In this document: positions 1-64,000 of the stretch, piece after piece
Numbering within the stretch: the stretch's first letter is position 1
Layout: each line of letters begins with the position of its first letter
Source of the DNA: a virus
Strand: one strand, 5' to 3'
IMG/VR virus record: IMGVR_UViG_3300024262_000019
Span: 46,163-110,162 of that record
Length of the DNA stretch: 64,000 nucleotides
Position numbers and translations under genes: made by a program
Notes under the pieces: generated by a model
The model's input: the letters and a program-made list of their open reading frames with translations, nothing else
Told to the model about the DNA's origin: nothing
Databases searched by the model: none

Positions 1-1629
1 GGTTCCGTCGCCGGAATCCATAACCTCTGCCGTGACGGCAGTCCCTTTGAGAACAGATGGAACATCAAGAGCACCGGTATCCGTGATGGTCACGAAGTCC
101 GAGTTATCGTTCATGATATCTGGGAAATACAGAGCATCTCCTGCATCATCGAATACGATCTCTTCGTATGTTTCCTTGACCTCATCTTCGCCGGTGAAGC
201 CGCTAGTCAGGAGAACCGTCACGTCATACTTTGAGTATGTTCCAGCGCCAGTGACTGCCTGGGTTCCAGATGTGAAATAGTTCTCGTTTCCTGAGATACG
301 CAGCGTGAGACTGTCCGACCAGGAGCCTACGTTATCGGCGTCCATCTCCCACATGCAGTAGCTGTAATCAACGATTACATCGTTGCCGAGGAAGGGAAGA
401 TCCGTGCCGCCGGTAAAGGTTACGCTAATAGCTCCAGTGGCATAATCAACAGTTCCAGCGACACCGGTGCCACCAGCTGTGGTTGCGGTAAATACGCCAA
501 GTCCATTGTCCGTAACCGTCTGCAGGGCACCGCCTGCTTCGTAGTCTGCGGTCATAGATAGGGCATCGGGACCGTTGTCGGTTCCAATGGTCCTGGCCGC
601 AAACGTCATAGTCAGAACGCCAGTGTCTCGATCCAGTGAAGCTGAGGAGATACGAGCAGCATCGGCGCCACCAACAGTGGATACACCGGTGATAGTTGCC
701 GTCTTAACATCGTTGTCCGTACCGCCGGACATGACAGCCGCGCCGAACGATGTCGTGCCACCGGTCGTAGTGGTAGCAAGCGCGTTGCCAGCCGTGCCAC
801 CCAGAAGGGCCCAAACATCTACCGTCGAACCAGGGGTAACTACTGCTGCAGCAGCATCAGGGTTGACGACCGTGCCTGTTCCGTAGAGAGATCCAATACC
901 AGTGCCAGCAGTAACGGCGGCAACCAGGTTATTTAGTGCAGTGGTGTCCGAGGCACCGATAAGGACGCTATTTGCGCCACCGAGCACCGTATTGAACGTG
1001 TACGTTACGCTGCCAATCGTGACAGTATCCGTATCCACGATTGGACCACCAGACACCGTGAGCAGTTCGGTTGCCTGAATAGACTCTGTCCAGTTCAGGG
1101 TAACGAGTGCGTCTGTTAGGGGGAAGGCTGCAAGAGCCGCACTGACATGGGGACCAACAACGGCTTCGCCGATAGCTGGAGTGAATGTCATCGCTTCGCC
1201 TGTGGTTCCACCGGCTGGATCATTGCGCCAACCAACAACAACCGACCCCTTGAACAGGGGAACATTGGCCATCGTAGCGCCAAGGGTAACGGTAGCGCCC
1301 GTACCAAGGCCAAGGGCCTCGGCTACAACTGGCTCAGTGACACAGGATTCACCTGCAACCGAGTCGGTTGGGACAACACGAACTACGTACGCCCTGGTCC
1401 CACCGTTGGCGAAGAATGCCTGTACGGTAATTGGGACACGAGAGTCGTTCGTATACTCACCGAATGTACGAACAAAGTCGTCGTTGCTGGTTATCAGCTT
1501 GGCTACGTTGTCTGGACCTCTGCCGGTCCATCCCATTGTGGCCATTGTTGAGGTTCCAACTGCATCGACCTGTTGGCCGCTGACATTGACTTCCTCAATA
1601 AAAATACCCGGTGAAAGAAATTCAGCCAC
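1..1629 (-). CDS. Tail sheath protein (T4 gp18-like), 3' end outside the window
   Basis: Not in the ORF track because it runs off the window. GTG start at 1629 after AGGAGG translates MAEFLSPGIFIEEVNV...GTSTMATMGWTGRGP...TFG...AFFANGGTRAYVVRV, the typical contractile-sheath N-terminus. Confidence 0.93.
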   Translation of the reverse strand, partial: MAEFLSPGIFIEEVNVSGQQVDAVGTSTMATMGWTGRGPDNVAKLITSNDDFVRTFGEYTNDSRVPITVQAFFANGGTRAYVVRVVPTDSVAGESCVTEPVVAEALGLGTGATVTLGATMANVPLFKGSVVVGWRNDPAGGTTGEAMTFTPAIGEAVVGPHVSAALAAFPLTDALVTLNWTESIQATELLTVSGGPIVDTDTVTIGSVTYTFNTVLGGANSVLIGASDTTALNNLVAAVTAGTGIGSLYGTGTVVNPDAAAAVVTPGSTVDVWALLGGTAGNALATTTTGGTTSFGAAVMSGGTDNDVKTATITGVSTVGGADAARISSASLDRDTGVLTMTFAARTIGTDNGPDALSMTADYEAGGALQTVTDNGLGVFTATTAGGTGVAGTVDYATGAISVTFTGGTDLPFLGNDVIVDYSYCMWEMDADNVGSWSDSLTLRISGNENYFTSGTQAVTGAGTYSKYDVTVLLTSGFTGEDEVKETYEEIVFDDAGDALYFPDIMNDNSDFVTITDTGALDVPSVLKGTAVTAEVMDSGDGT

Positions 1630-1673
1630 TATTGCCTCCTAGATGATCAAATTCAGAGGCCAGTAGATCAGCA

Positions 1674-2156
1674 TTAGTCCTTTCGCTTGAAAGTCCTTTT
1701 GCTTCTCTTTTTGGGTATCTCTGCGGCATCAGCCTTGGTCTGCTTGTTCGAATTACTCTGGGTATCTTTTTTCTGAATATCAGATTGTTTTTTTACGGCT
1801 TTTGCACTCTTTTTAGCCGGTTCGATACCCTGTGATTCGTTCGCGACCTTAACATGGCTTAGATGATGACTACTGGAAGTATCCAGATCTACTAAGCTAG
1901 GTACCGACGCAGGCTTGATTGGCAGATCTTCCTTTGTCTTTATTTTTACTGGAGCTGGCCTGGTCACACTGGACACTGCCACCACCGGATCTCCACCCCT
2001 ATTAGCAAGCTTCCTCTCCCGTACAAGGTTCCAAACGTAAGCACTCATCTGCTCAGGCTTTACGTATGTCTTCTTCCTGGGTGGAAAATGAAGCAATGAG
2101 CCGTCAAATGCTTCGACTGCTTGTGTTTCAGGTGTCGGGTTGTAGATCCAAGGCAT
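1674..2156 (-). CDS. Hypothetical protein with Lys-rich C-terminus
   Basis: 160-aa ORF in tight operon; GGAG RBS upstream. Confidence 0.6.
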   Translation of the reverse strand: MPWIYNPTPETQAVEAFDGSLLHFPPRKKTYVKPEQMSAYVWNLVRERKLANRGGDPVVAVSSVTRPAPVKIKTKEDLPIKPASVPSLVDLDTSSSHHLSHVKVANESQGIEPAKKSAKAVKKQSDIQKKDTQSNSNKQTKADAAEIPKKRSKRTFKRKD

Positions 2157-2178
2157 CTTGTCACTCCATTTATATCTT

Positions 2179-2898
2179 CTAAAGAAGTCCGGTATTTACA
2201 GTAGGAAGCCCAGACATCGCCCGCTGGACAACAGGGTCATTCAAATCAAGCTCAGCTTCCACTCGCAGGGTAATGTTGAAGTTAGTCTCCCTACCAGCAA
2301 CATCTGGCTTTGTATCCAGCGCCGATGGGCTCTCCATGAATGCCGTATAGCTACGAAGGTCGTCATTGCTGTCCTTTAGGTAGACAGTCGTATACGGAGG
2401 ATATCTCTTCAGCGTATGACGAAGCATTTGCATTGCTTCTACCTTAAGATTGTTGCGATACCGCGCACGAATCTGGATTGTGTACATCAGATCGAAAGGC
2501 ACCGCCTGGGCCTTGTTCTCATACTGATCGAATCCCTCGGCCATGGTGTCTCCGGTCCTTGGATTCAAAATCGTAACAGGGGAGGCGCTGGTGGCTGGAA
2601 CGCGATACTGCTCATTCCCAGGATGCCACCTACTCATAGCTGGAGTTATGTCATCCCTCCTGATCACAAACGAAGGCAAGATCTTCGGATCTATCGTCTC
2701 GTCTGGGAACGCAAAGTAGATGGGAATACCCTCGAACTCAATATTCCCCGTAGGCGGAGGAGGACTTACGCCGAGTACATCCACAACATACATATCGCCA
2801 ATCGTATTCACGACTCCGCCGAGAGTGGTAATCACCCCTCTGTCAAAATCTGACAGCCATACATCTCCATTGCGTTCATTTTCCTGAGAAAGAACCAT
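2179..2898 (-). CDS. Tail completion/terminator protein (T4 gp15-like)
   Basis: Position between neck and sheath genes; LPSFVIRRDDITP and AVPFDLMYTIQIRAR motifs resemble gp15-type proteins. Confidence 0.6.
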   Translation of the reverse strand: MVLSQENERNGDVWLSDFDRGVITTLGGVVNTIGDMYVVDVLGVSPPPPTGNIEFEGIPIYFAFPDETIDPKILPSFVIRRDDITPAMSRWHPGNEQYRVPATSASPVTILNPRTGDTMAEGFDQYENKAQAVPFDLMYTIQIRARYRNNLKVEAMQMLRHTLKRYPPYTTVYLKDSNDDLRSYTAFMESPSALDTKPDVAGRETNFNITLRVEAELDLNDPVVQRAMSGLPTVNTGLL

Positions 2899-3737
2899 TA
2901 GCGACCTAGCCTATTCTGGAAACCAGCAAATTTTGAAGCCTGTCCAGAAGATATCTTATCCAGTTTAGGCGGGAAGCTCTTGTACCGTTTTGAATTTGGA
3001 TTAGTCATGGTCTGCCCAATGATCTTCTCACTGATTGCCATCCTGCCTATGCTACTGCTGATCGACTTAATCATCCTCCTGAACACCGGCTTCGACTTTC
3101 CACTCCCACCGCCAAACTCCATCTCTAGAGCCTGCATGGCAACGTCGGGTATCGCCTTGCTCCTCCTTGTCACCTTGCCAGGATCTCCAGGCTTGCCCTT
3201 CTTTATCTTCCTGCCCATCTCGCGAAGCTCGGACCTGATTCCCGCAATCTTCCCACTCTGCATCTTGGCAACCTTGTCGGCTTCCTTCTTCGTCACCTTG
3301 CGCTGGATAACGGTAGCCTCCTTCTTTGTTGGCCAAAAAGGAATCGTGTCAGCTGTCCATGGCCCCTTGTCCTCTAGAATCTGTACAGCAGGATCTGGCC
3401 TAACGAGACGCTTCTTGGCTCGCACATAGAGCACGGTCTTGGGAACATCGAGCTTACGTATCCGCTTGGATTTTGTTGGGGCATATATCGCATACCCAGC
3501 TCGGTTTTTGCCGCCAACGCCAATCTCAACTAGCTGTAAAGACTCCTTTAGATCTGCATAGTCAGACCCACCAGGAATCTCGTCTTTGATCATATCAAAG
3601 GCATTTTTAGCAGCGAGATAGCTCACGATTTTATGAAGAGCTTCCGCCCTCTCGGTAAGCTCCTTGGTCACCAACCTCCAGTTGTTTATGGTGCTTGGTG
3701 ACTTCTGGATATCTACAAATCTGCCGCCCTTGGGCAT
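2898..3737 (-). CDS. Basic virion-morphogenesis protein, unknown function
   Basis: 279-aa K/R-rich ORF translationally coupled in the neck/tail operon. Confidence 0.55.
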   Translation of the reverse strand: MPKGGRFVDIQKSPSTINNWRLVTKELTERAEALHKIVSYLAAKNAFDMIKDEIPGGSDYADLKESLQLVEIGVGGKNRAGYAIYAPTKSKRIRKLDVPKTVLYVRAKKRLVRPDPAVQILEDKGPWTADTIPFWPTKKEATVIQRKVTKKEADKVAKMQSGKIAGIRSELREMGRKIKKGKPGDPGKVTRRSKAIPDVAMQALEMEFGGGSGKSKPVFRRMIKSISSSIGRMAISEKIIGQTMTNPNSKRYKSFPPKLDKISSGQASKFAGFQNRLGR

Positions 3738-3738
3738 G

Positions 3739-4152
3739 TTAACCCCTGAACCGAATCACTGGCTTATCGGGAGGGTCATCCTCTCTAATCTCGGAATCGC
3801 CATCCTTGGAGAGTAGGACTAGATTCGGAGCCTGCTTACCCTCTGGCTTCAATTTTTTCATCAGCTCAATATGCTCAACGCAGACGCCTATGACACGAGG
3901 ATGTTCACTCACTCTGATCGCATGAGTGGCCTTGTTTCCGCACCGAAAACAGAACTGATCGAACTGGGTCATCGGACCCTTGTACTCATGGAAGGCACCT
4001 CCAGCGATCGGACCTCCGCACCCGTCAACGGCAAGACACCTGCCATCTGGAACACCCCTATCCCTGGCATTCCAATAGTTCTCACATGTAGCGCAAACCA
4101 CATTGAGGCCATCGCCGATGGCTGCAGCTATCTTCATTTGATCCAATGGCAC
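3739..4152 (-). CDS. Cys-rich (Zn-binding) hypothetical protein
   Basis: CATC, C-x4-C, CFRC, CVEH motifs. Confidence 0.6.
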   Translation of the reverse strand: MPLDQMKIAAAIGDGLNVVCATCENYWNARDRGVPDGRCLAVDGCGGPIAGGAFHEYKGPMTQFDQFCFRCGNKATHAIRVSEHPRVIGVCVEHIELMKKLKPEGKQAPNLVLLSKDGDSEIREDDPPDKPVIRFRG

Positions 4153-6413
4153 TAGCTATACCTAGCCTTCTCCCTGTGCATATCCCGATATGTGTTCAAG
4201 AACATGCCCTCTGGGGCAACTCCGGCGGTAGCAGCTGCTGAGCGCATTGCTCCTAGGACATTCTTAACATCGGACAGCCTAGATGCTCGCTCCCTGTCAA
4301 TGACACTTGGATCTGCAAACATCCTGGTAGTCATAATCTCCCTATCCTGGTCTGGGGAATCAGTGCTACATGCATGCGGCGTCATATAGCTCTTAGCCAG
4401 CCCTGGGCCTTCGCTGGGGTTGCCAGCTGGACCGTAAACCGTCCTACCCAGATCTGGATATGCATCCTCCACACACATGGCGACGTCGTCGCTGGCTGCC
4501 TGTAAAGCCCTGTACGAATACCCAATAAGCGCCGGGACTACTCCCTCATCCATCGACAGATTGGCAAGAAGAGAGAATGATTCCTTCGTCAGTGCCGATG
4601 GCATCGAGACACGGGATTCAACCCCCCGCCAGGCATGGAAGAAATCACCAGCGCCATTCTGGTACGCAGAAACGAGAGATTGTGACTCCTCGACAGGAAG
4701 CATTGCGATGCTTGCCAACTGGCAAACCTCATCCCAATCCAATTGAGACAGAGCCTCGATAACCGCCTGACCTACCAGGTCGCTCGCCTCAAACCTGGAA
4801 AATACATCGAACGGATCTTCCGTTCTGTATGAGGACTCGCCATCGAGAACATCTCGCATCTCCGACAGCAGGGACCCACTTCTGGCAACCGACTCACCTA
4901 CGCTGGCAGTTCCAGCTGGACCTTTCTCACGCTTTGGAGCGGCATCCGCCTTGGCCTTCTGATCTGCAATACCAGGTCTATTAGCCATGAACTTCTTGTG
5001 AAACCCAGACAGAGCCTGCCCAATTCGATGCAAAACTCCACGCTTTTTAGGAGCTGAATCATCAGCTGCGGATTTAGCTGCACTCGGAGCTGCTGCCCTA
5101 GCTGCGCTTGGAGCTGCCTGAGCATTATCAGAGCCACCCTTGGCGCGACCATGGAGATACCCAGCACCCTGAGCAGCATGGCCAACGGCAGCTCCTGCTA
5201 GTTTAAATGGAGCAGCGGCAGCTTTACCCATAAGGCCAAGGGCCTTCTTGCCCATCTCCTTCCGGCTAGCACTTTTAGCGCTCTTATCCGCCTGGCTGAC
5301 TGCCTGCTTCTTAGCCTGCAATTTCATCTTGGCGTCGTGAGCCTCCTTGCTGCCATGAGTCGCCAGCATCCCAGAGAAGCCAGTGGACTTGGCTGCTGCA
5401 GCCTTCTTGGCAAGTGGATCTACTCCGGCAACATCCTTAGCGTGCATCTTAGCCTGCCTTCTGGCAGCCTTGTCTAAGCCAGTCCTAGCCTTATCACTGG
5501 CCTTGCCAACCGTCTGCTTACGCAAACGTGACGCACCCCTGGCCATGGCCTTATCCATCCTGGCCACACCTTGCTTACGTACATCTGACTTCTGCTTCAA
5601 CAGGGAAGCACCCTTGGATAAAGATTGATCCATCCTCGACGATCCCTGTTGCTGAGCAAGAACCTTGCTAGCACTAGGGAATTTGCTCATATCTACTTTT
5701 TCAAAGTGATACTGCACGTCCTCTGACATCGGTCTGTCTGGGTAGCAAAGAGCCTCAAGAACTTCCTCTGCAAGACCGTCTGGACCGTTCTCAACCAGAT
5801 CTCCTAGGTAAGCAAACCCTTCAGGTCCGACCCACTCATAAAATTCGGCAATGTCCATAAAGTCATCAGGGCTAATGACTGCAAGATGCTCAAGGGCAAT
5901 GTCGTATTCGGAGTCCGTAGAACCCATGTATTCGCTGGCGATATACGAAGCTATAAAATCATCTTCGTTCAATATCTCCGGCTCATCAAATCTGAATGGT
6001 GCTGGATAGCTCTCACTAACGATGCCAACCAACTCTTCGATCAAGGCGCTAGACCTGCCGTACAGAGTGCTCTCGTCGAACGTTGGAGTTAGTCCATAGA
6101 CATTGCGAAGCACCATAGCCACGTCTGGAGCTAGGCCAGCGGATAGCCCCATCGACTCAAGGTACCCAACGATGACCTTCTTAGGAATACAGTCCGACTT
6201 ACGCAGACCTGACTCTTTAACGATCATCTTCGCAACTTCATCCGGAATATATCCAGCGCCAGGTGATACCTGACCCGATGGATCAAACTGACTTACGTTT
6301 GGGTTTCCAAGAAAAAGTGCCTGGCCGGGGCCGCTCATCATCCAAGTAGACATAACCATATCTCCTATGGCGGGGTTATCCGCCCTGTATCCTGCAGAGA
6401 TCTGAATTTCCAT
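4152..6413 (-). CDS. Large hypothetical protein: acidic ends, Ala/Lys-rich centre (possible internal head protein)
   Basis: 753-aa ORF; true start may be near 6359; overlaps the end of the upstream HNH gene. Confidence 0.6.
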   Translation of the reverse strand: MEIQISAGYRADNPAIGDMVMSTWMMSGPGQALFLGNPNVSQFDPSGQVSPGAGYIPDEVAKMIVKESGLRKSDCIPKKVIVGYLESMGLSAGLAPDVAMVLRNVYGLTPTFDESTLYGRSSALIEELVGIVSESYPAPFRFDEPEILNEDDFIASYIASEYMGSTDSEYDIALEHLAVISPDDFMDIAEFYEWVGPEGFAYLGDLVENGPDGLAEEVLEALCYPDRPMSEDVQYHFEKVDMSKFPSASKVLAQQQGSSRMDQSLSKGASLLKQKSDVRKQGVARMDKAMARGASRLRKQTVGKASDKARTGLDKAARRQAKMHAKDVAGVDPLAKKAAAAKSTGFSGMLATHGSKEAHDAKMKLQAKKQAVSQADKSAKSASRKEMGKKALGLMGKAAAAPFKLAGAAVGHAAQGAGYLHGRAKGGSDNAQAAPSAARAAAPSAAKSAADDSAPKKRGVLHRIGQALSGFHKKFMANRPGIADQKAKADAAPKREKGPAGTASVGESVARSGSLLSEMRDVLDGESSYRTEDPFDVFSRFEASDLVGQAVIEALSQLDWDEVCQLASIAMLPVEESQSLVSAYQNGAGDFFHAWRGVESRVSMPSALTKESFSLLANLSMDEGVVPALIGYSYRALQAASDDVAMCVEDAYPDLGRTVYGPAGNPSEGPGLAKSYMTPHACSTDSPDQDREIMTTRMFADPSVIDRERASRLSDVKNVLGAMRSAAATAGVAPEGMFLNTYRDMHREKARYS

Positions 6414-7111
6414 CCCTGCTCACTTAGCGTCTCAATTTGATGACAATTTGCACATAGAACTGCACACTTGCCTATCTCATCCTCGATAACTGACAATGGT
6501 CTTTTTCTGTTTACCAGGAAAGCTATCGCACCAACCTTTCCATCGCCGTGAAGATGGTGAAATTCCAACATAGTTGGATCTGACTCTCCGCAGGATATGC
6601 ATGGATTGCTGGATAAATATTCAATGACGTGCCTCTGACCTACTCTTGTCGGAGGTATCTCGGAAACCTTGTAGTTATTGGACCTGATTGCAGTTCTTCT
6701 TCTGTGGCAATTTCTACAAACTACTTCACATTTTTCCATTTCAATGGAAATAGCATCCCATGACCTTGAAAAAGCACCCCTGCCAATGCCAAACCTCTTA
6801 TCCCTCAAATGATCAAACTCCAAAACACGAAAGTCATCGCGTCCACAGTCAACACATGAACTACACTTCAGTATCTCAATTATCTTTATCGATTTAGCAT
6901 TCTTATACTTGGTAGTTCTTGAGCACACGTCGGAGCTATGCCTCGTATACCTGCGACGATTGCTAGAATTCCTGCAATCTTTGCAGTGAGAAGCTCTTCC
7001 ACTTCCATCTGGCCTACGATGAAAACAATCGATATCCAGCTCCAGCTCACACTTCGTGCAAGTCTTGGCCACAACCAAACCGCCGTCATTCAGTGCAATC
7101 CTACGCTTCAT
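6365..7111 (-). CDS. Free-standing HNH endonuclease with two HNH repeats
   Basis: N-terminal CTKC...CKDC zinc finger, then twice CxxCG...LEF(D/H)HL...KCxVxCxNCH. Confidence 0.85.
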   Translation of the reverse strand: MKRRIALNDGGLVVAKTCTKCELELDIDCFHRRPDGSGRASHCKDCRNSSNRRRYTRHSSDVCSRTTKYKNAKSIKIIEILKCSSCVDCGRDDFRVLEFDHLRDKRFGIGRGAFSRSWDAISIEMEKCEVVCRNCHRRRTAIRSNNYKVSEIPPTRVGQRHVIEYLSSNPCISCGESDPTMLEFHHLHGDGKVGAIAFLVNRKRPLSVIEDEIGKCAVLCANCHQIETLSEQGWKFRSLQDTGRITPP

Positions 7112-7611
7112 GGGATTTGAATCCGCCGCTCCGCTCCGAACTGAGAGCGCCTTTTCAGAGTCAATTTAAACTGCGTAAATGTTGGAGAGTCATTGATGTG
7201 GCCATCGTGCTCTGCCTTGATAACATCAAAAAACATACCCTTACCCATCGACCATCTGTCGTGATACGGCGTTCGCCACATCTCAATGATGTCGGTCTCG
7301 GATGGGTACGGAAGATTCTTCTCATCCATGGAAGCTCGGCTTATTATTGCCTGCGCATCCCAGTCCCTGCCAAAACCATACTCTTCGGCGAGAGGCTGGT
7401 ACTGAGGGTACTTAACAAGGGCGCCAACGCGATGTGGACCGTCGAAGATTCTCTCCGTAGGCTCACCGTAGAGCGGATCAACTCTCTGCCTATTCCTTAT
7501 ACTGGTGGCATCGAGGGCGTAGTAGTTGATCTCAACGCCAGCAAGATCAATCAAGTCTTGATTGATGCAGTCGAATAAATCGACTTCGCTATCGTCGAGA
7601 ACCTTGCCCAC
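7108..7611 (-). CDS. Neck/head-closure protein (T4 gp14-like)
   Basis: INQDLIDLAGVEINYY...DPLYGEP motif, located near the gp13-like gene. Confidence 0.7.
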   Translation of the reverse strand: MGKVLDDSEVDLFDCINQDLIDLAGVEINYYALDATSIRNRQRVDPLYGEPTERIFDGPHRVGALVKYPQYQPLAEEYGFGRDWDAQAIISRASMDEKNLPYPSETDIIEMWRTPYHDRWSMGKGMFFDVIKAEHDGHINDSPTFTQFKLTLKRRSQFGAERRIQIP

Positions 7612-8234
7612 TACTTCTTCCTGGCGGCCACTACGGCCTTCTCAAATTTGGAGACCTTGGCATCATGATCTTTCGACTTAGCCTTGGCGCCAGATATGCC
7701 TCGACCCTTCTTGGTCATCTCGGCAGTACCCTTTTTGATCCTTCCAGACTTCTGTAGGCTAGCTCGACATATGGCATATGCTCGACTGAGCTTATTACTG
7801 CTACCACTCACCGGGTTACCGCTCTGATCCTTAGCAGCCCTACCCATGACATCCGAAATGCACCGCTTCTCCAGTTCAGAGGTATCCTCGTGGAGAGACA
7901 TCACATCCTTGACAGATATAAGACCTTCGGAGGCATAATATTTCCTCTCCATCTCCTTAGCCTTTGGCGTAGTCATCTTTGGCTTATCAACGTTACGCCC
8001 TGCATCGCCATGTCTCTTTCGAGATTTTATCAACCCAACAGTAGATGTTGGATTTGGCTTGTAATCGACACCTCGCTTACGAAGTCGATCGGACTTTTCT
8101 GTCTCCGACTTCTTAATCGACGCTTTTCGATCTGCTCTAGCCTGCAGCTCATCCTCTGGCTGCCGTCTCAGCTTGTAAGCCTGGTCGAAGCTGATACGTG
8201 GTTTGCTTTTCCGCTTTTCAATTATGTAAGGCAT
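7611..8234 (-). CDS. Highly basic hypothetical protein
   Basis: 207-aa coupled ORF with AYAICRASLQKSG motif. Confidence 0.6.
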   Translation of the reverse strand: MPYIIEKRKSKPRISFDQAYKLRRQPEDELQARADRKASIKKSETEKSDRLRKRGVDYKPNPTSTVGLIKSRKRHGDAGRNVDKPKMTTPKAKEMERKYYASEGLISVKDVMSLHEDTSELEKRCISDVMGRAAKDQSGNPVSGSSNKLSRAYAICRASLQKSGRIKKGTAEMTKKGRGISGAKAKSKDHDAKVSKFEKAVVAARKK

Positions 8235-8239
8235 GACTA

Positions 8240-8974
8240 TTACTGAGCAAAGAATGGCATTGGCATCGCGCTACCGTAGATCTCTTCTTCTAGCTTTGCC
8301 ATCTCTTTTTCAGCCTGCGCCAATAGGGCTGGACCATTCAATTGGACCTGCCCCTGGGCCGTAGGCCACGAAGAGTATTTACTGTAGATATTGCCAAGAT
8401 CTTCCTTAGCATAGGCGAGAGCATACCTCTTAACCAGATCATGGTCACGCTCTGGAAGCTGCTCTATCGTATTGCAGGTACTCTTGTATTCAACATACGC
8501 CTTGCCGCCGCCCTTGGGATTTGGAAGCAACAGAAGGATGTTTTTATATGGGAAGTACATCCAGTTCCTCTCGGAATTGATGATGCGCTTAGCCATGTCC
8601 ACATACTGAAGCGACTGCACCAAGGAGCTGTAGAGTCCAGCTGAGCTTGGTGCAGCGAATGCGTTATATGGGACCTTCTCGTCCGCGATGATGTGCGGCG
8701 CAAAGATCAACGATATGTCCAACGGGCTAACCTGAAAGGACACATCGATGACCGCATCGCAGTCTTCTGGCATGAGGTACTCGACCTGTCCAGAATACAG
8801 ATCGAGCGTCAGATCTCTCTCTACGCCCTTCTTGGCAGCGAACCAACGCTTAGCCTCATGGACGGCGTCTTCGATATGAAGCTCGTCGAGGCAAACCTTA
8901 GCTATCGGACTCCCCAGACGACGAAGAATCCAAGCCTTCACCTCCGCCTCCGTCATTAGCCGTTCGCATGCCAT
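8240..8974 (-). CDS. Neck protein / head-tail adaptor (T4 gp13-like)
   Basis: WILRRLGSP..V.L....ED at the N-terminus and KRYALAYAKEDLG...KY...LNG at the C-terminus. Confidence 0.85.
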   Translation of the reverse strand: MACERLMTEAEVKAWILRRLGSPIAKVCLDELHIEDAVHEAKRWFAAKKGVERDLTLDLYSGQVEYLMPEDCDAVIDVSFQVSPLDISLIFAPHIIADEKVPYNAFAAPSSAGLYSSLVQSLQYVDMAKRIINSERNWMYFPYKNILLLLPNPKGGGKAYVEYKSTCNTIEQLPERDHDLVKRYALAYAKEDLGNIYSKYSSWPTAQGQVQLNGPALLAQAEKEMAKLEEEIYGSAMPMPFFAQ

Positions 8975-9314
8975 CTTCTACCTCTTCCTTTTTGTTCTTC
9001 TTAGAGCGTTTGCTCTTTGACTTGGAAGCTGGTTCAAGATCTGGAGCCGTTTCCATAACAAGTTCTGGCTCCGCTGGAATCTCAATTTCAGCCACTTTCG
9101 CTGGAATCTCGACTGCAACAGCCATCTCCGCTGGAGACTCCTGCTTATCCTGAGTAACGCTTCCGCCAGTCTCAACTATGAAACCAAGCGCCATCAGTGG
9201 GGCCCAATTATTGGCCGCATCATCCTCAACTACTTCGCCTTCGCCAAGGTAACGACCAGACTGGTCTGGATATGCGACGGGACCGCAGTTGTCTACTTTT
9301 TTGTATTTAGCCAT
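8898..9314 (-). CDS. Hypothetical protein
   Basis: 138-aa ORF downstream of the capsid locus, coupled to neighbours. Confidence 0.55.
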   Translation of the reverse strand: MAKYKKVDNCGPVAYPDQSGRYLGEGEVVEDDAANNWAPLMALGFIVETGGSVTQDKQESPAEMAVAVEIPAKVAEIEIPAEPELVMETAPDLEPASKSKSKRSKKNKKEEVEDGMRTANDGGGGEGLDSSSSGESDS

Positions 9315-9315
9315 T

Positions 9316-9594
9316 TCATTCCTCTATCCCAAGGATACGAAGGTCTGTCTCCATCTGGAGAAGCCTATCATCCGTTTCCCTTGAAGTGTTGCGGATCTCT
9401 TGTACCAAACTACTCATCTTATCCGCCATTCTTGATATCTCAACAATGGTTTGTCGATGTCTGGCAACCTCTTCGTAGGCAGGCTCATGGCCGTTCGATC
9501 CGTTTCCATTAGGATATTCGCCGTATTCATCATCGGCATCCTCCCCTATTCCAAGGGTTTTCATCTCTGCGATCACATCAGCTGGAACGGCCAT
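9316..9594 (-). CDS. Hypothetical coiled-coil protein
   Basis: 92-aa ORF with GAGGAGG RBS. Confidence 0.6.
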   Translation of the reverse strand: MAVPADVIAEMKTLGIGEDADDEYGEYPNGNGSNGHEPAYEEVARHRQTIVEISRMADKMSSLVQEIRNTSRETDDRLLQMETDLRILGIEE

Positions 9595-9695
9595 GTTACC
9601 TCCTCAGACAACTATCAAAAAATTATCACAGTTGCCGAATTACCTCTACCAAGTCTAGATCCATATCCAGTGGTAACCATCGCATATTCAGCACA

Positions 9696-10532
9696 TTACT
9701 TCATCAATCCAGCTCGACGACGTGTACGTTTGTAACACTTGAGGCACTCGCCTTTGGCCACCACCTCTCGCCCACAGGCACATGCAGCCTTTGGGCTCTC
9801 AGTCCTCCGCCTTGACCACCAGCAAGTACGACACATCTCCTCCGTCCAGACATCCCCGCCGCAGCGGCAGCTTCCATCTGGACGTGAATCAACGTATTCC
9901 CGGTAAACCTGATACCGCTCCTCGCCGCGAATATGAGCCGGAGCATCGCCGTAAAGGTAGTCGCAAACCAGAACTGCTGGGGCGCCTGTGTGCTTGAAGG
10001 AATGCCAAGTGCACAATTCACCGGACATCACTCTTTCGTGATTGACCAGCTGACTGTGATTGACACCAGATCCAGCGACCAGCTCTTGATGAACCCTATC
10101 AGCGAACTCCTTGTTCTTGGCCGTGAACAGAACTCGCAATGTATCATTGCCCTGCTTCAGCCTTCGCTTCTCAATCTTAACACTCCCATCAGAATCCCAT
10201 AACCCGCGCAGGAAGTGCCCATGGAGATCAATAGGAAGGAAGCTAGGCCACTCTAGGTCTGTGGATTTCTTTCCGATGATGCCCTTCTCGGCAAACCAAT
10301 CAACCAGCCTGGATGAATCTACATAGACCGACAGGCAGTTCTTCTTCACCTGAAATCCAGCGTCCGGACAAATCAGTTCCCGCCACTTCAGGGCTGTGTC
10401 TTCGTTGCACACAAGCGTCACCCGATGGTTACCGCCGGCCCGGTAGACGTTCCCGTCGCCATACACAAGCCCAAGCCACCAGGCTAACTCAGGAGTCCAT
10501 CTGTCCAGGAAATCCCATCTAATGTCTTTCAT
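9696..10532 (-). CDS. Free-standing LAGLIDADG homing endonuclease with C-terminal Cys-rich repeats
   Basis: Two LAGLIDADG helices, LAWWLGLVYGDGNV and FLRGLWDSDGSV; has its own promoter. Confidence 0.88.
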   Translation of the reverse strand: MKDIRWDFLDRWTPELAWWLGLVYGDGNVYRAGGNHRVTLVCNEDTALKWRELICPDAGFQVKKNCLSVYVDSSRLVDWFAEKGIIGKKSTDLEWPSFLPIDLHGHFLRGLWDSDGSVKIEKRRLKQGNDTLRVLFTAKNKEFADRVHQELVAGSGVNHSQLVNHERVMSGELCTWHSFKHTGAPAVLVCDYLYGDAPAHIRGEERYQVYREYVDSRPDGSCRCGGDVWTEEMCRTCWWSRRRTESPKAACACGREVVAKGECLKCYKRTRRRAGLMK

Positions 10533-10538
10533 GAAACC

Positions 10539-10567
10539 ATAATATATTCCTAGAAATACATGGTCAA
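10539..10567 (-). promoter_or_regulatory. Sigma70-type promoter of the LAGLIDADG gene
   Basis: TTGACC-N17-TATTAT ending 7 nt before the ATG at 10532. Confidence 0.6.
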
Positions 10568-10571
10568 CATC

Positions 10572-10608
10572 AAAGAAAAAAGGCTTCTGGATTTCTCCAG
10601 AAGCCTTT
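10572..10608 (-). terminator. Intrinsic terminator after the major capsid gene
   Basis: AGGCTTCTGGA-GAAA-TCCAGAAGCCT hairpin followed by TTTTTCTTT on the minus strand. Confidence 0.85.
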
Positions 10609-10632
10609 CATCTAGCTTATATCGTTAGTCTT

Positions 10633-12117
10633 TTATAGACCAGTGAAGCTAACACGTCCATAATATTCTGACCTCAAGACCTTTTTTCCGTACCGAGTAC
10701 GGAGACCTTTACGGAACGAAAAGTCCGCAGGGTCAAGGAAGGTAGGTGTCACCTGGAGTGGGATGTATGGAGCCCATACAAATCCAGCATCCAAGAAACT
10801 CGCACCCTTGAGGCCGATAAGCATCTTGTCCGACTCGAAGAACGGATCTTCGTAGACAACCCACTTATTCATCAGGGTACCCACTTTGTAGATACCGAAC
10901 TGACCATGCTGCGTCAAAGGACGTGGCATGTCTGCTGGGCCGTATGGGCTTGCGCCGCCGGATACCCAGAGAGGGCGGAAGTCACCGTGCGTGGTGAGCT
11001 GAGCAATCCTCGCCGAGATCTCAGGAGAGGTCACGATGAAGTTAGCTGGAGCACGGAGCGTGTCCTTGTGGATAAGGTTCGAGACCTTGCTGATCGTGGT
11101 GATCATCGAGCGAAGGTGATCGATCTCGCTGATTCCAGCAGGCGGAGTCAAAGAGAACGTATCAGTTCGACCAGATGCCGAAGTCACGAACAGGTCATTG
11201 ATGATCTCGCGATCGATCTCAAGAGCGATCTCCTGAGCGATACCCGAGACAAGCTCAGTCTCAGCGTCAAGGCCGTGGAAGGCCCGAAGGTCCTCTGCAG
11301 CTTCCGACGACCAAAGAGCCTTGAGGCGACGTGGAATCGCTTCGATGGGCTGCCTGGTGATGTCCAGGTTGACCTGAGGGATCTTGGTGTTCAGTTCGCC
11401 ATCGTAGAAGTACCGAGCAACAATCTTGTTGCCAGTAGCAGGTGCGGCAGTGAATTTGAACGCGGTGACCGCGCCAGAGCCATAGTTGACTGCACCAGCA
11501 GCAACGTTTCCGGTGAAACCACCTGATCCGTTATCTGTGGCCGTCTGAATGGTGGTTCCAGTGGAATCTACGTCCAGAATCTGGAGGGAGAAGCCAAGGT
11601 CAGCATTCAAGGGACGGATTGGAGTCCAGGCAAGGACCGAAGCCATTGCCCCTCCAGCACCACCAAAGGCAGCACCATCACCGGTTCCAAGAGCCTCGTC
11701 ACGAACGAACTCAGAAGAGTAGTCGCGATCGAAATCTCGTGGGAAGATGGCACCAGCTTGGGTCGCACCCTTGTTGGATCCATACTTGTAATCAAAGAAG
11801 AACACTGCACCAACTGGAGCTGTCATCGGCTGAACCGACACAATCTCGTTGGCAATCAGGTTCGGGAAGACGCGCCGTAGCACTGGGAAGATGAACTTGG
11901 TGAAGGAACCAACGTTGATCGTTTTGGTCTCCTCTTCCAGGCCCTGTAACCACTGCGACTCATTTTCCATGAGCATAGCAGTGACACCCCGAGTGTATGG
12001 GTTGTCGATACCTTCGAGTAGCTCGCCCCACTTACCGATAAGAGATTGAATAAACCCCTTGTCAGCAATGCTTCGACGGGACTCGTTCAAAACTAGTTGT
12101 CTCGCTTCCATCTTCAT
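10633..12117 (-). CDS. Major capsid protein (T4 gp23-like)
   Basis: RRVFPNLIANEIVSVQPMTAPVG, RRLKALWSSEAAEDLRAFHGLDAETEL, EIDREII, APYIPL, GLRTRYG. Confidence 0.97.
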   Translation of the reverse strand: MKMEARQLVLNESRRSIADKGFIQSLIGKWGELLEGIDNPYTRGVTAMLMENESQWLQGLEEETKTINVGSFTKFIFPVLRRVFPNLIANEIVSVQPMTAPVGAVFFFDYKYGSNKGATQAGAIFPRDFDRDYSSEFVRDEALGTGDGAAFGGAGGAMASVLAWTPIRPLNADLGFSLQILDVDSTGTTIQTATDNGSGGFTGNVAAGAVNYGSGAVTAFKFTAAPATGNKIVARYFYDGELNTKIPQVNLDITRQPIEAIPRRLKALWSSEAAEDLRAFHGLDAETELVSGIAQEIALEIDREIINDLFVTSASGRTDTFSLTPPAGISEIDHLRSMITTISKVSNLIHKDTLRAPANFIVTSPEISARIAQLTTHGDFRPLWVSGGASPYGPADMPRPLTQHGQFGIYKVGTLMNKWVVYEDPFFESDKMLIGLKGASFLDAGFVWAPYIPLQVTPTFLDPADFSFRKGLRTRYGKKVLRSEYYGRVSFTGL

Positions 12118-12147
12118 ATCCTCCGTTACTGTCTATATCCGTTGTTG

Positions 12148-13758
12148 TTAATTCTGAGAGTTGCCGTCGCCCGGCAGGCCAGAGAGAGCACGGATTTCAG
12201 ACAGATTGGTTCCGAGCCCGTTATAATTTTGAGCGGACACACCGTGACCACCCGGACCGTTATTTGATTCCTCTTGGATGTACTCCACCGTTCCGCTGTT
12301 GAGGATCCCGCGAACGCGAGATCTAGCAGATTCCAGATCCTCTGTCATTGAGGTCTTTGGATGAGAGTGCGCGAGGACGTTGTCTACTTCGCTTTTGCTT
12401 TGAGGCTGATGAGCCTCAACCAAACTACGGGCATAATCTGCCGAAGGATGATTAACCAGACGCTGCTCAAGATAGACCTGGGAAGCAAGATGCTTGCTGG
12501 CCTCAAGAGCTTTTTCAGTAATAATCTTCTGCTCAGCAAGCTGAGCCTCAAGCCTGGCATATCGCTCATCTGCCACAGACTCTTCGAATCTTTGAGATTC
12601 AAGCTCTTCTACGATGGAACCAATACGATCATCCATCTCACGAATATTGCTGTAGTTGGAGACATCTCCAACGAGGTCACGAACTAGATCTGCGCTATCG
12701 ACACCATTGAGACGCTGCTCAAGATGGAACCTGTAACCAGCCTCGCGAGCGATAGAAGCTAGTTTATCGTTCTCAAGCTGGAGGTTTACGAGCTGAAGGT
12801 CTCTGTCTGCGATGACATTCTCAAGCTCTGCGATAATCTCTTCACGCTCTTGAACGAGGTGCTCTACATCCTCTGGGATGATGTAGGGACGGAGAACATC
12901 CTTAAGCTCACCAAGGGCCATCCTGGCACCGGCGACTGATGGGTCATTCATGAGACGCTGAGTGATGGATGCTTCCATCTCCTTCTTTGCGTCATTGATT
13001 GCAGACTCAAGCTTTTCAGCGAACTCGGCACGAAGATCTGTAGATGCTTCTTGCTTTGCGCCAGTGATTTTTCTAGCCCAAATTTCAGCAGCCTTCTTCT
13101 CGTACTCACGCTCGGCGTCGTACATGAAGCTCTGAGCTAGTTCAGGATTGCTCTCTTTGAGTTCCTTTAAAGTAATGTTTTTTTCCATAGTAGCCTCCAC
13201 GAAACCAGTAGTGTCATTGCCAGAATTAGCTGCAGTATCCTCGACGTGAACTACTGGATATGCTGATTGTTGAGCTGGATCTGCGACAAAGTCGAAGGTC
13301 ATAAGTCTGTAGTCATCTTGGACTACTGACTCGCCCTTCATGTTTGGCTTTGTAGTCCCAAATCCGCGAGAGGAGACTCCGACGGCTCCACCTGCGTCAA
13401 GGATGGCCTTAAGATTGCGTCCCTGGTCGGTATCTAGAATGTGAGCAGTCCCGATGACAACGTCACCTTCTAGGTGAAGGTCACTGATAATGTGAGAAGT
13501 ACGCTTGAGCTGAGTGCGACCGTCCATTGGATGATCTAACTCGCCATATACTTTCATCTCTGAAAGCTGTTTACCAAGACGACCAAGCTCGCGCTCCCAC
13601 AACTGATGGTTGTAGAGACGCTTGTTCTCCGTAGCCCTATCTGCGCGAGCAAATTCGCCACGGGCAACATATTTGCCGGGTCCACCCTTAGACTCTTCGA
13701 GGGCGGTAGCCCTGAAGGTCATAGTGTCTATGAGTAGTTCTTTAACGGTTCCCGACAT
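12148..13758 (-). CDS. Prohead protease (gp21-like) fused to a coiled-coil scaffold (gp22-like)
   Basis: ENKRLY, YGELDHP, SHII, GVSSRGFG, FDFVADP, then a long acidic coiled coil. Confidence 0.92.
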   Translation of the reverse strand: MSGTVKELLIDTMTFRATALEESKGGPGKYVARGEFARADRATENKRLYNHQLWERELGRLGKQLSEMKVYGELDHPMDGRTQLKRTSHIISDLHLEGDVVIGTAHILDTDQGRNLKAILDAGGAVGVSSRGFGTTKPNMKGESVVQDDYRLMTFDFVADPAQQSAYPVVHVEDTAANSGNDTTGFVEATMEKNITLKELKESNPELAQSFMYDAEREYEKKAAEIWARKITGAKQEASTDLRAEFAEKLESAINDAKKEMEASITQRLMNDPSVAGARMALGELKDVLRPYIIPEDVEHLVQEREEIIAELENVIADRDLQLVNLQLENDKLASIAREAGYRFHLEQRLNGVDSADLVRDLVGDVSNYSNIREMDDRIGSIVEELESQRFEESVADERYARLEAQLAEQKIITEKALEASKHLASQVYLEQRLVNHPSADYARSLVEAHQPQSKSEVDNVLAHSHPKTSMTEDLESARSRVRGILNSGTVEYIQEESNNGPGGHGVSAQNYNGLGTNLSEIRALSGLPGDGNSQN

Positions 13759-13965
13759 ACTTACGTGGTCCTTTCCAAAATTTGAATGAATTAGCAGATC
13801 TGGCTATCTGTCGCTGTCCAACAGTGTTGTCCAACTCGATTGCGTTATCTGGCTTCTTGATTCTGTTTTTTGGATTCGTCCTCGACTTTACTTCGTCACT
13901 ATCCATCACTTTAGCCAGCCGACCAGAGGGGTAGAAGTCCCTATTCCCTCTGGTTCCCTCGGTGG

Positions 13966-15003
13966 CTATCTGCCGAAAGGGCCAGCGCTCCGTGCGTGGC
14001 GAAGAGATGCCAAGCGATCACTTACGCTTTCCTTCTGCTCCTTGCCCCGCTTGCCCCGTGGCTCATCATCGTCATCGTCGTCATCGTCATCGTCGTCATC
14101 GTCGGCTTCCATCATCTCTGAGATGGCTGCGTCATACGACTCAACGGCATCCATGAGATCGAGCGTCATGAGACGGAAGGCGTCTTTAACGGCCTCCATA
14201 GTGTCATCATCGTCGTCATCGTCATCGTCGTCATCGTCGTCCTTCTTGCGAGATTTCATCTCAACAATATCGAAGGCTTCGGCGGCGCTGTCATAGAGAG
14301 ACTCCATGGCTGCGTATACGTTCTCAACATCAAAATCATCCGAGATTTCAACGAGACGCTCTGCAAGAAGAGCTGCGTTCTCTCCGAGGAGAGAGAAACC
14401 TCTTCCGAGGTTGTCACAGTCTTCGCTAACCTGTGAGCCGTGAACCAACGCATCAAGCTCTCCGATGAGCTGAGAAGCACGGTTGACGTAGGAAGATTCA
14501 GCCTTGCCCATGCCAGCAATCTTCTTGGTGGGAGTAAGCCCTTGAGCTACATCTGGGTCTTTCCCGCCGTCGTAGTTGCCACCCTTGTTCTTATCAACAA
14601 GACGGGCACGTAGCTGCTTGTATCCGTCTGGATACTCTGCTCTTACGTTGCCATCAACTCCCTCTCGGTAGTTGGGAGCCTTGTTGTATTTACCGGCACT
14701 CCTGCCACCCATCTTAGCGCCAGCGTCCAACGGATCATCATGATCGTCAGAATCCCTTGGAGCGATGCGAGGACGTGGCTGCCTAGCGTACTTGTTACGC
14801 GCCTTAGCGTTGATGGAGCCTTCGCTGTCATCGTTGCCGGCAAGCGTGCTTGGATCTGGAGATGGGATATCTCGTGGATTACTGGAGTTGTCACCCTCGT
14901 AAAGTCCTTCGCTGGACTCAGTGAGTTGCTTCTCAGGAAGAAGTCCAATTGCTCGGAAGTCTTCTTCGATAGTGGTGAGTAGAACTGGATACCTGTGATT
15001 CAT
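13966..15003 (-). CDS. Acidic prohead-core-like protein with poly-Asp tracts; candidate -1 frameshift extension to 13742
   Basis: 345-aa ORF between portal and protease, with two long poly-Asp runs; ends at C CCT TTC GGC AGA TAG. Confidence 0.75.
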   Translation of the reverse strand: MNHRYPVLLTTIEEDFRAIGLLPEKQLTESSEGLYEGDNSSNPRDIPSPDPSTLAGNDDSEGSINAKARNKYARQPRPRIAPRDSDDHDDPLDAGAKMGGRSAGKYNKAPNYREGVDGNVRAEYPDGYKQLRARLVDKNKGGNYDGGKDPDVAQGLTPTKKIAGMGKAESSYVNRASQLIGELDALVHGSQVSEDCDNLGRGFSLLGENAALLAERLVEISDDFDVENVYAAMESLYDSAAEAFDIVEMKSRKKDDDDDDDDDDDDDTMEAVKDAFRLMTLDLMDAVESYDAAISEMMEADDDDDDDDDDDDDEPRGKRGKEQKESVSDRLASLRHARSAGPFGR

Positions 15004-15032
15004 TGAGATTCTCCTAATTTGGTCAAGTAAAC

Positions 15033-15992
15033 CTAAACGGCTCCGTCGAAAGCGCCGACCATACGCTCGATGAAACTAGTTGCCATCTCATAGCTAACCA
15101 GAGACTCGGCTATGGAGTCGTAAATGTGACCTAGGCACATTACGCACTGTTCGTTCACAAGAGCATCGGAAACGATTCCCCGAACTTCCTGCAGGTCTTC
15201 AATCAGATCTTCGGAGAAGAAACAAAAGTGAGATAAGACATCCGCCTCATTCTCCTCCAGGTCACCATCTCCAACCGATTCTATAAACGGCAGATATGCC
15301 GCTTCAGCAGCATGATGAACCAACTCAAGACGCTCAAGCACGAGACCTAAGTCGGTCTCTGCGTTGTCTCGGTAGTTCTCAAATTGCTCTTCCGGTATTT
15401 CATCCGTCTCATACAATGGCTTGTACTTAGCCTCGAATGAGTTTTCATGGATGGAACCAAGGACATCTACAATCTGCCTCTTGATCTCATCTTGCTGCTC
15501 CGCAAACACCTGTCGCCAAGGACGACCCTCGGAGAGAGCAGCAAGTGTCTCGCCAACATAATCCCTGGCCAACTCAGCCTGCGTCTGCTCTTGCAGACTA
15601 GCTAGCTGGAGGATCCTCTCAGCTGCGCCACCCACGCCTTCCGACATAAGTGAATCAACGATGCTTAGCGAGTAATCACGCATAGACCTAGCTGCGTTAG
15701 TGGAAGAAACCACCGGGACATCTAGTTGCGATAGCTCTCCAAAGACTATTGCGCCGTCCTTACTCTCGAACTTAGCCTCATAATAGGAACCTTCTGCTGT
15801 TCCAACTATGATCTTGTTCTTAAATGTAGCTACGCGAGCAATGTCCTCAGACCCATTGGTAAACAAATGACGGTTCTCACTAACAGCCTCGTCGAGGCGA
15901 TGAGTGAGCTGTTCGTACGAGCCGCTTACCATCGCTCTGATGGCTTCGACTGGAACGATTTTGTCTTCTATGGAGAAAGGATTGTATGGCAT
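15033..15992 (-). CDS. Acidic head-assembly region protein, unknown function
   Basis: 319-aa ORF between portal and core genes. Confidence 0.65.
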   Translation of the reverse strand: MPYNPFSIEDKIVPVEAIRAMVSGSYEQLTHRLDEAVSENRHLFTNGSEDIARVATFKNKIIVGTAEGSYYEAKFESKDGAIVFGELSQLDVPVVSSTNAARSMRDYSLSIVDSLMSEGVGGAAERILQLASLQEQTQAELARDYVGETLAALSEGRPWRQVFAEQQDEIKRQIVDVLGSIHENSFEAKYKPLYETDEIPEEQFENYRDNAETDLGLVLERLELVHHAAEAAYLPFIESVGDGDLEENEADVLSHFCFFSEDLIEDLQEVRGIVSDALVNEQCVMCLGHIYDSIAESLVSYEMATSFIERMVGAFDGAV

Positions 15993-16074
15993 AGGTTTTC
16001 GCCCTTGCTGATGTGGATACTAGAGGTAATGGAAAAGCACTGTCAAGGAGCTGTAGATCTATTTAGTCAAACAA

Positions 16075-18894
16075 TCATCTTCCTGGCATGCCCATCTTTA
16101 TCTCATTGATAAGCTGCCCTAACTCACCAAGACGCCTGGCTGTTTCATTGTTGGCGCCCATAATCGTATCTAGGTTGTCCTCAACCATTTTTTCGTGATC
16201 ACGGTTTCCTTGGAATAATTCCTTCTCAGTTATTGGCCTATATCCGAGTTGCTGTCTCATTTGTGGCCATCTGCTGGACAGACCCCCAGCAGTACGTATT
16301 GAATGACGTAGATCTTCGGCAGCCTGAGTACTTCCACCCATCACTCCTGCCATTTGTTGCTGAGCTGCAGCTTGTTGGGTTTGGATCTCAGCTTGGGCAG
16401 CCTGCTGTTGGATCTGTCCCTGGTTTTGAACATCCATTTGCAGACCCATCGCCCTTGCCTGAATCTCTGCATCACTCAACTGCTCCTGGTGACGCTCTTT
16501 GATGATGTATTCGATCTCTTCTTCGCTAAGTCCAAATACTTTCTGGAGAATCCAATGCAGAGAGACGAACTGCTGCATTCGCCCGGCGAAGTCTGCCTTG
16601 GCATTCCTGACCTCTAGCTGAGCAAGTTCGAAAATCGAACTCGGCGTCGTCATGCAGATTTCAAAATCGACTGCGGCTGGATTGATATTCAGAGCAGCCA
16701 GGTGAACCCTGGCCATCTTCTTCATCCCGTTCCTCAGTTCGCGCTGTAAACGAAGGACAGTACGGGCAAATCGCACATCCTCCTGAGACAGCACACCCTT
16801 GGCACGCGGAGCCTCCGACCCAAGATAGACCTTGGGCACCTTGATAGCCGCGTAGAGCTTCAGCTTGAAGTACTCGATATCCTCCATGTGCTGCCACGAC
16901 GGGCTGCCCACGACATCGATTTTGGTCTGCTGCACACCCTTGCGAACAGGGACGAAGAAGTCCTCATCCTGTGACAGGGGATTATATTTCAGATCAAGCT
17001 TGCCGGTCTGGGGATTATAGAACTTGGTCTTCTTGTACTGCTGACGGATCTTATGCAGGAATGCCATTGCCTCTTTTGGCGGCATATCTCCGACATCTAT
17101 ATAGAAAGCATACCGCTGAGGGGCTCGCTGCAGCCTGTAAACCATGGCCGCATCCTCAAGAAGCATAAGCCTCTTCCAGATCCACCTGGCCGGCTCAAGC
17201 ATCGAGTAACCGTAGATAGACCTACGATGCCTGGAGCGCATCCGGAAGTGTGCAACCTCCCAATCCTCCAGGGCGGCGTACTTATCCTGCGTCTGAGACC
17301 CAGCACCAGCCATGCGTTGCGTCAGAAGTTGCTTAAACTCATCCGGGCTGTACCCGAACCTGCCCTTGTAATCCTGGACAAACCCAAATAGCTCGCCTCG
17401 ACGACCTTCGATTCGTCGCATCGTAGGTGGTGGCAAGAAGTTCAAGCCAACCAACCCGTCCTGCGTAACCAGAAGCTCTTCGTAGTCGTTTCCGTACTTT
17501 ACTAAGGTTCTGGCTATCTCCCAGATTTCCTCATCCATACGAAGCCTACGCCAAAACAGATCTTCTAGAATCGTCTGGACTGTCTTGTCTGGACTGTCAA
17601 TCCAGACCGCCCTGTTCTGCAAGGACTCCGTCTGAGTGGCGTCATCGGCATATATGTCAATAGCACTGTTATGAACAACAACTCCGTTACATACGAAGTT
17701 GTGATACCCAGGCACCTCCAGGTCAAAAACCTCAGGTCGCTCATCCAGCTCCTCAACCCTAACCACTCTGTGGTTATTATCGTCCTCGATCAGGTCATAC
17801 CTGTCCAGGTTGCGCCTAGCGGTGCTCCATGAAACGTCAAGTATCCTTGCGGCCTCGGCAATGGTACCGCCAGAGGCATAGGCAGACTCAACCTGTTCCC
17901 GGCTCAGATCGATACGGTGTGCATCCCCTATTCTCTGTCGATGTATCGGAGATAGCGGCTTACCGCTGCGTGCCTCCGACTTACGTCGTCGAGTTTCAAG
18001 TGACTCACTCTTACCTTTCTTGTAAGAATTTCCAAGCATAGCCTTGGATTTTTCCATTCGCCGCTGAGCAGTCCACTCAGGTAAATACTCTGAATTATCA
18101 ATCTTAGCGATATGATGGAGCGCATGACTGGAGAAGCTCTCGACGCTTAGATTTTCAGGAGAGTTGTTGAGTTTATTTTCATCAATGTGATGAACGACGT
18201 CGCCAATTCCAGCGCCCATAAACCGCTCGCCAACAATCCTATGAACCCACGTCCATCGCTTCCCATCGGACGACCTGATCGTCGAGTCTGAATTTGGCTG
18301 ATGAACTTCCCAGTACGGATCTGCGGCACAGCTATTCAGAGATCTCGTCCGCAAGACGCCGGGCATCAAACGTTGACCAGTAGCGAGTTCGCCGGCCTGC
18401 ACCCACTTCTCATCCTTGGTGAAAAATAGATGGTCAGAGGTGCATACAATCTCCTGGCCGTTATCAAAGATAACCCTAACCATCTTCTTGGCATGACCGG
18501 CCTGTCCTGTAGCCCTAGCATTGCAAGCCCTTGCTGGAACCAATGACTTAGATTCCCTGTCATATGACAGGACATGGAAGTCACCGCCACGACTAGCCAG
18601 ATCCTCGATCCTCTCCCACCCGTATTCGAGTGTGAAAACACGAGAATCGCCATGCAGGCACGACAGCTCCGGGTAGTCGTCCATCTCCTCGTAGTCCACA
18701 AACCTAGCCATAAGGTCGTGTTCAAGCTTGAGGTAATCAGATAGGACGTCATGCCCATAAGCCTGAAGAAGATCGAATCCAGTCTGTGGATATCCCGACG
18801 CAGTTCCGCCCTTGGCAAGGTTAAGAACTACCTGTTCTTTATCCCAACGAAGTAGCCCACGGACCTGATGTCCAACATTTCCCCAGAATCCCAC
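16075..18894 (-). CDS. Portal protein (T4 gp20-like) containing an intein
   Basis: YEEMDDYPELS/SAIDIYADDAT, YGYSMLEPARWIWKRLMLLEDAAMVYRLQRAPQRYAFYIDVGDMPP, EDFFVPVR, EDIEYF, EDVRFART. Confidence 0.95.
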   Translation of the reverse strand: MGFWGNVGHQVRGLLRWDKEQVVLNLAKGGTASGYPQTGFDLLQAYGHDVLSDYLKLEHDLMARFVDYEEMDDYPELSCLHGDSRVFTLEYGWERIEDLASRGGDFHVLSYDRESKSLVPARACNARATGQAGHAKKMVRVIFDNGQEIVCTSDHLFFTKDEKWVQAGELATGQRLMPGVLRTRSLNSCAADPYWEVHQPNSDSTIRSSDGKRWTWVHRIVGERFMGAGIGDVVHHIDENKLNNSPENLSVESFSSHALHHIAKIDNSEYLPEWTAQRRMEKSKAMLGNSYKKGKSESLETRRRKSEARSGKPLSPIHRQRIGDAHRIDLSREQVESAYASGGTIAEAARILDVSWSTARRNLDRYDLIEDDNNHRVVRVEELDERPEVFDLEVPGYHNFVCNGVVVHNSAIDIYADDATQTESLQNRAVWIDSPDKTVQTILEDLFWRRLRMDEEIWEIARTLVKYGNDYEELLVTQDGLVGLNFLPPPTMRRIEGRRGELFGFVQDYKGRFGYSPDEFKQLLTQRMAGAGSQTQDKYAALEDWEVAHFRMRSRHRRSIYGYSMLEPARWIWKRLMLLEDAAMVYRLQRAPQRYAFYIDVGDMPPKEAMAFLHKIRQQYKKTKFYNPQTGKLDLKYNPLSQDEDFFVPVRKGVQQTKIDVVGSPSWQHMEDIEYFKLKLYAAIKVPKVYLGSEAPRAKGVLSQEDVRFARTVLRLQRELRNGMKKMARVHLAALNINPAAVDFEICMTTPSSIFELAQLEVRNAKADFAGRMQQFVSLHWILQKVFGLSEEEIEYIIKERHQEQLSDAEIQARAMGLQMDVQNQGQIQQQAAQAEIQTQQAAAQQQMAGVMGGSTQAAEDLRHSIRTAGGLSSRWPQMRQQLGYRPITEKELFQGNRDHEKMVEDNLDTIMGANNETARRLGELGQLINEIKMGMPGR
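17668..18660 (-). mobile_element. Intein (331 aa) in the portal, carrying an HNH endonuclease, NUMOD3-like motifs and an HTH
   Basis: Starts CLHGDS, block B CTSDH, ends VFDLEVPGYHNFVCNGVVVHN/S; internal HRIV...VVHHIDENKLNNSPENL. Confidence 0.93.
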
Positions 18895-18920
18895 GGATTA
18901 ACCCTGCCCCATCGTTGATG

Positions 18921-19217
18921 TCATAATTCATCCTCCCCAAGCCGATGCATAACTACCCTAGTAGCCCAGCACCATGCGCTTGAGATAAATCCACTAGCTA
19001 CAAGATCTAACCAGAATGGTAGCCCCGTACCAGGAGTAAGACCGAGCCAGCACCAAAGCACTCCAACTGGAACGCTGAGACACATTGGGCACTCGATCCA
19101 ATAGCCAAGCACCGGAGTGAACTTGAGTAAGTCTCGCAGCCATTCGAAGATCTTCCCACCTGTTACGATGTTGGTAACACCATAACAAGCTAGAAGAAAG
19201 CAGATCAGTTGAATCAT
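18921..19217 (-). CDS. Membrane protein (DUF1360-like, CPMC motif)
   Basis: Three hydrophobic segments; IECPMCLSV. Confidence 0.65.
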   Translation of the reverse strand: MIQLICFLLACYGVTNIVTGGKIFEWLRDLLKFTPVLGYWIECPMCLSVPVGVLWCWLGLTPGTGLPFWLDLVASGFISSAWCWATRVVMHRLGEDEL

Positions 19218-19258
19218 TTTGGGACCATTAACGCCGAGTAATCACACGGACTACTCGG

Positions 19259-19333
19259 CTAGGGTAAGCAGCCGTTCTTACAACGTCGAACGGGCTGCAG
19301 CATCCATCTATCGAACTCATTTTGCAATGCCAT
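19259..19333 (-). CDS. 24-aa small ORF MALQNEFDRWMLQPVRRCKNGCLP
   Basis: AAGGA RBS 8 nt upstream; fills the gap between neighbouring genes; below the ORF-track length cut-off. Confidence 0.5.
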   Translation of the reverse strand: MALQNEFDRWMLQPVRRCKNGCLP

Positions 19334-19345
19334 AGATCTATCCTT

Positions 19346-19609
19346 CTACTCTTCCAGAAAAATATTTTCCTCTGCCTCTGGATCTGAAACTACTACCGAA
19401 GCGCACACAGCATCGACAGGAATTGGTTTGTGATCACCAAAGTCAGCCGGGCTTGGACCAGACTGCCCACGCGCATCGCACCATTTCTTCTCTGCATTAC
19501 TGCCAAACCCTAAAGCCTCCCTGATGAGCCTTTCCTCAAGTTGATTTCTCTCAACTTTTTCAGAAACATCAGAAGTTTCACATGCCTTAAGTTCATCGGT
19601 GTTGGACAT
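19346..19609 (-). CDS. Hypothetical protein
   Basis: 87-aa coupled ORF. Confidence 0.5.
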   Translation of the reverse strand: MSNTDELKACETSDVSEKVERNQLEERLIREALGFGSNAEKKWCDARGQSGPSPADFGDHKPIPVDAVCASVVVSDPEAEENIFLEE

Positions 19610-19612
19610 CGA

Positions 19613-19951
19613 CTACCAAGCCTCTACGTGAAAGGTTGACCCGACACCTCGTACATAGATGCCACCCTCATAGCGGTCCCAGTAAGTATTCTGAGTGCCA
19701 GCCAAGACGAATCCATGAACATTTACGCCGTCAAACGAGAACTCAACATCTGCTGTGATGGCTCTGATGCAAAGGCCCACACTCCACGCTTGCTCAGGCT
19801 CAGCAGGATCCTTTGGATCAACTCTAACAAAAGAGAATTGGTTATCAACAAAGTTAGCCGTCCCAGAACCAGTCTCATAAAATCTGATTGATTTTATATT
19901 AGTCGGAAGTGGAGGTGGCAGAACTGGAGCTAGTACACCTGGACTAGACAT
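19613..19951 (-). CDS. Small beta-rich hypothetical protein
   Basis: 112-aa ORF; VEFSFDG..VHG...VEAW. Confidence 0.55.
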   Translation of the reverse strand: MSSPGVLAPVLPPPLPTNIKSIRFYETGSGTANFVDNQFSFVRVDPKDPAEPEQAWSVGLCIRAITADVEFSFDGVNVHGFVLAGTQNTYWDRYEGGIYVRGVGSTFHVEAW

Positions 19952-19955
19952 CTAA

Positions 19956-20342
19956 CTACGCCTCCTTGACCGCAGCCGCTTCAGGCTTGACCTTGGCACC
20001 ATCGAATAACTTGGACTCGATGAGCATAGACAGCTCGGAGGTAGCCTTCTCTGGAAGCTTCATGGCATTAAGCTGGGCATTGACGAACTTCATAGCCTCG
20101 TCGAGCTTCTGCTGGCCACCAGTCTTCTCAGCGTCACTCTTGACAGCCTTTAGACTCTTCTGCTCAACAGCTTTGATCCCCTTGAGAACCAGCTCGTCAA
20201 CCTTATCGTCGTACTTCAAAGCGCTCTCCAGGTGCCACTTCTTGGCAGCCGCCTGCATTGCCCTGTTGACTAATAGTAAAACCACAGGTGTCAACACTGC
20301 GAATACTAGAGGTATCAAATTTTCAAGAACCGTTTTCCACAT
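19956..20342 (-). CDS. Holin, LL-H family-like
   Basis: Single N-terminal TM helix, then IKAVEQ...GQQKLDEA...IES pattern. Confidence 0.65.
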   Translation of the reverse strand: MWKTVLENLIPLVFAVLTPVVLLLVNRAMQAAAKKWHLESALKYDDKVDELVLKGIKAVEQKSLKAVKSDAEKTGGQQKLDEAMKFVNAQLNAMKLPEKATSELSMLIESKLFDGAKVKPEAAAVKEA

Positions 20343-20349
20343 ATCTATT

Positions 20350-20619
20350 CTATCTCCCTTTGTTACGCCTCATAACCATATCAGGCTCAGGACGAGGTTC
20401 GGATCTATCCACAGGTTTATGATCAGATCTGCTCGCGGACTGAAGATACTGCAAAACAGCTTTTTGCAACACCTCCCCAACCGAACATCCCTCCTCTCTG
20501 GCGAACTGCGACAAGATAGAATAGGTCACCACTGGCATCAGCAGAAACGTGAACTCAGTCTCTTGAGCATCTCCCAGGGCATTACCGATTTCATCTATTG
20601 GATCTGCTTTAACCTTCAT
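20350..20619 (-). CDS. Small protein, possible ribbon-helix-helix
   Basis: FTFLLMPVVTYSILSQFAREEGCSVGEVLQKAVLQYL pattern. Confidence 0.45.
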   Translation of the reverse strand: MKVKADPIDEIGNALGDAQETEFTFLLMPVVTYSILSQFAREEGCSVGEVLQKAVLQYLQSASRSDHKPVDRSEPRPEPDMVMRRNKGR

Positions 20620-20679
20620 AATTCATCTCAACATCAAGAGTAATCAATGGATTACGATCATCCATATTACTCTGAATAA

Positions 20680-21387
20680 TTATGGGATAGGAGATCCGTC
20701 CCGCTTGGCTGCGAGTGACCCCTGGTCTGAGAGATACCATTCGATACCCATCTCCAACAGTCTCAGCTCAGACGGATCCATTTGCCCCCTGTGGATCCCA
20801 GACTTAGACATCGCATTAAGCAAAACAGAGTGTTTAGGCATAGTCTTGTTCATGGCCATAATCTCAAGAGCCTTGTCCCAGATGCGCCATGCGTACTCAG
20901 TTCTAAATGCTAAGCCTGGAGACTTCTTGAGATCATAGACTCCACCTTTGAACTCTGGATCTGAATAGAATCCAGGACCACCAATCGTTGGGCCACCCTT
21001 ACGCATTGCCACGGATCCAAAGCTAGGAACTGAGTATCCTCCCCATGATGGATTCGGAGAGCTACTCCATGAGTGATTGGCAAAATACTCAACAAGGCCC
21101 ATAGATCTCCTCATCTCATGAAGAACCTTGAGCTTAGATGGCCTAATCCCTTCAGCAGCTGGTGCCGGTGCCGGCACCGAACTATCTGGAAGTCCTAAGC
21201 TCACATTCGCAGACCCAGGACGATAGGTGTATGGAGTACCCATCTTCGACGGATGAAGTACCGGGAAAACGCTATTCCACTTCCTTCGGCACTTTGACCT
21301 GGTATCACCAGATTTACACGGACCACCAGTGGACTTAGGTGCCTTGCCAGCCTCTGACATGACCTTTGCCAAGAGCTTCATATCCAT
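20680..21387 (-). CDS. Hypothetical protein
   Basis: 235-aa coupled ORF. Confidence 0.55.
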   Translation of the reverse strand: MDMKLLAKVMSEAGKAPKSTGGPCKSGDTRSKCRRKWNSVFPVLHPSKMGTPYTYRPGSANVSLGLPDSSVPAPAPAAEGIRPSKLKVLHEMRRSMGLVEYFANHSWSSSPNPSWGGYSVPSFGSVAMRKGGPTIGGPGFYSDPEFKGGVYDLKKSPGLAFRTEYAWRIWDKALEIMAMNKTMPKHSVLLNAMSKSGIHRGQMDPSELRLLEMGIEWYLSDQGSLAAKRDGSPIP

Positions 21388-21689
21388 TACCTGCGTGCCC
21401 TCTTAGCGTCATTCTCAAGCTTCTCAAGCTGCCTAAGTGCGGCATCCAGTCTTCGGAACAGACTTCTCAGCTTGACGCGAGCGCCTTGAATGTTTCCCTT
21501 AGCCAGCGATCTACTCAGCTGCAACATCATCGTTCCATTGATTTGCATCATCTGAGCAAGTGCAGCCGTCTGACTAGCTGGAACCCTGAACGATGGAGAT
21601 GGAGGCTCCCAGGACTCATCGATATCGTCGTACATAACGACATGCTCAGTGAGTCCGCGTATTTCTCTCTTGAAGAATCCCATGTTCAC
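21387..21689 (-). CDS. Hypothetical protein
   Basis: 100-aa ORF overlapping the TerL stop. Confidence 0.5.
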   Translation of the reverse strand: MNMGFFKREIRGLTEHVVMYDDIDESWEPPSPSFRVPASQTAALAQMMQINGTMMLQLSRSLAKGNIQGARVKLRSLFRRLDAALRQLEKLENDAKRARR

Positions 21690-24600
21690 CCCTGCAGGAA
21701 CGGCAGCATAATCGTATCGTCTTCAACCATCTCCCGCTGCTCCTCTGCCTCTGGATTGGAGAAGTTGGATATGCCTTTAATAACACCCATAGGAGATCCG
21801 TGGTAGCTGGTCGTCAAGCTGTACGTGATACCAGCCAATGCATCAGACACATCCTTACTGCCGAGGCGAGGATGATCAACCTTGTTGCGCACGTTATCTC
21901 GTTGAATCGACTTAAGCTCATCGAGCAACGGCTTGTAGTCATAGAAGCTGATGCGGTTCTCGTAGATCGCAGATTTCAAAACATCGTAGGCATCCATCGG
22001 CTTATCCACCGACAGCCTCTCGGCGGTGATGCCCTTCTTTGAGAACTTCTGAAGAGAGTCTGCTGAATTGAATTGATCCATCGTGACCAATCCAATTGAG
22101 AATCCGTAATGCTGGAATTGGTAAACGAGGGCTCTGATCATTCCATAGTCAATCTCCCCGCCGATCGGAGGGTTGATACGAAGCAGCATATCTACCCAGA
22201 CCCTAGGAGCTGGCTCTGTATATTGCTCCTGGGTCTCCGGGTCTCTGCGAACAATCGTCTTGTACCCAGTCACGCAGCCGATAGCAAAACCAGTCGAATC
22301 TGAGTTAAGTGATGGATCGATATGCACATGCCTGGCTAGCCCTGGGTAGAACTTAGGCTGCCATATCTGACTCATGCTAGCGCCTTCTCTGACGCTCACC
22401 TGCTTCGCCAGCTTCGTCCAATTGACACTTCCGCCGTCTGTTTGAACCCACTCCTCGACACTGAATGGATGCGACCTGTTCACATCGATACATGGGACGA
22501 TTTTGTCTAGCTGCTGAATGAAAGGAGAAACGGATACGGTCGCAATACCAGCAACGTCTCGAATCGAGTCTTCCAAGTTGTTATCAAAATCGTTCCTATA
22601 GTCGATAGGAACATCAACGATAACCATGCCCTCCTGGAGCTTCTCGCGGACCGCTTCCACCTCATCTGGCTCAAGTATCTTACTCGGCACCAGGTCATTG
22701 CCGACTAAAACGGAGAACATCTCCTCCGACAGGGTCCCTTTTGGCTTCACATGCCAGGTTGCATAGTCACGGACGAATAGCGTCGGATCGTCGGCTGATT
22801 CTTTAATCCTCTTGGCAGTAAAGTCATCCCTGGTCTGCTTAGAGGAAACGACAAGCATCATACCTGGAAGCTTGCCGTGCTTCTGGAATCGAGACTTCAT
22901 ACGACGCATCAGTTGGTCGTAGAGAAACTGAGCCCTGTCTCCACCGCCGAAACGGCTCTCCATGCCACCCTTCTTCTTCATGGGTGCCATGAAGTTAGAC
23001 TCGTCGATCATCGCCGCAAAAACGTTGAGACCAAGTGCCGCACTATCGGTCGATGCTCGCGCAGCAACCTGAACGTGGTTAGGGAATTGGATCTCCTTCT
23101 TGAGCGGCTTGTATGGAAAGTTCTCCATAAAATAATCGCTCTCTTTGATTTTGTTTACGATGTTCTCGAAGGCAACCTTAATCGCAAGGTCCTCCTTGAC
23201 CGACAGGACGATCAGCGTGATGTCAGATCCTTTACCGATGCCAAAGCTCTTGTGCGGATCTCGCATGCAGGACAGCTCATATAGAATCCTGCAAGCAGCT
23301 ATAGACGCGAAAAATGTGTTGTGAATAATGATGCCGTTAGCGACAGCATTCTCCGTCCCTGGAACAGTCAGGTCGTAAACATCATGCCATCCGATGTCAT
23401 CGATAGATTCGATACGCTCCCACACGACGTCCATATCAGCGAACTTGCGATACTCCCCCTGGTAACTCGTACTTCTACATAGCCTCTGGAATTTGTCGCG
23501 ACCCATGCAGGAGCCCTTAGCCAGGGCCCCGCCAGCATCATTCCACTCCTTATTGGTATGAGGACCAGTCTCCCTGCGGATGACCTTCAGCTCCTCTGTC
23601 GTTATCGGAACCAGGTCCCAGTTTGGATTGCCCTTGGTCGCTGACGCCTGAGCCAGCAACTTATCGCACTTAGACTCCTTGCCAGGGATTTTCCCAATGA
23701 ACTCAAGAAACCTAAGCTGCATTGGTGCATCGGCAATCTGAAGTCGCCATGCGTCGAACCACTCCTTGGTCCCATCATCCTGTTTAATAGACTTCTTATG
23801 GTGGCTCTTTCTGGCGACGACCCCGAATCGCCTTAGCAAATACTGGACATCGTCAATGAGCCCCTCGCTGGCGAGCGCAATTTCAATCTTACGAGGACTT
23901 CCCGTGTAAACGTTCCCATCCGTAAACAAGCGATTCAGAAACAAAGCAAGCTGGCGGCTGTTCAACCCAAAGAACTTAGCCGGAACGCGCTTCTCTTTGG
24001 ATAGGCAATCTATTCCAAGGCTACGCACCCAGTCCATGGCCCCTCGCACAGTCGTATACCAGGCACCGCGATCATATTTCTCACATCCGAATCCATCGAA
24101 CCCTGGGATGTGCTCAGCACATAACTTGAAGTCGCCAACAACTTCCTCGTCGCCTTTGATATAGACGCAGGAATTCGCAGTCAAGGAACCATCGGCAATC
24201 AAATAGGCAGCCACTTTGACGCACTCATCGGTAATCTCCAAAGTTGCAATCGGCTCAGGAACAGAGCGAGCGGCAGCCACAAAGCTGCCCGGTGCCAGGT
24301 CGAGTAGTGGCACATACCCTATTGGAGTAAGAACAGGGTGATCCTTACTTGCCTCCAGGTATTGTCCAGAGGCAAGGGTCATACGGAAGCACTGCTTGTG
24401 ACCACACTTCCAAATCTTGGATGGGGGTCGATGCGCGATCTCATTGCCATCAAGAGACGGAACCAGCACATCACGGTCCACGGCCTCTTCGATTGTCATT
24501 CTTCTCCCCGATACACCATCAACAAAAGAAGTCGTCGCTACGACCGATTTTCCCCATCCGATGCTGTTATGTACTTGAAATCCTTCACAAAAAAACGAAT

Positions 24601-25330
24601 TACCGTTAGGTACACCGATGTCTCCGACCTCAATCGTTCCGCCATCCCCTAGACCGTCAATACGAGCCCAGCCATCACTGGCAGTTCTAACGAAATCCTC
24701 CCCGGGAACAACATCTTTCGCCTCAACCCACCCACGACGAGTCATCACTTTATGCTCGGGTGTCAGGCGCAGGCTGGCCCCGTTGCTTACTGTAATCCTG
24801 ACAGTGTCGCGCACCCCTGAGTGCCTGGCTTCGATAGTTTCAGCAAAGCCGACCTTACCATCTGGATATGCAAGGACTCTTGGGGAGTCGCCGCTTGCAT
24901 CGAGGATCTGCCTGAGAGATGTGACCACTCCACCCTCCGCAACAATGCTTGCATCCAGATCTACACACCCCGTGAGAACTGCCTCACCGTAGTTGCCGCT
25001 GAACAGCTCCTTCATGTCCTCCTTGAGCTTTGGATAGAGCACATCGCATGTCTTCCCTAGGTAGTAGGGATCCATTACGAAGGTCTCAATATCCACCGGT
25101 CTTGTCTTGAACTCAGCCTCATTGAGAACATCTATGATCCTTGGAGGCCCCTCCTCTCCTTCGACCATCTGCAGTTCATTAAATGCCGGGTCGTCCATCT
25201 CCTTGAGGCACAGCAAGACCGCCTCCCTCTCCTCCGGGGAAAGACTATCGAACTCATCCTTGAGAAGCTTGACCACCTCCTCCGGGGTCTGCTCGCTACG
25301 AACGCGACCACCTAAATCCCTGATCGCCAT
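21686..25330 (-). CDS. terL: Terminase large subunit with two inteins (about 670 aa after splicing)
   Basis: Spliced Walker A AVLTGSIGWGKT, Walker B AMIDES, nuclease motifs HVHIDPS, VTMDQF, KVDHP..GSKDVSDALAG. Confidence 0.93.
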   Translation of the reverse strand: MAIRDLGGRVRSEQTPEEVVKLLKDEFDSLSPEEREAVLLCLKEMDDPAFNELQMVEGEEGPPRIIDVLNEAEFKTRPVDIETFVMDPYYLGKTCDVLYPKLKEDMKELFSGNYGEAVLTGCVDLDASIVAEGGVVTSLRQILDASGDSPRVLAYPDGKVGFAETIEARHSGVRDTVRITVSNGASLRLTPEHKVMTRRGWVEAKDVVPGEDFVRTASDGWARIDGLGDGGTIEVGDIGVPNGNSFFCEGFQVHNSIGWGKSVVATTSFVDGVSGRRMTIEEAVDRDVLVPSLDGNEIAHRPPSKIWKCGHKQCFRMTLASGQYLEASKDHPVLTPIGYVPLLDLAPGSFVAAARSVPEPIATLEITDECVKVAAYLIADGSLTANSCVYIKGDEEVVGDFKLCAEHIPGFDGFGCEKYDRGAWYTTVRGAMDWVRSLGIDCLSKEKRVPAKFFGLNSRQLALFLNRLFTDGNVYTGSPRKIEIALASEGLIDDVQYLLRRFGVVARKSHHKKSIKQDDGTKEWFDAWRLQIADAPMQLRFLEFIGKIPGKESKCDKLLAQASATKGNPNWDLVPITTEELKVIRRETGPHTNKEWNDAGGALAKGSCMGRDKFQRLCRSTSYQGEYRKFADMDVVWERIESIDDIGWHDVYDLTVPGTENAVANGIIIHNTFFASIAACRILYELSCMRDPHKSFGIGKGSDITLIVLSVKEDLAIKVAFENIVNKIKESDYFMENFPYKPLKKEIQFPNHVQVAARASTDSAALGLNVFAAMIDESNFMAPMKKKGGMESRFGGGDRAQFLYDQLMRRMKSRFQKHGKLPGMMLVVSSKQTRDDFTAKRIKESADDPTLFVRDYATWHVKPKGTLSEEMFSVLVGNDLVPSKILEPDEVEAVREKLQEGMVIVDVPIDYRNDFDNNLEDSIRDVAGIATVSVSPFIQQLDKIVPCIDVNRSHPFSVEEWVQTDGGSVNWTKLAKQVSVREGASMSQIWQPKFYPGLARHVHIDPSLNSDSTGFAIGCVTGYKTIVRRDPETQEQYTEPAPRVWVDMLLRINPPIGGEIDYGMIRALVYQFQHYGFSIGLVTMDQFNSADSLQKFSKKGITAERLSVDKPMDAYDVLKSAIYENRISFYDYKPLLDELKSIQRDNVRNKVDHPRLGSKDVSDALAGITYSLTTSYHGSPMGVIKGISNFSNPEAEEQREMVEDDTIMLPFLQG
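23318..24547 (-). mobile_element. Intein 2 of TerL (410 aa, LAGLIDADG endonuclease, Ser1)
   Basis: GK/SVVATTS...ASKDHPVLT...AAYLIADGS...FLNRLFTDG...VYDLTVPGTENAVANGIIIHN/T. Confidence 0.9.
24566..24967 (-). mobile_element. Mini-intein 1 of TerL (134 aa, no endonuclease)
   Basis: G/CVDLDAS...LTPEHKVMTRRGW...VGDIGVP..NSFFCEGFQVHN/S. Confidence 0.9.
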
Positions 25331-26104
25331 CTACTCCTCCGTATCTGGCGGTGGCGTGGCCTCATCCTCGGGCGATGGCGTGGTCTCATCCTCTACATCT
25401 ATGATGTCTGGGGCAGCTTTAGCTGCATGCATGACAACATTTACGGCATCGATACTAGCCCTGTCACTGAGAACCGACAGTGCATTGACCATACTGAGAA
25501 CCTTGCGACGACTATCCGGATCAGCCATAACGCTTCCCACGCCCTCGTTGTATCGATTGCCTATCTGAACGGAGGCATGGCCAGTGACGGACATCTCGCC
25601 AAGCTGGCGTTTAGCAATACCTAGATCCATCTTCAGATCTGCGCTCTGTTTAAGAAGCTTCATCGCATAGAAGATCTCTCGACCGGTCTGAGGGAGAAGC
25701 TTTTTGATCTTCAACTCATTGGTCATCTCTATTTCGATACGCTTGAACTGCTTTTTATATAGCTCCTCAAGCTCCTCAAGCTCATTCAATCCGTTGGACA
25801 ATCTCTTGTTAGCCTGCATAACCACAGCGGCATTCTGACTAGTGAGAGCCAGCTCGGCTGGCGGGATGGCCCGGCGATATTCGTCTATCATCTTGCGCAC
25901 ATAGTTAGCGCTAAGGTGGGTAAGCTCCTGGCTTTCATCCTGAATGAACTTAGTCAAATCAGATGCCGACCAACCCATCCTCAGGCGGCGATCTACCTCC
26001 TCGAAGCACCTGCAGTCTTTCAGTGCTGCCGCTTTCTTCTGCTCGCGGCTTACCGGACGAACTGGTGGTCTACGAGTCTTTTTATCTGCCATGAGTCGCT
26101 CCAA
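25331..26104 (-). CDS. Putative terminase small subunit
   Basis: Abuts terL; N-terminal helical DNA-binding-like region plus coiled coil. Call rests on position. Confidence 0.45.
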   Translation of the reverse strand: MERLMADKKTRRPPVRPVSREQKKAAALKDCRCFEEVDRRLRMGWSASDLTKFIQDESQELTHLSANYVRKMIDEYRRAIPPAELALTSQNAAVVMQANKRLSNGLNELEELEELYKKQFKRIEIEMTNELKIKKLLPQTGREIFYAMKLLKQSADLKMDLGIAKRQLGEMSVTGHASVQIGNRYNEGVGSVMADPDSRRKVLSMVNALSVLSDRASIDAVNVVMHAAKAAPDIIDVEDETTPSPEDEATPPPDTEE

Positions 26105-26183
26105 AGATATGGTAGTTGCGACTCAGAGACTAGCCTATTAGGGCGTTTACCTCAATAAAGCTAATTGTAGGATCTACTTAGCA

Positions 26184-26200
26184 ACGCAAGCGCTTGCGCA
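26184..26200. repeat. Dispersed palindromic site TGCGCAAGCGCTTGCGT; this copy is reversed, other copies at 49366, 58124 and 62316, core only at 34005
   Basis: 14-bp perfect palindrome CGCAAGCGCTTGCG with conserved flanks. Confidence 0.85.
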
Positions 26201-26201
26201 C

Positions 26202-27614
26202 CTATATGATGAATTCAATTCCATCCGGGATCTTACCCTGGACAGTCTTTTGAAAATCGAAATTCTTTCCAATTGCAGAAGTCATAATCTGAGATGTTGT
26301 TTGAACGATCTTACCGATACGACCATCCTCGACGCCATACCCGCGCCGTAACGGCACAAGAACGCTACGAATGTAGTCCGTAGATCCTGAAACCATACCC
26401 TCTACATCCGTCTCAAGAAAAACAGTTCTAGCTATCATGTCTGCAATATTGGGGACCGGGATACCAATCTCCATCATTACCTGGATAAGCAACGTCGCGA
26501 CACCCTCGCCAAACCCATCCGTCATCTGCTTTGTGGTCATAACCATCTCTTCACGCTCTCGCTCCGTGAAGGTTCCCATGAGCGCTATACTATCAGCGCC
26601 GACCGGCGGAGATCCATTGGATGGCTCCTCCAGTGGTCCCGAGAACTTACGACCCCAACCCTTCTTGCGCATCGCAAGATACCACTCTGCGGTAAGCGCA
26701 GAGCTAGGAAAAGACAGGCCAAATCCATATAACGCCAAGGAATCCGAAGACCTGTTGTATGCGTAATCACACAGCAATCTACTTGGTACGCCAAGTATGA
26801 AGTCGATCAGTATGGCGCGATAAATGGAATGCCTCAGCCTACTGGAAGATGTCTCCCATCGATTCGTGTCGTCTGGACCGAGCTTCGCCCAATACTCAGC
26901 GAAATTCTCAGCATTAAACGGCAGGGCCTGCAGTAAGCCAACCGTACCAAATGTCTCATCTACCAATGTTGGCGCAATCCTCAGGCGACGCCCCACCCGC
27001 TCTCTGACGGCGTCGGATATGAGTGGAACCAGATTTACTTCTTTTGCTGAAATCGGTGGTGCTATGTCTTCGCACCCCATAGCCTTCATAGCTTCGTAGG
27101 CGGCCTGCTCCCTCCTGATAGGAGCATACTCATCATCGACGCCATACGTGGCACCCATGGCCTCGCTGACGCTCGTATTGGCTAATGCTGGAAAGCGCAG
27201 GAGTCCACTTTTGACCTGACCGTCGAAGTTTCGGTACCTCGCCCATAGGTTTCCGCTAGCACCTCCGAGGACCCGCTCCTCAATATGCTCAATAGATGTC
27301 GTGCGGAGCCAGTCCCAGAGAATGGGTTCTGGCATATTCCACGGAGGATCAATGGTTGAACCATCGAACCTCTTCGATGGGATCATCAGTATCCCTGTCT
27401 TTTTATGATAGACAGGAGCCTGTGGGAGGGTCTCGGCTACATACGCCGACTGCTCTGCCTTGGCTTTCTCAGCAGCCTCAGCATCACGTCTGCTAGGCTC
27501 CGGGGGCTCATGAGAGAGAGCCCCAAAAACACTACTTAGCTTCGCTATTGTTTGGTTGGGCATCGACGACGTTAACCTCTGGTAAAGTTTCAACCAGATC
27601 GGCTGCCTTGCCAA
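26202..27614 (-). CDS. HipA/PI3K-PI4K-like kinase-fold protein, catalytic residues degenerate (copy 3)
   Basis: RREQAAYEAMKAMG..IAPP, GLLQ, IDFILGVPSRLLCD, LYGFGLSFP against family pattern RExAAY..., D...NxDRHxxN, IDHGxSF. Confidence 0.7.
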   Translation of the reverse strand: MARQPIWLKLYQRLTSSMPNQTIAKLSSVFGALSHEPPEPSRRDAEAAEKAKAEQSAYVAETLPQAPVYHKKTGILMIPSKRFDGSTIDPPWNMPEPILWDWLRTTSIEHIEERVLGGASGNLWARYRNFDGQVKSGLLRFPALANTSVSEAMGATYGVDDEYAPIRREQAAYEAMKAMGCEDIAPPISAKEVNLVPLISDAVRERVGRRLRIAPTLVDETFGTVGLLQALPFNAENFAEYWAKLGPDDTNRWETSSSRLRHSIYRAILIDFILGVPSRLLCDYAYNRSSDSLALYGFGLSFPSSALTAEWYLAMRKKGWGRKFSGPLEEPSNGSPPVGADSIALMGTFTEREREEMVMTTKQMTDGFGEGVATLLIQVMMEIGIPVPNIADMIARTVFLETDVEGMVSGSTDYIRSVLVPLRRGYGVEDGRIGKIVQTTSQIMTSAIGKNFDFQKTVQGKIPDGIEFII

Positions 27615-27831
27615 GATACTGGAACGCCGACCTTAAGTCATCTACCTCTGCGGAATACGCCGATGAATAACCTCCGACCTTATGCATGGCACTGTGCAGA
27701 CCTGAGTGACCAAGATTTTTATCACCCATGGAGCCATCGCCATAGAGCGTCCTGGACTTAACTGCGCCATCCTCGTTCCACATGACACGTCGAACTCGGC
27801 CCTCATCATCGAAAACAAATACGACATTCAT
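27532..27831 (-). CDS. Small partner protein C (precedes kinase copy 3)
   Basis: 99 aa; WNEDG...LYGDG resembles WQAEDGGLYGTG of partner A. Confidence 0.6.
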   Translation of the reverse strand: MNVVFVFDDEGRVRRVMWNEDGAVKSRTLYGDGSMGDKNLGHSGLHSAMHKVGGYSSAYSAEVDDLRSAFQYLGKAADLVETLPEVNVVDAQPNNSEAK

Positions 27832-27835
27832 GGTG

Positions 27836-29020
27836 TTATTCCCCAGGCCTAACGCTTAGTTGAGAAAGTGTGCCTTCTAATCCGTGGGCGAGCATCATCT
27901 TTGCTCTTTCCTTAAGAAATTCAGCATCTTCCTTGGAAACATTCATCTGATCTGAACCAGCCATATGCTCTCCGGCAGCAAGCCGTTTGAGCGTCTCCTT
28001 CATCCTTGGTGGATAGTTCATACCTACATCGTCTGACCTATTAGCGCGATAGTCAAGCTTCCCACCAGGAGCATAGGCTGAGACCACCGCATGACGACCC
28101 TCCTGCTCTGCCTCTTGCTTGGAATGTGCGGAGGCCATCGAACTGTCATGATCGATCGCAACTGAGTGCGTATTTGGTCCAGCTTTGCTCACTAGAACAT
28201 TGCCAGAGTGAGCATCTGTATGGCCAAAAAGCGTATGCATTACGATGCCATGCATCCTATCCTCGTCACTTACCTTGGCCAAATCTGCCGGCGAAGCGAA
28301 CTCTGCTTTGTCATGCGCACCGATGTGCTCCTGAACATGAGCATCACCGCCGGCATGACTCGATGGCATCCGCATAGCCTTTGCCGCAGAGTCCTGATCA
28401 TCTGGAGCCATACCACTGCTTAGGTGGCCATGAATCTTTGATTCGATACCAACGGGAACCATATGATGAGCACCCATGGAAGACATGACGTCATAAACCG
28501 CCTGATGCCTACGACCCCATTCGTGAGGTTCAGCGCCAGCAGACCAGTCAGCCCGATGCTCATCTGGGATATCTCCGCCACTCGGGCTCTTAGTATACCC
28601 CCAGGCAGCACCCTTGTGAGGCTTGGCAATGTATCCAGGACCATTCTCCAGATTGCCGTGAAGCACCACATTCCCAGAGCCACTCTTGTGACGAATTTTA
28701 TTCTTGCCAGTAGTGACCGTACGAGCACCCTTAGCATGGTACGCACCACTGAATGCGTTTACTCTTGATGCGGCGTCCGACAGATCTGGCCTAGCCCTTG
28801 AGGCAAGACTTGGCTCAGAGTGCGGAATTTCGTTAGGGGTACTACCAGTCCACGATGACTTCTGCTGAGATGGTGCAGGCGGACCCTCGGCGACCTTCGG
28901 TTGAATCACAGTAGACTTTCTAACCGGCACAGTCTTCTGCTCTTCGTATAGGTCCCTTGGCGGATTCCTGAGCAGATCCATTGTTGATAGCCATCTAGCC
29001 ATCGATAACCTCCACATCAA
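27836..29020 (-). CDS. HipA/PI3K-PI4K-like kinase, catalytic loop intact (copy 2)
   Basis: YIAKP (ATP Lys), RRHQAVY, LFGHTDAHSGNVLV (DxHxxN), VAIDHD; low-complexity N-terminal leader. Confidence 0.78.
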   Translation of the reverse strand: MMWRLSMARWLSTMDLLRNPPRDLYEEQKTVPVRKSTVIQPKVAEGPPAPSQQKSSWTGSTPNEIPHSEPSLASRARPDLSDAASRVNAFSGAYHAKGARTVTTGKNKIRHKSGSGNVVLHGNLENGPGYIAKPHKGAAWGYTKSPSGGDIPDEHRADWSAGAEPHEWGRRHQAVYDVMSSMGAHHMVPVGIESKIHGHLSSGMAPDDQDSAAKAMRMPSSHAGGDAHVQEHIGAHDKAEFASPADLAKVSDEDRMHGIVMHTLFGHTDAHSGNVLVSKAGPNTHSVAIDHDSSMASAHSKQEAEQEGRHAVVSAYAPGGKLDYRANRSDDVGMNYPPRMKETLKRLAAGEHMAGSDQMNVSKEDAEFLKERAKMMLAHGLEGTLSQLSVRPGE

Positions 29021-29255
29021 CCATCGGACTCATCAACAACCTCTGCAGGAGCAACTCCAGTGGAGATATTCCTAGGCGACTAGCACGAATTTGCATGTCC
29101 TCTAGCATGAGAGGAATAACGCCATCCCATAGCCCGGACACTTTTATATCGCCTGCCACCTGCCAAATGTCAGCGCCCTGGGAAGACCTAAGCTCACCGT
29201 TGGCGATGTCGATCCTATTCACTCTTAGGCGCCTGGTATCAGGAACGCTTGTCAT
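28995..29255 (-). CDS. Small partner protein B (precedes kinase copy 2)
   Basis: 86 aa; aligns with partner A (RRLR, WQ, ML, SPL, R...SP, EVI). Confidence 0.7.
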   Translation of the reverse strand: MTSVPDTRRLRVNRIDIANGELRSSQGADIWQVAGDIKVSGLWDGVIPLMLEDMQIRASRLGISPLELLLQRLLMSPMVDVEVIDG

Positions 29256-30876
29256 CCTTGTGCTCCGATTTCATTTTTTTAACGAAAGAAAAATCCCCAA
29301 CCAATGCATTCTGCATAGTCTGGTCAACGAACTCCTCTATACCCTTCATCTCGTCCGGGACGTTGCCCTGTAAGATCTGCGCGTAGTATCTAGCAGCAAA
29401 ATACGGATCTCTGGCGATGTCACCGGAGTGTGTTGCCAGCATCCACATCCTACTTAATGCACCGCACACCTGTAGGGCGCTGAGCTTCCTATCTATAAGT
29501 GCTCTCGCAAGCTCCCTAGACCTATCACCACGCATGCGCGATGCGATGTCCTGTCCAATCTCCTCAAACACCTTAATCTCTTCATCTCCGCCGCGAACGA
29601 CCAGCATAGTCATAATGTCATTCCACATCAGCGCTTTACCAGTTGCCGGGTCAGCGACGACATCCCCATATGCACCGACTCCCGACTCCATGTATCTCTT
29701 TCCGATTCTGGCTGGGCACGGAAGAGACATCTCATTTCCATATGCGATAACCGGATGACTTTCGTTGTCACAGAATGCAATGTCGCCAAAACTTCGATCG
29801 AGATTCCACACAACAAAATCAAACACAGCTAGGCGAAGAAACGATATCCTTCGATCCGGTGGCATGGTTTCCCATATCCGATTTAGGACATCTGTCCTCT
29901 CTTCGCTTCCGTTACTTTCAAAAATCGACTTGAACCATTCCTCGCCGTCTATGGTCCACAGCTGATCTCTAACGAATTGTACCGTAGCGTAGCCTCCGAG
30001 CCTCTTACGCACATTGTCTGGATCGTCACCGGTCTCGCGGGCTACCCAGTCTACTAGCACCTCCCTCCTCTCTATCAAGGAGTCTGGGAGCACCGAAGTT
30101 AAGTCTCCATCATCGTCGAATCTACTAATCGTAGGAGGAATAACATCGTCGAGCCCACAGGACTTTGCCACCTCATATGCAGATGCCGCTCTCACTGACA
30201 GATCGCCACCCTCTTTCAGATTGACCAAATCTCCCCATATTGAATGGATAACAGGATCTCTTAGAGACTCAATCCATAGGTAGGCGCTAAAGGAGCCTCC
30301 GCGATGAGACTCAATGCGAGCGAGCATAGATCCGCTGCCCGGTTTGACGACTGTCATTTTGCGAACAGTGCCAGATCTGAGGTCATTAAGAAGGTCTGGC
30401 TCATCGACACCCCATAGCACTCTATCTGTTGGGAGAACCGAAGCTATGGCTATATTTAGAGGACCGGGATCTATAACCTGCAACGCTCGGTTGCCTTTGT
30501 CATACCTTCTTCTAAGCTCAGCTGGGACCGGATCTTCCTCCTCGGCAGCTGACTTCGTCGTCTTCTTAATCCAGGCAATATCGTAATAGCGAACTGACAT
30601 CCTAGTAGGCAATGGCTCAGGCTGCGCTGCGACCACACCAGCCTGGGCTGGAGCTATGGCAGGCTGAAGCATTGGGCCATTCTTACCCTTGCTAACAGAA
30701 AGAGGTTGAATGGACGAATCCCTGCCTGTCTTAGATGCATACTCGTCGTTTGGGTTTGCCTTCTTGACATGAAACGCCTGCTTAACGACCTGCGTTCCAC
30801 CATCGGGAGATCTGCGACGAACCTTTTTTATGACTCTAACTAGGCTCGCACCGAACTGTTCATATATATCACTCAT
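29239..30876 (-). CDS. HipA/PI3K-PI4K-like kinase-fold protein, partly degenerate (copy 1)
   Basis: VRAASAYEVAKSCGLDDVIPPTISR, ATVQFV, AVFDFVVWNLDRSFGD, IAYGNEMSLP. Confidence 0.75.
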   Translation of the reverse strand: MSDIYEQFGASLVRVIKKVRRRSPDGGTQVVKQAFHVKKANPNDEYASKTGRDSSIQPLSVSKGKNGPMLQPAIAPAQAGVVAAQPEPLPTRMSVRYYDIAWIKKTTKSAAEEEDPVPAELRRRYDKGNRALQVIDPGPLNIAIASVLPTDRVLWGVDEPDLLNDLRSGTVRKMTVVKPGSGSMLARIESHRGGSFSAYLWIESLRDPVIHSIWGDLVNLKEGGDLSVRAASAYEVAKSCGLDDVIPPTISRFDDDGDLTSVLPDSLIERREVLVDWVARETGDDPDNVRKRLGGYATVQFVRDQLWTIDGEEWFKSIFESNGSEERTDVLNRIWETMPPDRRISFLRLAVFDFVVWNLDRSFGDIAFCDNESHPVIAYGNEMSLPCPARIGKRYMESGVGAYGDVVADPATGKALMWNDIMTMLVVRGGDEEIKVFEEIGQDIASRMRGDRSRELARALIDRKLSALQVCGALSRMWMLATHSGDIARDPYFAARYYAQILQGNVPDEMKGIEEFVDQTMQNALVGDFSFVKKMKSEHKDDKRS

Positions 30877-31182
30877 CTAATCCTCTATGACCTCGGAGCG
30901 AAGGAACGGACTCCTGGAGATGCGAGCATGGAATACGGCCAATGGACTCATGTCGGCAGCAATTGATGACATGTGGTATCTAGCCGAAGACACCGGCTCA
31001 AATAGCATCACGGCAGCAACTCCGGTTCCGTATAGGCCACCGTCCTCTGCCTGCCACACTTCACCGACTACGGAATGATCACTTCCAGTCCCAGGATCTA
31101 CACTGTAAATCCTAAGCCTTCTCTCATCTCCAACGATGTCATCTGGCTGCAACTCAATTGCAGGTGATCTGTCGTCTTCCAT
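30877..31182 (-). CDS. Small partner protein A (precedes kinase copy 1)
   Basis: 101 aa, abutting both neighbours; paralogous to partner B. Confidence 0.7.
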   Translation of the reverse strand: MEDDRSPAIELQPDDIVGDERRLRIYSVDPGTGSDHSVVGEVWQAEDGGLYGTGVAAVMLFEPVSSARYHMSSIAADMSPLAVFHARISRSPFLRSEVIED

Positions 31183-31183
31183 A

Positions 31184-31960
31184 CTAGAACTCCAAACCTA
31201 AGGCCGCATCCGTGATTGCCTCTTCGATGATCTCGTTGATGTCAACCTTCTTAGATCTTGAGGCTCTAACAATTCTCTTCATTGCCTCCCTAGTCTTATC
31301 AGACATCGCAACATAGATGTGCTCCTTGCCGCCCCAGGTGAAGACGAGGAAACTGTACTGAGCGGTATCACCGCTGTCGGACATGAACCTCTGAATGATC
31401 TTATCTAGATCTCCAACAGTCCTAGCCTCCTTGGCTTGCTTTCCAAATTCATCAGCCAGCTCAGCGGACATCGACTTCTTGATGTCGCCCTTAACCTGTT
31501 TGATCAGCTTCTGAAGCCCAGAGTCGTCTGTGTAGCCAAGCAGCTGCACAGCTTCGTCTCCATACTTCTTGGCCATCTCATTGTAAATAGCGACCATTTT
31601 GTCGGGATTCATCTTCCCGTGAAGAACATTGGACCTGACATTCTGAAGCTTCCTAAGATCTTCCTCCTGCCACTTGTCGCCCTGGAGAACGTCCACTGGG
31701 ATGCGCTTGAGACCAAGTGCCTTTGCAGCAGCAGCGCGATGGTGGCCGCTGACTATCTCGTAGTAAGTTGAACCATCTTCTCGCTCAACATGGGCCACGG
31801 TTGGCGGGTCGATGAACCCAACCTTCTTGATCGTCTTCTTGAGGAGCGCGAACTCCTCCTCGGTCATCTCATTCGGATTCCACTCAGCGCCAACTAGTTC
31901 ACCTGGGCTGACAGTGATTCTCTCGACATCCATCTTCTCGGGAGAGATGTCTGGCATCAT
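31184..31960 (-). CDS. ParB/Srx N-terminal domain protein
   Basis: WNPNEM...IKKVGFIDPPTV...YEIVSGHHRAAAAKALGL. Confidence 0.85.
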   Translation of the reverse strand: MMPDISPEKMDVERITVSPGELVGAEWNPNEMTEEEFALLKKTIKKVGFIDPPTVAHVEREDGSTYYEIVSGHHRAAAAKALGLKRIPVDVLQGDKWQEEDLRKLQNVRSNVLHGKMNPDKMVAIYNEMAKKYGDEAVQLLGYTDDSGLQKLIKQVKGDIKKSMSAELADEFGKQAKEARTVGDLDKIIQRFMSDSGDTAQYSFLVFTWGGKEHIYVAMSDKTREAMKRIVRASRSKKVDINEIIEEAITDAALGLEF

Positions 31961-32172
31961 GAGTCCAAAGCCTCAGCGATGGCCATGAGCCTTTCCGCAG
32001 CCAACAAGATCTCACCTCGAAGCTGATACTGCCAAATCTCAATATTGATATCATTGGATGGCAGCTCGTCGCCCGGAATGCCGGCTTCGAGCTTCTCCTT
32101 CTGCCTACCAAGAAGAGACAATACCTGATCTATTTCATCCCGGAGTGTGTCCGGCTGGAGACGCATGGTCAT
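31957..32172 (-). CDS. Hypothetical protein
   Basis: 71-aa ORF with ATGA overlap. Confidence 0.5.
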   Translation of the reverse strand: MTMRLQPDTLRDEIDQVLSLLGRQKEKLEAGIPGDELPSNDINIEIWQYQLRGEILLAAERLMAIAEALDS

Positions 32173-32210
32173 GCCGCCAGTCTAACTATCTAGCTGTAAT
32201 TAGGCTACTC

Positions 32211-32981
32211 CTAAACAGTGAGACTTTCTCTTGAGTCCACGCTATCCGGCTCATCGCGAAGATAGGCATGCCAGATCTCCTCGGTTAGAATCGTAACCCT
32301 ATTCTTCTCTAGCGAATCCAAGATTTGAGATCGGTTATGTCGGCGAAAATCCCAGCATCGCTTGCAGAGCCCATCCCCGGAATGCCTAGTTCTCTCATCG
32401 CTGCCGCTGGCACCGCATAGCCTGCAATTATCCAGATCATAGTGAAGTGACCACTTGCGCTTCTCGGTGCGAAGATAGCTGGTTATCTCCTGCACCTGGT
32501 CAAACGTAATCATGTACTTCCTGAGCCCGTACCGCTTCCAGGTCTGTTTTATAGCGTCTCGGGCTCTCTGTATCTGCCGCCAATCATACCCAGTCTCACG
32601 CTCAATCTGGAGCCTCGTATAGGTACCCTGCGTTGGCGAGAAACCCAGCTCGTAGCATCGCCTCTCTATCGCCAGTCGATTACGTCTGATGAGCTGATCC
32701 ATCAACTCGAATATGCTCAGATGGCCGACATTCTTCATTAGGATCAGATCCTCATCCTTGGACCAAGGATAGGTAATTCTGCCAGGTCTACAGCCAGCTC
32801 GTTTACCCTTCTCGTCCCTGATGTTGAGATCGGTAGCCTTTGCCCGAACAGCCTGAACAGTCTTACCAAGGATAGCCGCTACCTCTGAGTCACGCCTAGT
32901 TCCCCAAAGCTCGCGAAGCTTACCCTCCTCATCGGCAGTCCAGCGAGACCTTTTACGTCTTGTACCGGATGATTCCCCCAT
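32211..32981 (-). CDS. Myb/SANT-like repeat DNA-binding protein with C-terminal Zn finger
   Basis: RWTADEEGKLRELW and PWSKDEDLILMKN repeats; CRLCG...HSGDGLCKRC. Confidence 0.65.
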   Translation of the reverse strand: MGESSGTRRKRSRWTADEEGKLRELWGTRRDSEVAAILGKTVQAVRAKATDLNIRDEKGKRAGCRPGRITYPWSKDEDLILMKNVGHLSIFELMDQLIRRNRLAIERRCYELGFSPTQGTYTRLQIERETGYDWRQIQRARDAIKQTWKRYGLRKYMITFDQVQEITSYLRTEKRKWSLHYDLDNCRLCGASGSDERTRHSGDGLCKRCWDFRRHNRSQILDSLEKNRVTILTEEIWHAYLRDEPDSVDSRESLTV

Positions 32982-33102
32982 TGGTGGAGTCTAAAGGGTA
33001 ATTAAAATCCATGCAAATATTTGCAATGAGTATAAACAGCTAAGCCCCCGGAGATACCTAAGTATCGATCCGAGGGCTTACCCTTGGTATCAAGGTCTAA
33101 GT

Positions 33103-33687
33103 CTATGCAACTTGGTCTTGATAGTTCTCAAGCATCTCAGAGATCGCAATGCTATTCCCGGCAATAACACCAAGGATAGCCTTCCAAGCCCACTGAGCCT
33201 GGAATTCCGTAGGAGCAAACGTCTCTTTCCAGAACGTAGCGATTTCCTGCTCCCTCTCCGACGCATAGGCAAGAAGAAGACCCTCTTCTGCCGTAGGCAT
33301 CTGCTCGCCCATCATAAGAAGACCCTCCAGTGCCATGATATTACACATGGCAATGTACGGACCCTTGTTACACTTCACACCCATGGTCTTCGTGGGGTCG
33401 CCAAGTTCATACGCCTCAATCCCATTGAGATGGCGACCTTCGCGCATAATGCTGAAATAAGCAGGCTTCCAGAAGGAAAGAGCCTTCTCGACCTTAGAAC
33501 GAGGGATAAGCGCCTTGTTGGTCAAGGCGGCATCGCCATTGGCCGATGCCTTGCGCTGCTCAATTATCTCCCAGAGACGTCCCAGCTCAACTGGATCCAT
33601 ACTCTGTCCTGCCGTCGTAGGCACCTGACTTCTTCCGACCTGCCCAATGGGAAAGCCATCTGCTCCTAGTAATCCACTACTCATCAT
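33103..33687 (-). CDS. Hypothetical protein
   Basis: 194-aa ORF with GGAG RBS; hairpin follows at about 33040-33080. Confidence 0.6.
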   Translation of the reverse strand: MMSSGLLGADGFPIGQVGRSQVPTTAGQSMDPVELGRLWEIIEQRKASANGDAALTNKALIPRSKVEKALSFWKPAYFSIMREGRHLNGIEAYELGDPTKTMGVKCNKGPYIAMCNIMALEGLLMMGEQMPTAEEGLLLAYASEREQEIATFWKETFAPTEFQAQWAWKAILGVIAGNSIAISEMLENYQDQVA

Positions 33688-33695
33688 CTACTCCA

Positions 33696-34170
33696 TCAAG
33701 AGGCTTGTTTAACGTCTTTAGGCGGAGATACCCTAGACTCGGGAGACCTCTTATCCAACCCATTCTGAATATTCTCGAACTGCCCACATCTGTAATGATC
33801 TGTAATCGTTTCTATTTTGAATTTCTTCAGGCGAGATTGAACGTCAATTGCCTCTTCTAGGCCAGCATCAACTGCATGCTCCATCGCAGAAACAACCTGA
33901 TCTACGATATCTAGCCGGCGAATATGGGCAAGCCTAGCAGTACTTTCAACCAGCTGCGCCAACTGTGGATACCTTACGTTCATCTTCTCGTGATGAGCTA
34001 GCCTGCAAGCGCTTGCGCGGGTACAGATATCCATGCAAGCAGACCTGTTGCTGAGCTTATCCTCGCCGTAGACCGCTACTGCCCGACCCTGGCCGTAGCC
34101 AAGGTATCCGAAGCATTCCCACTTAGCGATTTCGCCCCTGATTCTCTTCTTATGCTTGGCAAACCCCATG
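33696..34170 (-). CDS. Cys-containing hypothetical protein (start probably MGFAKH near 34169)
   Basis: The ORF-track start at 34253 overlaps the upstream gene; an internal ATG abuts its stop. Confidence 0.55.
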
Positions 34171-35106
34171 CTACTTGTCGCCCTTTTGCTTCTCCTCCAT
34201 AAGGCGCCATAGAAGATCGGTTCCATGAACCGGCTTACCGGTCTTTGGGTCAATCGCGATAATGAGAAGACCTAGCCGTCTCTCCATCTTGGAGATGTAC
34301 TTATCGACATCCTTCTTGGGATCATCGAAGTCATTGTTTGACAAGAAATCCTGGCATATAAGCTCAAGATTGTGACCCTTCTTGTCGGAGTTTGAGATGC
34401 TCTCAGCCCTCTTGAAGGCCGCATCGCAGGTCGTCTTCTGTCCTTCGAATAGGCCAGCCTGGAATGTGGTCATCTCCTCCGGCTTAGGAAGAGACTTGCC
34501 CTTTTCCTTTTCGGATACCTCTGGTCCACTCCCCTGGTCCGCTTCTTCGGTGTCGGTCGATTTGATTGCCGCAACTGCCCTGGCAGTCTTGATGGCCATC
34601 TTCAACTCATCGAATGTGAGATCAGTGGCCTTGTCGATCCACAGGGTGATGTTGCTCATGTCGGCAACGCCTGCCAACAGGTAGACCTTTGAGCGACCAA
34701 CAGAAATCAGCTGATCGATCACCTTCGCTGGCATCTCCTGAGAGATTGCAAACCAGTAATACGCATAGCGTAGGTTCTCGGCGGTACGTTTCTGGATTCC
34801 GACTTCCTGCTCGCAGTAGTCTCCGAACCCGCTATAGCCCCACTTTTTGAACAGCTCAACACGCTCGCCAACTGCGCCCTTGCCCTTAAGCATGGCTCGG
34901 TACCCGCCTGGGACACCATCGTAAACGTCATAGAGAACGCGACCAAGATCCCAGTATTTGGTCTCGATCTCGTGGACTAAAGTCCTTGCCTCCTGCCTCA
35001 GATCTGCCTCAGCTTTTTCCAGTTCTTCTTCTGAAACATCAATATTATCCGAAGATTTGGCAGTATTGTCGTGCTTTCCGCCGACAACTCTCAGTGTCGT
35101 TTTCAT
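34171..35106 (-). CDS. DNA-binding-type protein, DUF3102-like N-terminal domain
   Basis: YWDLGRVLYDVY...WGYSGFGDYCEQEVGIQKRTAENL pattern. Confidence 0.55.
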   Translation of the reverse strand: MKTTLRVVGGKHDNTAKSSDNIDVSEEELEKAEADLRQEARTLVHEIETKYWDLGRVLYDVYDGVPGGYRAMLKGKGAVGERVELFKKWGYSGFGDYCEQEVGIQKRTAENLRYAYYWFAISQEMPAKVIDQLISVGRSKVYLLAGVADMSNITLWIDKATDLTFDELKMAIKTARAVAAIKSTDTEEADQGSGPEVSEKEKGKSLPKPEEMTTFQAGLFEGQKTTCDAAFKRAESISNSDKKGHNLELICQDFLSNNDFDDPKKDVDKYISKMERRLGLLIIAIDPKTGKPVHGTDLLWRLMEEKQKGDK

Positions 35107-35120
35107 CTCGTATCCCCCGC

Positions 35121-35264
35121 TTATTGTTTCTTTGATTGGTCGAGAGGCTTACCACACCCGGCACACTTGGGAGTAGCGTATAGCTCTTCCGTCAACATAA
35201 CCCGATCGTCACCGCACGATCCACAGCCCTTGGATTCGGTTTTATCTTTATTAGTCTTTTCCAT
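35121..35264 (-). CDS. 47-aa zinc-ribbon protein
   Basis: MEKTNKDKTESKGCGSCG...PKCAGCGKPL; not in the ORF track. Confidence 0.55.
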   Translation of the reverse strand: MEKTNKDKTESKGCGSCGDDRVMLTEELYATPKCAGCGKPLDQSKKQ

Positions 35265-35595
35265 CAGTTACCCCAATTTCTTCATCATCGGAAACGAATT
35301 CCACTGTTTTAGCTCTAACCTCGGTGAGCTTCCCGAACTTTCCAGACCGATTCATAAGCTCGCCGACCACGATACAGTAGGATCCGCTGCGAGCTTCGTC
35401 GTCGCATTGGGTAGCCATTGGACCGTATGCGTTAACCCTAACACGCATGGATTTTCGACCGCTATCCTCGGACGACACTGAAAACGAAAATGCATTACCG
35501 CCATCTCCAGTGGTTCCAGATACCATCTTACCCTCGACGTATCCGCTTATTAGCACCTGATTGTGCCCTCTCATTTTTCGTTTTTTCCTCACCAT
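35251..35595 (-). CDS. ssb: Bacterial-type single-stranded DNA-binding protein (OB fold)
   Basis: NQVLISG...FSFSVS...VNAYG..A...G.Y.IVVGEL...EVRAKTVEF; start probably MRGHNQ. Confidence 0.75.
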   Translation of the reverse strand: MVRKKRKMRGHNQVLISGYVEGKMVSGTTGDGGNAFSFSVSSEDSGRKSMRVRVNAYGPMATQCDDEARSGSYCIVVGELMNRSGKFGKLTEVRAKTVEFVSDDEEIGVTDGKD

Positions 35596-36187
35596 CTACA
35601 GATCTCTTCGCCGAGGGAACCAAACTGTTCCAGCAATACTTCGCTGTGACATATGCATCCATCTCATCCTGCGAAGGAAACTCTAATCCATTCTTCCTGA
35701 GAAGAAATTCTACGGCATCCTTGATAGTCGCCTTTTTCGTGCCGCCGCGTTTACCTGGAATCGTTCCATATGACCAGTGCTTCTTCGTCTTGCCCTTGGC
35801 ATCAACAACTGTCACCTGAACTTTATGCAGTGTGCCCACGACAGCTTTACGCATATGACCAGCCTCTTTAACCATCGGTATGGCTCCGGTGGCTAGGAAG
35901 ATCTGAACCTTTATCACTCCGTGAAGCTCGCCTATCCTAGCGGCCTGCCATTGCTGATTTTTAGCTGGAGCTTCAATGATTATGTGGTCTGGCTTCTCCT
36001 TACGAATCAGATCAAGGACTAGCTCTGTAATTGCAATAAGCCTCCTTACGTCCGCCTCAACACCTTTAACCTGTGGCTGCGGATATAGGGCTGTCCATAT
36101 TGATTCAGGAACTTCACTTCCAGGGGTACCATCTAAGATGCACACTCCTGTAGCCCTGAGACTAAGGTCGAGTCCAAGCACCTTCAA
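35528..36187 (-). CDS. ruvC: RuvC-like Holliday junction resolvase
   Basis: VLGLDLSLRATG, IIIEAP, GELHGVIK, DEMDAY. Confidence 0.85.
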   Translation of the reverse strand: MKVLGLDLSLRATGVCILDGTPGSEVPESIWTALYPQPQVKGVEADVRRLIAITELVLDLIRKEKPDHIIIEAPAKNQQWQAARIGELHGVIKVQIFLATGAIPMVKEAGHMRKAVVGTLHKVQVTVVDAKGKTKKHWSYGTIPGKRGGTKKATIKDAVEFLLRKNGLEFPSQDEMDAYVTAKYCWNSLVPSAKRSVDGEEKTKNERAQSGANKRIRRG

Positions 36188-36532
36188 CTAGGCACCACCA
36201 CTCTGTGCTCTCATCCTGGAAACTCCGGATGCAAAGATGATCGAGTGGAGTATTCGATCGGCTCCATTGTCAGTAAGAAGGCCATCGACAGTTATGGATT
36301 CTCCCATCGCCTCTTCCACGTTGGCAGTCAAATCCTGTATCGCACCAGTATTTGCGATACCCCACGGAGACGTATGTAAGAAGCATTTGGCGCATGAGAA
36401 GTAACCATTTGGAGGCTTACCGATGGCCCATCGTGCACAGCCCTCCGAGCAGGTCATGCATATTCTCGACGAAGATCCGGTATCTATCGGCCTGACCCAC
36501 TCTGTGTCGAGTATCAGTGGACGCTTAATCAT
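36188..36532 (-). CDS. Zn-finger hypothetical protein (start probably MIKRPL)
   Basis: CMTC...CAKC; ATGA overlap with the upstream gene. Confidence 0.5.
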   Translation of the reverse strand: MIKRPLILDTEWVRPIDTGSSSRICMTCSEGCARWAIGKPPNGYFSCAKCFLHTSPWGIANTGAIQDLTANVEEAMGESITVDGLLTDNGADRILHSIIFASGVSRMRAQSGGA

Positions 36533-37425
36533 TGGCGAGTTGTAAAACAGGATACTGAGACTTCGCAAGATCTGGCTCGCGGACAATCGGAGTCCGAGCA
36601 TGCCTCTCGCTCTGGAAGGGGGCCGCCTTCGAGGCCAGATCTAATCTTCCCGATGGCTTCTTTCACCTGGATAACGGTCTCTTCGTCATACACGGAGTCA
36701 TGCTCGACGACGCCCTCCATGCCGAATTTACCCTTATTTACATAGATTATCTTCGCCCGCCTGAATCCAGTGAGCCACATGTAGCACTGCACCTGGATGA
36801 CGTGCATGAAGTCGGGGGCCTTCTTGTATTTGGCAAAATTGTTCTCGCTACAGCTCTTGAACTCCAGAACGATCACATCGTCGCTGGTAAAATTATCAGG
36901 ATCTCCATCTACGAAATATCCATCAGGGTGACCACCGACCATGTATTCATGATCTCCTATCCACTCCTCAACGAATAGAAATGCATTCGACCTGACCGTA
37001 TAGTCTGGACGACCGTTAGCCCTAGGCACGTCACCAGCAATTGCTCCACACCTGGCACACACCTCAGGACGAGGCTTGAGCCCCTCCTTGATTGACCCGT
37101 ACGTCTCACCGCACCAGGTACAGCGCCACGTCCCGACAATCCTACCAGTGGCGGCCATGACGAGATTCTGCATAGCCCAGTGCAACGCATGGCCAATGGC
37201 AAAGACCATACCCAGGTCCGGGTTGATACCCTCTCGGCGAACAATCCCATGTCTAGACATAAGGACCTCCTGCCTTGGGCACATGCCACCTATAGACGAC
37301 ATCCTCATCCAGGTCTCTGGACGCATAGGATGGTTCTCTCGGACGTCTTGTCGGAGAGCCTTCTCTATTAGCTCGTGAGCACTTTCTGTTTTTTTCTGCT
37401 TACGAATAAGGTTGTGAAGCGCCAT
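36529..37425 (-). CDS. Cas4-like PD-(D/E)XK exonuclease with Zn-ribbon insert
   Basis: SSIGGMCPR, G.ALH, GHPDG, VLEFKS, QVQCYM, C-terminal C-x4-C-x5-C-x5-C. Confidence 0.8.
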   Translation of the reverse strand: MALHNLIRKQKKTESAHELIEKALRQDVRENHPMRPETWMRMSSIGGMCPRQEVLMSRHGIVRREGINPDLGMVFAIGHALHWAMQNLVMAATGRIVGTWRCTWCGETYGSIKEGLKPRPEVCARCGAIAGDVPRANGRPDYTVRSNAFLFVEEWIGDHEYMVGGHPDGYFVDGDPDNFTSDDVIVLEFKSCSENNFAKYKKAPDFMHVIQVQCYMWLTGFRRAKIIYVNKGKFGMEGVVEHDSVYDEETVIQVKEAIGKIRSGLEGGPLPEREACSDSDCPRARSCEVSVSCFTTRQ

Positions 37426-37715
37426 AGCAATCCTCTTTTCTTTTCATCTTCTTTAATCACAAATACAGAAGAGAGCGCTCGCACATAATCGTTAGCAAGA
37501 ACGTTTGCCTCATCACCCGTGACCGTATACCCGCACGACTCACACTCGAACAGAACCCTCTCGGAATTCTCTATGAGTTCGTTGCCGCATGGCATGCATT
37601 GCATGTAGATCCCATACCCAAAAACAGTGTCAAGATTCTCAACATCCCTACGAATCTCAACGCACCCGGCTGCTGGTATCCGTAGCTTAGATCTGCTTTT
37701 TTCAAGATATGCCAT
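37368..37715 (-). CDS. Zinc-ribbon protein
   Basis: CMPCG...CESCGY. Confidence 0.55.
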   Translation of the reverse strand: MAYLEKSRSKLRIPAAGCVEIRRDVENLDTVFGYGIYMQCMPCGNELIENSERVLFECESCGYTVTGDEANVLANDYVRALSSVFVIKEDEKKRGLLWRFTTLFVSRKKQKVLTS

Positions 37716-37990
37716 TATTCGATAGTTGCCACCGTAACGGTGGTCCCGTAATCAGACTCGTCGCTGTAGAAAGTCAACAGACCCTGAAATTTATTAGCTC
37801 TGATGTTGGAACCGCACATGACGGCTAGCCTGTTGAGCATGCGTCTAATGTCATCCTCGTCACCTATCGCATCCTGCCTAACCTGGAATCGACTACCACC
37901 ACGCAATGCGATAACGGCCTGCTCGGCAAGTGCCTCAGCTACAGCAGATTTTCGCTTCCTCATTCTTTGGCGTCTCCAACGATCAAACAA
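37715..37990 (-). CDS. Hypothetical protein
   Basis: Coupled 91-aa ORF. Confidence 0.45.
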   Translation of the reverse strand: MFDRWRRQRMRKRKSAVAEALAEQAVIALRGGSRFQVRQDAIGDEDDIRRMLNRLAVMCGSNIRANKFQGLLTFYSDESDYGTTVTVATIE

Positions 37991-37992
37991 GA

Positions 37993-38265
37993 CTATTCCG
38001 TTTCTTTACTCCCTGGGGCGGTCTCCAGAAGCTCTCGCGCTCTCTCTTTGCTGACCGCGCTTACATATACAACCTGCTCAACATAGTCATTGACTGTATC
38101 CACCTCAAGGGTGACCTGCCTGAACGAATACGCATGAGATTTGTCCCCCTCGTTAAGGGTGATGCGCATACCTGGCATGCCGGATAATTGCGGAAGATCT
38201 CCCTTCCATAGAACTAGGTCACTGGAACCATGCTCAACGCCTGCCATCTGTATTCTGCTTTTCAT
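37993..38265 (-). CDS. Hypothetical protein
   Basis: Coupled 90-aa ORF. Confidence 0.5.
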   Translation of the reverse strand: MKSRIQMAGVEHGSSDLVLWKGDLPQLSGMPGMRITLNEGDKSHAYSFRQVTLEVDTVNDYVEQVVYVSAVSKERARELLETAPGSKETE

Positions 38266-38744
38266 TTCCTTGTAAGCCCTCTCATGCCAAGAGCCTTTAG
38301 GGCTTCTTCGCGTTCGTACATGACCGACTCTCGGTCGGCACCACGGAATTTCCCGCGAAAAGAGACCATATACTCCATCGTATCCAAGTAGCGAACAAAT
38401 AAGATCCCCAGGGTTCGATCACCAGCTGCGTCCAGTGTTGCCATCATCCTGTCAAAGAGCTTATCGGTGGAGTCTACGGGAACCTGCACCTTCAACTTAA
38501 AAAGCGTCTCAGAGATGATGATATCTAGCTTCCTGCACAGCTTGCTGTCGAGGAGTACATAGATGAGGCTATCAGCTTCGACACCCCTTTCGCGAGCAAG
38601 ACTGACCATCTCACCAACCGCAACGTCAAGGGCCATATCTTCACTCACCGCTTGCACGATATGCCTCCAGAAGCTCCTGCATAAACTCGGCGGGAACCAT
38701 GACCCAATCCTTACTGACAAGCTTCGGCGTATCACCGAACTCAA
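38262..38744 (-). CDS. Hypothetical protein (start probably near 38637)
   Basis: Fills the operon gap. Confidence 0.45.
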   Translation of the reverse strand: MSSVIRRSLSVRIGSWFPPSLCRSFWRHIVQAVSEDMALDVAVGEMVSLARERGVEADSLIYVLLDSKLCRKLDIIISETLFKLKVQVPVDSTDKLFDRMMATLDAAGDRTLGILFVRYLDTMEYMVSFRGKFRGADRESVMYEREEALKALGMRGLTRK

Positions 38745-39027
38745 TAGCGACAGCAGGTATTCGGTTATAGCTCACTGCCTCCATAGTTATCTTCTCAAGG
38801 TAAGCCAAGGTTATGGATATGCTTTTCTTATCAGTCCTCTTGCACTCTCCAAGGAGTTCAACGCCCTTGACGTCGCCACGGTTACCAGGCAACGCACCAG
38901 ACGCCTTCTGCCTATACCCACCAAGAGCATCGGCAACTCGATCCTCTTGACGCATAGACTTCCTACGCTTCTTCTTCTCGGTATTACCTCGGAAATATCC
39001 AGGTAGCGTGTCGTCGGACTCACTCAC
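38641..39027 (-). CDS. PD-(D/E)XK nuclease, Hjc-like resolvase
   Basis: QEDRVA..LGG.RQ.ASGA...GDVK...ECKRT. Confidence 0.75.
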   Translation of the reverse strand: MSESDDTLPGYFRGNTEKKKRRKSMRQEDRVADALGGYRQKASGALPGNRGDVKGVELLGECKRTDKKSISITLAYLEKITMEAVSYNRIPAVAIEFGDTPKLVSKDWVMVPAEFMQELLEAYRASGE

Positions 39028-40277
39028 AGTGCAGTGTCAACCTCAGCAACTGGCGTAGACATATGCAAAAGCACCCTATCCTTAAAATTCTCGTATTTGT
39101 CTGGATTCTCCATCCAGTACTTCTCAAGAAGCGAGATACCACCGAAGGTTTCACCGTCGCACTCAGTACCAGCATTTCCCTTATTGACAGTCACCAAGCC
39201 GAGTTGCCGACCAATCTTGACGCCATAGTTCTCATCGGCAACTTGACCAGCACGCTTGATCTCCATATCCCTGACGTACAGAAGGTACTCCGCCTCCATC
39301 TTAGCCGGAGCAGTCTTGTTCTTCTCGTTACGAAGCTTCATGAGAACGGCGTATGGCATTTTGTTCTCATCTTCTTTGTACTTACCAGGTGACATCCGGG
39401 TCTCGGTGGACGTCGCGAATCCCTGAGCAAATCCACCAGGAACAGTCTCAGGGTTGCCAAACATAACCCCAACCTTGTGCCTGATCTGATTGGTGAACCA
39501 AACGGTGGGACGACGACCATCGTTTTGCCCCATGGCATTGGTTGTAGCCACCATCTTCCTAAACATATTTCCAAGAAGCCTAGCCTGAGTAGCAACACTT
39601 GCTTCCGACGCTGATTTCTCAAGTTCGGAAGTGGAAATCATGAACGCAACAGAATCTATAACCGCAACATCCACCGCACCAGACGCAATGAGTGAGTGGG
39701 CTATATCGCATGTCTGCTCCCCGGTCTCAGGCTGAGCAAACACCAGCTTGTTTCGATCAAGGAACCTATCAGACCACTTATCATCCCAGACACCCTCTAC
39801 GTCGAGCCAGGCAACGTTGGTCTCCCTGTAGTCACCGCATAGGCACGCAGGCTTCCTGGCCGTAAAGTGTGGAGTCCAGATAGGAAACGCTGGCGTCCAG
39901 CAGTTTGAGCACATGCGCTGTGCGCGACCAGCTGCCCTGAGGAAGCTTGTCGTCTTCGATGAAGACTTCGGACCATAGAACATAGAAACTCGGCCAACGG
40001 GAAGCCCTCCGCCGAGAGATACATCCAGCGGAAGCACACCCGTGGTTATCCTCTTGATGTTTCCGTGACCATGATCTACCGCGAAGCCAACAGCCCCCTT
40101 ACCGTAGTTCTTGGATGCCTGCTTGAAAAACACGGCCAACTGGCTCGCCCTATCATCGATTACGGACACCTCCTCATCCTTCTTCTTTTTGGAAGTCTTC
40201 TTGCTAGATGTGGATTCTTCGACAACGCCTTCGGCTGCATCGTCGGTCTCGATAGCGTCTTCTTTTTTCTTGGCCAT
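39024..40277 (-). CDS. recA: RecA/UvsX-like recombinase with Cys-rich insert
   Basis: TTGVLPLDVSLGGGLPVGR, GPKSSSKTT, WLDVE, QPETGEQ, VIDSVA, NQIRHKVGVMFGNPETVPGG, KNKTAP. Confidence 0.93.
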   Translation of the reverse strand: MAKKKEDAIETDDAAEGVVEESTSSKKTSKKKKDEEVSVIDDRASQLAVFFKQASKNYGKGAVGFAVDHGHGNIKRITTGVLPLDVSLGGGLPVGRVSMFYGPKSSSKTTSFLRAAGRAQRMCSNCWTPAFPIWTPHFTARKPACLCGDYRETNVAWLDVEGVWDDKWSDRFLDRNKLVFAQPETGEQTCDIAHSLIASGAVDVAVIDSVAFMISTSELEKSASEASVATQARLLGNMFRKMVATTNAMGQNDGRRPTVWFTNQIRHKVGVMFGNPETVPGGFAQGFATSTETRMSPGKYKEDENKMPYAVLMKLRNEKNKTAPAKMEAEYLLYVRDMEIKRAGQVADENYGVKIGRQLGLVTVNKGNAGTECDGETFGGISLLEKYWMENPDKYENFKDRVLLHMSTPVAEVDTAL

Positions 40278-40283
40278 ATTTTC

Positions 40284-40607
40284 CTATAGCGGACTCTGGC
40301 CGCCGCCATTCCTGTTGGAATTGATCATATTTCGCTCTTTCTCAAGACGCTGCTCAGCCCACGCCTGCGCGAATTCATAGGCTTCATCAACCTCCTCCTT
40401 GTAGCAAGGAACGGTAACGGAAACGCTTATCCTTGCTGATTCATAGTTTCCAAGATTCATGGTTAAAGCGTAGTCAACGCTAACCATTGCCGTCTCGGTT
40501 TCGAATTTGTGTATGGCGATCACATCCTCATCGCCGGTCGTAGGCGGCGAATCCTTCGACTTGCCGACTGTCCTGCTAACATAAACAATAGAATTTTTTG
40601 CTTTCAT
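40284..40607 (-). CDS. Conserved-type phage protein (T.NLGNYES motif)
   Basis: LTMNLGNYESARISV motif. Confidence 0.6.
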   Translation of the reverse strand: MKAKNSIVYVSRTVGKSKDSPPTTGDEDVIAIHKFETETAMVSVDYALTMNLGNYESARISVSVTVPCYKEEVDEAYEFAQAWAEQRLEKERNMINSNRNGGGQSPL

Positions 40608-41167
40608 TCTTCATCCACAACGACAATCCCTGCCGCTTCCCATCCGTCTAAAATTTCCTGTCTAAACGCCCTGTCGGCAGACGATATCGTCGGCCCACGA
40701 GTACTCAGAGCCACCTTAACAACCTCTATCATCGACTCAGTGTAAAGCCGCTCCTGTTTATTCTCACCGCCGAGGAGAAATGGAGTTCTTGGCAATAACC
40801 GAACACGCTCCCATTGATGAATCGTAGGTACACTCCTGCCAACGATACGAGCAAATGTGCCTATATGGACCAAGTGGACCGTCTCGGAGACACCATCGAT
40901 CTCAACAACCATCTCCACCGGCTTACGCTTCTTGGGGATCCTAACCTTAGGCTTCGGCTTACTTACTCGTTCCTTCGCCTTGCCAGCCCTGTACTCACGA
41001 TTTTGCCTAAGAACCTTTGCCCGATACTTTTTATCGGAATGGTATTTCTCCTTCCGACGCTCGGCTATCCTAGCCCTGTTTCGGTCGTACCACTCCTTGT
41101 AGGTCCACTTGGTACCATCCTCGTCGATGATATGAACCTCCTTTTCATCTGTCATAGATCTCCCCAC
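40604..41167 (-). CDS. MerR-type HTH DNA-binding protein
   Basis: IGTFARIVGRSVPTIHQWERVRLLP...RLYTE. Confidence 0.75.
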   Translation of the reverse strand: MGRSMTDEKEVHIIDEDGTKWTYKEWYDRNRARIAERRKEKYHSDKKYRAKVLRQNREYRAGKAKERVSKPKPKVRIPKKRKPVEMVVEIDGVSETVHLVHIGTFARIVGRSVPTIHQWERVRLLPRTPFLLGGENKQERLYTESMIEVVKVALSTRGPTISSADRAFRQEILDGWEAAGIVVVDEE

Positions 41168-41221
41168 AGCAGCAGATCTTTATATAATAAAGTTTGCACT
41201 GTCAATCTATCGAGACGCCGC

Positions 41222-42625
41222 TTATCCCCCATAAGATCTCGCATAAGCAGCGTCTCTGGATTTTCCATAATCCCTGCAAACGGGAACATTGTCGCACCGC
41301 ATGTCCACGATAACAGGGTCCTTTTTGTCTGGGTCTAACAATCTACATGTCTGCGCAGCTAGCAGCGGATCCCTTACTGGGGTAGCTAAAACAACGGTAT
41401 CTAGACCTGGTATTTCGGGGAATGACTTAGCGAAAGAAAAAGTTGTCAAGATGACGTCGGCGGCGGAAGATCTATCGATCTCATCTGGAGCCATACCGTC
41501 CAGCATGAAGTCAATATCCTTAGTGGCTCCCGACCAGGCAGAGTCTATCGACAGGCCAAGCGTCTTCAGGTGCGTAACCTTATCGCTGAATATCGCGATC
41601 TTTCTCCCGGCCTTCATAGCCAATATCACCTGATCGACAACACTCTTGTTGTACCTCGTGTTCACGCATATGTGATTGAGTATGGATGCCTTAGATATGA
41701 ACTGCGGATTTGCCCTGTCCCATGAGCTGACCTTCCATCCAGACTCAACCCTCCTGATACCAGGGACAGTAGAGTCGCTCTTGGCCGCGAAGACTGGACT
41801 ACCAAGGTGGTATGAGTAGATCCTTGATAAACCTTCCGAGAAAGAGGACTTTGGATCTGCTATTCCTAGCCTTCTTCCAGCATCAAAAAATCCCACCGCA
41901 TGTGCCCACTTGGCTGGATCCATACGGTGAATGTGATGAGATATCACGAAGCCGAACTCCTTCGAGAACACCCCATCCCTGTCGATCGCATGCGTCAAGT
42001 GATCGACAGTAGTTAGAACTATATGGTCCTCCAAGGCCCCACGCTCATCACGCCTGATATACCCAACGCTTGCGTCTGGAAGAAACCTTCCTATGACCGT
42101 CTCCCACATGGAAAACGAGCTTCCGGGCGGACATATTACAAGCGTCCTCCTCTTCATAGACCTAATAAGAGAGAGACACACCTTGGCCGCTGCCTGCTCT
42201 GAATGAAACAGTGCAAGCGCATCCATGGATGTCGCTAAAGCCTTGAGAGTCGCGGCGATCCCTCGCTTCTGATCGGACGAAAAGAAGTCCTCAGACTTCT
42301 CGCCAGACACTGAGTCAATGAGGGTTAGGGACTCATAATCATCGTCCTGATCCTTGGCCCATAGAGCACTATCTGGAGCCATCAACTTAAGTGGCCACTC
42401 GGCCTCAGTCGTAAAGTCCTCCATGGAGTGACTCTTAGTAGATGACTCCCTTAAAAATGATCTTGGGATACCGAGATACTCACCATCCTCCACATACGCA
42501 CGATACAGAACCGGCTTCCTCTTACTAACGTCAGCCAGCGTCAAGCTCTTGCGCAGCCAGTCCGCCTGGCTGTCGGTCATTTCATTGAAAGGCAACCACG
42601 CCCATCCGCCTATGCGTATATCCAT
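41222..42625 (-). CDS. SF2 (UvsW/Rad25-like) helicase homolog with degenerate ATPase motifs
   Basis: Fold landmarks retained (DQK, RRTLVICP, IVLTT, VILTT...EIPGLDTVVLATP, PVIVD), but Walker A reads HSEQAAAK and DExH reads HHIH. Confidence 0.7.
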   Translation of the reverse strand: MDIRIGGWAWLPFNEMTDSQADWLRKSLTLADVSKRKPVLYRAYVEDGEYLGIPRSFLRESSTKSHSMEDFTTEAEWPLKLMAPDSALWAKDQDDDYESLTLIDSVSGEKSEDFFSSDQKRGIAATLKALATSMDALALFHSEQAAAKVCLSLIRSMKRRTLVICPPGSSFSMWETVIGRFLPDASVGYIRRDERGALEDHIVLTTVDHLTHAIDRDGVFSKEFGFVISHHIHRMDPAKWAHAVGFFDAGRRLGIADPKSSFSEGLSRIYSYHLGSPVFAAKSDSTVPGIRRVESGWKVSSWDRANPQFISKASILNHICVNTRYNKSVVDQVILAMKAGRKIAIFSDKVTHLKTLGLSIDSAWSGATKDIDFMLDGMAPDEIDRSSAADVILTTFSFAKSFPEIPGLDTVVLATPVRDPLLAAQTCRLLDPDKKDPVIVDMRCDNVPVCRDYGKSRDAAYARSYGG

Positions 42626-42641
42626 CGATGCCCCTCCATTG

Positions 42642-42673
42642 AAAATGCGAGGACAGGTTCACCTGCCCTCGCA
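42642..42673 (-). terminator. Intrinsic terminator after the SSB-like gene
   Basis: TGCGAGGGCAGG-TGAA-CCTGTCCTCGCA followed by TTTT. Confidence 0.65.
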
Positions 42674-42695
42674 ACTGTTCGAGTAGAGAGTGTTT

Positions 42696-43484
42696 CTAGA
42701 ACGGAACTTCGTCAGGATTGCTAGCTGAAGACGAAGATGTTCCAGATTTAGTGCTGTTAAACGGCACAGCATCGGCAGTTCGCGTCTTCATGTCGGCAAT
42801 AGAGATCGGAGCCATGAGTACGGGGAAGTTAAACTGCGGAATCTTCGCAGGAATCTCTCCCTCGGCTGGGATCTGAAAGTGATGAGCAAGGAACTTGCGC
42901 GTCCTGTCAGCCTCTTGCCCGTTGCCATTTGCCTTGTCGATGATGTCCTTCAAGAGCTTACCCTTGTAGGTCACAACCGTGTAGAGGCCATCCATCTTGA
43001 TCTCACGAATATGATCAAGATCATCTCCTGTATTGGGAGAGTTCGAATCCGATCGAGTGAGGGTCCAAAGCTGGCCAAGCAGGCTACCCTTGTTCTCCTT
43101 TTTCATCTTGAACTTATTCAAGACTTTCGTCTTCGCAGGGAGAAGGATAAGACGATTCTTATTCTCAACACCCTCCTTGGTCGTGTACCCAGTGATGTCA
43201 ACAATTGTGTAATGACCAACATAGTCGGCTCGACTTACACCCTTCTGCGAACAGCCAGGGCAGTGATCCTCAATCTTAGCCAGGCATGTCGCATGGTGCC
43301 ACTGCTTGTTACTGTCACACCACTGATGCTCCTTAATACAGAAAGGATCATCGCCGATGAAAGCTAACTCCTTAGAAGATCCTGCGGCTTGCCAGAGGCG
43401 ATCTGGCGGGTAGCCCATCGCCCGCTTCTCTGCCTCTTCCTCTGCGCCCTCGTAACCCGTCTCATACCAAGATGCTGTCGCCAT
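42696..43484 (-). CDS. Phage ssDNA-binding protein (gp32-like, Zn-binding)
   Basis: EH...C-x6-CPGC metal site, TLTRSD, acidic C-terminus DEVPF; sits next to primase. Confidence 0.6.
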   Translation of the reverse strand: MATASWYETGYEGAEEEAEKRAMGYPPDRLWQAAGSSKELAFIGDDPFCIKEHQWCDSNKQWHHATCLAKIEDHCPGCSQKGVSRADYVGHYTIVDITGYTTKEGVENKNRLILLPAKTKVLNKFKMKKENKGSLLGQLWTLTRSDSNSPNTGDDLDHIREIKMDGLYTVVTYKGKLLKDIIDKANGNGQEADRTRKFLAHHFQIPAEGEIPAKIPQFNFPVLMAPISIADMKTRTADAVPFNSTKSGTSSSSASNPDEVPF

Positions 43485-43568
43485 AGTCTTTTATCTTTCT
43501 GGCCCTTTTTCGGTGCCCGTTACCCTATATGGGTGAAGAACATCAGTACCAGCAAGGTATGACAACAG

Positions 43569-44672
43569 TCAACGAGCGAAGCGCGTCTTTAGATCCTCGA
43601 TCTCCTCATCGGTCATCTGATTTGGATCTCTTCTGTTTTTTATCAGATAGGTAGCGACATGGATCTGCTGAGAAAAAGTTTTTAACAATCTGTCGGCAGC
43701 ATCGCGACCAGCGTCATCTCCGTCCATGACAATGATGACCGAATCAAACCACTTTAAGATCTTGGCAACCTGAGGCTTATTGACGTGCGACCCGTTGATC
43801 GCAGCTACGTTTTTAACCCCACACTGGTCCAGGTAGATGACATCAAAAGCGCCCTCAACGATAAATACAGTACCGGTGCCATCATTGGACGTTTCAAACC
43901 AGTCCTCCCCAAATAGATACTGATCCCTCTCGAATCCAAGCGAGTGCATCCACTTGGGAACCCTATCCTCATTATCCGCAGCAGGAACGATGTGCGGATA
44001 CGGCTCCGGCCAGTACCCCAGGAATCGACCACCAATATTTACTAGCCTACCGATATTATCGTACTGAGGGACCGACACTCTTCGCGGTCCTGGGTGCCAG
44101 CCAAGCTTCCACTTGGCGATCGACTCCATCGTAAATCGACGCTTTGGTCCTGTGAGATAATCGATCACTTCATCGTTGAGAAGACTGATCATCTTTTCAA
44201 CATGTTCATTGGCTGAGCTTGGTAGTGGTGGGTGCAGTTCGGCGAGAACCGCAGGATCACTGTAGTCCTTTCCGCCGGTCCACGATGCCATCGGCTTGGA
44301 CGAATCCGACGAGTCCGAATACCATCCGGAGGTGAACTCTATCCGTTCTAGGCGCTTCTCTGTGGAGATGTTGTTGTGCTGGGACACATACAGCAGTTGA
44401 GCCGACAGGTCCCTCCCCGAGAGCTTCTGAAGCTTGTAAACAAGATCAGTTAAGTCTCCACGCGAATCGCAGCTCGACGACAAGCATCCATATCTGGATA
44501 TGTCATCAGCCTTATCAAAGACAAGGAATGACGGATGCTTATCCTCACCTTTCGAATGCTTATACGGAGCAAACGGACACGACGAGCGTACACCCCTGCT
44601 TGTGTGTTTTATTTTAACACAACCAAGCGAATCTAATAGTTTTTCTATTGCTTCAGCTCTCATCCAAGGCAC
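43569..44672 (-). CDS. DNA primase (Zn finger + TOPRIM)
   Basis: CPF...H..G.DKHPSF...C....C; FIVEGAFDV, INGS, MDGDDAG, DPN. Confidence 0.9.
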   Translation of the reverse strand: MPWMRAEAIEKLLDSLGCVKIKHTSRGVRSSCPFAPYKHSKGEDKHPSFLVFDKADDISRYGCLSSSCDSRGDLTDLVYKLQKLSGRDLSAQLLYVSQHNNISTEKRLERIEFTSGWYSDSSDSSKPMASWTGGKDYSDPAVLAELHPPLPSSANEHVEKMISLLNDEVIDYLTGPKRRFTMESIAKWKLGWHPGPRRVSVPQYDNIGRLVNIGGRFLGYWPEPYPHIVPAADNEDRVPKWMHSLGFERDQYLFGEDWFETSNDGTGTVFIVEGAFDVIYLDQCGVKNVAAINGSHVNKPQVAKILKWFDSVIIVMDGDDAGRDAADRLLKTFSQQIHVATYLIKNRRDPNQMTDEEIEDLKTRFAR

Positions 44673-44680
44673 GCACGGCG

Positions 44681-45112
44681 TTACTTGGGAGGAGGGTAGA
44701 CAGCCTTGGGCCTATCGTCAAATCCAACGTCGTCACCGGGGACCTTAGCCTCGGCCTCTTTGCCATCATTATCGAGCATGGCGCGAGGCGGCTGCTTGCC
44801 TCCGGGACCATCTAGCTCCCAGAGCTTTGGCTCGATCATCTTCCACAGCTCAGCGAACTGCAGATCTTTCGCTTCGCCCGCCTTCCCCTCGGCTGCATGG
44901 TGCAGGTTACGAACCCAGCCCTTACCAGTTAGCTGAATATCCTGAAGAACGGCAAGCTTGGCACCATGGTACACATAGCCGCTTTTTGCCAGAGTATCTC
45001 TAGCAATGCGCATGGCCTTAATAAAGCCATCTGGACCCCCTCCGGTTGACTTGTTGTATATCGCAACTACCGAATGTCTAACCAAGGGAGGGACATCTCT
45101 CCAACCTGCCAT
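44681..45112 (-). CDS. Hypothetical protein
   Basis: 143-aa ORF with AGGGG RBS. Confidence 0.55.
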   Translation of the reverse strand: MAGWRDVPPLVRHSVVAIYNKSTGGGPDGFIKAMRIARDTLAKSGYVYHGAKLAVLQDIQLTGKGWVRNLHHAAEGKAGEAKDLQFAELWKMIEPKLWELDGPGGKQPPRAMLDNDGKEAEAKVPGDDVGFDDRPKAVYPPPK

Positions 45113-45146
45113 ACCCCTAGTCTACCACGGGCACAGCCTGCGACGA

Positions 45147-45491
45147 TCAGGCGCTTTTCTTCAAATTTGCCCAAACACCACCTGGCATCTTGGCCGCATC
45201 GCGAGCGACAACAATCTCCTCCCTAGTAAGCTTCTCCTTGTGCGCCTTGCACACCATTCCGAACCTGGGAGCGGCAGTCTCCTTGCAACCCTTAATCGGA
45301 CAAGGGCGCAGAGTGCTCTGCCCTTTAGTGGACTTCCTGCGCTTGACGGGAGCTGCGACTGCAATAGGGGAGAGGGCCTCGCCAAGTCTTTCGCGAATCT
45401 TGTCCATTGCCTCAATTTCGGCAATTTCGACCACCTCGGCGACAAACCTATCGATAATCTTCTGTAATTTTTTTGAGTTCATACTTACCAA
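45147..45491 (-). CDS. Small basic protein with C-x4-C...C-x2-H Zn finger (possible nucleoid-associated protein)
   Basis: N-terminal helix, AP/K linker, RPCPIKGC...PRFGMVCKAH; own promoter. Confidence 0.55.
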   Translation of the reverse strand: MVSMNSKKLQKIIDRFVAEVVEIAEIEAMDKIRERLGEALSPIAVAAPVKRRKSTKGQSTLRPCPIKGCKETAAPRFGMVCKAHKEKLTREEIVVARDAAKMPGGVWANLKKSA

Positions 45492-45520
45492 AGATTAATA
45501 GGTAATGTACGCATTGTCAA
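45492..45520 (-). promoter_or_regulatory. Sigma70-type promoter
   Basis: TTGACA-N17-TAATCT; shares ACCTATTAATCT with the 56864-56892 promoter. Confidence 0.7.
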
Positions 45521-45792
45521 GGTATCACAAATCGTCTAAAAAAGACGTATCGCAGCTCATGGGTAAGTCTAACTTTTTGAGTATTTTACCATGAAAACCA
45601 GACACTTCCCTGGTGCACTCTCTATCTCCTAGCATATGCAAAGCTATCGAGTCACGGTGCAGGGCGCTAGCCTTGACAATGTCATAGCCTAAGCGCTCAA
45701 TGTTGAGTCGAAGGTCAACCGCAAAGAAAGAGTTACTGCTGATACCCTGGTCACAGCGCCAGCACTTTGCGTAGAAATCCAATGGGGGCAAA

Positions 45793-48378
45793 TCAGAATG
45801 GTACATCGCCATAATCCCCACTGTCATCTACCTCATCGCTCACGCCATACATGGCATCTCCGCCACCAGTATCAGGACCAACCGGAGGCGGAAGACCTGG
45901 ACCACCATCACCGCCAACCTCGGTGAAATCCATCGTGGAGTGGTTCCAGTTGATCTCAAAGGTCCCAGGCACACCCTCACGAATCTTCAAAGCCTTGAGA
46001 TTTAGCTTAGCGTTAGATCTCATATCTTCATCCTGCATCATTCCGTAGGCGCTATCAGCATTCCAGCCAGCAACGTCGGTGATGCCGATATTGTCAGCCG
46101 AGATCGTCTGATCTTGCCCAGTCTTAGCCGACCGGTTGAACTGCAAGTTGGTAATCGTCGCAACGCCAGTGCGCTTACCAATCTTCTTGAAGTCATCGAA
46201 GTTATTCGACACACGCTCATGTCGATCTTTACCGCTGTTCTTAATCAGGTACGGACCATCAACGCAGAGCAGGTGTGGTTTCTCATCCTCAACGACCGCA
46301 GCAATGTTGTCGATGGAATAATCAAAGTCACCGGCGATGATGTTCATCCCCTTCTCCTTGAGAAGCTCATCCACACCGGCGTACAGTTTGCTTTCTACAA
46401 ATTCTCCGAGCTTACCCCTTCTCACTTCGTTGTAGGGAAGGTTGAGGTGTAACGAGAAGAATCGCCTCGCCATCTGCCTCTTGTTCATCTCTGTGGAAAC
46501 GATAAGAACGTTGTGTTGCCTAGACCTCCACGCAGCATGTGCGCAGATAACTAGAGCCCATGTATTATGGAGAATGATGTCGTTTCCTATGAAGCAGCTC
46601 GTCGGCTCCACGGTGAGGTCATATATCTTCTGCTCGCCAACCGATTTCACCGATAACACTGAATCCCAAAATATATCCGCCCCCCATAACCACTTAAATT
46701 CATCACAACAATCAAAGATCTCGCAGAATACTTTAAATCTACGAATCAGAAGTGAATCGCCTTTTCCAAAAAGGCTTCGGAACATGAACTTGCTATTCCA
46801 TCCGAGGGCCTGTCCAACTTTAACAAGCTTCCCGCCATTCCATCTTCCGGATCCAGGGTCAGCAATCTCACGAATGCGTGCCTTCAGCTTTTCTGAAATC
46901 TTAGGAAATCCAACATTTGAATTCCTGTCCCTACCGAGCAGTTCAGTAAACGACTCTAACTTCTCACCCCATAGCGAAATAGCTACAGAAAAGGACTCCC
47001 ACGAAGAGGCGTAGACTCTGAGTCTCCATGAGTCGAAATCCTTGCCATTGCAGGATGATTTTTTATAAGAGACACTGCTCTGAATTCCAAAGCGAAGAAG
47101 CAGGCTTTGAATCTGCCTAACCATTCTTTCGGAGGCGAGTACGATCGTTGGGCCTGTGTCATCGACATACCCATCACACATCCAAAATATCGACAGGAAC
47201 CTCGAAAGTTGAATTGGCGGAAGCTGATACACTTCGTCTGGTATTGTCTTACTTACTGCTTTTTTCTTATCAATTCCAAGATCTCTTAGTATTTTGCCGA
47301 CAATACTAACCCGATCAACTACGCCGGTGAAGTCATAATCACATCCGGATCGATAGACAACCTCTGCCCCGATAGCATGAGCGGCATCCCTGGCAATCGA
47401 TAAAATATCCTCGTCTATATTACTGAACCCAACATGGTTTCCCGTGTAGCTACCCTCGGCCAACAGGATGGCTAGTATATCGACGACAGGATCATCCATG
47501 GCGACAGGTGACTCCGGGAATGGCATCTTCGCTGGCAAGGCCAGAGAATCATTTACTGATATATTTTCAGCATTAACCCATCCATCCGGAGTCAGAACAG
47601 GATGTTCTGGAGTCACAATCACGGATCTGCCGGATGACATCGTAATCTCAATACACTCCTTGCGGCCAGTATCCACTTTAGCTGTTATGGGAGTGGCAAA
47701 AACCCCGCCATCCTTGGACCAGGTAGTTACGGAGTGATGTGATTCATCACTGTAAACGTCCCTGATTGCCTTCGGTATCCCAGTCGTAGGATCAACTATC
47801 TCAGTATCCTCGTGTACGCATTTTCCTACGCCAAGTCGGCCAACGAATAAGATCAAATCCTCCGGCCACCAGCCCAACGTCTGATCGTCCATGGATGGCC
47901 ATGGAGTAGCAATGCCACGCTTACCAGCCTTGGCATCTTCGTAATCCTCGATCACCAGGCTACCTAGAGCCAAGAGACTCTCAACCTTGCGCACGGTGAG
48001 TGACTCAGTCTGAATCTTTCTATGGATTTCTGCCCATATCTCGGCAGCACCATCTGGATCTCTGGCGGCCAGGCTGTTGGAAACCTGCTCTATGCCATCT
48101 CGCTGAACTAGGAAGAGTCTACGTTTAAAGATCTCTCCGAGATAAAACCCGGAGATACCCTCATTGCTTCCAGATAAGTCAAATCCAGTAGCACCCTCTA
48201 CGGCCCCCAGAGGGGGAAGCTCGCCGTGAGTTCGATAGCTATCAGCTATGAACTGCCAGGCTGCTTTGCCCTCGCCAAATAAATGATCTTCTGCGTTTAG
48301 ATCTCTACCGATACAATCAAGGTAGGCATCCTTGCCCTCGCGAAGTACGGAGCGAACAAGCTCCTTATCCATATCCAT
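45793..48378 (-). CDS. dnaB: Replicative DnaB-like helicase containing an intein
   Basis: GIATPW..MD..T.G, VGRLGVGK/T, STEM, VDGPYL, QFNR, KIREG. Confidence 0.93.
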   Translation of the reverse strand: MDMDKELVRSVLREGKDAYLDCIGRDLNAEDHLFGEGKAAWQFIADSYRTHGELPPLGAVEGATGFDLSGSNEGISGFYLGEIFKRRLFLVQRDGIEQVSNSLAARDPDGAAEIWAEIHRKIQTESLTVRKVESLLALGSLVIEDYEDAKAGKRGIATPWPSMDDQTLGWWPEDLILFVGRLGVGKCVHEDTEIVDPTTGIPKAIRDVYSDESHHSVTTWSKDGGVFATPITAKVDTGRKECIEITMSSGRSVIVTPEHPVLTPDGWVNAENISVNDSLALPAKMPFPESPVAMDDPVVDILAILLAEGSYTGNHVGFSNIDEDILSIARDAAHAIGAEVVYRSGCDYDFTGVVDRVSIVGKILRDLGIDKKKAVSKTIPDEVYQLPPIQLSRFLSIFWMCDGYVDDTGPTIVLASERMVRQIQSLLLRFGIQSSVSYKKSSCNGKDFDSWRLRVYASSWESFSVAISLWGEKLESFTELLGRDRNSNVGFPKISEKLKARIREIADPGSGRWNGGKLVKVGQALGWNSKFMFRSLFGKGDSLLIRRFKVFCEIFDCCDEFKWLWGADIFWDSVLSVKSVGEQKIYDLTVEPTSCFIGNDIILHNTWALVICAHAAWRSRQHNVLIVSTEMNKRQMARRFFSLHLNLPYNEVRRGKLGEFVESKLYAGVDELLKEKGMNIIAGDFDYSIDNIAAVVEDEKPHLLCVDGPYLIKNSGKDRHERVSNNFDDFKKIGKRTGVATITNLQFNRSAKTGQDQTISADNIGITDVAGWNADSAYGMMQDEDMRSNAKLNLKALKIREGVPGTFEINWNHSTMDFTEVGGDGGPGLPPPVGPDTGGGDAMYGVSDEVDDSGDYGDVPF
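46564..47820 (-). mobile_element. Intein in DnaB (419 aa, LAGLIDADG) at Walker A GK/T
   Basis: CVHEDT...TPEHPVLT...LAILLAEGS...FWMCDG...IYDLTVEPTSCFIGNDIILHN/T. Confidence 0.93.
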
Positions 48379-48681
48379 CTAGCTTAGCCCGCCCCTTAGC
48401 AAAGTGAGCCCCAGGCTTCTCTCCTCTGGGCTCACCTTTTCACTGCAGCACTCGCATAGGTCTGCGGTGAGAATGGCCTCTCTAGCCTCATCTACATATT
48501 GGACGTGATCGCATTCCTGATCACGATACGTCTCGACAACGCACTCCGCGTGAAAGACACCAAGGATCAGAGACTCCGAGGCAGTGACATCCCTGGACTC
48601 ACACGTATCAGCCGAGATACGAACAATCCTGTCACTCTCCGAGATTTCATCTCCGCAGATTTCACAGATCGAATCACTCAT
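48379..48681 (-). CDS. Cys-rich hypothetical protein
   Basis: CEICG...FHAEC...CECC. Confidence 0.55.
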   Translation of the reverse strand: MSDSICEICGDEISESDRIVRISADTCESRDVTASESLILGVFHAECVVETYRDQECDHVQYVDEAREAILTADLCECCSEKVSPEERSLGLTLLRGGLS

Positions 48682-49372
48682 TGCCAGTGCCCTGAACTCT
48701 CTTGATCAAATCATCCCTAGCCAGATCTCGGAGATTCACACCCTCAATCTCCATAGGGGCCATACAGCTCTTTATCATTTCGAACAAGTCTGCGTGTATA
48801 TCTTGCTTCAAAGTCTTAGCAACTCTCGTTGTCATCACCGTCGTCAGCATCTCTGAACTGCGCTTGGTTAGCAGTCTCTCAAGATGCAATGGACCAAAAA
48901 CTTTATCAACCAAGAATGGCGCATTGAAATTATCTAGTACCAAAAATTGCGCCCGATTGATCTTCTGCTTAACGGTCACCCCATCCGACCCGTCGCCAAA
49001 CAGTCGGCTATCACGCCTGTCCTCAAATTGAATATCCCTAAGCTCATCATGGGTTATAAAATAACTTGAGTAGCCACGAGAGATCGCCTGCTTCAGCAAG
49101 CACACTGCGGCAGATGTCTTGCCAACCCCGATCCCGCCAGTAAAGACCAGCCCTGTAGCAGTTCGAATCATCTCATCGAAATTTTCTCGATAACGCATGA
49201 TCGCATCACGGATGATCTCATCCTGAATTCGATCGGACCTCGACCTCCAGAATGCCTTACCGACGTTGACTCGGACAAGATCCTTCTTAGTGACTGGGCG
49301 CGAAGTTCGACCATAGGAGATCTTTGGCCTATCTGTAATTTCTAATTCATCCATGTGATCGCCGGTGCGCAA
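48674..49372 (-). CDS. DnaC/IstB-like AAA+ helicase loader
   Basis: GLVFTGGIGVGKT, FLVLDN, R..EML.TVMTT, GVNLR; lies between initiator and DnaB. Confidence 0.82.
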   Translation of the reverse strand: MRTGDHMDELEITDRPKISYGRTSRPVTKKDLVRVNVGKAFWRSRSDRIQDEIIRDAIMRYRENFDEMIRTATGLVFTGGIGVGKTSAAVCLLKQAISRGYSSYFITHDELRDIQFEDRRDSRLFGDGSDGVTVKQKINRAQFLVLDNFNAPFLVDKVFGPLHLERLLTKRSSEMLTTVMTTRVAKTLKQDIHADLFEMIKSCMAPMEIEGVNLRDLARDDLIKRVQGTGNE

Positions 49373-49384
49373 GCGCTTGCGTTG

Positions 49385-50686
49385 CTACCATTCAAACTTG
49401 CCAGTCAATTTACCGCTTTCCTGTTCCTGCCGAGTCGTCTTCACTTCTTGAACCATCGCAAAGATCGATTCCCTGAAGTACAGAAAGATGCCGATAGTGG
49501 GGACAGAGTCTTTGATTTTCAACCTCCGCTGAACCTCCTCCCAGTCCTCACATAGGAATTTCCATGCCTTACGTATGAAAACAATGTTGTCATCGTAGAT
49601 CTTAAGCAGGTGATTCAGCTTCCCATACTCTGGCCCACCAAACTTCCCCATGATCGCATCAGGAAACCAGTCCCTGAAGGTATCGGTCATGAATTCCTCA
49701 AGCTGAGCCTTGATGGTCATAGTCTGGGCCTTTGTCGCCCTCTTCCACTCACGCACCTTCTCAGCCTCACCAGATGCCTCCTTAGCCTCTTTGCGCTCTC
49801 CCGTCTTAGCTATGGCCTCCTTCGCCTTGCGGTGCGCAGAGAGCCCCACAGTCGGGATTATGTCAACGGCGGCTGCCCGCCTCGTGTCGCCGTCGGCATC
49901 AGAAAGTGAACCTCGCTCAGGTTCGGCGGTTCCTCCTTTATTTTTTCCGGAGTCAGAGGCGAAGCCTTTGGTTTCCTCTGATTCTCCGGAATCTGATTCA
50001 CCTAGTACTTCTCCGGTATCAATATCTATTGCATCTCCCTTTATGAATCCTACTCTTCTAGTCGTCTGCGAATCAGCTTCAGGCTGATGCGCCTCTAGAC
50101 TCGCGAAGCGAGTCGAATCTACTTCACATTTATCTAGTTTCTCTTTATCTATTTCCAGTACATCCTCTTGTACCTGTGGGGTACACGCAGGTGTACTTGT
50201 GGGGTACACGCAGGTGTACTTGTGCGAGGTATCTGAGTCCATTGGTACATCCTCTTGTGCCAATGGAGATTCCGGTGGTTTACACTGCAGCCTAGACAGC
50301 ATCTCAGGGGTGCGTTTTGAGCCCACTAAGGTCTTTCGATCACCCAGAAGAATGTCCTTGTCGTAGCGTTCTTCCATACTCGCAATCGTCTTAAGTGAGG
50401 ACGCTGCAAATCCCCTCGAAGAGCATGTGACATATCCAAGGTTCTTGAGGTTCTTCATCCAATTCTTGATGGAGTTCTCATGGACACTTAAATCTTCTGC
50501 CAGTGTCTGGTAGCTTACGAAATTCGTCTCTCTGCCTGATGCTCGATACCTAAGCAGGAGAAGTAGGCGAATTTCATTGCCAGATATTCTGGTATCGAAA
50601 ATCTCTGGCAGGAGGACATAGGTTCTCTCGACGCCGAGCTGCCAGTCTTTGTTGCTTACTTCGGAAATTGGATTCTTATTAGACAT
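49385..50686 (-). CDS. Replication initiator protein (N-terminal winged HTH, lambda O/DnaD-like layout)
   Basis: SYQTLAEDLSVHENSIKNWMKNLKNLGYV; internal DNA repeats; followed by the DnaC-like and DnaB genes. Confidence 0.75.
   Translation of the reverse strand: MSNKNPISEVSNKDWQLGVERTYVLLPEIFDTRISGNEIRLLLLLRYRASGRETNFVSYQTLAEDLSVHENSIKNWMKNLKNLGYVTCSSRGFAASSLKTIASMEERYDKDILLGDRKTLVGSKRTPEMLSRLQCKPPESPLAQEDVPMDSDTSHKYTCVYPTSTPACTPQVQEDVLEIDKEKLDKCEVDSTRFASLEAHQPEADSQTTRRVGFIKGDAIDIDTGEVLGESDSGESEETKGFASDSGKNKGGTAEPERGSLSDADGDTRRAAAVDIIPTVGLSAHRKAKEAIAKTGERKEAKEASGEAEKVREWKRATKAQTMTIKAQLEEFMTDTFRDWFPDAIMGKFGGPEYGKLNHLLKIYDDNIVFIRKAWKFLCEDWEEVQRRLKIKDSVPTIGIFLYFRESIFAMVQEVKTTRQEQESGKLTGKFEW
50158..50258. 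repeat. Iteron-like direct repeats, probable replication origin
   Basis: 23-bp unit GTACYTGTGGGGTACACGCAGGT at 50170 and 50193 plus a partial copy at 50216; GTACATCCTCTTGT at 50158 and 50245; AT-rich tract 50121-50157. Confidence 0.75.
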
Positions 50687-51377
50687 TGGAGCTTATCTCC
50701 CTAATGTACGAGAGGATCTCCTGGTCTCTGGCGAACCATTCTCCGTGCCTGCGATGCTTATCGAAGCGCTCGTGAAGGGCCCTCTCCTTATTGTGACCAC
50801 CGGGGATGGTGGCCAGTAACTCCAACTCAACCGGTGATGAATTACTTAGTTCACCGACCCTTCTCGTCGGATCTTTACTGTACCCAATCTTTATGAACTC
50901 GCCACCGGCCAGGAAATACACCAAGCAGTTCCTGGGATTATAGTCCTCGTGGACCTTTGGGTCTGGTTTCTTGAGTTCAGGATTATCAAACCTAGCAAGT
51001 TGAGCCTCTTCCCGCAGCCTGTTCTCCCTGAGACGCTCATTATACCAGGGGAGAATATGATCAAGCATCTTCTGTATGCTCTTGGCCGATGATCTCCATG
51101 GAACAATCTTGGTTAGGTACTTAGAGTCGTAACGAATATCCCTATCAACTGATTTGCATATAAGGAGAAGGCGAAGCTCACGATCGGTAAGCTCAGGAGT
51201 GCCAACCATGGCCGTGCAAGACTCCACAGTTGGAGTGTCGGAACCTCCATGCATCCACACGCCGATCCCTTCGTGGTAGAGAGCCCAGTACCTATCTTCA
51301 GGACTAAGCGAATTATACCACTCGTATGGGTGCATATCTTCTGGACACTTGCCGACATTCCTAATTTCCATTTTCAT
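50679..51377 (-). CDS. GIY-YIG (T5orf172/MUG113-like) domain protein
   Basis: VYFL...IKIGYSKDP..R..EL....P..LELL...E..LH..F...R..GEWF. Confidence 0.85.
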   Translation of the reverse strand: MKMEIRNVGKCPEDMHPYEWYNSLSPEDRYWALYHEGIGVWMHGGSDTPTVESCTAMVGTPELTDRELRLLLICKSVDRDIRYDSKYLTKIVPWRSSAKSIQKMLDHILPWYNERLRENRLREEAQLARFDNPELKKPDPKVHEDYNPRNCLVYFLAGGEFIKIGYSKDPTRRVGELSNSSPVELELLATIPGGHNKERALHERFDKHRRHGEWFARDQEILSYIREISSNV

Positions 51378-51450
51378 CCCCTCATCAACAGCGCACTCCT
51401 TGTGCGACCGGCGAAGCTATAGATCGATGTTTCTAATGTCAACGTCACAG

Positions 51451-51475
51451 AAAAAGGCAGACCGTAGTCTGCCTT
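51451..51475 (-). terminator. Intrinsic terminator
   Basis: AGGCAGAC-TACG-GTCTGCCT followed by TTTT. Confidence 0.75.
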
Positions 51476-51499
51476 GATGCCTCGTATGATCACGCAGAT

Positions 51500-52120
51500 C
51501 TAGATGATGAATTTAGATCCAAGATCTCGGATCAGTGATCTAACTAGAAGGGGATGCGGATTTACGCATGGCCTTCCCTCGCGCAAATATTCAAGCGCAT
51601 CGGCCCAGCCCATACCTTCGTGGATCATCAGGTACGCCATAACAGCAGTACTACTCCTGCTTACGCCAGCAGCACAGTGAACCAGGACTCTTTTGCCGCC
51701 TCGCCTCGCCTCGGCGATTACATCTGCAGCCTTTTCAAACACGCCGCAGAACGTAAGCCTCCCGTCATCTATTCCGATTTTTACGAGCTGCACACACGAC
51801 GACAGCTGTGGATGAATTTTGTAGTCGCACTCGATGGCCATGTTAACGACAACATCGATGTCGTACTTCTCCAGATTGTCATCTTGAACAGCCGCGTAGC
51901 TACCGATCATGATTCCCGGATGAACTTCATCGGCGCGTTCAACAATTTCAATCAACGGAGTGTCCATGTTCTCTTTCAGCTTTTCGTCCCACGATTTCTC
52001 ATGATTACGAATAACTGCTTTCATCGTATCCGACAGAGATCTGAAAGTTTGTTGCTTCCACTCGTCGAACTGGCTTGTGTAATCTCTATAAACAGACGGA
52101 AAAGCTAATACTGCACCCAT
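51500..52120 (-). CDS. Dual-specificity protein phosphatase
   Basis: VLVHCAAGVSRSSTAVMAYLM (HCxxGxxR), IDD acid loop, R....P. Confidence 0.92.
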   Translation of the reverse strand: MGAVLAFPSVYRDYTSQFDEWKQQTFRSLSDTMKAVIRNHEKSWDEKLKENMDTPLIEIVERADEVHPGIMIGSYAAVQDDNLEKYDIDVVVNMAIECDYKIHPQLSSCVQLVKIGIDDGRLTFCGVFEKAADVIAEARRGGKRVLVHCAAGVSRSSTAVMAYLMIHEGMGWADALEYLREGRPCVNPHPLLVRSLIRDLGSKFII

Positions 52121-52121
52121 G

Positions 52122-52325
52122 CTACTTACCAGCCTTAGCCAGGCTGTTTTGAAGAGAATTAGCGTGCGCCTTAAGTAAGGTCTGATCCACCAAACGACTG
52201 AGCTGCTCAGCGTTTATAGATTTTAGCTCGGCGATCGTCTTGGCCTGCTCGGCGTTTTTTTCCTGAGCAATAGCAAGAGCTGCTGTTAATGATTCGACCG
52301 AAGCCGACGTAGTATCAGGTGTCAT
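52122..52325 (-). CDS. Small coiled-coil protein
   Basis: 67-aa coupled ORF. Confidence 0.45.
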   Translation of the reverse strand: MTPDTTSASVESLTAALAIAQEKNAEQAKTIAELKSINAEQLSRLVDQTLLKAHANSLQNSLAKAGK

Positions 52326-52335
52326 CTTTTCCCCA

Positions 52336-52566
52336 TCAATTTAAAACAACCCACACCGGTTGCTCGCAGGTCGTGCAGGTTACAATGTTGTAACGAACTC
52401 CACCCCTGTATTCAGATTCAACTACTCTAATCTCTTCAACGATACCATCGTTACACCCAGGGCAGCCCGTTTCCTTGCCGGGGATAAAGGTATCGATAAC
52501 CTTCAGCTTCTTCTTAGTATACGGATGCTTGACATACTCAGCCTTGGGAATTTCCTTAGACATCAC
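52336..52566 (-). CDS. Zinc-ribbon protein
   Basis: CPGC...CTTC; TTGACAAT promoter upstream. Confidence 0.55.
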   Translation of the reverse strand: MMSKEIPKAEYVKHPYTKKKLKVIDTFIPGKETGCPGCNDGIVEEIRVVESEYRGGVRYNIVTCTTCEQPVWVVLN

Positions 52567-52609
52567 ATATCACCATGAGATAGGTTTACGTCGCAATTGT
52601 CAATCATGG

Positions 52610-52996
52610 CTACTGTGCCTCAATCAGCGCTTCTATAACCCTGATCGTCTCCTTAACCCACTCACGATGATCAACTCGGTCGGTCTTCGAAGAATCAACA
52701 ATCATAGATAGCGTTTTTTTCAAATCATTGCTTGATGGTTTCTGACTGATCCTGCGAATCTCCGCCAACGCAGAATAATACTCCGCCTTACAGAGCCACA
52801 GCCTCTCGCCATTATCTGCAATACGCAGCATCTCATCAACGGACCGTCGGCTGTTTGGCGACAGCTTACTAAGATGACCAGTCAACATTGCAATCCTGTC
52901 ACCGGTGACGTCCCACATCCCGGACTGGTTCTGCATCATGACAAGGATCTGATCCCCAGTATTATGTCCTTGATTCGTTGGCATCACGCTCATCAC
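52610..52996 (-). CDS. Hypothetical protein
   Basis: 128-aa ORF. Confidence 0.45.
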   Translation of the reverse strand: MMSVMPTNQGHNTGDQILVMMQNQSGMWDVTGDRIAMLTGHLSKLSPNSRRSVDEMLRIADNGERLWLCKAEYYSALAEIRRISQKPSSNDLKKTLSMIVDSSKTDRVDHREWVKETIRVIEALIEAQ

Positions 52997-53567
52997 GTCT
53001 GAATACAGACTTCAAATAGCTCCTGACCCTTCGAATCCTGTACACGCGAACCTTTTCAAGTCCATTATGATTCAGGTCATCGTTGACCGCAGGGCTAGTA
53101 TCAAGAATACCACGCCACCGCCCCTTGCACCCTCCCATTGGACATAGCTCTTCCGGCGGATCCTCGTCTCTAGTGTTTTTTACGTACCAGGCTTTTTCAC
53201 CGGTCTCAGTCAAGACAGGCTCACCGTCGAGGAAGACATGGGCACCATACGGTCCCCGATCTACGACCTCACACCAGCTCCTGTCTCCACTCCTTGCGTT
53301 TTCGATGACGAGGATCGTTCCACATGGATATTTTCGATGGGCGCACTGATGCTCATCGAGGCTAACCCTGTCGTCTGGCTGGCAGGCCAGGGTTCCGCCG
53401 ATCCACTTATCGCCAACATCTCCGAATCTCGAAGCCACTCCAAATGAATCAGGGCTGGACGGCAAATCGACAGACGTTCCAGTCGAAACAATCGTAGCCA
53501 ACATCGTTTTCGCAGCAAGAGATTGTGGCCCACTAACGAGCCACTCAATTATCGTCCCAAACATCAA
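52962..53567 (-). CDS. RlpA-like double-psi beta-barrel protein (possible lytic transglycosylase)
   Basis: GVASRFG, CAHRKYPCGT.L.IEN..SG, VVDRGPY, ILDTS. Confidence 0.8.
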   Translation of the reverse strand: MMFGTIIEWLVSGPQSLAAKTMLATIVSTGTSVDLPSSPDSFGVASRFGDVGDKWIGGTLACQPDDRVSLDEHQCAHRKYPCGTILVIENARSGDRSWCEVVDRGPYGAHVFLDGEPVLTETGEKAWYVKNTRDEDPPEELCPMGGCKGRWRGILDTSPAVNDDLNHNGLEKVRVYRIRRVRSYLKSVFRRDERDANESRT

Positions 53568-53597
53568 AGCCCCCTCACCGCGCAGCGGTTTTGTTTA

Positions 53598-54407
53598 TTA
53601 CTCTGGGCGGCGCAAGGTCTTGTTCTCTCCTAGCGCCCATCCAAGAGCAGCCAGAACCCCACTATCAAAATCATCGAGTCCATCTGCGTTATTGTCAATT
53701 AACAGCTTCTGAACCTCATACCGAATTTCGGCAGTCGATGGTCTAATTATTCTCCCGGAGGATTCGCGAACTTCCTTCCTAACACCAGTTTCAACATCCT
53801 TGGCGCTAGAACCATCATCCGTAGACCCAGAGTCCTTAATCTGCTTGACCCTATCTCGCTGATCTTTGTCTGGCAGAGTCGCTATATCGCGGGCAAACCC
53901 ATAGGAAACATCGCCATCTTTTACAGCATCTTGCAGCTGAGGAGTTGCACGCCTCTTGAATTGCATAGCATTGGAAACCCACGTCTGTGATTTTCCAATC
54001 TTATCTGCGATATCCTTCTGCTTGTATCCAAGGTTGAGGAGGATATCCACGCCTTTACAGACCTCAAGCGGAGTAAGCTCTGAGCGCTGGATATTCTCGG
54101 TAATGTTGAGAACCTGAGCCTCAGCCGCCGAGCCCTTGAACTTCTTTACCTCAACCGTTTTGAATGCATTTGCATCCTGGGCTCTGATTCGACTTATGGC
54201 TTCATGGCGGCGAAAGCCAACGATCAGGTAATAGCGCTTCTCCTTGTGCCCAGGCATTATCGCTGATTCCAGGACCGTCAAAGGAACCTGCAATCCAACC
54301 GACTTGATAGACGCCATGAGGTCGTCAATATCTTTTAGTTCGTCGCGAGGGTTTGTTATCTCAGTAGAGAACTCAATGCTATCGAAGGGTATCTGCGAAG
54401 TTGCCAT
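53598..54407 (-). CDS. parB: ParB/Spo0J-family protein with HTH
   Basis: NPR, SIKSVGLQVPL, IVGFRRHEA (GxRR box), ENIQRSELTPLE, KQKDIADKIGKSQTWVSN. Confidence 0.88.
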   Translation of the reverse strand: MATSQIPFDSIEFSTEITNPRDELKDIDDLMASIKSVGLQVPLTVLESAIMPGHKEKRYYLIVGFRRHEAISRIRAQDANAFKTVEVKKFKGSAAEAQVLNITENIQRSELTPLEVCKGVDILLNLGYKQKDIADKIGKSQTWVSNAMQFKRRATPQLQDAVKDGDVSYGFARDIATLPDKDQRDRVKQIKDSGSTDDGSSAKDVETGVRKEVRESSGRIIRPSTAEIRYEVQKLLIDNNADGLDDFDSGVLAALGWALGENKTLRRPE

Positions 54408-54626
54408 CTAATCCTTTATCCCTCTTCGATCTCGCATCACCTGCTTGGCAATCTCGCAATAATCGAAAACCTGACACTCGGTACACGCCGACACACCCTT
54501 GATCTCCCTGCATTTTACAACCTGCAGTTGACGGATACGCCTTTCGAATCCAGGCGTCTCCTCCTTGAAGCCCTCCATTTCGGCAAGCCTCTTCAGTTGG
54601 GTCATTACGGTGTTGTCTTCGCTCAT
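54408..54626 (-). CDS. Small Cys-rich protein
   Basis: C-x8-CTEC-x5-C. Confidence 0.5.
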   Translation of the reverse strand: MSEDNTVMTQLKRLAEMEGFKEETPGFERRIRQLQVVKCREIKGVSACTECQVFDYCEIAKQVMRDRRGIKD

Positions 54627-54726
54627 TAACTATTCGTATCCATTGTATATGGAAAGTATCAGAGCTTTAATCGACATGATCAAACAGTCAAGATGTAATA
54701 CCAACGGATCGTTACTGGGAAGATCT

Positions 54727-56055
54727 CTAGTCTCTACCCTTGAGTATGGATGATATGCCATCAGCGTATATTTGATGAATCATTTCAACATGATCATGTG
54801 TGCCATCAGCGCCAACCTCATGGGCAACCTCCTCCACGACAGTCTTGAGAGCTTCCTCGAAAGATCTGAGGCATCTACGGCTAATGTAGATCTTCCCCTT
54901 CTTCCTTAGCCCGAGAGTATCGGGGTTCATAAAGTCTACTATCTTAATATCATTATGAATAGTTGAGGATTTTCGGGCCAGACTATGAGCAACGAACTGA
55001 ACGCTGGCTAGCAAATTCTTGGACTCTTCAGGGGTAATATCGATGACCGTGTACTCTCTCTTGACCGACTCCTCCATGGAGCGCCTGACCGACTCGATGG
55101 TGCCAACCTCACGCTCTACGACCTCCCTGAGAGCCTCCGAGGTGACCACCTCAGCCCGGCGACCATAGAACTCCAACTCACGTACCTCCGACTCGGTACG
55201 CACGGCTATGGACTTCTCACCGAACTTCTCCTGAAACCTGGAGGCCACCAGCTTCCTGGCATTCTGTCCAACACACCAGTCATATCGAAAGTGCTCAACG
55301 TCGTTAGCACCAGAAGCAAGCATCTCATCGACCTGCCAGCAGTAATCTCCTTCAGAACGAAGGTAGAGAGACTCCCAAATCTTAGCTGCCAATCCCTTAG
55401 CATCCCAGCTCTCAACCAAGCGCCGGTCTCGATCTAACTTCACATCGGATGGACGGAAATCATAGCCATGAGTTAGCTCTTTGTTCTGGCAAACCCAGAT
55501 ACCACCAACGAATATCTGGCCATTCCCATCAATAAGCACAGTCCCAGCCATGGACTCAACGGTCTCAAATTCATGATCATCCAGAAATAGAAACTTAGGA
55601 GATATGGGGGCCCACTCCTCCGGGGTGATGCCGTTGATTTCAACGACAATCTCATCCTTCTGCTTGCGTTCACCGGAAATATTGAAGGTGAGAAGCCTGG
55701 CATCGAATTGCTCAGAATACTCAAGCTCCGGCTCCCAGATCTCTGTACCAGTTCTGATCTTGATCTTCTTACCCATACGACAGAGCACGAGTGATCCGAT
55801 CTTGTATCCCTCCCCCTGCTCGCCAAGCATATCCGCCCGCCCACGCTTAGTGGATTTTCCAAGGAGGAGGGTCTTGTACTCCAGGACAGCCCCCCTGGTC
55901 TTTACGACGAGGCGAGACTCATCAGGATGGTAGAAGGCGTCGAATGAGCAACCAGACCTCACAGCGTCTCTGGCGTTCTGCATGAACTCCCTAACGCCCT
56001 CAAAGAGCCCCCAGTCCGCACAGTAGTCTTCGCTGATAGTAAGTGGAATCTTCAT
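54727..56055 (-). CDS. GHKL-family ATPase with C-terminal zincin-like motif
   Basis: WGLFEGVREFMQNARDA, LLLGKSTK, GEQGEGYKIG; C-terminal GKIYIS...VVEEVAH. Confidence 0.78.
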   Translation of the reverse strand: MKIPLTISEDYCADWGLFEGVREFMQNARDAVRSGCSFDAFYHPDESRLVVKTRGAVLEYKTLLLGKSTKRGRADMLGEQGEGYKIGSLVLCRMGKKIKIRTGTEIWEPELEYSEQFDARLLTFNISGERKQKDEIVVEINGITPEEWAPISPKFLFLDDHEFETVESMAGTVLIDGNGQIFVGGIWVCQNKELTHGYDFRPSDVKLDRDRRLVESWDAKGLAAKIWESLYLRSEGDYCWQVDEMLASGANDVEHFRYDWCVGQNARKLVASRFQEKFGEKSIAVRTESEVRELEFYGRRAEVVTSEALREVVEREVGTIESVRRSMEESVKREYTVIDITPEESKNLLASVQFVAHSLARKSSTIHNDIKIVDFMNPDTLGLRKKGKIYISRRCLRSFEEALKTVVEEVAHEVGADGTHDHVEMIHQIYADGISSILKGRD

Positions 56056-56154
56056 GAGGTCGATATATCGGCGAAGATCTCAATTGTCAAAAAAACGAAA
56101 AACGACGGACCCTTTGAGTCCGCCGTTCTAGTCAACGTAGTTATTGTGTTCTAG

Positions 56155-56469
56155 TTATGCACAGTCGCGAGTATTGCCCCTACTGTCCATCGCTGCGACA
56201 GCAGTAAGTGCTTTTCTAGCGCCTGTCTTAAACATGTCTTGCATGGCTGGAACAGCCTCATCCCAATCCCTGTTGGGGAATTGCCAGGCCATCCAAGCCT
56301 TGGCGGCAGTTTCAACTTGCTCTTCGGATGGTTCAGTTTCTATACAAACCATATCAAACGACTCCTTTTGTTTCACAAGCCATGAGTGCCCCATGGATTG
56401 CTGATTGTCTAGGAGGTTACTCATCCTCGGAGGGTTGGCCTTGGCCATTCTCTTCGCGATCAGCCTCAT
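56155..56469 (-). CDS. Hypothetical protein (start uncertain)
   Basis: ORF followed by a terminator-like hairpin at about 56091-56128. Confidence 0.45.
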   Translation of the reverse strand: MRLIAKRMAKANPPRMSNLLDNQQSMGHSWLVKQKESFDMVCIETEPSEEQVETAAKAWMAWQFPNRDWDEAVPAMQDMFKTGARKALTAVAAMDSRGNTRDCA

Positions 56470-56857
56470 CCAAGAGGCGATTGATAAGTTCGTCCTTCTC
56501 CTCAGTGCTCATCGAAGCTGGGAACAGCATCGAGTCCTTGACGACCTCTTCGCCTTCGCGGACGACCCCGCCGATGGTGACAGTGTACTTCTTCACCATC
56601 TCGTAATTGACCTCGTCGAGGGGACCATGCTCAACACAGGCACAGTGCTCAACGCCATCATCATCAGTACGGGCGAACGTGGTGTGATCAGGTCCCTCTT
56701 TTTCGACGCAGAGAACGCAGCCAACGACGTCTTTACGCCATAACTTGCCCTCCCAGAGGTGCATCGCACCCTCCTCGATACGCCACTTCGAACGCGGCTG
56801 ACCGTCGAGTTCGATGATTTTACTAGGACCACTCATTGCTAATGCTACGTTTGACAT
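56417..56857 (-). CDS. Hypothetical protein
   Basis: 146 aa, directly behind a promoter. Confidence 0.55.
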   Translation of the reverse strand: MSNVALAMSGPSKIIELDGQPRSKWRIEEGAMHLWEGKLWRKDVVGCVLCVEKEGPDHTTFARTDDDGVEHCACVEHGPLDEVNYEMVKKYTVTIGGVVREGEEVVKDSMLFPASMSTEEKDELINRLLDEADREENGQGQPSEDE

Positions 56858-56863
56858 GTTTTG

Positions 56864-56892
56864 AGATTAATAGGTGATGGTGCAATTGTCCA
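56864..56892 (-). promoter_or_regulatory. Sigma70-type promoter
   Basis: TGGACA-N17-TAATCT, 7 nt before the ATG at 56857. Confidence 0.65.
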
Positions 56893-56994
56893 GGTGGCCG
56901 AATTGGCCCCATGGAGCCTGGTTCATCTGCCGTTGAAATTATTGACTATTTCCTATTAATCAGCAGCCCTATGCAATGATCAATCGATCCAGTA

Positions 56995-57321
56995 TCAGTC
57001 CGCTGCCGGGCTTATATTCAGGCTGTCTCGGAGTACTGGACTAGGCTTGAACTTCATGACTCGCCTGCCGGCGATAGTGATTTCCTCTCCAGTCTTGGGG
57101 TTTCTACCCTTGCGAGGATCTTTGGTCTGTAGAACGAACTTCCCAAACCCAGATATCTTCACTTCCTCGCCTTTTACCAGGGAGTCCCTGATACCACGGA
57201 TAATGTTGTCAACGATTCGCTGGGCATCTTTGCCAGATAGAGAATCTACTGCAGACGAGATGCTATCGGATAGATCTGCCCTGGTGACTGTTTCTGTTTT
57301 GTCTTCTTTCATCTTGGTCAT
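56995..57321 (-). CDS. ihfA: Integration host factor alpha-like subunit
   Basis: TRADL, GEEVKISGFGKF, GRNPKTGEEITI..RRVMKFKPS.VL. Confidence 0.85.
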   Translation of the reverse strand: MTKMKEDKTETVTRADLSDSISSAVDSLSGKDAQRIVDNIIRGIRDSLVKGEEVKISGFGKFVLQTKDPRKGRNPKTGEEITIAGRRVMKFKPSPVLRDSLNISPAAD

Positions 57322-57324
57322 CCC

Positions 57325-57621
57325 CTAGTAATTATCTACGGCTTCCTTCATATCCTTGCCAACCTTGAAGAATGGCAACTTCTTAGGTGGGATAGGAATG
57401 TTCTCACCGGTGCGAGGATTGCGACCCATGTAACCGTCGTATTCCCTGACGGAGAATGATCCAAACCCTCTAAGTTCAACCCTCTTCCCCTCTCGAAGGG
57501 AATCCATGATCGTCTCAAACATTGCGTTCACGGCCAGCTCGGCGTCTGGGTGTGAAATATCATTCTTGACCGATATCCATCGGATTAGGTCGGACTTTGT
57601 CATCATCGCTTTTGCAGTCAT
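57325..57621 (-). CDS. ihfB: Integration host factor beta-like subunit
   Basis: MTKSDLI, RVELRGFGSFSVREYDGYMGRNPRTGE, KKLPFFKVGK. Confidence 0.88.
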   Translation of the reverse strand: MTAKAMMTKSDLIRWISVKNDISHPDAELAVNAMFETIMDSLREGKRVELRGFGSFSVREYDGYMGRNPRTGENIPIPPKKLPFFKVGKDMKEAVDNY

Positions 57622-57635
57622 CTATTCAATCTCCA

Positions 57636-58253
57636 TCAAACCAGGCTTAGCTGGCCATTCTTCACGAAGGTAATTGTACTTTCAGGAATAGCCCTGATCG
57701 CATCCCTGAACTCTCGCCTTAGACGATCTCTCGTCTTCTCATCCTTAAGCTTCACCTCATCGAAAAACATAGCCCCTGAAGTTTCGATAACTTCATCATT
57801 CAAAGTAATGAGCGTAGCCGGGCTGTGGCGTTCTTCGTTGAGGAAAAAATCCAATGCATCAGTGAAGTACATCTTCCTAGATCCATCAACGAAAGGCTTT
57901 ACCAATCCTAAGACCTCGGCAGCCATAAGTAGCTTAGAATTGAATTCCGAACATATCTCTCTTTCGATAGCCGGTATATTCTCTATGGGATTATGCTTGT
58001 TTACAAGGATAACACTCTTAGATTTCGACATAGCCCTAAGCAGATCTAACATCGCCATCATCAGCTTCTCGTTGATCGAAAACGTCACTTCCTTCTTGAG
58101 CACCTGAGCGCAGCATGGGCAGGTGCGCAAGCGCTTGCGTTCGTCTCGATCCATAACGGTAGCTTCGATATAGGGACGCTTACCGAGAGCCTCCAGGAGG
58201 CCATCGGCCTTGTCCTCCTGGACTTGCAGGATGATGGTGCGAGTTGATGTCAA
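57636..58253 (-). CDS. Hypothetical protein with CPCC motif
   Basis: 205-aa coupled ORF. Confidence 0.55.
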   Translation of the reverse strand: MTSTRTIILQVQEDKADGLLEALGKRPYIEATVMDRDERKRLRTCPCCAQVLKKEVTFSINEKLMMAMLDLLRAMSKSKSVILVNKHNPIENIPAIEREICSEFNSKLLMAAEVLGLVKPFVDGSRKMYFTDALDFFLNEERHSPATLITLNDEVIETSGAMFFDEVKLKDEKTRDRLRREFRDAIRAIPESTITFVKNGQLSLV

Positions 58254-58540
58254 TTGATGCCGCCCGGCGGCATGGCGGCTATCTGAGGGGCTCCAGGCAT
58301 GTCCTCCTCATCAACCTGCAGCTGATCGATCATGGCCTTATACTCAGCCTTATCCGGCAGCTGAGACACCTGAGTCAAGATCAACAGAAGTATGAAGAAC
58401 AAGGTTCCGGTTCCAATGTAGCTAAACCAGTCTGGACCATCGCCTGCCAGTCCGACCGTGGCAACCACCAAAAGTCCCATCAGTGCGATAACTCCAATAC
58501 CTCGTAACATTGCTGAGGACGCTATCCGTGAGATCTTCAA
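58250..58540 (-). CDS. Two-TM membrane protein
   Basis: Two hydrophobic segments. Confidence 0.55.
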   Translation of the reverse strand: MKISRIASSAMLRGIGVIALMGLLVVATVGLAGDGPDWFSYIGTGTLFFILLLILTQVSQLPDKAEYKAMIDQLQVDEEDMPGAPQIAAMPPGGIN

Positions 58541-58552
58541 TTGTCTAGGGCC

Positions 58553-58598
58553 AAAAAAAGAAAAGCCGGTGATTCCAGGGGAGGAGGAATCACCGGCT
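58553..58598 (-). terminator. Intrinsic terminator
   Basis: AGCCGGTGATTCC...GGAATCACCGGCT followed by TTTCTTTTTTT. Confidence 0.8.
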
Positions 58599-58620
58599 CA
58601 AGCATTTATTTGATCTTCAA

Positions 58621-58947
58621 CTAGCCAGCAAGGCTCATAGAGACATGCTTCTGAGGGCTTGCTGGGTTTGGCATATGGGCAATGTACTGCCCAATCCTCG
58701 CACACCGATGGCACTCGACCAGGTGATCGCTCTCCAGATCTGAGATCTTACTAGCATCTCCGATCTCAATGAGAGTGCGAGAGTCAATGCATAGAGAAGT
58801 AGGCGGAGCTTCTGCCAACTTGCGCAGATCTTTCACCGCTTGGCTGCATCCAGCGCCTTCCTTGCAGCACTGGCTTACCCAGAAGACTTCGTCTTCCGAG
58901 GCAACGCCTAGAGCCACTCGGGCTATCAGTACTCGTGTGTATTGCAT
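58621..58947 (-). CDS. Small Cys/His protein (start MQYTRV), anti-sigma zinc-finger-like motif
   Basis: GGAGGA RBS before the ATG near 58947; HLVECHRC. Confidence 0.5.
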   Translation of the reverse strand: MQYTRVLIARVALGVASEDEVFWVSQCCKEGAGCSQAVKDLRKLAEAPPTSLCIDSRTLIEIGDASKISDLESDHLVECHRCARIGQYIAHMPNPASPQKHVSMSLAG

Positions 58948-59223
58948 TTTCGTTCCTCCGCTAACCGGTAATGTTGCGATGGTTAATGTGTCAATTATAA
59001 GATCTGGACGATAAAAAGCAAGTGCTGTCGCGACTGTAAGGCGCAATACCTCCACTGAGAGGTAATACGGTGTGTGCAATTGTCCAGGTCGGCTATGTGA
59101 ACTATTAAGCAAAGCTTAAGGGTTCAGGCCAACACGCCTCGTTGAAACTGGAAGGGCATGTTGGCTTGACTGTAAAAGTCTCCTCCAACTCTGAGGCGAA
59201 AGTTGGAGGAGACACCTCTGAGG

Positions 59224-59252
59224 TTGACTATGTGAAAATGCTTTCGTAGAAT
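59224..59252 (+). promoter_or_regulatory. Sigma70 promoter of the tRNA array
   Basis: TTGACT-N17-TAGAAT, 6 nt before tRNA-Met. Confidence 0.8.
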
Positions 59253-59257
59253 GGTCG

Positions 59258-59334
<77 letters not shown>

Positions 59335-59354
59335 ATTTCAACCCAAAGAACACA

Positions 59355-59531
59355 ATGTCCTCCTTATCCATCAAACATACGCAACCCACCGCCAAGAGCA
59401 CAAGCTCATGGCAACTGGGGAATATTGTGTCGTGTCTGAATGCGGTAGTCGGCTTGGAAACAGAGTATCTCTTTGGACTTAGCACCCAGGCCCGCGCAAA
59501 TGATCCGAAGCAAAGGGTGGCTTTCACATAA
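59355..59531 (+). CDS. 58-aa putative leader peptide
   Basis: MSSLSIKHTQPTAKSTSSWQLGNIVSCLNAVVGLETEYLFGLSTQARANDPKQRVAFT; the last codons overlap the antiterminator arm; SD is weak. Confidence 0.55.
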   Translation: MSSLSIKHTQPTAKSTSSWQLGNIVSCLNAVVGLETEYLFGLSTQARANDPKQRVAFT

Positions 59532-59589
59532 GTAACTAATCAAAATTACTTATAGATGAGCCACCCAGGGAAACCAGGGTGGCTTTTTT
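59515..59589 (+). terminator. Attenuator-like terminator with mutually exclusive antiterminator
   Basis: GAGCCACCC (59558-66) can pair with GGGTGGCTT at 59577 (terminator followed by a U-tract) or with GGGTGGCTT at 59515. Confidence 0.8.
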
Positions 59590-59596
59590 AGTTTCT

Positions 59597-59680
59597 GGGT
59601 GTGTTGGGCAGGCGGTGAGCCCACTTGACTGTAAATCAAACGCTTCGGCTTTAGTGGTTCGATTCCACTCACGCCCACCA
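59597..59680 (+). tRNA. tRNA-Tyr(GTA)
   Basis: CTGTAAA loop, long variable arm, GTTCGATTC, ACCA. Confidence 0.9.
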
Positions 59681-59743
59681 GAGAAAAAGGAAATGAAAAT
59701 GACAGAAACCAAACGAAAACATAGGCTTACTCCATATATTTAT

Positions 59744-59815
59744 GGGCCTATGGCGCAATGGTAGCGCATCTGACTTTTAATCAGGTGGTTCTCAGTTCGA
59801 ATCTGAGTGGGCCCA
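59744..59815 (+). tRNA. tRNA-Lys(TTT)
   Basis: TCTGA-CTTTTAA-TCAGG arm, GTTCGAATC. Confidence 0.9.
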
Positions 59816-59823
59816 CCGACTGA

Positions 59824-59897
59824 TCGGGGATCGTCTAACGGTAGGACGGTAGTTTCTGAAGCTGCTTACCAAGGTTCGAATCCTTGTCCCCGAACCA
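59824..59897 (+). tRNA. tRNA-Gln(CTG)
   Basis: TTCTGAA loop, GTTCGAATC, ACCA. Confidence 0.85.
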
Positions 59898-60045
59898 AGC
59901 TGAAGTATTTGTGACACGAGAGTTAGCCAATGGCTGCGAGGGTGAACGGTACTATCGGCAGAAAAAGACCTCACATCGGTGGGGCAAAAAGATCTGATAA
60001 TTGAATAGTTTACGATGCAGGGGCGTTAGCCGCGCCCCTTTTTAT

Positions 60046-60122
60046 GCCCCGATAGCTCAGACTGGTAGAGCAGTGGTTTGAAGAACCGCGTGTCGGCAGT
60101 TCAATTCTGTCTCGGGGCACCA
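60046..60122 (+). tRNA. tRNA-Phe(GAA)
   Basis: GCCCCGA/TCGGGGC acceptor stem, TTGAAGA loop, ACCA. Confidence 0.9.
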
Positions 60123-60126
60123 TTAT

Positions 60127-60194
60127 AGGCAGCGTTCTGGGAACAGATTGATCTCCAAAGTCGATCGCGCAGAGTTCGATTCTCTGGCTGCCTG
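60127..60194 (+). tRNA. tRNA-Trp(CCA), short D arm
   Basis: AGGCAGC/GCTGCCT acceptor stem, CTCCAAA loop, GTTCGATTC. Confidence 0.75.
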
Positions 60195-60199
60195 CAAAT

Positions 60200-60272
60200 G
60201 GGTTCATGGCGCAATTGGCAGCGCATCCGGTTCTTACCCGGCAGGTTGCGAGTTCGACTCTCGCTGAGCCCA
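60200..60272 (+). tRNA. tRNA-Lys(CTT)
   Basis: GGGTTCA/TGAGCCC acceptor stem, CCGG-TTCTTAC-CCGG arm. Confidence 0.85.
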
Positions 60273-60292
60273 CTAAATGATAGAGTGATCGC

Positions 60293-60478
60293 ATGTTCGG
60301 ATCACTCGTAGAAGAGATACGGTTAGAGACCGTGAAGAAGGACACAACCAACGCCCTCCCGGCCATCATGGATAGGGGACGAAAGATCGTCACTCACATG
60401 CAGCATAGCGGGCATTACACTCGCTCTCAGCTACGTAAGATGGGACTTGAACCTAAATGGAAGAAGAAAATCGGATGA
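60293..60478 (+). CDS. Small basic protein, candidate internal head protein
   Basis: N-terminus MFGSLVEEIRLE resembles that of 61064-61249. Confidence 0.55.
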   Translation: MFGSLVEEIRLETVKKDTTNALPAIMDRGRKIVTHMQHSGHYTRSQLRKMGLEPKWKKKIG

Positions 60479-60696
60479 AAGACCCAAGACCACAGGTCGG
60501 ACTCATGCTGGCTGACCATAATTGCCCAGGTGGGAATATCTGGATCTGGACAGATGACGACGGGAAGCCGTTCATGGCCAAGTGCAGCATGTGTGACCAG
60601 GAGATCAAAGTCATGCTCGATGTTCCCAGTAGTCCAATCCTTCATGTCGTTACCGAAGAGGAACGGATTCAGAAAATCAAGAGCATGGCTATCTAG
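60475..60696 (+). CDS. Small Zn-ribbon-like protein (start MKDPRP)
   Basis: ATGA overlap with the upstream ORF; HNC...CSMC. Confidence 0.5.
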   Translation: MKDPRPQVGLMLADHNCPGGNIWIWTDDDGKPFMAKCSMCDQEIKVMLDVPSSPILHVVTEEERIQKIKSMAI

Positions 60697-60785
60697 GAAG
60701 CGCTAGCCGACAGCTGGCGACGGCAACCGGCTCGAACCCGGTCGAGGCTTAATCGCCCTTAGGAGTTCGACCCTCCTCGCTTCCG
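60696..60785 (+). tRNA. tRNA-Ser(CGA)
   Basis: GGAAGCG/CGCTTCC acceptor stem, ACCGG-CTCGAAC-CCGGT arm, long variable arm. Confidence 0.88.
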
Positions 60786-61016
60786 CTACTCTTTAGCAGC
60801 TGGCATCACTGGCTTCTCATCGTCCTTGGCAGCCGGCATGGCGTCCATGGATACGGCAGGGCCAGCATCGGCTGGAGCGACAGGCATAGCGTCCATGAGG
60901 GTGGCAGGAGCTTCTACGGTAGGGGTAGCACTGGCTGCGTCATCTGTGACAGCCTTCTTCTGAGAGGAGCTGCAGCTGAGGGCGAGAATGGCCGTTAGGG
61001 CAAATAAGAATTTCAT
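60786..61016 (-). CDS. Small lipoprotein
   Basis: Signal peptide with lipobox LALSC, Ala/Pro-rich tail. Confidence 0.7.
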   Translation of the reverse strand: MKFLFALTAILALSCSSSQKKAVTDDAASATPTVEAPATLMDAMPVAPADAGPAVSMDAMPAAKDDEKPVMPAAKE

Positions 61017-61063
61017 GGAGAGCTTCTACCGCATAAGCGATAGATCTTGCAACCATCCACCAG

Positions 61064-61249
61064 CTAGCGCTCTTGAGCAGCCTTCTTGCCCTGCTGGCGA
61101 GTGGCCTTCTTCAGGGCCTTAAGGGCTGCCTGCTTCTCTCCAGGGGAAGTCATTCGACCTCGATAGCTGTGAGGCTGGCTGACTTTTGGTTGAGAGCCGC
61201 CACCCTGGGCAGACTCGACTCTGATGGCTTCAATCAACTGCTGGAACAT
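61064..61249 (-). CDS. Small basic protein, candidate internal head protein
   Basis: MFQQLIEAIRVE leader followed by a K/A/Q-rich body. Confidence 0.55.
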   Translation of the reverse strand: MFQQLIEAIRVESAQGGGSQPKVSQPHSYRGRMTSPGEKQAALKALKKATRQQGKKAAQER

Positions 61250-61278
61250 GCCAGCGACTCTACAACAATTTTATATTT

Positions 61279-61353
61279 GGTGCCGGAAGAGGCTGGGTCA
61301 TCGACTTCACTGTCTATGAAGTAAGGGGGGTTCAATTCCCCTCGGCACCGCCA
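61279..61353 (+). tRNA. tRNA-Asp(GTC)
   Basis: GGTGCCG/CGGCACC acceptor stem, CTTCA-CTGTCTA-TGAAG arm, GCCA. Confidence 0.82.
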
Positions 61354-61647
61354 ATTATTCACGAATATTCAGGTATAACGATCATCTGAAAACACGGTTA
61401 TGCATGAATATTCATGAATAACGATTGATCCAGGGTGGGACCTGGTGAGGCTATAGCCCGACACAATAGTCCTCTCACTGCAACTAACTCCTCAGTTGAT
61501 GTTGCACGGAGGGGTGAAGGTTGGGAGCGATTACGGAGCTGAGGGCAACGTAGCGCGTCTAGCTGGAGTTCTGAGGGGGATACCCCGTTGAGGAAAACCA
61601 AAACCCACGACCTGGCAGGGGTAACTCGGTCAGGTCGTTAAATTTTC

Positions 61648-61716
61648 GGGGTGAGCGGCGGGCCGCAGCCGATCCTTGCAAGATCAGCTTCCTGGGTTCA
61701 ACTCCCAGTCATTCCA
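61648..61716 (+). tRNA. tRNA-Ala(TGC), divergent
   Basis: G3:U70 pair, GATC-CTTGCAA-GATC arm, GTTCAACTC. Confidence 0.7.
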
Positions 61717-61720
61717 CTAC

Positions 61721-61794
61721 GGGGTTATCGTCCAACGGTAAGACACGGGTCTGGCAGACCTGGGATCAGAGTTCGATTCTCTGTAGCTCCACCA
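61721..61794 (+). tRNA. tRNA-Ala(GGC)
   Basis: G3:U70 pair, CTGGCAG loop, ACCA. Confidence 0.88.
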
Positions 61795-61824
61795 GCATTG
61801 ACAATAGGCGCCTAAGCGAATGAA

Positions 61825-62241
61825 ATGCGGACCATGGCTGACACAGACAAAACACTCACCAATACGATTCTTACGGCTGGCAAGGTCACTGCGAGTGGCA
61901 GTATCTACCCCAAGGAAGTCCTTGAGAAGGCCGTCCGTGAGTATGCTGAGAGGCCCGGCGACAGCTACGGTGGAGTAGAAGATGGCCTGCCACTCAGCCT
62001 GGGCAAGGTCACCCATAGAATCACGGATGTCAGAATGGACGGCGACGATGTGATCGCCTCGGCAGTCATCATGGACACGCCGGAAGGCATGAAGATTAAG
62101 GCGATGCTTGAGAATGGTGGGGATGATCGAATATCTCTCTCATCCAAGGGCTATGGCCGCACTGATGAGAATGGAACGATCGACAGGTTCAGCCTCGACT
62201 CCATCAACATCAGCTTAGATCCTGGAAAGGCAAGCCAATAG
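61825..62241 (+). CDS. Second, degenerate gp21-like prohead protease homolog
   Basis: IYPKEVLEKAV, KVTHRI, IMDTPEG..IKAML, LSSKGYG; the GELxHP motif is replaced by GGVEDG. Confidence 0.75.
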   Translation: MRTMADTDKTLTNTILTAGKVTASGSIYPKEVLEKAVREYAERPGDSYGGVEDGLPLSLGKVTHRITDVRMDGDDVIASAVIMDTPEGMKIKAMLENGGDDRISLSSKGYGRTDENGTIDRFSLDSINISLDPGKASQ

Positions 62242-62316
62242 CCGGCGATGGCACTTCTCTGCTAAAGAAGCGAGCCCGAAAGGGCCTTGCGAGTTCGACC
62301 CTCGTCCTTTCCGCCA
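62224..62316 (+). tRNA. tRNA-Ser(GCT)
   Basis: GGAAAGG/CCTTTCC acceptor stem, CTGCTAA loop, long variable arm, GCCA. Confidence 0.88.
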
Positions 62317-62344
62317 CGCAAGCGCTTGCGCAGATAACAATTTA

Positions 62345-62419
62345 CGGAGTGTAGGGTAGTGGTGACCCACTTGGTTTGGGACCAAGTCAACGCAGGTTCG
62401 AATCCTGTCACTCCGACCA
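62345..62419 (+). tRNA. tRNA-Pro(TGG)
   Basis: CGGAGTG/CACTCCG acceptor stem, CTTGG-TTTGGGA-CCAAG arm, ACCA. Confidence 0.9.
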
Positions 62420-62423
62420 ATTT

Positions 62424-62499
62424 GCGGCTGTAGCTCATCTGGTAGAGCGCTTCGTTGCCAACGAAGAGGTAGCGGGATCGTACCCCGCCAGCCGCTCCA
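62424..62499 (+). tRNA. tRNA-Gly(GCC)
   Basis: GCGGCTG/CAGCCGC acceptor stem, TTGCCAA loop, TCCA. Confidence 0.88.
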
Positions 62500-62504
62500 A
62501 TTAT

Positions 62505-62579
62505 GGCGAGTGTAGCTCAATGGTAGAGCATCCGGTTGTGGTCCGGACGACGAGGGATCGATACCCTTCACCCGCCCCA
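62505..62579 (+). tRNA. tRNA-His(GTG)
   Basis: G-1 and C73, TCCGG-TTGTGGT-CCGGA arm, CCCA. Confidence 0.88.
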
Positions 62580-62624
62580 ATTTATTGACAATGGGATTCA
62601 GATCTATAGAGTGGTCCGCTACCT

Positions 62625-62861
62625 ATGACTATAGATATCCCTATATGGATGGCAGCTGCGATATCTATCGTAGCCTTCTTTGGCTACATGGCTATAGGGC
62701 TGATCGTCACCCTTGAGACAGATCGTCTCAAAATGGGAAGTCTTGATGAGAAGTTCATCATCCCTATCCTGGTCACATGGCCAGTCACTATTCCCGTATT
62801 GCTCATGCTGGAAACCTGGGCCAAGAGGCGACGGGAAGAGAACAAGCTAAACGGACTATAA
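62625..62861 (+). CDS. Two-TM membrane protein
   Basis: Two hydrophobic segments; TTGACAAT promoter at 62585. Confidence 0.55.
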   Translation: MTIDIPIWMAAAISIVAFFGYMAIGLIVTLETDRLKMGSLDEKFIIPILVTWPVTIPVLLMLETWAKRRREENKLNGL

Positions 62862-62864
62862 TTT

Positions 62865-62892
62865 GCGGGTATCGTCTAACGGTAGGGCCTCG
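62865..62892 (+). pseudogene. 5' fragment of a tRNA-Gly-like gene
   Basis: GCGGGTA-TC-GTCTAACGGTAGGGC-CTC is an acceptor 5' strand plus D arm, with no anticodon or T arm following. Confidence 0.6.
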
Positions 62893-62916
62893 TAGGATCT
62901 GCTACCATACTCCTGT

Positions 62917-63648
62917 ATGGGAAATGGCAAATGTAAATACTGCGGCTTCGATCTCCCTGGGGGAAGGATGTCCGGGGCTCATATAACTAATTGCAGTGAA
63001 AATCCGAACCGTCATGCAATTCGTAAAAAGATAGCAAAGTCAGCAACGAAGAGGATCCCATTTACCCTGGACTGCAGCGTTTGTTATGAGCCATATGTAC
63101 AGGAGATCACGCCAAAGGCTCTAGAGAATGGTCGCTACAAGAAATGCTGTTCGCTTGTGTGCTCATCATCTATAGGACAGAGGGCCAGCAGAAGGAATAG
63201 GGAAGAGCTTGCCAAATTTGGTGTTGATGGTCGCCGGTGTGGCTGCGGGGAGAGGAAGGCTAGAAGATCTAAGAGCTGCCAGTTGTGCTCAAGGAAGAAA
63301 TTGCTAATTGCATCCTTGCAGGAAACGCTGGGGAGTCTCAAAGGTAAAGCCAAAGGTCGGGCTAGGCATATGTTCCAAGGTGTACGGAATAATGCCCATA
63401 GGGTTGTTGATATACTCAATGTTGGATCATTGAATTCATGTAGGAGGGCAGGGTGTGAATACAAGGTTCACGCCGAGCTTGCACATCTCAGGGATATATC
63501 AAGCTTCCCTGACTCAGCCATTCTTGGCGAGATCAACGATACTAAGAACCTGGCATTGCTATGCAGGAATTGTCACTGGGAATATGACAATGGTCTTATC
63601 GGAGACGGAGAGATTATATCGATTTTTGATATCGCTGGGGTGGTGTAA
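62917..63648 (+). CDS. HNH endonuclease with N-terminal Zn fingers
   Basis: ELAHLRDISSF...EINDTKNLALLCRNCHWEYD; several CxxC motifs. Confidence 0.85.
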   Translation: MGNGKCKYCGFDLPGGRMSGAHITNCSENPNRHAIRKKIAKSATKRIPFTLDCSVCYEPYVQEITPKALENGRYKKCCSLVCSSSIGQRASRRNREELAKFGVDGRRCGCGERKARRSKSCQLCSRKKLLIASLQETLGSLKGKAKGRARHMFQGVRNNAHRVVDILNVGSLNSCRRAGCEYKVHAELAHLRDISSFPDSAILGEINDTKNLALLCRNCHWEYDNGLIGDGEIISIFDIAGVV

Positions 63649-63704
63649 CGGCAACACGAGTGGCTTCCATCCACTTATCGAGGGTTCGAATCCCTTCCCC
63701 AGCT
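63634..63704 (+). tRNA. tRNA-Gly(TCC)
   Basis: GCTGGGG/CCCCAGC acceptor stem, AGTGG-CTTCCAT-CCACT arm, GTTCGAATC. Confidence 0.88.
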
Positions 63705-63742
63705 CTAATTGACAATAGGCCAACCGTAGCTACGGTAGCCTG

Positions 63743-64000
63743 ATGGAAAATACAGAAGCAGAAATTGTTCATCGGCCCGAGCTAACCATCAGGGAAGTCC
63801 TGGTCACATCGGAGGTTCCAGTGCGCGACAAATCATTTGAATTCGTCACTGGCGGTAGCCGGCTCATGAAGAAAGCCAGTTTCGCAGTGAACACTGAGAC
63901 CTGGGAATGCAAAGGTGAGGTCGCTGGAGAGATCTTTGCCGACGAGAAATGGTGGGCCGACCAATGTCAGCGAGTCTCAGACCGAGTTCGCGCCAGCATT
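63743..64000 (+). CDS. Hypothetical protein, runs off the window
   Basis: ATG at 63743 (MENTEAEIVHRPEL...) behind a TTGACAAT promoter at 63709. Confidence 0.45.
   Translation, partial: MENTEAEIVHRPELTIREVLVTSEVPVRDKSFEFVTGGSRLMKKASFAVNTETWECKGEVAGEIFADEKWWADQCQRVSDRVRASI

Follow-up and report, generated by a model that had tools for sequence, protein, structure and literature searches.

The analyzed window, a 64,000-nt stretch of the IMG/VR virus record IMGVR_UViG_3300024262_000019, contains a conserved block of six genes, A-K1-B-K2-C-K3. This block is a tandem duplicate, [A-K1]/[B-K3], of a small gene and a gene for a large kinase-fold protein, with a separable K2-C cassette nested between B and K3. 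We infer that the block is a host-directed protein kinase system, which is possibly delivered with the virion. The combination of one kinase, two degenerate paralogs and three small partners has not been described for phages. In line with the original prediction of an undescribed phage kinase system, our literature searches uncovered no description of the module, nor of degenerate kinase-fold paralogs as conserved phage genes.

Organization of the Gene Block and Its Flanks

All six predicted open reading frames were found on the minus strand (Table 1). Small and large genes alternate and are tightly coupled, neighboring genes being adjacent or overlapping by 1–32 nt. The longest open reading frame of K2 (27836–29020) encodes 394 aa from a TTG codon; orthologs and the database call favor the ATG at 29002. 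Likewise, the longest frame of K3 (26202–27614) encodes 470 aa from a TTG codon, and orthologs favor the ATG at 27563.

Table 1. Features of the six-gene block and its flanks (window coordinates).
Feature	Position	Strand	Description
ParB-like nuclease-domain gene	31184..31960	-	PF02195 E 8e-8; phrog_26387 E 8e-50
A	30877..31182	-	101-aa small protein, B paralog, first gene of unit 1
K1	29239..30876	-	545-aa PI4KII-like kinase-fold protein, K3 paralog
B	28995..29255	-	86-aa small protein, A paralog, first gene of unit 2
K2	27836..29002	-	388-aa PI4KII-like kinase, catalytic residues intact
C	27532..27831	-	99-aa small protein, unrelated to A/B
K3	26202..27563	-	453-aa PI4KII-like pseudokinase
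Palindrome GCAAGCGCTTGC	26186..26197		5 nt past the K3 stop; lies in the 97-nt gap between K3 and the TerS-like gene
Putative small terminase subunit (TerS)	25331..26104	-	257 aa; abuts TerL; conserved in all loci
Large terminase subunit (TerL)	21686..25330	-	1214 aa; phrog_17415

The block lies between the ParB-like gene, a conserved flank located directly upstream of A with a gap of 1 nt, and the terminase genes downstream, where the gene order is TerS-TerL-portal-protease-MCP. The predicted placement next to the terminase was thus borne out, with the TerS-like gene 97 nt past K3. No functional family match was found for the putative TerS, its sole match being phrog_35167 of unknown function. 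Insertions account for the 1214 aa of TerL here; its exteins are 93% identical to the 670-aa ortholog in the closest relative (L001). The palindrome that follows K3 is likely a boundary or regulatory element: an equivalent is present at the same position in 11 of 11 related loci, and the window holds five exact copies, while a looser pattern occurs at 7 sites where 0.9 would be expected. A promoter and terminator scan of positions 25000–33500 revealed nothing beyond shuffled expectation.

Conservation and Divergence

The gene order recurs in eight viral-contig loci, seven of them distinct since L002 and L003 yield identical tables, and in L038. It was also observed in every metagenome fragment of sufficient length, with protein identities across related blocks falling to about 38%; of all related loci that could show the order, only L030 departs from it. 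This recurrence is far beyond chance, and the six-gene arrangement passed the synteny check that had been proposed for it. The carriers are large, uncultured phages of one clade that have T4-like capsid genes and contigs of up to about 200 kb; they come from subsurface, aquatic and sediment habitats. For K1, 35 relatives were recovered from 1.84 billion representative proteins, a scan of genome contigs with the K3 family recovered no relatives, and the region, K3 and K2 remained unmatched even at E 5 in blastn and tblastn searches of 50,697 phage records.

For all six genes dN is much lower than dS, and all six diverge faster than TerS, TerL and ParB. Within the block, K2 and C evolve fastest (dN 0.30 and 0.29, respectively), at about twice the rate of their neighbors. 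K1, K3, A and B are kept in every genome seen, and A orthologs are located immediately upstream of K1 in all full-length loci. B recombines jointly with K2-C-K3 and not with K1. In L030 the order is A-K1-B-K3, K2 and C being cleanly missing together from the locus, and B directly precedes K3, its stop codon overlapping the K3 start (TAATG). Since L030 is a 42-kb fragment and only about 32% complete, K2-C could be located elsewhere in that genome.

A Duplicated Pair With a Nested Cassette

The original prediction described the block as a triplicated module of a small protein and a kinase. The paralogy of A and B on which it was partly based is supported (BLAST E 7e-5; hhalign probability 98%, E 3e-13), as is that of K1 and K3 (hhalign probability 100%, E 2e-42, 365 columns). 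The claimed similarity between C and A, however, was not supported, the hhalign probability being under 2% for C against both A and B. The sequence relation of K1 and K3 to K2 is weak (hhalign probability 4–51%); the K1–K2 alignment (4–7%) is collinear through the motifs and not significant alone. Hence the repeat comprises only A~B and K1~K3, and C and K2 lie outside it. Taken together with the gap in L030 and the fast evolution of K2 and C, this paralogy pattern points to a duplicated pair of small protein and pseudokinase with a nested, separable cassette of kinase and C. The prediction therefore held in part: its observation was confirmed, the triplication reading was wrong, and the proposed relation of the small proteins to HipS gained no sequence support.

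Kinase Fold and Catalytic Residues

Predicted models of K2 and K3 display a complete bilobal, protein-kinase-like fold, and the best structural match of both is the lipid kinase PI4KII at 7–11% identity. CotH and Fam20 are among the structural neighbors, and the remaining close folds are protein kinases. Of the HipA/PI3K-PI4K-like fold originally proposed, the PI4KII-like part thus agrees with the structural matches; HipA is a much weaker match, and a HipA_C (PF07804) kinase core was not found. In Pfam, K2 matches PF00454 over the catalytic loop only, with 14.1 bits (below the 27.1 cut-off; E 0.046); weak matches to this family occur in 22 of 24 relatives (best E 9e-6), and none was found for K1 and K3. 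When K1, K2 and K3 were searched directly against the PDB sequences, only chance-level matches resulted, and a K2 profile reached PI4KIIIbeta at no better than E 0.18, again over the catalytic loop. K2 contains no cysteine and hence lacks the PI4KII palmitoylation motif.

The catalytic motifs quoted in the prediction are all present (IAKP, TDAHSGN and IDH in K2; NLDRSFGD/AYGN in K1; VPSRLLCD/LYGFG in K3). The catalytic Lys, the DxxxxN motif and the DFG-equivalent Asp are complete in K2 only, partly kept in K1 and not in K3, and the family tallies agree that K2 alone retains all catalytic positions. In the numbering of the 394-aa frame, these are Lys133, Asp269/His271/Asn274 and Asp290/Asp292. 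The Lys, the DxHxxN motif and the DFG-equivalent Asp are kept in 34 of 34 K2 relatives, K133, D269, N274 and D290 being invariant in the column tallies. K3 has Ser in place of the catalytic Asp (S278), and both K3 (G297) and K1 (Gly380) have Gly at the DFG-equivalent, Mg-binding Asp, as predicted. An equivalent of the beta3 Lys could not be placed in K1 and K3, where the local alignment is unreliable.

K1 and K3 are accordingly predicted pseudokinases, which have a kinase fold, have lost canonical residues and are conserved under selection. The description of one intact kinase and two pseudokinases is adequate for K2 and K3 and less clear-cut for K1, which keeps the catalytic-loop Asp360, carries Asp365 at the Asn position and has an acidic residue at DFG+2 (E382; acidic in 20 of 25 family members). 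Given these residues, and since a few K1 orthologs, e.g., P0031, even contain the full D...N...D set, K1 may be active. Across 40 K1 and K3 sequences, E79, K160, D254 and R262 (K3 numbering) are invariant and R151, E157, D166, R249 and R379 near-invariant. K1 is extended at its N terminus by about 150 aa, and each K protein starts with a short conserved peptide followed by a low-confidence, low-complexity linker. An N-terminal [LIV]-x-E in K1 and K2 was considered as a T4-type prohead-protease or capsid-targeting signal, a reading that stays speculative, the motif being too short.

The Small Proteins

A had no match in Pfam, PHROG or the PDB sequences, and a search for longer, fused forms of A and B found none, which is weak evidence. 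A low-confidence model of A matched HipA clusters in the Atlas at TM 0.49 and 0.44, whereas no usable match was obtained with C, whose family has the conserved C-terminal motif AEVDDLRSAFKYLGKA.DL.ETLP. The predicted complex of B and K2 had an ipSAE of 0.00 in both runs, which speaks neither for nor against binding; this is probably a non-cognate pair, as the revised unit structure makes K3 the likely partner of B.

The original prediction compared each small protein to HipS, the split N-terminal subdomain that would neutralize the downstream kinase as in HipBST. We consider such HipBST-like pairs most unlikely here. Sequence support for HipS was found neither in Pfam nor in PDB profiles, six-frame translations or hhalign: Couple_hipA and HipA_C matches are absent in 33 small-protein family members and in K1–K3, PDB profile searches returned neither HipS nor HipA, and PF13657 had no match in the six frames of the genome. 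Against the N-terminal region of HipA the hhalign probability was under 1%, with a single E. coli sequence as comparator because the homolog search gave only near-identical E. coli sequences. Moreover, PI4KII matches far better than HipT does, catalytic residues are missing from two of the three putative toxins, the block contains no HipB-like HTH gene (none of the six proteins matches an HTH family), and C comes after K2 instead of leading it as a unit.

Possible Functions of the Block

Our proposed model, which combines duplicated [A-K1]/[B-K3] pseudokinase pairs with a K2-C cassette containing a host-directed kinase, is tentative, with chances a little short of even. K2 would act as a protein Ser/Thr (or Tyr) kinase and phosphorylate host proteins for takeover or counter-defense, C may serve as its adaptor or regulator, and K1 and K3 with A and B may be subunits that act as a scaffold or bind substrates, without catalysis of their own or with weak or atypical catalysis at most. 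Since the nearest fold is that of a lipid kinase, we can only infer that the substrate of K2 is a protein. The persistence of K1 and K3 in the lineage that lost K2-C from the locus argues that their function is not strictly K2-dependent.

Other roles have to be weighed against these data. K2 could phosphorylate phage scaffold, capsid or terminase proteins, with K1 and K3 as assembly scaffolds. The location immediately upstream of the packaging and head genes, the structural neighbors CotH and Fam20 and the retention of K1, K3, A and B would fit such a role in morphogenesis, and CotH acts in spore-coat assembly. It is nevertheless improbable, as the loss of K2-C from the locus in one lineage and its high divergence rate are unlike a core assembly enzyme, and all six genes diverge faster than TerS, TerL and ParB. 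Very unlikely is a true lipid or small-molecule kinase acting on a host membrane lipid or metabolite, with K1 and K3 as membrane- or substrate-binding paralogs: PI4KII is the top match of both models and 22 of 24 relatives have weak PF00454 matches, but the palmitoylation motif is absent, the other close folds are protein kinases and phosphatidylinositol is missing from most bacteria. Equally slim are the chances that K1 and K3, like SelO or SidJ, have a relocated active site and carry out a non-canonical reaction with their kinase fold. The many invariant charged residues, strong purifying selection and the acidic residue at DFG+2 in most K1 members are consistent with this idea; conserved charges can, however, be purely structural or interface-forming, and sequence similarity to SelO or SidJ is absent.

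A further possibility, rather doubtful at present yet compatible with our preferred explanation because it concerns delivery and timing, is that the head packages K1–K3, with or without A–C and the ParB-like protein, and ejects them with the DNA, and that they act in the first minutes of infection. They would then correspond, as separate proteins, to the kinase and ParB modules in MuF- or portal-fused "polyvalent" proteins. Kinase and DdrB-like ParB domains are known in such packaged and injected proteins, whose genes lie beside virion genes (PMC5512222), and the module here is located between a ParB-like gene and TerS/TerL/portal. The BFVD neighbors of K2 include a protein of 1201 aa with the annotation phage portal, two of 1020 and 1140 aa with the annotation head-morphogenesis domain and a mycobacteriophage ADP-ribosyltransferase of 1340 aa, and the N-terminal peptide and linker of each K protein also fit. 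Conversely, no fusion to a virion protein was observed, the six reading frames being separate in every locus; the polyvalent-protein kinases belong to a different, C-lobe-less family (PMC5512222), the [LIV]xE motifs are too short for significance, and the conserved palindrome stands between the module and the terminase genes. Virion delivery is plausible, if unproven, given the position of the block and the fact that structurally similar proteins of other phages are fused to portal and head-morphogenesis proteins.

For the host-directed kinase system, a more specific arrangement is conceivable, though on present evidence unlikely, in which A, B, K1 and K3 form a core pseudokinase scaffold, possibly capsid-borne, that docks an exchangeable, fast-evolving K2-C phosphorylating host targets. 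Pseudokinase-assisted kinases exist elsewhere as Fam20A/C and ROP5/ROP18. If this scaffold reading is true, the block would be their phage counterpart, and no pseudokinase-based system would have been described in a bacteriophage before it. If the overall model is right, the clade offers a compact system in which to study how pseudokinases cooperate with an active kinase, or act without it, in the course of infection. It would also provide a new PI4KII-like kinase family encoded by bacterial viruses, along with three orphan families of small proteins whose partners can be tested. K2-C, being separable and fast-evolving, resembles an arms-race element and could lead to a host target or to a defense system that is switched off by phosphorylation.

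Comparison With Known Systems

Known phage-encoded kinases are single enzymes such as T7 gp0.7. This protein kinase, whose substrates in the course of takeover are host proteins (cited in PMC5512222), is a precedent for a phage-encoded, host-directed protein kinase; it is, however, a single early gene of a different kinase lineage, not located beside packaging genes, and unlike the block it has neither pseudokinase paralogs nor small partners. Type II PI4Ks (PI4KIIalpha/beta; PDB 4hnd, 4pla, 8a5x) contain a Cys-rich palmitoylation motif that is absent in K2, whereas the block is phage-encoded, its substrate is probably something other than phosphatidylinositol, and the catalytic residues are lacking in K1 and K3.

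HipBST and HipA (PDB 7ab3-5, 8ezs, 4pu3) match less well than PI4KII, and the block shows neither a HipA_C/Couple_hipA signal nor a HipB-like repressor. In addition, A-K1 and B-K3 are duplicates, the small gene that co-varies with K2 follows it instead of preceding it, and catalytic residues are degenerate in two of the three kinase-fold proteins. In the pseudokinase-kinase pair Fam20A/Fam20C (PDB 5yh3, 5wrs) the pseudokinase activates the kinase; for K1/K3 and K2 such a binding or activation is hypothetical, and the lineage that lost K2 from the locus retains K1 and K3. Fam20 enzymes belong to the secretory pathway of eukaryotes and have no counterpart of the small partner proteins. The polyvalent, MuF- or portal-fused cargo proteins (Iyer et al., 2017; PMC5512222) likewise have a kinase fold encoded beside virion and packaging genes with a ParB-like protein adjacent, and K2 structurally matches the fusion proteins A0A6J5S481, A0A6J5RTG7 and A0A6B9L6W7 in BFVD (Foldseek E 1e-6 to 3e-4). 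While the polyvalent-protein kinases are fused and C-lobe-less, the proteins of the block are stand-alone, with fully bilobal K2 and K3 and a packaging that is only predicted.

Organization and conservation of the block

Within a viral contig of 110 kb, which CheckV estimates to be ~67% complete, the window takes up the final 64 kb; almost all genes of the window are encoded on the minus strand. As originally noted, genes for three small proteins (A, B, C) alternate with genes for three large kinase-fold proteins (K1, K2, K3) in a tightly coupled block, in which neighboring genes abut or overlap by 1–32 nt. Past the gene for the large terminase subunit (TerL) follow those for the portal, the prohead protease and a T4 gp23-like major capsid protein.

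Features of the kinase block and its surroundings in the window
Feature	Position	Strand	Length	Remarks
Six-gene block	31182-26202	-		A-K1-B-K2-C-K3
A		-	101 aa	First of the six ORFs
K1		-	545 aa	
B		-	86 aa	
K2		-	394 aa from TTG; 388 aa from ATG	ATG at 29002, the start used by orthologs
C		-	99 aa	
K3		-	470 aa from TTG; 453 aa from ATG	ATG at 27563
ParB-like nuclease-domain gene				Upstream of A; PF02195; phrog_26387, E 8e-50
Putative TerS			257 aa	Downstream of the block after a 97-nt gap; abuts TerL
TerL	21686-25330		1214 aa	Directly after putative TerS
Portal	16075-18894		939 aa	
D5-like regulator (PHROG)	32211-32981		256 aa	
Palindrome GCAAGCGCTTGC	26186-26197			5 nt after the K3 stop
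Further exact copies	34005, 49369, 58127, 62318			Five exact in total
Variants	18523, 33013			

The arrangement is conserved: the order ParB-A-K1-B-K2-C-K3-TerS-TerL was found in every sufficiently long locus of the IMG/VR and JGI contigs except one, and the most divergent locus (L038) keeps it at ~38–48% protein identity. The exception, the 42-kb contig L030, has the order ParB-A-K1-B-K3-TerS-TerL; the stop of B overlaps the start of K3 (TAATG), and neither K2 nor C was found anywhere on this contig. Since a tree of concatenated ParB, TerS, g256, K1 and K3 places L030 as sister to the six-gene locus L007 with a support of 1.0, the preferred reading of its arrangement is that K2 and C were secondarily and cleanly lost as a pair. 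Because the L030 contig is a fragment, the two genes may instead have been relocated elsewhere in this genome.

The K1/K3 family comprises 35 representatives among 1.84 billion proteins, and 24 relatives of K2 were found. Searches of 50,697 phage records and of 185,579 species, each represented by one genome, detected no member of these families. This phage, or strains close to it, appears widespread, because short contigs with 95–100% identity to window positions 25000–32500 occur in runs of four other studies, labeled aquatic, marine sediment, seawater and, in one case, just 'metagenome', in addition to the likely source, a subsurface metagenome. Across the block, these contigs display no rearrangement joints. 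In one relative (L013:827-1361), ~530 nt separate ParB from A, compared with 1 nt in the window; coupling of these two genes is thus not universal.

The palindrome GCAAGCGCTTGC is located at the same position after K3 in all 11 related loci, and a looser form of the pattern occurs at 7 sites in the window where 0.9 are expected. Given this fixed position and the five exact copies in the window, it probably marks a regulatory border ahead of the terminase genes. It may function as an operator bound by a dimeric protein or form a hairpin in the RNA; a T-run directly after it is absent.

Several conserved genes of the clade vary in length. TerL measures 670 aa in the closest relative (L001:13668-15680), 1463 aa in L006 (13906-18297) and 1077 aa in L030 (10789-14022). 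The window TerL is 93% identical to the 670-aa protein over the shared parts, and the length polymorphism fits intein-type insertions that were gained and lost. An internal segment of the portal protein (residues ~205-381), which precedes the portal domain (residues 409-816), matches HNH endonuclease families and may be another mobile insertion. The ortholog of the D5-like regulator in L006 (4581-6530) has 649 aa, suggesting a further insertion.

Paralogy and evolution of the module

Paralogy was assessed by pairwise BLAST and profile–profile comparison. A and B are paralogs, as had been proposed (probability 98%, E 3e-13, 79 columns), and K1 and K3 are strongly related (probability 100%, E 2e-42, 365 columns, spanning K1 155-542 and K3 92-465). 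No relation was found between C and A or B (probability <2%), and the motif W.EDG...LYGxG that C was thought to share with A is therefore unsupported. K2 shows marginal similarity to K3 around helix alphaC (probability 51%, E 1.5e-4), while its match to K1 has a probability of 4–7% yet is collinear through the motifs.

The evolutionary rates of K2 and C vary together. Comparing the window with L001 gives a dN of 0.30 for K2 and 0.29 for C, compared with 0.12–0.15 for A, B, K1 and K3 and 0.07 for TerS. In L005 versus L006, the sole comparison with unsaturated dS, dN/dS reaches 0.33 for K2 and 0.69 for C, and 0.15–0.17 for B and K3. In the same pair, dS is 0.22–0.35 across B-K2-C-K3 (L005:9636-12872) and exceeds 1.6 in the flanking A, K1, ParB and TerS. 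The edges of this segment coincide with the K1/B junction and the end of K3. Its nucleotide identity of 0.84–0.97 against a background of 0.66–0.80 indicates that B-K2-C-K3 was recently exchanged between lineages by recombination.

Taken together, the paralogy, the loss in L030, the rates of K2 and C and the recombination block argue against the triplication of one unit that was first envisaged. The module consists of two pairs that arose by tandem duplication, [A-K1] and [B-K3], and of a distinct [K2-C] cassette nested between B and K3; this cassette evolves faster and is dispensable.

Folds and catalytic state

The models of K2 (pLDDT 83.3, pTM 0.81; folded with 24 relatives) and K3 (pLDDT 85.8, pTM 0.85; folded with 40 K3 and K1 sequences) returned only protein-kinase-like structures in Foldseek. 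All three large proteins are predicted to have PI4KII-like atypical-kinase folds, K1 by its strong homology to K3. Lesser matches of both models were Fam20 (12–15), actin-fragmin kinase (11–14), CtkA/CotH (10–13.5), PI3K/PIKK (about 10–11) and HipT/HipA (9–10.7). The "HipA/PI4K-like" label thus applies at the superfamily level, with PI4KII clearly the closer relative. Window K2 scores 14.1 bits against PF00454, under the 27.1-bit cut-off, and 22 of the 24 K2 relatives match this family weakly.

Residues are numbered according to the ORFs of 394 (K2), 545 (K1) and 470 aa (K3). The catalytic residues ascribed to K2 are invariant in its family (n=34): Lys133 (IAKP), Asp269 and Asn274 (DxHxxN), and Asp290 and Asp292 (IDHD). 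K3 is, judged by its residues, a pseudokinase, with Ser278 at the catalytic-Asp column (N8/D5/E2/S1/L1 in the family, n=17) and Gly297 at the DFG-equivalent (G8/D6/A2/S1). The same prediction for K1 stands only in part: G380 replaces the DFG Asp and D365 occupies the Asn position, but D360 and the acidic E382 are kept. In the K1 family (n=25), 19 members retain the catalytic Asp, most have Asp at the Asn position, 16 have Gly and 5 have Asp as the DFG-equivalent, and 20 carry an acidic DFG+2 residue, matching the second invariant Asp of K2. Canonical kinase activity is very improbable for K1, although this is less certain than for K3. A few distant K1 orthologs (e.g., P0031) retain the full D...N...D set, and therefore the ancestors were probably active. 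The beta3-Lys equivalent could not be placed in K1 or K3. Invariant in all 40 K1 and K3 sequences are the structural-looking alphaC Y-E..K, the Asp of LDF and the Arg of DR.

Proposed function

Beyond the fold, paralogy, catalytic state, conservation and modularity shown for the module, we propose that K2 would act as a protein kinase on host proteins, with C probably acting as its adaptor or regulator. Together with A and B, K1 and K3 would serve as non-catalytic scaffold or target-binding subunits in a role not strictly requiring K2; non-canonical catalysis by K1 and K3 is the rival to such a role. A rival reading makes K2 a lipid kinase. However, protein kinases predominate among its structural neighbors outside PI4KII, K2 lacks cysteine altogether and hence the PI4KII palmitoylation motif, and phosphatidylinositol is rare in bacteria, all of which favors a protein kinase. 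Host-interaction genes are often fast-evolving and dispensable, and K2-C being both argues for host targets; a morphogenesis kinase is the competing reading.

HipBST-like pairs, in which the small proteins would resemble HipS, the ~100-aa split N-terminal subdomain of HipA, formed part of the original prediction. The only hint in its favor is that two HipA clusters (TM 0.49 and 0.44) match a low-confidence Atlas model of A (pLDDT 0.57), among equally scoring unrelated rows. The analogy is unsupported at the sequence level: 33 small-protein family members gave no Couple_hipA or HipS signal, PF13657 had no match in six frames of the genome, and hhalign against the E. coli HipA N-terminal subdomain (a single sequence) gave probabilities <1%. 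A/B and C are orphan families with no relatives in Pfam, PHROG or PDB sequences. The B and K2 pair chosen for the sole complex prediction is probably non-cognate.

Virion delivery is plausible by analogy for such a ParB–kinase block beside the packaging genes. Polyvalent proteins that are packaged in the capsid, co-injected and encoded adjacent to virion genes contain protein-kinase and DdrB-like ParB modules, with the T7 kinase cited as functional precedent (Iyer et al., 2017, PMC5512222). Among viral structures, phage "PI3K/PI4K catalytic domain" proteins come closest to K2, and several much larger proteins in this set carry the annotation portal, head-morphogenesis domain or ADP-ribosyltransferase. 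The block proteins, however, are stand-alone, and the polyvalent-protein kinase family lacks the C-lobe and hence differs from the family described here. Our literature searches yielded no description of a conserved phage module that unites an active kinase with two pseudokinase paralogs and three orphan small proteins. Each ingredient is already known by itself, namely PI4KII-like atypical kinases, phage kinases and pseudokinase–kinase partnerships.

Follow-up and report, generated by a model that had tools for sequence, protein, structure and literature searches.

A short open reading frame and an intrinsic terminator lie between the first gene of a phage tRNA array and the genes that follow it. 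This arrangement raises three questions: whether the parts form a switch, what would operate such a switch, and how much of the array it would control. An earlier note, made from the sequence of this stretch, had proposed a leader-peptide attenuator that gates the array and possibly senses damage to the tRNA pool. The proposal was followed up by comparison with related loci, by folding of the leader RNA and by counts of its codon content against several null models. The alternative structures, the reading frame, the position of its stop and its amino-acid content were all established by sequence comparison. Positions are those of the analysed stretch of 64,000 nt, hereafter the window.

Genome setting and layout of the locus

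The window covers the final 64 kb of a virus contig of 110,162 bp, from an uncultured large phage. Among the products of the contig are a T4-type portal and a DnaB helicase, with inteins in both, and also a ParB-like protein. Up to ~59100 nearly all genes run leftward, and from 59258 a rightward tRNA array begins, in which 13 genes were called with ARAGORN between 59258 and the contig end. In a collection of cultured phages no protein exceeded about 31% identity to the neighbouring protein of 442 aa, and on this measure no cultured phage is close. The last leftward gene is separated from the tRNA promoter by a strong hairpin at 59172-59214 (CTCCTCCAACT ... AGTTGGAGGAG), which probably terminates the leftward unit; it gave a sub-threshold Rfam match only and was not conserved in L001, one of the relatives described below.

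The order of promoter, tRNA-fMet, 58-codon ORF, terminator and further tRNAs was taken from the earlier note, and every coordinate in it checked out. The features of the leader region are collected in Table 1. The three arms that compete in the switch are numbered 2, 3 and 4 from 5' to 3'.

Table 1. Features of the leader region in the window
Feature	Position	Strand	Remark
Sigma-70-type promoter, TTGACT-17-TAGAAT	59224..59252	+	TTGAC(T/A)-N17-TAGnnT in 7/7 homologous leaders
Initiator-like tRNA-Met(CAT), upstream of the switch	59258..59334	+	Present in 6/7, absent in L011
Short A/C-rich 5' untranslated stretch, without Shine-Dalgarno	59335..59354	+	
Leader ORF, ATG start, 58 codons + TAA	59355..59531	+	20 amino acids, 43 distinct codons
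Hairpin H1, GAGC-ACAA-GCTC	59396..59407	+	CGAGC-N4-GCTCG in relatives
H2 5' strand, candidate long-range helix	59419..59441	+	From RNAalifold on the leader alignment
H2 3' strand, CCCAGGC ... GCAAATGATCC	59484..59506	+	Encodes the conserved QA(R/K)ANDP block
Arm 2, antiterminator 5' arm, GGGTGGCTT	59515..59523	+	Within the last codons of the ORF
Antiterminator inner stem-loop, ATAAGTAA/TTACTTAT	59528..59553	+	Stem 59528-35/59546-53; stop codon in 5' half
Leader stop codon	59529-31	+	
Arm 3, (G)AGCCACCC	59558..59566	+	Common to antiterminator and terminator
Arm 4 (GGGTGGCT) and intrinsic-terminator T-tract	59577..59589	+	Arm 4 repeat at 59577-85
First tRNA block after the switch: Tyr(GTA), Lys(TTT), Gln(CTG)	59597..59897	+	Same order in relatives

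The contig stops inside the array. In relatives the array runs on for ~25 kb and holds 38, 44 or 47 tRNAs on one strand, which serve 19-20 amino acids and 51-59 of the 61 sense codons. Two further tRNA-like stretches in the window, 60126-60194 and 61278-61350, were missed by ARAGORN and gave weak matches to the Rfam tRNA clan; the first has a CCA anticodon loop and lies at the place of tRNA-Trp(CCA) in L001. With these two beside the 13 genes called, the array in the window probably comprises 15 tRNA genes. At equivalent places in the arrays of three relatives (L067:9536, L068:7824, L070:12464) ARAGORN called tRNA-like genes with four-letter anticodons (ctcg, taag), which may be tRNAs with 8-nt anticodon loops.

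Homologous leaders in related phages

Related loci were found with an alignment (A2) built from homologues of the neighbouring protein, used as the query. The leader layout recurred in L001, L007 (= L051), L050, L008 (= L009/L052/L053), L013 and L011. It consists of the promoter, a tRNA-Met (missing in L011), a leader of ~260 nt, the terminator and tRNA-Tyr-Lys-Gln-Phe-Lys. The window and the six relatives gave seven leaders from five lineages (window and L001; L013; L007 and L050; L008; L011), of which the four further lineages are 53-78% identical to the window in the neighbouring protein. In L011 (880-1430, minus strand) the promoter stands directly before the leader, no tRNA-Met lies between them, and ~130 extra nt with a second terminator-like hairpin separate the switch from tRNA-Tyr.

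The leader element was not present in one complete relative (G003, 197 kb, locus L049). The head of its array is rearranged (L049:6560-7090, minus strand): a tRNA-Met was called there with a length of 94 nt, and the sequence after it is unrelated and resembles an inserted antisense gene.

A profile search of 1.84 billion proteins returned three more full-length called homologues of the leader peptide, P0122 (58 aa), P0123 (60 aa) and P0126 (44 aa), and a further one, P0125, whose call is truncated at the N terminus. A word-based protein search with the leader peptide as query gave no match. Pattern scans of viral contigs gave nothing beyond the same five contigs, apart from chance matches; L004 and L055-57 were judged by eye to be chance, and L071-L126 were discarded likewise, none of them fitting model R1. 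A scan of genome contigs gave one distant, uninformative match. No second copy of the leader was found with model R1 in the window, in the records of the relatives or at the other loci.

The terminator/antiterminator switch

The repeat that forms arms 2 and 4, GGGTGGCTT, occurs exactly twice in the 64 kb (59515-23 and 59577-85), with ~0.35 copies expected; two or more copies were found in 3 of 100 shuffles. The segment 59500-59595 folded with z = -3.47 against shuffles. Two alternative partners had been claimed for arm 3, and in the window the calculated energies were -22.8 kcal/mol for arm 2:3 and -20.3 kcal/mol for arm 3:4, the latter with a GAAA terminator loop and a T6 tract at 59584-89. 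Both helices can form in 7/7 leaders, with energies of -17 to -29 kcal/mol for arm 2:3 and -17 to -26 kcal/mol for arm 3:4, and in all seven the arm 2:3 helix stacks on the inner hairpin.

The arm sequences vary by lineage and both pairings are retained. Between the window and L001, a T insertion in arm 3 is offset by an A-to-G change in arm 2 and in arm 4; when the lineages are compared, arm 3 shows an A-to-T change for which arm 2 and arm 4 each have a matching change. Compensatory changes, from A-U to G-C at two pairs, were also found in the inner stem. Homologues therefore keep the upstream arm together with the terminator and not the terminator alone, and changes in arm 3 are matched on both sides, as the proposed switch predicts. 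In the antiterminator 78% of cells were paired, with a covariation score of 0.286 vs 0.177 when shuffled (2/500 as high; slid controls 0.03-0.15). In the terminator 95% of cells were paired, with a score of 0.346 vs 0.149 (0/500 as high). The scores come from model-fitted alignments of DNA from five lineages with few events, and because such alignments lean towards the model and the lineages are few, the numbers are supportive rather than decisive.

Folding of the complete leader agreed with the predicted direction of the switch. For the window, the antiterminator had P = 0.94 in the naked full leader, and masking of a ribosome footprint at the stop turned the fold to the terminator with P = 1.0. 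At equilibrium the naked full leader favoured the antiterminator in 6/7 (P 0.69-0.98); the exception was L008, in which the terminator was preferred even by naked RNA. With the footprint at the stop codon masked, the terminator was obtained in 7/7 (P 0.63-1.0). A classical pairing of region 1 with arm 2 was predicted weakly and inconsistently, and in some sequences only. Rfam searches at E ≤ 1 over 58000-64000 returned tRNAs and sub-threshold noise only, with neither a T-box nor an amino-acid leader (Trp, His, Leu, Thr).

A conserved reading frame

The sense frame of the leader is open in 7/7 copies (42-60 codons), and each of the other two sense frames contains 1-4 stops. The spacings of the anchors ATG, GCTCRTGG, CAGGCC, AATGATCC and stop take the values 46/49/52/55, 77/80/83/86, 12/15 and 24/27/30, and every difference between lineages is a multiple of 3. 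The changes in length number nine or more and are all in frame, for which the chance is ~(1/3)^9 if lengths were unconstrained. Counted from the start of arm 2, the stop codon begins 14-15 nt downstream in 6/7 leaders and 10 nt downstream in L011, a spacing that falls within the footprint of a terminating ribosome. The position of ORF and stop relative to the switch, which the earlier note had asked to see conserved, is thus kept across the relatives.

Substitutions were equally frequent at codon positions 1, 2 and 3. This indicates that the frame is kept and that most of the peptide is not under protein-level constraint, the pattern to be expected if the leader is regulatory and not if it encodes a functional small protein. 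The leader peptide had no Pfam or PHROG match, and a functional small protein was rejected on both counts. An antisense gene (minus-strand ORF 59291-59527) could explain the in-frame length changes and was also rejected, as the antisense frames contain stops in most relatives. A Shine-Dalgarno core of at least 4 nt before the ATG was found in 0/7 copies; one is present in 43-67% of the long genes of the phage.

Amino-acid content and codon diversity of the leader

A recount of the window peptide agreed with the earlier figures: all 20 amino acids, 43 different codons and no run of a single amino acid. All 20 amino acids were found in 10/10 full-length leader peptides (42-60 aa), these being the seven leaders with P0122, P0123 and P0126. 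In 7/7 leaders, the 42-codon L011 included, the codons upstream of arm 2 already supply all 20. Windows of proteins of this phage contained all 20 in 0.3% (42 aa) to 3.8% (60 aa) of cases, and random open frames with the base composition of the leader in 0.6% to 7%. When the same branch sites were changed at random with the frame kept open, the value was 0.05-0.30 per branch, and 0.01 for L011.

The positions at which the amino acids are encoded are not fixed. The single Cys, His and Tyr occupy different alignment columns in different lineages, and in the close pair L007/L050 one Tyr site has disappeared and another has arisen four codons from it. Retention of all 20 while their positions drift points to selection for the presence of every amino acid. 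Most amino acids are present at 1-5 copies, and no run of control codons was seen.

Distinct codons numbered 39-44 across the leaders. Windows of 58 codons from genes of the phage had 33.8 ± 2.9, with 0.2% reaching the 43 of the window leader, and random open frames had 37.1 ± 2.4, with 1.1% reaching 43. The codon simulation suggested with the original proposal therefore places the leader above both gene windows and random frames. Matching of leader codons to the phage tRNAs was tried and was uninformative: the 89-97% covered equals the overall codon coverage of the arrays, with no enrichment. The all-20 property is the strongest argument that the frame may be decoded and may act as a gauge. 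Taken over the sequence comparisons as a whole, the locus appears to hold a genuine terminator/antiterminator switch, and both the switch and the reading frame for every amino acid to which it is coupled are conserved.

Proposed mechanism

From these comparisons we infer that the frame is translated, which way control runs, what the signal is and how far the gated unit extends. Host RNA polymerase would start at 59224-52 and transcribe the tRNA-Met and then the leader. Where arm 2 is free as arm 3 emerges, arm 2:3 would form on the inner hairpin as the antiterminator, and transcription would read through into the Tyr, Lys and Gln genes and further along the array. A ribosome at the leader stop (59529-31) would lay its footprint over arm 2, leaving arm 3 to pair with arm 4; this helix, with the U-tract, would end the transcript near 59589.

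The outcome would be set by a race between a ribosome over ~58 varied codons and the polymerase over ~235 nt. A delay in decoding at almost any codon would hold the ribosome short of arm 2 and raise tRNA transcription, a sensitivity that would follow from a frame in which all 20 amino acids and an unusual number of different codons are represented. Candidate causes of delay are a shortage of amino acids or tRNA, tRNA damage, and inhibited or scarce ribosomes. Damage by host nucleases, which the earlier note had put forward, is one among several possible causes of slow decoding. A leader without a ribosome would be read through too.

The full mechanism, a ribosome-operated transcription attenuator that heads the phage tRNA array, is judged fairly likely from the sequences. 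In its general form, slower decoding by ribosomes probably causes the phage to transcribe more tRNA. A more far-reaching version is held tentatively, as a plausible reading that could well prove too broad: the leader would be a universal decoding gauge, in which selection would maintain one or a few codons per amino acid; shortage of or damage to any aminoacyl-tRNA, including cleavage by host anticodon nucleases, would raise transcription of the near-complete phage tRNA set, the gauge would then be read faster and the switch would shut, giving homeostatic feedback.

Conserved leader structures and alternative readings

Two further structures are conserved within the frame (Table 1). H1 has an invariant stem and a variable loop, and for this reason gives no covariation; it is a candidate pause or synchronising hairpin. 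In H2, 84% of cells pair vs 27-46% in slid controls, with little covariation, and the helix ends just before arm 2. The leader peptide contains two conserved blocks, G(F/I)(I/F)A and QA(R/K)ANDP, and the modelled H2 offers an RNA-level reason for both. Conservation of QA(R/K)ANDP may thus lie at the level of the RNA, of the peptide, or of both, and the candidate helix may restrict which stalls count.

These observations bear on a narrower use of the same switch, in which only ribosomes stalled near QA(R/K)ANDP would matter, or the nascent peptide would respond to some factor by arresting its ribosome there, and the rest of the frame would be spacer. Nine homologues carry the block almost without change, P0126 having Val for the Ala that precedes NDP, and a ribosome stalled at the block would not cover arm 2; a defined control region is also a feature of classical attenuators, and the competitor of arm 2 could be concealed by H2 until the helix is unwound. 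Against this, AAT-GAT and its surroundings are complementary to an upstream GGnTTATTGCG, so that RNA pairing can explain the conservation, and the Asp codon of L007 and L050 lies near enough to arm 2 for a ribosome stalled on it to cover part of the arm. Narrow sensing also leaves unexplained why all 20 amino acids are retained while their positions drift, and we consider it unlikely.

The frame itself would be untranslated or irrelevant if the switch worked by RNA only, with a protein, a small RNA or a tRNA binding the leader at H1/H2. That 0/7 copies have a Shine-Dalgarno, that H1 and H2 are conserved structured elements and that substitutions lack a third-position bias would all suit such a switch. 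It gives no reason for at least nine in-frame changes, for a frame open in 7/7 or for the fixed spacing of stop and arm 2, it does not account for the all-20 property, and no match to the T-box or any other Rfam family was found; an RNA-only switch is therefore improbable to a high degree.

Least probable of the readings is that there is no regulation, the locus being a small protein gene with an ordinary terminator or processing hairpin and the second pairing a by-product of a short repeat: terminators and hairpins are frequent between phage tRNA genes, for example a conserved hairpin before tRNA-Phe, and G003, a complete relative, manages without the element, but the peptide changes equally at all codon positions, unlike a functional protein, arm 2 follows the changes of arm 3 across lineages, the stop is fixed relative to arm 2 and the all-20 content is kept despite shifting positions.

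Possible extent of the gated unit

The initiator tRNA had been placed upstream of the switch, and its position and its initiator-like anticodon stem bear this out; the classical C1×A72 mismatch does not. The anticodon stem of the tRNA-Met is GGG/CCC and its D stem is GAGC, and the register given by ARAGORN has a weak U1-A72 pair in place of the mismatch. The tRNA-Met genes that precede the leader at L001:6674-6744 and L008 ~6800-6870 (-) have a shortened D arm and a G1-C72 pair, that of L008 being missed by ARAGORN at default settings, and the upstream tRNA is thus not uniformly initiator-like.

On the downstream side, the claim that the switch gates the remaining tRNAs is uncertain past the first block. 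The switch certainly lies before Tyr-Lys-Gln; it may not control the whole array. At 59994-60039, just before tRNA-Phe, a GC-rich hairpin (60019-39) comes after the motif CTGATAAYYGAATAG. Motif and hairpin are kept in six relatives, with a variable hairpin loop, and the T-tract at the hairpin is strong in the window only. The hairpin could serve in processing or pausing, or act as another terminator of lesser strength. A second promoter-like site was found at 62585-612. Given the hairpin with its T-tract and this site, the switch perhaps gates part of the array only.

Implications

If true, the attenuator would provide a mechanism by which large phages dose their tRNA arrays on demand as the decoding capacity of the host falls. 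It would bear on why phages carry tRNAs, whether for codon usage, for host shut-off or as counter-defence against tRNA nucleases. The all-20 rule offers a simple signature by which such sensors could be searched for elsewhere. A response amino acid by amino acid is also predicted by the rule: loss of the single Cys, His, Trp or Tyr codon would blind the switch to that one. A compact reporter of overall decoding speed would be a possible biosensor part.

Comparison with known systems

Ribosome-mediated attenuation is textbook knowledge for amino-acid operons, whose leader-peptide transcription attenuators include trpL, hisL, leuL and pheL and the multivalent thrL and ilvL. The phage element shares with the trp type a short leader ORF positioned by its stop, an intrinsic terminator and a mutually exclusive antiterminator that uses the 5' arm of the terminator. 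The distance from stop to terminator is similar (~60 nt), and a ribosome at the leader stop is likewise predicted to favour termination. Unlike the trp type, the phage leader has no run of control codons and contains all 20 amino acids in 39-44 different codons; its frame is long (mostly 56-60 codons), its output would be tRNA genes and not biosynthetic enzymes, and its naked RNA is predicted to read through and not to terminate. It also differs in lacking a Shine-Dalgarno and an Rfam leader match, and in being carried by a phage.

T-box riboswitches (RF00230) bind uncharged tRNA directly, and translation is not involved. The likeness lies in the choice between terminator and antiterminator by tRNA status and in a GGGTGG motif in the 5' strand of the antiterminator. 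In the phage element the UGG is inside a continuous helix (arm 2:3, no bulge) and not in a 7-nt bulge, and RF00230 gave no match at E ≤ 1 in 58000-64000. The conserved reading frame argues for a ribosome rather than tRNA sensing of the T-box type.

A literature search returned no published case of leader-peptide attenuation of tRNA genes and no published leader selected to contain every amino acid. The nearest published regulation of a tRNA array is that of the Anabaena trn operon, a silent array of 26 tRNA genes that is induced by translational stress (PMC8421152, PMC10272220). The likeness is an extra tRNA array that is turned on when translation is impaired. [quoted passage not shown]

The nearest published general sensor of decoding stress is the uORF attenuator of whiB7 in mycobacteria, in which stalling in the upstream ORF is believed to give antitermination (PMC10274678). 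[quoted passage not shown] The phage element has the same combination of an upstream ORF of mixed content, here all 20 amino acids, with a terminator and an antiterminator. The whiB7 uORF is enriched in alanine and controls a transcription factor, whereas the phage frame is balanced over the 20 amino acids and would act on tRNA genes directly.
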